Virus record (IMG/VR): IMGVR_UViG_2681813273_000009
Length of the DNA: 8,933 bases
Reading direction: 5' to 3' (one strand)
DNA from: a virus
Taxonomy: Duplodnaviria > Heunggongvirae > Uroviricota > Caudoviricetes
In this document: piece after piece, positions 1-8,933 of the stretch
Layout of the letters: the number at the start of each line of letters is the position of its first letter
Position numbering within the stretch: position 1 is the stretch's first letter
Notes under the pieces: generated by a model
The model's input: the letters and a program-made list of their open reading frames with translations, nothing else
Database searches by the model: none
Told to the model about the DNA's origin: nothing
Made by a program: the position numbers and the translations under genes

Positions 1-1
1 G

Positions 2-271
2 GGAAAAATATCATCAGATGGCTGCTTAAAAAAAGAACAAATGGTAGTGTCCGCTATTGCCAGTACACCTCATCCATCACCGAAAAAAATTGGCTTTTAC
101 ACCATTGGCGATAAAAGCATTTACCTGTATGACCTACGCCGCATGGATGAAATCATGGAGGCTCTTGATAATCGTTCGTCGATGGATTGGTGTGTTGCTG
201 TTCATGATATGAATGCAGGGTTTGATGAAAAGATTTTGTTCCCCTCATCAGTTGAAAGCACTGCGGGTTAA
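2..271 (+). CDS. Hypothetical phage protein, 3' end of an ORF that appears to begin upstream of the window
   Basis: Frame is open from position 2 to TAA at 269-271; the first in-frame ATG (41) has no Shine-Dalgarno. A strong RBS for the next gene follows immediately. Product not recognised. Confidence 0.35.
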   Translation, partial: GKISSDGCLKKEQMVVSAIASTPHPSPKKIGFYTIGDKSIYLYDLRRMDEIMEALDNRSSMDWCVAVHDMNAGFDEKILFPSSVESTAG

Positions 272-281
272 GGAGTAACAC

Positions 282-449
282 ATGACCACTATTACCAAAG
301 AACGTATTGAATTGTTCATTAAAAACCCGCTTGAAAACGGGCTTACCCGTGGTGAACAAATGGAACTGGCACGGATTGCGCTGGCATCGCTGGAAGCAGA
401 GCCGGTTGTGTTCTGGTTTGAAAAATATCAAGAAGGGGCTACGGCATGA
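282..449 (+). CDS. Small hypothetical protein, 55 aa ([55 protein letters not shown])
   Basis: Not in the ORF track (under 60 aa). AAGGAG at 270-275 sits 6 nt upstream of ATG 282. Its stop overlaps the next start (ATGA at 446-449), suggesting translational coupling. Shares the N-terminal MTT.T.E and IAL.SL.AEP motifs with the next ORF. Confidence 0.5.
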
Positions 450-653
450 CGACTTTTACCAGAGAGCAGTTAATAGCTCACGCAGAGGAGACTATTGAAG
501 CACAGAGACTGNNNNNNNNNNNNNNNNNNNNNNNNNNNNNNNNNNNNNNNNNNNNNNNNNNNNNNNNNNNNNNNNNCATGACGACTTTTACCAGAGAGCA
601 GTTAATAGCTCACGCAGAGGAGACTATTGAAGCACAGAGACTGTGCATACCGG
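445..653. repeat. Direct repeat flanking a 65-nt N-run: 445-511 is identical to 577-643 (period 132 bp, in frame)
   Basis: Read directly: catgacgacttttaccagagagcag...cacagagactg occurs before and after N 512-576. Consistent with an unmerged contig overlap or a 132-bp tandem duplication of the gene's 5' end. Confidence 0.8.
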
Positions 654-922
654 GCACAATCGACCATGACATCATCCGCACATATAAGATGGATATTGCT
701 GTTCTGGAAATCGCACTGGTATCGCTGGCAGCAGAGCCAGCCGGTAAATTGCATGAATACAAACCAGTGGGATATCAGCGTCTGGTCGATGAGTTAACCA
801 TGCTGGTAAAGCAGTTAACCTGGCAACTGAGGAAAGCGAAGCCAGACTGCAAATTACCGGATAAGGCGATGAGTTATCTGGAGCGGAACGGACTGATAAG
901 CGTGGAGGATATTTTACGATGA
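578..922 (+). CDS. Hypothetical phage protein, about 114 aa, paralogous to the preceding 55-aa ORF
   Basis: ORF track 446..922 reads through the N-run; the copy after the gap (ATG 578) is the uninterrupted version. Stop TGA 920-922 overlaps the next ATG (919). Confidence 0.55.
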
Positions 923-1002
923 CCTGGCCTGAAGCATTAACAACGGTAGGAATTGCGATGGCGGTGGCGCTGGTGGTGTATTCGATTTGCCGCTGGGGAT
1001 AA
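919..1002 (+). CDS. Putative 27-aa single-pass membrane peptide ([27 protein letters not shown])
   Basis: ATG 919 overlaps the upstream stop (ATGA); hydrophobic core flanked by charged or aromatic residues. Very short, so uncertain. Confidence 0.3.
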
Positions 1003-1009
1003 AAACGGT

Positions 1010-1037
1010 TTGCGGGAAAAGGAGAGTTAAGTAGAAT
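1010..1037 (+). promoter_or_regulatory. Candidate sigma70 promoter for the hok/mok mRNA
   Basis: TTGCGG (1010-1015), 16-nt spacer, TAGAAT (1032-1037); lies about 120 nt upstream of mok, matching the long leader typical of hok mRNAs. Confidence 0.3.
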
Positions 1038-1099
1038 TGCAGCGGGTGCTTGAGGCTATCTGTCTCAGGCATGAACACCAAAAGGCAGATAGAGAAAAG

Positions 1100-1165
1100 C
1101 CCCAGTTAACATTACGCGTCCGGCAAGACGCTTAACATTAATCTGAGGCTCAATCTATGAACGGC
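1100..1165 (-). ncRNA. Putative Sok-like antisense RNA (boundaries approximate)
   Basis: Inferred from hok/sok architecture: the antisense RNA is encoded opposite the mok start and leader. A minus-strand promoter-like TTGCCT-17nt-TAACCT lies at about +1200..1172 and a minus-strand hairpin gcgtc/gacgc near 1118-1133. Not demonstrated. Confidence 0.25.
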
Positions 1166-1369
1166 AAATCTAGGTTAGCCTCTTACGTGCCGAAAGGCAA
1201 GGAGAAGCAGGCTATGAAGCAGCAAAAGGCGATGTTAATCGCCCTGATCGTCATCTGTTTAACCGTCATAGTGACGGCACTGGTAACGAGGAAAGACCTC
1301 TGCGAGGTACGAATTCGAACCGGCCAGACGGAGGTCGCTGTCTTCACAGCTTACGAACCTGAGGAGTAA
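1157..1369 (+). CDS. Mok-like in-frame N-terminally extended reading frame of the hok locus (70 aa)
   Basis: ORF 1157..1369 contains the hok frame and shares its stop; this matches the annotated mok/hok in-frame arrangement of chromosomal hok loci. Confidence 0.55.
   Translation: MNGKSRLASYVPKGKEKQAMKQQKAMLIALIVICLTVIVTALVTRKDLCEVRIRTGQTEVAVFTAYEPEE
1214..1369 (+). CDS. hokD: Hok/Gef-family type I toxin, 51 aa (MKQQKAMLIALIVICLTVIVTALVTRKDLCEVRIRTGQTEVAVFTAYEPEE)
   Basis: Internal ATG 1214 preceded by AGGAG (1200-1204). The TM helix followed by TRKDLCEV.IR.G..EVA.F.AYE is the Hok family signature; the sequence appears to match HokD/RelF of Qin-like prophages, from memory. Confidence 0.85.
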   Translation: MKQQKAMLIALIVICLTVIVTALVTRKDLCEVRIRTGQTEVAVFTAYEPEE

Positions 1370-1437
1370 GAGACCAGGCGGGGGAGAAATCCCTCGCCAC
1401 CTCTGATGGGTCAGGCATCCTCAATGCACCCACACTT

Positions 1438-1470
1438 AACCCGCTTCGGCGGGTTTTTGTTTTTATTTTC
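1438..1470 (+). terminator. Rho-independent terminator at the hok mRNA 3' end
   Basis: Stem aacccgc/gcgggtt with UUCG tetraloop (1445-1448), followed by tttttgtttttatttt. Confidence 0.6.
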
Positions 1471-1589
1471 AACGCGTTTGAAGTTTTAGATGGTGCCGGA
1501 ATAGAATCAAAAATACTTAAGTAGCGCGCAGGGAGAAGAGGGATGGACCCCGAACAGGGGAGTGCTATTTATCTGGAAGGATTCTGTTG

Positions 1590-1871
1590 ATGAAAATCGA
1601 AGAATTACGTGAAATTTTTAGTGAAGATGGCCTCTATACTGTGCGCGTTGAGAATGGCGCTATTGTCAGCCACTGCCTTCCAGACTACACAATTCTGATA
1701 ATTCAGCCGTCTTTGCCAGCAGGCACGGGCGGCGCTCTCACGCATTTAAATCTGATTGGTACCAGCATCCCCCATGCACTGAAGAACAGGCCGAATGGCT
1801 CATTCAGTGTTACCGCAGGCGCGGATGCGAGGTTAAAAAAGCCCTTAGCCTCGACTACCGTCACTGGATAA
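1590..1871 (+). CDS. Hypothetical protein, 93 aa, in the position held by rem in the Qin prophage
   Basis: ORF track 1587..1871; ATG 1590 preceded by GGAAGGA. Lies between hok and the DUF968 gene. Product not recognised; the rem equivalence is positional only. Confidence 0.4.
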   Translation: MKIEELREIFSEDGLYTVRVENGAIVSHCLPDYTILIIQPSLPAGTGGALTHLNLIGTSIPHALKNRPNGSFSVTAGADARLKKPLASTTVTG

Positions 1872-1946
1872 TCTCCGTCAGGCTCCCTTACTCCGAACGG
1901 CCAACGCGTCCGTCCCGCACATTCCAGCAACGGATCTGGAGGTAAT

Positions 1947-3005
1947 GTGCGGGTATTACTTCGACCTGTTCTGGTACCGGAACTCGGTCTGGTTATCGTT
2001 AAGCCAGGCCGTGAATCAATGTCAGCATTCCATAACGGCAGAATACTGGTGGAGCCGGAACCAAAAAGCATGCGTAATCTGCCGTCCGGGGTCGTTCCTG
2101 CCGCTCGCCAGCCGCTGGTGGAAGACAAAACATTGCTGCCGTTTTTCAGTAACGCACGGGTGATTCGTGCTGCTGGTGGTGCTGGTGCATTGTCTGACTG
2201 GCTGTTGCGCCATATTAAATCCTGCCAGTGGCCACACGGCGATTATCATCACAGCGAAACCGTCATTCACCGTTATGGTACCGGCGCAATGGTGTTGTGC
2301 TGGCACTGCGACAACCAGCTGCGTGACCAGACATCCGAATCACTCGAGCAACTTGCTCATCAAAACCTGTCAGCATGGATGATTGACGTCATCGGTCACG
2401 CAATAAGCGGTACGCAGGAGCGTGAATTATCTCTGGCTGAATTATCCTGGTGGGCGGTCCGCAATCAGGTGGCGGACGCGCTACCGGAAGCGGTATTACG
2501 TCGTTCGCTGGGGTTGCGTGCGGAAAAAATTCGCTCTGTGTACAGTGAAAGCGACATCATACCGGGAGAGCAGACAGCCACCAGCATACTGAAGCAGCGC
2601 ACAAAAAATATTGCGTTACTGCCTCACGTCCACCAGCAACAGAACCCACCACAGGAAAAGACGGTGGTCAGCATTGCCGTTGATCCGGAGTCACCGGCTC
2701 AGTATCTCCAGCGCCAGAAATCACAACGGGAAGAGATGCCTGTATACACGCGCTGGGTAAAAACGCAGAAATGCATGACGTGTGGCAATCAGGCAGATGA
2801 TCCGCATCACATCATTGGTCATGGACTGGGAGGGATGGGAACAAAGGCTGATGATTTGTTTGTTATTCCGTTATGCCGTAAATGCCGTAACGAACTACAT
2901 GCCGGAGTAAAAGATTTTGAAGAGAAACACGGCAGTCAGCTGTTGTTGCTGATTCGTTTTTTAATGCACGCGAGAAATTCGGGTGTTCTGAAGTGGAAAG
3001 CATAA
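1947..3005 (+). CDS. DUF968-family phage protein (YdfU-like) with a C-terminal Cys/His cluster, possible HNH or NinG-like nuclease
   Basis: 352-aa ORF; GTG 1947 with GGAGG at 1938-1942 (alternative ATG at 2019). C-terminus has CMTCGNQADDPHH...CRKCRNELH. Lies immediately upstream of rusA, as ydfU does in Qin-like prophages. Confidence 0.7.
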   Translation: MRVLLRPVLVPELGLVIVKPGRESMSAFHNGRILVEPEPKSMRNLPSGVVPAARQPLVEDKTLLPFFSNARVIRAAGGAGALSDWLLRHIKSCQWPHGDYHHSETVIHRYGTGAMVLCWHCDNQLRDQTSESLEQLAHQNLSAWMIDVIGHAISGTQERELSLAELSWWAVRNQVADALPEAVLRRSLGLRAEKIRSVYSESDIIPGEQTATSILKQRTKNIALLPHVHQQQNPPQEKTVVSIAVDPESPAQYLQRQKSQREEMPVYTRWVKTQKCMTCGNQADDPHHIIGHGLGGMGTKADDLFVIPLCRKCRNELHAGVKDFEEKHGSQLLLLIRFLMHARNSGVLKWKA

Positions 3006-3386
3006 ATGACCGAGCGCATAGAATTTGTTTTACCTTACCCGCCGACGGTGAACACTTACTGGCGTCGTCGTGGCAGCACATATTTTGTATCAAAAGCCGG
3101 GGAGCGTTATCGCCGGGCAGTGGCGCTTATTGTTCGCCAGCAGCGGCTGAAATTAAGCCTGTCCGGAAGGTTGGCAATAAAAATTATTGCAGAACCACCG
3201 GATAAGCGCCGCCGTGACCTGGACAATATTCTGAAAGCGCCGCTGGATGCGCTGACGCATGCGGGGTTGCTAATGGACGATGAGCAGTTTGATGAAATCA
3301 ATATCGTTCGTGCTCAGCCAGTATCTGGTGGACGTCTGGGGGTGAAGATTTATCCCATAATGCTTGAAGGGCAGGTCAAAAAATGA
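3006..3386 (+). CDS. rusA: Crossover junction endodeoxyribonuclease RusA (Holliday junction resolvase)
   Basis: 126-aa ORF with LPYPPTVNTYWRRRG near the N-terminus and DLDNILKAPLDALTHAGLLMDDEQF, recognised as RusA family. ATG directly follows the upstream TAA; its stop overlaps the Q start (ATGA). Confidence 0.9.
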   Translation: MTERIEFVLPYPPTVNTYWRRRGSTYFVSKAGERYRRAVALIVRQQRLKLSLSGRLAIKIIAEPPDKRRRDLDNILKAPLDALTHAGLLMDDEQFDEINIVRAQPVSGGRLGVKIYPIMLEGQVKK

Positions 3387-4128
3387 AACTGGAAGATTTA
3401 CCGAAATACTACTCCCCAAAATCCCCCGGCCTGACTGATGCATCGGCCTCAACGTCGAAAGATGCGCTGAGTATCACTGATGTGATGGCCGCGCAGGGCA
3501 TGACACAGAATCGGGCTGAGATGGGGGTTTCTGCGTTCCTTGGGAAAATGGGCATTAGTATGAATGACAGAGAGCGGGCAACAGAATTGCTGACAGAATA
3601 TGCACTCAGTCGGTGTGATCGCGTGGCGGCGTTAAGAAAACTCCCGGCAGAAATAAAACCGGCAGTGATGCGTATTATGGCTTCGTATGCGTTTGAAGAT
3701 TATGCCCGTAGCGCGGCGAGCAAAAAACAGTGCCCCTGCTGTCACGGAAAAAAATTTATTGAAAGCGAGGTTTTTACAAACAAGATCCAGTATCCGGATG
3801 GTAAGCCGCCGGTATGGGCAAAGTGTACGAAAGGTGTGTATCCGTCTTACTGGGAAGAATGGAAAAAAGTCAGGGAGGTGGTAAAAGTTGCCTGTCCGGA
3901 GTGTGGCGGAAAGGGTGAGGTTTCCACCGCCTGTAAGGATTGCCGTGGGCGTGGTGTCGCCATTCATCGTGAAGAGTCGGTAAAACGTGGTATGCCTGTT
4001 ATCAGAGACTGCCAGCGTTGTGGTGGTCGTGGCTATGAAAGACTACCATCAACGGAGGCATTTAATGCTATATGCGAGGTGACAAACCAGATAACACGCG
4101 CGTCATGGGAAAAAACAGTTAAGAAATT
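3383..4128 (+). pseudogene. Q-like antiterminator, upstream copy, truncated after about 248 codons at the repeat junction
   Basis: Same reading frame and near-identical protein to the 4411..5265 ORF until position 4128; the track ORF 3383..4414 then continues in frame into the rusA 3' sequence. Confidence 0.5.
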
Positions 4129-4129
4129 N

Positions 4130-4414
4130 GAGCGTTATCGCCGGGCAGTGGCGCTTATTGTTCGCCAGCAGCGGCTGAAATTAAGCCTGTCCGGAAGGTT
4201 GGCAATAAAAATTATTGCAGAACCACCGGATAAGCGCCGCCGTGACCTGGACAATATTCTGAAAGCGCCGCTGGATGCGCTGACGCATGCGGGGTTGCTA
4301 ATGGACGATGAGCAGTTTGATGAAATCAATATCGTTCGTGCTCAGCCAGTATCTGGTGGACGTCTGGGGGTGAAGATTTACCCCATAATGCATGAAGAGC
4401 AGGTCAAAAAATGA
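4130..4414 (+). pseudogene. rusA 3' fragment (second copy), lacking its own start
   Basis: Encodes ERYRRAVALIV...IMHEEQVKK, equivalent to RusA residues ~33-126; no upstream rusA start in this copy. Confidence 0.5.
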
Positions 4415-5265
4415 AACTGGAAGATTTACCGAAATACTACTCCCCAAAATCCCCTTGCCTGACCGATGCATCGGCCTCAACGTCAAAAGATGCGCTGAGT
4501 ATCACTGATGTGATGGCCGCGCAGGGCATGACACAGAATCGGGCTGAGATGGGGTTTTCTGCGTTCCTGGGGAAAATGGGCATCAGTATGAATGACAGGG
4601 CGCGGGCAACAGAATTACTGGCAGATTATGCACTCAGTCGGTGCGATCGTGTGGCGGCGTTGAGAAAACTTCCGGCAGAAATAAAACCGGTAGTGATGCG
4701 CATTATGGCTTCGTACGCTTTTGAGGATTATGCCCGCAGCGCAGCGAGTAAAAAGCAGTGCCCTTGTTGCTATGGGGAAAAATTTATTGAAAGCGTAGTT
4801 TTTACAAACAAGGTCCAGTATCCGGATGGTAAGCCGCCGGTATGGGCAAAGTGTACGAAAGGTGTGTATCCGTCTTACTGGGAAGAATGGAAAAAAGTCA
4901 GGGAGGTGGTAAAAGTTGCCTGTCCGGAGTGTGGCGGAAAGGGTGAGGTTTCCACCGCCTGTAAGGATTGCCGTGGGCGTGGTGTCGCCATTCATCGTGA
5001 AGAGTCGGTAAAACGTGGTATGCCTGTTATCAGAGACTGCCAGCGTTGTGGTGGTCGTGGCTATGAAAGACTACCATCAACGGAGGCATTTAATGCTATA
5101 TGCGAGGTGACAAACCAGATAACACGCGCGTCATGGGAAAAAACAGTTAAGAAATTTTATGATGCGCTGGTGACCCGGTTTGATATTGAAGAAGCATGGG
5201 CTGAGCGGCAGTTAAAAAAGGTAACTAGGTTGATTTTTCCGGAATCTGTGGTAAATTCGTCATAA
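4411..5265 (+). CDS. Putative late-gene antiterminator Q-like protein (284 aa) with DnaJ-type CxxCxGxG zinc-finger repeats
   Basis: Assignment rests on position (directly after rusA, directly before a PR'-like promoter and tR' terminator). Contains CPCCYGEK, CPECGGKG, CKDCRGRG, CQRCGGRG. Confidence 0.6.
   Translation: MKLEDLPKYYSPKSPCLTDASASTSKDALSITDVMAAQGMTQNRAEMGFSAFLGKMGISMNDRARATELLADYALSRCDRVAALRKLPAEIKPVVMRIMASYAFEDYARSAASKKQCPCCYGEKFIESVVFTNKVQYPDGKPPVWAKCTKGVYPSYWEEWKKVREVVKVACPECGGKGEVSTACKDCRGRGVAIHREESVKRGMPVIRDCQRCGGRGYERLPSTEAFNAICEVTNQITRASWEKTVKKFYDALVTRFDIEEAWAERQLKKVTRLIFPESVVNSS
5230..5257 (+). promoter_or_regulatory. PR'-like late promoter overlapping the 3' end of Q
   Basis: TTGATT (5230-5235), 16-nt spacer, TG-n-TAAATT extended -10 (5249-5257); followed about 45 nt later by an intrinsic terminator, as expected for a Q-modified short transcript. 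Confidence 0.4.
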
Positions 5266-5305
5266 CTATGGGCGTTTTATGCCTGACGTTAGAAGAGTTT
5301 CTACA

Positions 5306-5330
5306 ACCCGCCGCCGAGCGGGTTTTTTAT
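5306..5330 (+). terminator. tR'-like rho-independent terminator (copy A)
   Basis: Stem acccgc/gcgggt with loop cgccga, then tttttat. Confidence 0.6.
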
Positions 5331-5502
5331 NNNNNNNNNNNNNNNNTATGATGCGCTGGTGACCCGGTTTGATATTGAAGAAGCATGGGCTGAGCGGCAG
5401 TTAAAAAAGGTAACTAGGTAACAAGGTTGATTTTTCCGGAATCTGTGGTAAATTCGTCATAACGATGGGCGTTTTATGCCTGACGTTAGAAGAGTTTCTA
5501 CA

Positions 5503-5527
5503 ACCCGCCGCCGAGCGGGTTTTTTAT
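5503..5527 (+). terminator. tR'-like rho-independent terminator (copy B, after the N-run)
   Basis: Same hairpin and T-run as copy A. Confidence 0.6.
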
Positions 5528-5645
5528 GACTGAAATCGCGTCAGTACAGTAAACGCGCTGGTGGCGGTGAATACCTGTCTTTCAGCTTGCTGGCTTTTTC
5601 GACAAGAGTTATTGGTGTGTCACGTTAACCGGAAAAGGAAAAGAC

Positions 5646-5843
5646 ATGCTAAAACAGCAGGATATGACAGAAACCGCCAGAGTGGTGTTTAATGAATTAA
5701 GCGTTACCGAACCGGCGACAGTCGGGGAGATAGCGCAGAATACTTACCTTTCACGCGAACGCTGCCAGTTAATACTGACCCAGCTGGTTATGGCGGGTCT
5801 GGCAGACTATCAGTTCGGTTGTTACAGACGCCTTCCGCAGTGA
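5646..5843 (+). CDS. Small hypothetical protein, 65 aa, possible helix-turn-helix DNA-binding protein
   Basis: AAGGAAAAG 6-8 nt upstream of ATG 5646; segment TVGEIAQNTYLSRERCQLILTQLV resembles an HTH; stop lies inside a terminator hairpin. Confidence 0.5.
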   Translation: MLKQQDMTETARVVFNELSVTEPATVGEIAQNTYLSRERCQLILTQLVMAGLADYQFGCYRRLPQ

Positions 5844-5857
5844 AGGCTTTTTTATTT
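5830..5857 (+). terminator. Rho-independent terminator following the small ORF
   Basis: Stem gccttc/gaaggc (5830-5835 and 5842-5847), loop cgcagt, then tttttt a ttt. Confidence 0.6.
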
Positions 5858-5872
5858 GTGGTAAATGGGCGG

Positions 5873-5899
5873 CTGGTGGGTGTTAGGGGCACCCACCAG
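5873..5899. promoter_or_regulatory. Perfect 10-bp inverted repeat (ctggtgggtg-ttagggg-cacccaccag)
   Basis: Read directly; not followed by a T-run, so more likely a protein-binding site or RNA structure than a terminator. A second palindrome CTGCTTT-gcgca-AAAGCAG lies at 5943-5961. Confidence 0.4.
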
Positions 5900-5993
5900 C
5901 CATCTGCTCATGCGTTGGGTTCACAAGCAAACCTCAGGCCCACTGCTTTGCGCAAAAGCAGAATGAGCCTATCAGAGACAGGCTTAATGATCC

Positions 5994-7070
5994 ATGCTTA
6001 ATACTGTAAAAATATCCAGTTGTGAGTTAATCAACGCCGACTGCCTGGAATTTATCCGGTCGTTACCCGAAAATTCTGTTGACCTGATAGTCACGGACCC
6101 GCCNNNNNNNNNNNNNNNNNNGTACTTTAAAGTGAAGCCTGAGGGCTGGGATAACCAGTGGAAGGGCGACGATGATTACCTGAAGTGGCTGGACCAGTGT
6201 CTGGCGCAGTTCTGGCGGGTGCTGAAACCTGCCGGAAGTCTTTACCTGTTCTGTGGTCATCGCCTGGCATCTGATATCGAAATCATGATGCGTGAACGCT
6301 TCAGTGTGCTGAACCATATTATCTGGGCGAAGCCGTCCGGACGCTGGAACGGATGCAACAAGGAAAGCCTGCGGGCGTATTTCCCCGCCACAGAGCGCAT
6401 TCTGTTCGCGGAACATTATCAGGGGCCGTATCGTCCGAAAGATGCCGGGTATGCGGCGAAGGGCAGTGCACTGAAACAGCATGTGATGGCCCCGCTGATT
6501 TCTTACTTTCGTGATGCGCGAGCTGCCCTGGGGATAACGGCAAAACAGATTGCAGATGCCACAGGAAAGAAAAACATGGTGTCGCACTGGTTCAGTGCCG
6601 GTCAGTGGCAGTTGCCGAATGAAAGCGATTATCTGAAATTACAGGCGCTGTTTGCCCGGGTGGCAGAAGAGAAGCATCGGCGTGGTGAACTGGAAAAGCT
6701 CCACCACCAGCTGGTGGATACGTATACCTCACTGAACCGGCAGTATGCGGAGCTGCTGAGTGAATATAAACATCTGCGGCGGTATTTTGGCGTGACGGTG
6801 CAGGTGCCGTATACCGATGTGTGGACGCATAAACCGGTGCAGTTCTATCCCGGGAAACATCCGTGCGAAAAACCGGCAGAAATGCTGCAGCAGATAATCA
6901 GCGCTAGCAGTCGTCCGGGTGACCTGATTGCAGATTTTTTCATGGGGTTGGGTTCGACAGTGAAAGCGGCACTGGCGCTCGGGCGTCGTGCAATTGGCGT
7001 TGAGCTGGAGACTGAACGTTTTGAGCAGACGGTTCGGGAAGTACAGGATTTAGTCAGCCAGAACGGATGA
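5994..7070 (+). CDS. Beta-class DNA amino-methyltransferase (N6-adenine or N4-cytosine), orphan
   Basis: 358-aa ORF; N-terminal DLIVTDPP then an 18-nt N-run over the rest of motif IV; C-terminal AdoMet-binding motif I DLIADFFMGLGST. Motif order IV then I indicates beta class. No restriction endonuclease gene nearby. Confidence 0.85.
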   Translation: MLNTVKISSCELINADCLEFIRSLPENSVDLIVTDPXXXXXXXYFKVKPEGWDNQWKGDDDYLKWLDQCLAQFWRVLKPAGSLYLFCGHRLASDIEIMMRERFSVLNHIIWAKPSGRWNGCNKESLRAYFPATERILFAEHYQGPYRPKDAGYAAKGSALKQHVMAPLISYFRDARAALGITAKQIADATGKKNMVSHWFSAGQWQLPNESDYLKLQALFARVAEEKHRRGELEKLHHQLVDTYTSLNRQYAELLSEYKHLRRYFGVTVQVPYTDVWTHKPVQFYPGKHPCEKPAEMLQQIISASSRPGDLIADFFMGLGSTVKAALALGRRAIGVELETERFEQTVREVQDLVSQNG

Positions 7071-7110
7071 TATTGAAGAATTAATTACGCGTCGTTATTA
7101 TGCGGCTCCC

Positions 7111-8933: not shown

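Follow-up and report, generated by a model that had tools for sequence, protein, structure and literature searches.

In the late-control modules of lambdoid prophages, a RusA resolvase and a Q antitermination protein (family PF03589, with a zinc-finger motif of the DnaJ type) are found together with a DUF968/HNH-like protein, an N6/N4 DNA methyltransferase, and phage tRNA genes. Such a module is also carried by the defective prophages of the Qin/DLP12 type in K-12. The window studied here, the whole 8,933-nt stretch of viral DNA that was analyzed, is in its real content two ordinary and widespread modules of this kind. As deposited, the sequence also shows a 1028-bp “tandem repeat” of rusA and Q with a Q-RusA fusion ORF at its center. 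We consider it very probable (about 96%) that the repeat and the fusion arose as an artefact of assembly and scaffolding in a draft genome of Shigella sonnei built from short reads, and that the fusion gene is absent from the cell.

As the record is written, positions 3102-4128 are repeated directly at 4130-5157, with a period of 1028 and 96.3% identity, a similarity far above chance level; the 1028-bp rusA-Q repeat at 3102-5157 reported in an initial annotation is present in the deposited sequence. The copies mismatch at 38 of 1027 positions, every one between 3353 and 3785, a zone corresponding to RusA residues about 116-122 and Q residues about 15-135, so the blockwise divergence noted at that time is also correct. 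Across the boundary between the copies runs an ORF of 343 aa (3383..4414; this and all genes and segments below are on the plus strand) that reads Q(1-248), X, RusA(33-126). It matches both the Antiterm (PF03589) and RusA (PF05866) Pfam domains, the RusA fragment covering PF05866 profile positions 23-123 only. The claim that the period is not a multiple of three, and yet the Q frame is brought into the rusA frame at 4129, holds arithmetically, because the ATGA overlap puts Q in frame +2 of rusA ((3383-3006) mod 3 = 2) and 1028 mod 3 is also 2, giving (3006+1028-3383) mod 3 = 0. The junction itself is exactly the single “n” at 4129, where the record reads ...AAGAAATT[N]GAGCGTTATCG..., and since this is a placeholder, the period and the reading frame both hang on one placeholder character. 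A single lower-case “n” is the mark that SSPACE uses for an unresolved negative gap.

When the exact fusion protein was looked up in the public collection, one contig was returned, CXEN01000162.1 of GCA_001258415.1, an 8,933-bp WGS scaffold to which the window is identical over its entire length. The window is therefore the whole of a small scaffold from a draft assembly. WGS records with neighboring CX.. prefixes (CXBN, CXBR, and CXBV) hold S. sonnei genomes that come from Holt et al. 2012 (PMC5447701), and from these neighboring prefixes we infer that CXEN01000162.1 was made by the Sanger Institute pipeline. The pipeline consists of Velvet, SSPACE, and 120 GapFiller iterations; its authors note that SSPACE and GapFiller are greedy and can make false joins, and the 299 S. 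sonnei assemblies in their set had the highest mean contig count there, 405 (PMC5320598). Velvet, SSPACE, and GapFiller, as run at the Sanger Institute, are likely the source of this scaffold.

The window holds six N runs, at 512-576, 4129, 5331-5346, 6104-6121, 7474, and 8499-8504 (65, 1, 16, 18, 1, and 6 positions long, respectively). At five of the six, flanking repeats begin or end precisely at the N boundary, with the sequence after the Ns recurring upstream and the sequence before them recurring downstream, and each of the window's seven direct-repeat families borders an N run. Repeats placed in this way are what overlapping contig ends look like when a scaffolder has left them unmerged, and not what five independent tandem duplications would produce.

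We split the window at its N runs into seven segments, S1 to S7, and compared these with finished S. sonnei chromosomes. Complete E. coli genomes were set aside as a reference: the best whole-window matches (strain 131) reached only ~94% identity, which allowed no assignment of segments to loci, and the S. sonnei chromosomes were found by looking up exact proteins. S1, S2, S4, S5, and S7 belong to one locus, here called locus A, and S3 and S6 to another, locus B. The segment order in the scaffold is A, A, B, A, A, B, A, the same as the order of their start coordinates on locus A.

S1 (1..511), a locus A contig, is 100% identical to positions 2187-2697 of L017, the locus A sequence of CP104423.1. 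Its last 67 nt (445-511) recur at 577-643, beyond the 65 Ns at 512-576, and the real relation between S1 and S2, which starts at L017 2631, is a 67-nt overlap. S2 (577..4128), also a locus A contig, carries hok, rem, a DUF968 gene, rusA, and Q codons 1-248, and is 100% identical over 3552 nt to L017 2631-6182 as well as to L012, the locus A sequence of CP146298.2. The “n” at 4129 joins S2 to S3 (4130..5330), the “copy 2” of the repeat, a locus B-type contig placed between S2 and S4 that is 98.2% identical to the locus B sequences L003-L008 and 96.1% to locus A. On locus A, one base (T) lies between the end of S2 (L017 6182) and the start of S4 (L017 6184); in the finished chromosomes, the base at the position of the “n” is T in locus A and C in locus B. 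Sixteen Ns (5331-5346) separate S3, from locus B, from S4 (5347..6103), from locus A, which is 100% identical to L017 6184-6940 and holds the 3′ end of the locus A Q gene (5347-5421), a 65-aa ORF, and the 5′ end of the methylase gene. A terminator-like hairpin is located at 5502-5521, in S4. The 18 Ns at 6104-6121 fall within the methylase gene, where the flanks adjoin in finished genomes: S4 ends at L017 6940 and S5 starts at 6941, and this run is therefore a gap with a true length of 0. S5 (6122..7473), 100% identical to L017 6941-8292, comprises the remaining methylase gene and three tRNA genes of locus A. A second single “n”, at 7474, joins S5 to the locus B contig S6 (7475..8498), which is 100% identical to L004, L007, and L008 at 10925-11948; on locus B, S3 ends at 10920 and S6 starts 4 nt downstream of that end. 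Beyond the six Ns at 8499-8504, S7 (8505..8933) is 100% identical to locus A of CP104423.1, and its first 132 nt equal the last 132 nt of S5 (7342-7473).

Two finished chromosomes carrying both loci show how these are arranged. In CP104423.1, locus A lies at about 1.860-1.867 Mb and locus B at about 2.534-2.536 Mb; in CBDDMI010000001.1, the corresponding positions are about 1.823-1.829 Mb and about 2.491-2.493 Mb. The loci are ~660 kb apart in these two chromosomes, with one rusA and one Q each. Locus A in finished chromosomes has the gene order hok-DUF968-rusA(126 aa)-Q(273 aa)-methylase with tRNAs downstream, and locus B is a remnant beside an IS21 copy, rusA(124 aa)-Q(284 aa)-tRNAs, with an ipaH-type gene a few kb away.

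The genes of the window fit this arrangement. The locus A rusA (3006..3386, 126 aa) is intact and genuine: it matches PF05866 over profile positions 1-123 of 124 (E=1.5e-16, 61.6 bits vs. a cutoff of 22.8), and the exact protein adjoins a 273-aa Q in many finished genomes. Along with the 352-aa DUF968 protein of S2, this RusA is encoded exactly at locus A in finished chromosomes. The locus A Q stops in the window after codon 248 (3383..4128). Joining 3383-4128, a T, and 5347-5421 gives the intact 273-aa Q (822 nt) of the finished locus A, and so this gene is cut by the contig end only, not in the cell. The locus B Q (4411..5265, 284 aa) is genuine, and by its family profile match (PF03589, E=7e-55, 183.6 bits vs. 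a cutoff of 26.7) is a putative phage antitermination protein Q. Finished S. sonnei chromosomes, among them those of 53G (HE616528.1) and 75/02 (CP019689), whose organism names are confirmed in PMC5447701, encode an identical protein downstream of one 124-aa RusA. An 8-nt deletion in this allele loses the allele A stop codon and adds 11 aa. A simple scan for a sigma-70 promoter downstream of Q found none, and we therefore claim no PR'-like promoter.

The segment ends fall at differences between the two loci or in sequence that they share. An alignment of locus A with locus B (L017 vs. L004) contains identical stretches of up to 343 nt, and S2 ends on the final base of the 343-nt run. S4 resumes, in locus A coordinates, at the base immediately after the “n” position, and S3 begins one base after a G/T difference between the loci. 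Runs of 69-130 nt without any A/B difference contain the remaining segment ends, including the end of S5, the end of S6, and the start of S7.

With the Ns, the overlaps, S3, and S6 omitted, the locus A segments can be put back together. S1, S2 (644-4128), a T, S4, S5, and S7 (8637-8933) give 6,403 nt that occur without a mismatch in both L017 and L012. The locus B segments can be rejoined in the same way: S3 (4381-5330), TGCG, and S6 give 1,978 nt with mismatches to locus B at 5157 and 5175 only, where S3 has A-type bases. The results expected of an artefact were all found, namely repeat boundaries coinciding with Ns, an exact reconstruction, interleaved segments from another locus, and contig ends at paralog differences or within shared runs. 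Two results expected of a tandem duplication were absent: there is no contiguous, base-resolved junction, 4129 being an “n”, and instead of a single run-on into unique DNA, S3 is followed by an N run and then by its own last 173 nt, with 5158-5330 appearing again at 5347-5527.

We also searched for the junction in complete genomes, using a 55-mer centered on the “n” and designed so that neither half alone passes the E-value limit. None of 5,426 complete E. coli genomes matched it. As a control, a 55-mer over the natural continuation of Q (5130-5184) found matches in 1,243 of them, and the rusA-Q segment was matched in about 3,100. A 401-nt junction query (megablast) seemed to give thousands of full-coverage matches and was rejected, as each listed match consists of two permuted pieces over ~1027 nt of a single-copy locus; SCU-176, for example, has a single rusA (381 nt) and a single Q (822 nt). 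A natural Q-RusA fusion in independent contiguous assemblies was found neither by the exact-protein look-up in the public collection nor by the junction 55-mer in complete genomes. We infer that reads spanning the junction are absent from the source isolate.

The headline reading of the initial annotation, one of the two that it offered, is that a real tandem duplication of rusA-Q produced a genuine Q(1-248)-RusA(33-126) fusion gene and that the “n” is a mere unresolved base call. The fusion ORF is indeed open and in frame in the record with both Pfam domains, and the copies, 3.7% different, are no trivially doubled string. However, such a history would require four further “tandem duplications” within these 9 kb, all of them with an end exactly at an N run; S2, one nucleotide, and S4 are contiguous at 100% identity in finished chromosomes, and S3 and S6 adjoin at the other locus. 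The junction is found in none of the 5,426 complete genomes, and the fusion protein is known solely from CXEN01000162.1, all of which makes this reading exceedingly improbable. It is just as hard to credit that unequal recombination between the isolate's two prophage modules created a true duplication, and with it a chimeric antiterminator-resolvase, while the other N-flanking repeats are unrelated artefacts. Allelic contigs could also come to lie side by side if the culture was mixed or contaminated by a second strain. Both alleles, however, lie at separate loci of single finished S. sonnei chromosomes, with identities of 100% for A and about 99.9-100% for B (S6 and the B-type part of S3), and no second strain is therefore needed; we regard a mixed sample as very improbable.

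The composition of S3 raises a different question, since the join could be artefactual and S3 nevertheless a faithful contig of a real recombinant locus, either a locus B that received an A-type rusA 3′ half by gene conversion or a third copy of rusA-Q. S3 is a mosaic, A-type over its first 251 nt (4130-4380), B-type over 4381-4813, with A-type bases at 5157 and 5175, and B-type again over 5227-5330. All 20 discriminating sites within 4130-4341 are A-type and all 38 within 4381-4813 are B-type, and lambdoid prophages are known to recombine. Yet the types alternate A/B/A/B, with the two A-type bases standing alone amid shared or B-type sequence. The switch points fall in identical runs of at least 39 nt, longer than the 30-mer of GapFiller, the first change from A to B lying inside a 39-nt identical run (A 5368-5406). 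Locus B is non-mosaic in six finished S. sonnei genomes, and among complete E. coli genomes no match to S3 exceeds 98.2%. A real recombinant locus is thus unlikely, and we favor a chimeric consensus as the source of the mosaic over a gene-converted locus B in the isolate.

The assembly artefact very probably arose as follows. The strain has two related lambdoid prophage late-control modules, loci A and B, hundreds of kb apart. Short reads are unassignable across the stretches that A and B share, and contigs therefore broke at A/B differences or inside shared runs. The scaffolder then chained contigs of both loci into one 8.9-kb scaffold, alternating between them in the order seen here, and placed N placeholders where overlapping contig ends could not be merged. 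“Copy 1” of the repeat is the right end of the locus A contig S2 and “copy 2” the locus B-type contig S3, with the “n” at 4129 as their join; a one-character placeholder together with the natural ATGA overlap of rusA and Q opened the fusion ORF. GapFiller works with k=30 and a majority vote at a ratio of 0.7; for a gap to be closed, the extensions from its two sides must overlap, and the insert must agree with the estimate of the gap size (PMC3446322). Its base-by-base extension by majority vote would halt at paralog differences, and could hop between loci over identical runs of at least 30 nt, which may have generated the mosaic in S3.

The initial annotation had offered two explanations of the repeat. 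Its real segmental duplication with a novel fusion is not supported; its other explanation, that two prophages were joined into a chimera, is essentially right, except that the join was very probably made by assembly software and not in the cell. It had itself pointed to rusA-Q as single copies at two prophage loci as the observation that would refute a duplication, and this is what finished S. sonnei chromosomes contain, with segment identities of 98-100%. Too little weight was given there to the “n” at the junction and to the pattern of repeats and Ns that recurs at 512-576, 5331-5346, 7474, and 8499-8504.

The Q-RusA fusion has no biological significance, and its worth is as an example for quality control. 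Of the ORFs in the scaffold, at least three are spurious, and all three are among the genes called on the record: a frame distorted over the 65-N run, the 343-aa Q-RusA “fusion”, and a methylase of 358 aa in which six residues are X. Such ORFs can reach protein databases as orphan architectures. A simple screen for this class of artefact is to ask whether the sequence after an N run recurs just before it.

Compared with known systems, the window resembles two. Its genes follow the order hok-rem-DUF968(ydfU-like)-rusA-Q(PF03589)-methylase-tRNAs of the lambdoid late-control module in E. coli and Shigella prophages, with the same domains: RusA PF05866, Antiterm PF03589 with a DnaJ-type CXXCXGXG zinc finger, DUF968, and N6_N4_Mtase, along with the ATGA overlap of rusA and Q. 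It differs in that the modules of the finished genomes examined have one rusA and one Q per locus, whereas the second copy in the window comes from another locus. As a scaffold, it is like the gap-flanking duplications and false joins of the SSPACE/GapFiller type in its N-bounded repeats, its odd small N runs including single “n” characters, its contig ends at paralog differences, and its interleaved contigs from paralogous loci. It is also like them in being a small scaffold of an IS-rich species with highly fragmented assemblies, and from artefacts of this type the window shows no difference in kind.

Segment S3 (4130-5330), which lies between two segments of locus A and holds the Q allele of locus B, the second of two related prophage modules, carries bases of both loci in an alternating A/B/A/B pattern, and the points at which it switches from one to the other fall within identical runs of at least 39 nt. 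S3 is probably a chimeric consensus built from reads of both paralogous loci; alternatively, the pattern may reflect real gene conversion in the source isolate. The tRNA cluster, which seemingly occurs twice in the window (7111-7360 and 7508-7760), is likewise doubled by the interleaving of contigs from the two loci. Locus A encodes tRNA(CAT), tRNA-Arg(TCG), and tRNA-Arg(TCT). Of these, only tRNA(CAT) and tRNA-Arg(TCT) are present in locus B, where a degenerate remnant occupies the expected place of the middle tRNA.

Runs of N placed at the joins also affect individual genes. An N6/N4 DNA methyltransferase gene (within ORF 5994-7070) is broken by an 18-N run at 6104-6121, the two sides of which are directly adjacent in finished chromosomes; the 18 N are therefore six spurious in-frame codons, and the protein is 358 aa as deposited with the Ns, compared with 352 aa without them. 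Near the window start, a 65-N run (512-576) is bordered on both sides by an exact 67-nt duplication (445-643), and its flanks overlap one another in finished genomes. The 158-aa ORF at 446-922, with 22 X residues, came from a mechanical ORF listing that read through this run and is spurious; the real gene is 578-922 as called (114 aa).

Relative to the Q of locus A, the Q of locus B has an 8-nt deletion (TAACAAGG; 5219-5265 vs. 5408-5421), which eliminates the stop codon and extends the protein by 11 residues (LIFPESVVNSS), to 284 aa as opposed to 273 aa. This 284-aa allele is conserved among finished S. sonnei genomes. Each Q stop codon is followed, some 40-80 nt further downstream, by a strong terminator-like hairpin (5305-5324 and 5502-5521) made up of AACCCGCCGCCGAGCGGGTT and then a T run. 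This placement would suit the terminator read through by Q, but a simple scan for sigma-70 consensus promoters found none downstream of Q.

Upstream of the DUF968 gene are a Hok/Gef-family toxin gene (1157-1369) and a Rem-family (PF27490) ORF (1590-1871). Both are ordinary prophage content, and the K-12 Qin prophage has its Hok/Gef toxin, Rem, and DUF968 genes in matching order.

Follow-up and report, generated by a model that had tools for sequence, protein, structure and literature searches.

A probable late-operon cassette of lambdoid prophages: an M.EcoGII-type orphan methyltransferase gene behind a conserved structured leader

Results

Gene content of the window

The stretch of DNA analyzed here (8,933 nt; hereafter, the window) represents, over its whole length, the late regulatory region of a lambdoid prophage. 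It holds, in this order, hok/sok, a DUF968/HNH gene, rusA, a Q gene of the zinc-finger type (Pfam PF03589), a PR'-like promoter, tR', two ORFs, three tRNA genes, and the STnc100 sRNA (8600-8789, Rfam). The tRNA cluster that follows the two ORFs (7111..7360, + strand), supported by ARAGORN, Rfam, and the annotation of relatives, comprises a CAT-anticodon tRNA (annotated as Ile in RefSeq relatives), Arg-TCG, and Arg-TCT, as in Stx phages. A sequence-only reading of the window had described the two ORFs as a late-transcribed moron in which a small HTH-like ORF accompanies an orphan beta-class DNA methyltransferase gene. This reading of an accessory late-operon cassette holds, and both ORFs are indeed found after Q, PR', and tR'.

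The window contains six N-runs, and after five of them comes a repeat of an earlier part of the window. For example, the stretch after the N-run at 512-576 repeats the 67 nt immediately before that run. RusA/Q, PR'-tR', and the tRNA cluster are each present as two slightly different alleles. Since five N-runs each precede repeated sequence, the draft scaffold is a concatenation of alleles; it is a poor one, in which copies from different prophages were joined end to end.

Late promoter and terminators

The PR'-like late promoter (5427..5466, + strand) directly follows the Q gene and was recognized by reading the sequence. It consists of a -35 element, TTGATT (5427-5432), a -10 element, TAAATT (5449-5454), and a -10-like pause element, AACGAT (5461-5466). 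The spacing of the pause element is that of lambda PR', which reads TAAATT followed by 6 nt and AACGATGGG. A simple promoter scan omitted this promoter, which scored 8/12. The terminator scan detected a tR'-like intrinsic terminator downstream (5502..5527, + strand), formed by a hairpin at 5502-5521 (AACCCGCCGCCGAGCGGGTT) and TTTTAT; a second tR' copy lies at 5305-5324, ahead of the N-run at 5331-5346. The placement of the cassette downstream of a PR'-like promoter and tR', as proposed from the letters, was thus borne out by the Q match, the promoter, and the hairpin with its T-run.

The same scan located another intrinsic terminator (5830..5853, + strand), with a hairpin at 5830-5847 (GCCTTCCGCAGTGAAGGC) followed by TTTTTT, which overlaps the stop codon of the small ORF and agrees with the earlier claim that this ORF has a terminator of its own. 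Of 52 related loci, 47 have a GC-rich hairpin here, and this holds for loci that lack the small ORF as well. The presence of the hairpin alone was used, since automatic counting of the U residues that follow it could not be relied on: minimum free energy (MFE) folds add outer pairs. The U-tract after this second hairpin is often interrupted in related loci and in other genera, where it may therefore be a weak terminator. In the promoter scan, neither the small ORF nor the methyltransferase gene had a sigma-70-like match upstream of it; the sole match within 5100-7500 was at 7073-7101, downstream of the latter.

An orphan methyltransferase of the M.EcoGII family

The ORF at 5994..7070 (+ strand), which has 352 codons and a stop once its Ns are removed, was identified as a beta-class N6-adenine DNA methyltransferase gene of the M.EcoGII family. 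It matched Pfam PF01555 (N6_N4_Mtase) with 126.9 bits against a cutoff of 26.7 (E = 1.5e-36), and PADLOC and Pfam assigned it to the type II beta-class methyltransferases. The motifs follow the beta-class order IV, TRD, I: motif IV is near the N-terminus, a TRD-like helix-turn-helix segment spans approximately residues 135-260, and the FxGxG of motif I (FFMGLG, residues 309-314) is near the C-terminus. The sequence-only reading had the class of this ORF right; its length of 358 aa did not hold.

Comparison with M.EcoGII yielded 324 identical residues among 353 aligned positions over the full length, about 92%, a lower bound because the M.EcoGII sequence was machine-read, with OCR errors, from the PDF of Table S1 in PMC11551740. 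By this measure, the window enzyme is a close relative of M.EcoGII, a non-specific adenine methyltransferase, although the approximately 29 residue differences, many of them in the target-recognition region, leave room for an altered specificity. The enzyme is also 97% identical to an E. coli O121 prophage protein annotated as a DNA-methyltransferase. The best match in phage records is phage 1720a-02, which Murray et al. named as a carrier of a methyltransferase very similar to M.EcoGII (PMC5778455). A PDB search revealed no solved structure of a close relative, the best matches having E values of about 1e-21.

M.EcoGII methylates adenine in any sequence context, is deleterious or toxic under constitutive expression, and is not expressed in lysogens (PMC5778455). 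We infer that the window enzyme would likewise methylate adenines in any context and would be toxic if produced constitutively, and hence that it would be silent in lysogens. Since the homologue is non-specific and silent in lysogens, no strain-specific motif is expected, and the suggestion that the lack of such a motif would count against the methyltransferase is invalid for this family. As the sequence-only reading noted, there is no partner endonuclease in the window, nor is there one in the annotated relatives. Its further suggestion that orphan phage methyltransferases serve in anti-restriction agrees with the accepted inference for the M.EcoGII family (PMC5778455).

A single residue sets this allele apart. 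The SAM-binding motif I, DFFMGLGST (6933..6959, + strand), carries a leucine, encoded by TTG at 6948-6950, in place of Ser313. Among the fetched loci, 146 of 147 family members read DFFMGSGST; the exception, with leucine, is IMG/VR contig L200, which matches the window exactly. Serine is also present in each of the seven relatives that were aligned. The substitution lies within motif I, in its SAM-binding loop (FxGSG), and could make the binding of SAM weaker. The allele might accordingly be catalytically impaired, the decaying cargo of a cryptic prophage. We consider this somewhat unlikely: the remainder of the ORF is intact and equally conserved, the formal FxGxG pattern is retained, and the allele recurs in L200, an independent record, possibly from the same or a related genome.

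A conserved, probably structured RNA leader precedes the methyltransferase gene

The 150-nt intergenic region between the small ORF and the methyltransferase gene is the most conserved part of the locus. Over the roughly 130 nt before the ATG, identity between genera was 0.77-0.95, compared with 0.40-0.50 at third codon positions of the methyltransferase gene. In a MAFFT alignment of 44 loci, most positions of this leader were invariant, including unpaired ones, and near-identical (97%) alleles carry the same leader. The leader is also present in loci that lack the small ORF, where it comes directly after tR' or after unrelated genes, and in Stx2c phages the match to the window begins at 5863. 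A 21-mer from the leader was followed by the methyltransferase in 114 of its 121 occurrences in viral contigs; the exceptions were contig ends or remnants in which another gene takes the place of the methyltransferase.

The alignment, a mutual information (MI) scan, a covariance model, and MFE folds together delineate a structured RNA leader at 5864..5993 (+ strand). The data fit a three-way junction with a hairpin downstream of it: a closing stem P0' (5866-5870/5938-5942), a P1 hairpin (5871-5901), P2 (5903-5908/5926-5931), and a P3 hairpin (5943-5961), succeeded by a conserved single-stranded tail (5962-5993). There is no Shine-Dalgarno sequence in this tail before the ATG of the methyltransferase gene. 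The two palindromes reported earlier belong to this leader, the one at 5873-5899 being stem P1 and the one at 5943-5961 stem P3; the inverted repeats are thus real (5871-5901 and 5943-5961), and their assignment as operators tied to the small protein was not upheld.

The unbiased MI scan singled out one column pair, 5905-5929, which is paired in all 43 sequences (C-G in 20, A-U in 12, U-A in 7, and U.G in 4). The U.G pairs indicate that the RNA is on the + strand. The covariance model built on the leader matched 53 of 65 loci, each of them exactly once and in every case on the + strand ahead of the methyltransferase gene. In the model-fitted alignment, 96.3% of cells were paired and 21 of 28 pairs were compensatory, compared with 4.0 +/- 1.3 in shuffled and 3-7 in slid controls; most helices are nearly invariant, and beyond the one strong pair the covariation comes from a few divergent sequences and from the fitting of the alignment to the model. 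The divergent copies, from Pseudocitrobacter (L058), a Vibrio plasmid (L067), and loci L039 and L213, keep all helices with different sequence. Seven diverse sequences were also folded singly and independently by MFE, and most of them gave this architecture, with fold z-scores of about -4, down to -4.5. We conclude that the leader is very probably a conserved RNA structure, as supported by the covariation.

Three further helices were considered. P0 (AUGGGC/GCUCAU), proposed by RNAalifold, and an alternative P4 (GGCCCAC/GUGAGCC) are compatible with the sequences and show no covariation beyond conservation. A long-range P5 (GGUCA/UGAUC), joining the P2 loop to bases just before the AUG, is possible and has no significant covariation.

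The conservation of 5864-5993 might instead reflect an element that acts as DNA, such as a promoter, a protein-binding site, or a recombination boundary. Such an element would account for the invariance of unpaired positions, for the leader forming the 5' boundary of a mobile methyltransferase unit, and for the persistence of remnants where another gene replaced the methyltransferase. We nevertheless judge this explanation unlikely, for the top covarying pair stays Watson-Crick or G.U in 43/43 sequences through four pair types, the four divergent copies preserve their helices despite sequence differences, the U.G wobbles are specific to one strand, the fold has a z-score of about -4, and the promoter scan found no promoter-like match.

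Known elements were also compared with the leader. The AgvB/AsxR anti-sRNAs sit 3' of moron coding sequences, a position that differs from that of the leader, and the Pas/STnc100 sRNAs lie elsewhere, as does the STnc100 of the window. A coding leader, either the ORF at 5819-6001 or a uORF starting at the conserved RTGAGCC, was rejected because 1-2-nt indels among relatives break the frames. A hammerhead is incompatible with the junction sequences, and for other ribozyme classes and SAM/SAH riboswitches no Rfam model gave a match. Searching Rfam 15 (4227 families) returned no match at the gathering threshold and only chance-level matches at E <= 10 in the window; in four diverse loci, the leader matched no family. 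Within the searchable corpus, no paper contained the leader sequence or a description of it, which is in itself no proof of novelty. The leader RNA is probably undescribed.

A small winged-helix protein linked to the methyltransferase

The earlier report of a 65-aa HTH-like ORF was confirmed at 5646..5843 (+ strand), and its product belongs to phrog_331, listed in PHROGs as "function unknown". Homologues form 334 clusters across Enterobacteriaceae, including Escherichia, Shigella, Salmonella, Klebsiella, Citrobacter, and Buttiauxella. The family is narrow, with 84 representative clusters in 1.84 billion proteins. The small ORF is a real gene under strong purifying selection: in those comparisons that allowed an estimate of dS, which was saturated or nearly so, dN/dS is 0.03-0.07.

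AlphaFold2 with a diverse alignment predicted a confident winged helix (pLDDT 93.4), with helices at residues 9-16, 26-33, and 37-49 and a beta hairpin, the wing, at 53-62; a model from a shallow alignment (25 sequences with at least 80% identity; pLDDT 59) was discarded in favor of the deeper one. Foldseek retrieved only generic winged-helix domains, namely OhrR, SarZ, the IclR N-terminal domain, and an O-methyltransferase dimerization domain. The TM scores against OhrR and SarZ were 0.8-0.86, and the 65-aa protein is without the MarR dimerization helices. The match to Pfam TrmB (PF01978), at 18 bits, was under the cutoff of 25.6. The protein had no match in NCBIfam, in PADLOC, or to HTH_3/Xre in Pfam, and its profile had no significant match among PDB sequences.

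Where it occurs, the small ORF is always the close upstream neighbor of an M.EcoGII-type gene, whichever of four different Q families precedes it, and this linkage is kept even in lineages in which the small protein is only 35-41% identical; the small ORF is absent from about 16 of 43 close relatives of the methyltransferase. The deep linkage suggests a functional partnership between the winged-helix protein and the methyltransferase. One may speculate that the protein regulates the enzyme or acts as its partner, or that it binds hypermethylated DNA. Winged-helix domains are able to sense 6mA (PMC11037411).

The sequence-only reading had likened this arrangement to a controller protein plus methyltransferase, and a remnant of a restriction-modification system, whose small C protein binds the two palindromes as operators, would indeed feature a small protein of DNA-binding type upstream of the methyltransferase and two inverted repeats between the genes. 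This analogy fails on several counts, and we hold the explanation to be very improbable. The fold is a winged helix (MarR/IclR-like) and not of the Xre type, no endonuclease was found in any locus inspected for gene content, and the operon is presumably Q-antiterminated, with no sigma-70-like match upstream of either gene. Moreover, the palindromes are conserved in loci without the small ORF, and they show covariation of the RNA type, with G.U pairs, on the + strand.

An apparently empty assembly gap within motif IV

Motif IV of the methyltransferase, DPPY (6096..6125, + strand), is split by an 18-N run at 6104..6121, as GAC CCG CC[N18]G TAC. This run was previously said to cover most of the motif and to prevent any judgment of catalytic integrity. 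Neither claim survived comparison with relatives: the run is an insertion relative to every one of them, all of which lack these 18 positions, and its flanks, GACCCGCC|GTAC, join to GAC CCG CC|G TAC, which encodes D-P-P-Y. In the copies from E. coli O121 and phage Stx2_95, GACCCGCC and GTAC are contiguous and encode D-P-P-Y, and all 186 family members among the fetched loci have a contiguous TDPPYF. With the Ns deleted, the window at 5540-7110 is 100% identical to L200 over 1553 nt without gaps. Thus, the disrupted DPPY that the masked bases might have revealed was not found in the comparison with relatives and L200, and the motif is complete once the Ns are deleted.

We therefore read the run as an empty, zero-length assembly join rather than masked sequence, which makes the ORF 352 aa long. 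Its sequence is expected to read GACCCGCCGTAC across 6104-6121, with no extra bases, and the catalytic motif DPPY is intact. That the run hides a real 18-nt (6-codon) insertion or a lesion of motif IV that disrupts the enzyme is extremely improbable in view of the gapless identity to L200, the direct junction of GACCCGCC and GTAC in all relatives, and the 186/186 contiguous motifs, even though the run is in frame, falls exactly within DPPY, and, unlike the other five N-runs, is not flanked by repeats. Motif-level calls across the N-runs of this scaffold, which are assembly joins, should be made against relatives.

Distribution of the cassette

The cassette was detected in 2347 of 5426 complete E. 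coli genomes (about 43%) and matched 249 phage records, mostly of Stx-converting phages. In Klebsiella, Salmonella, Buttiauxella, and Citrobacter, it follows Q genes of four different families. An E. albertii locus (L013) is 94-97% identical to the window. In relatives, Stx2a phages and E. coli prophages among them, the order is Q, small ORF, methylase, and three tRNAs, after which come stx or other cargo, nanS-p, and holin; phage 1720a-02 has the layout seen in the window. The cassette is, then, a known and very common prophage module, of which only the leader is probably new.

Discussion

Considering all of the above, the region is very probably an accessory cassette of the late operon of lambdoid/Stx prophages, carrying an M.EcoGII-type orphan methyltransferase with a structured leader and presumably expressed in a Q-dependent manner. 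The closest characterized enzymes are M.EcoGII and M.EcoGI, non-specific adenine DNA (and RNA) methyltransferases from prophages of E. coli O104:H4 C227-11 (Murray et al. 2018, PMC5778455). The window enzyme resembles M.EcoGII in being prophage-borne and orphan, in its about 92% amino acid identity, in its length (352 versus 349 aa), and in its beta-class order of DPPY, central TRD, and FxGxG. It differs in about 29 substitutions, in a C-terminus longer by three residues, and in S313L, and it is known here by its sequence.

Stx2a and Stx2d phages and 1720a-02 share 94% DNA identity with the window over the whole cassette, with the same Q, small ORF, methyltransferase, and three tRNAs, whereas the window lacks the stx genes that follow the tRNAs in Stx phages; the Q of Stx2_95 is 126 aa, and that of the window is of the PF03589 zinc-finger type. 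As in the C protein and methyltransferase pairs of type II restriction-modification systems, a small protein with a DNA-binding fold is encoded just upstream of the methyltransferase. Unlike in those pairs, the fold is a winged helix rather than an Xre-type HTH of about 80 aa, an endonuclease is absent, and the genes have no promoter or C-box of their own and lie within a presumably Q-antiterminated late operon. The leader resembles cis-regulatory 5' leaders, such as riboswitches and protein-binding leaders, in having several stems, in preceding one gene family on the coding strand, and in its covariation; it departs from known ones in having no match in Rfam 15 and no identified expression platform.

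These features suggest how the cassette may operate, in a scheme drawn from lambda-type late regulation and from the biology of M.EcoGII. The cassette would run from Q through PR', tR', the 65-aa winged-helix gene, the second terminator, and the leader of about 130 nt to the M.EcoGII-type methyltransferase gene and the tRNA cluster. In a lysogen, constitutive PR' transcripts would meet two stops, tR' and the terminator that follows the small ORF (5853); we infer the silence of the lysogen from these two upstream terminators and from the lack of a promoter match upstream of the gene. During lytic growth or upon induction, only Q-modified polymerase would read through. The enzyme would then hypermethylate adenines of the replicating phage DNA, and this hypermethylation may shield it from many restriction systems that are sensitive to adenine methylation, a broad anti-restriction effect. 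The leader, a three-way junction and a hairpin without a Shine-Dalgarno sequence, would most likely act in cis on the translation or stability of the methyltransferase mRNA, adding a post-transcriptional control step over a toxic product.

More tentatively, and with less than even confidence, we propose that the leader of about 100 nt (5864-5961) constitutes an undescribed class of cis-regulatory RNA that gates the mRNA of a toxic methyltransferase across prophages of Enterobacterales. The winged-helix protein might be its partner, or might read or shield hypermethylated DNA.

For the M.EcoGII family, a lysogen without a methylation motif would not refute the function. The enzyme family was characterized in 2018, and only two parts of this locus merit follow-up, namely the structured leader and the winged-helix protein linked to the methyltransferase. 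As a reagent, M.EcoGII is in wide use, and it is toxic when constitutive, and the leader and the winged-helix protein provide testable handles on how the phage may control such an enzyme.

Composition of the scaffold and neighboring prophage elements

The scaffold of the window is composed of joined alleles from several similar prophages. At each of five runs of undetermined bases, an earlier stretch of the window is repeated directly afterwards: 445-511 recurs as 577-643 after the run at 512-576, 3102-3401 as 4130-4429 after the single N at 4129, and 7342-7473 as 8505-8636 after the run at 8499-8504, while 5158-5330 and 7078-7214 recur approximately, as 5347-5527 (run at 5331-5346) and 7475-7611 (single N at 7474). 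This concatenation accounts for the apparent duplications of rusA-Q, of the late promoter and terminator PR'-tR' and of the tRNA cluster, as well as for a fused 343-aa "Q-RusA" ORF at 3383-4414.

Other prophage elements were also recognized. A hok/sok-type type I toxin-antitoxin occupies 1044-1369, combining an Rfam sok match (1044-1219, 112 bits) with a 70-aa ORF (1157-1369) whose hydrophobic core is Hok-like; the O121 prophage (L002) has an annotated HokD gene in the equivalent position. A full-length Rfam match (123.6 bits) places the prophage sRNA STnc100 at 8600-8789; a 2026 preprint links STnc100 to PasD sRNAs near Q (PF03589) genes. The one sigma-70-like promoter match in 5100-7500, TTGAAG-17-TATTAT (7073-7101), falls after the methyltransferase stop codon and ahead of the first tRNA, so the tRNA cluster may have its own promoter.

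The methyltransferase and its leader

In motif I of the methyltransferase (DFFMG-S-GST, SAM-binding), 146 of 147 relatives carry TCG (Ser), whereas the window has TTG (Leu) at 6948-6950. The Leu allele may be hypomorphic or inactive, or else a neutral variant.

Scanning the 55 nt upstream of the conserved RNA leader in 52 related loci revealed a GC-rich hairpin in 47, irrespective of the upstream gene (5830-5853 in the window). Its sequence is very variable, and it is usually followed by UUUCUGCUGUG. The hairpin may belong to the methyltransferase unit as a built-in terminator or insulator.

In four IMG/VR contigs (L109, L147, L173 and L192), the leader is reduced to its 5' part, a degenerate P1 hairpin. 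About 50 nt past their match to the leader 21-mer, the DNA is AT-rich and carries a TATAAT-like box, and an ORF of ~240 aa stands where the methyltransferase would be. The arrangement looks like a swap of cargo at a junction within the leader.

The small winged-helix protein

The top Foldseek neighbors of the small-protein model include the N-terminal winged-helix dimerization domains of the SAM-dependent O-methyltransferases RedM, DsyB and PigF. The resemblance may be no more than a sign of how widespread the winged-helix fold is, but beta-class DNA methyltransferases do work as dimers. In two metagenome contigs (L220 and L221), a divergent member of the family (41% identical) sits downstream of a Dam-like MethyltransfD12 gene, and an IS element comes after it. 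This placement hints at an association between the small protein and more than one class of adenine methyltransferase.
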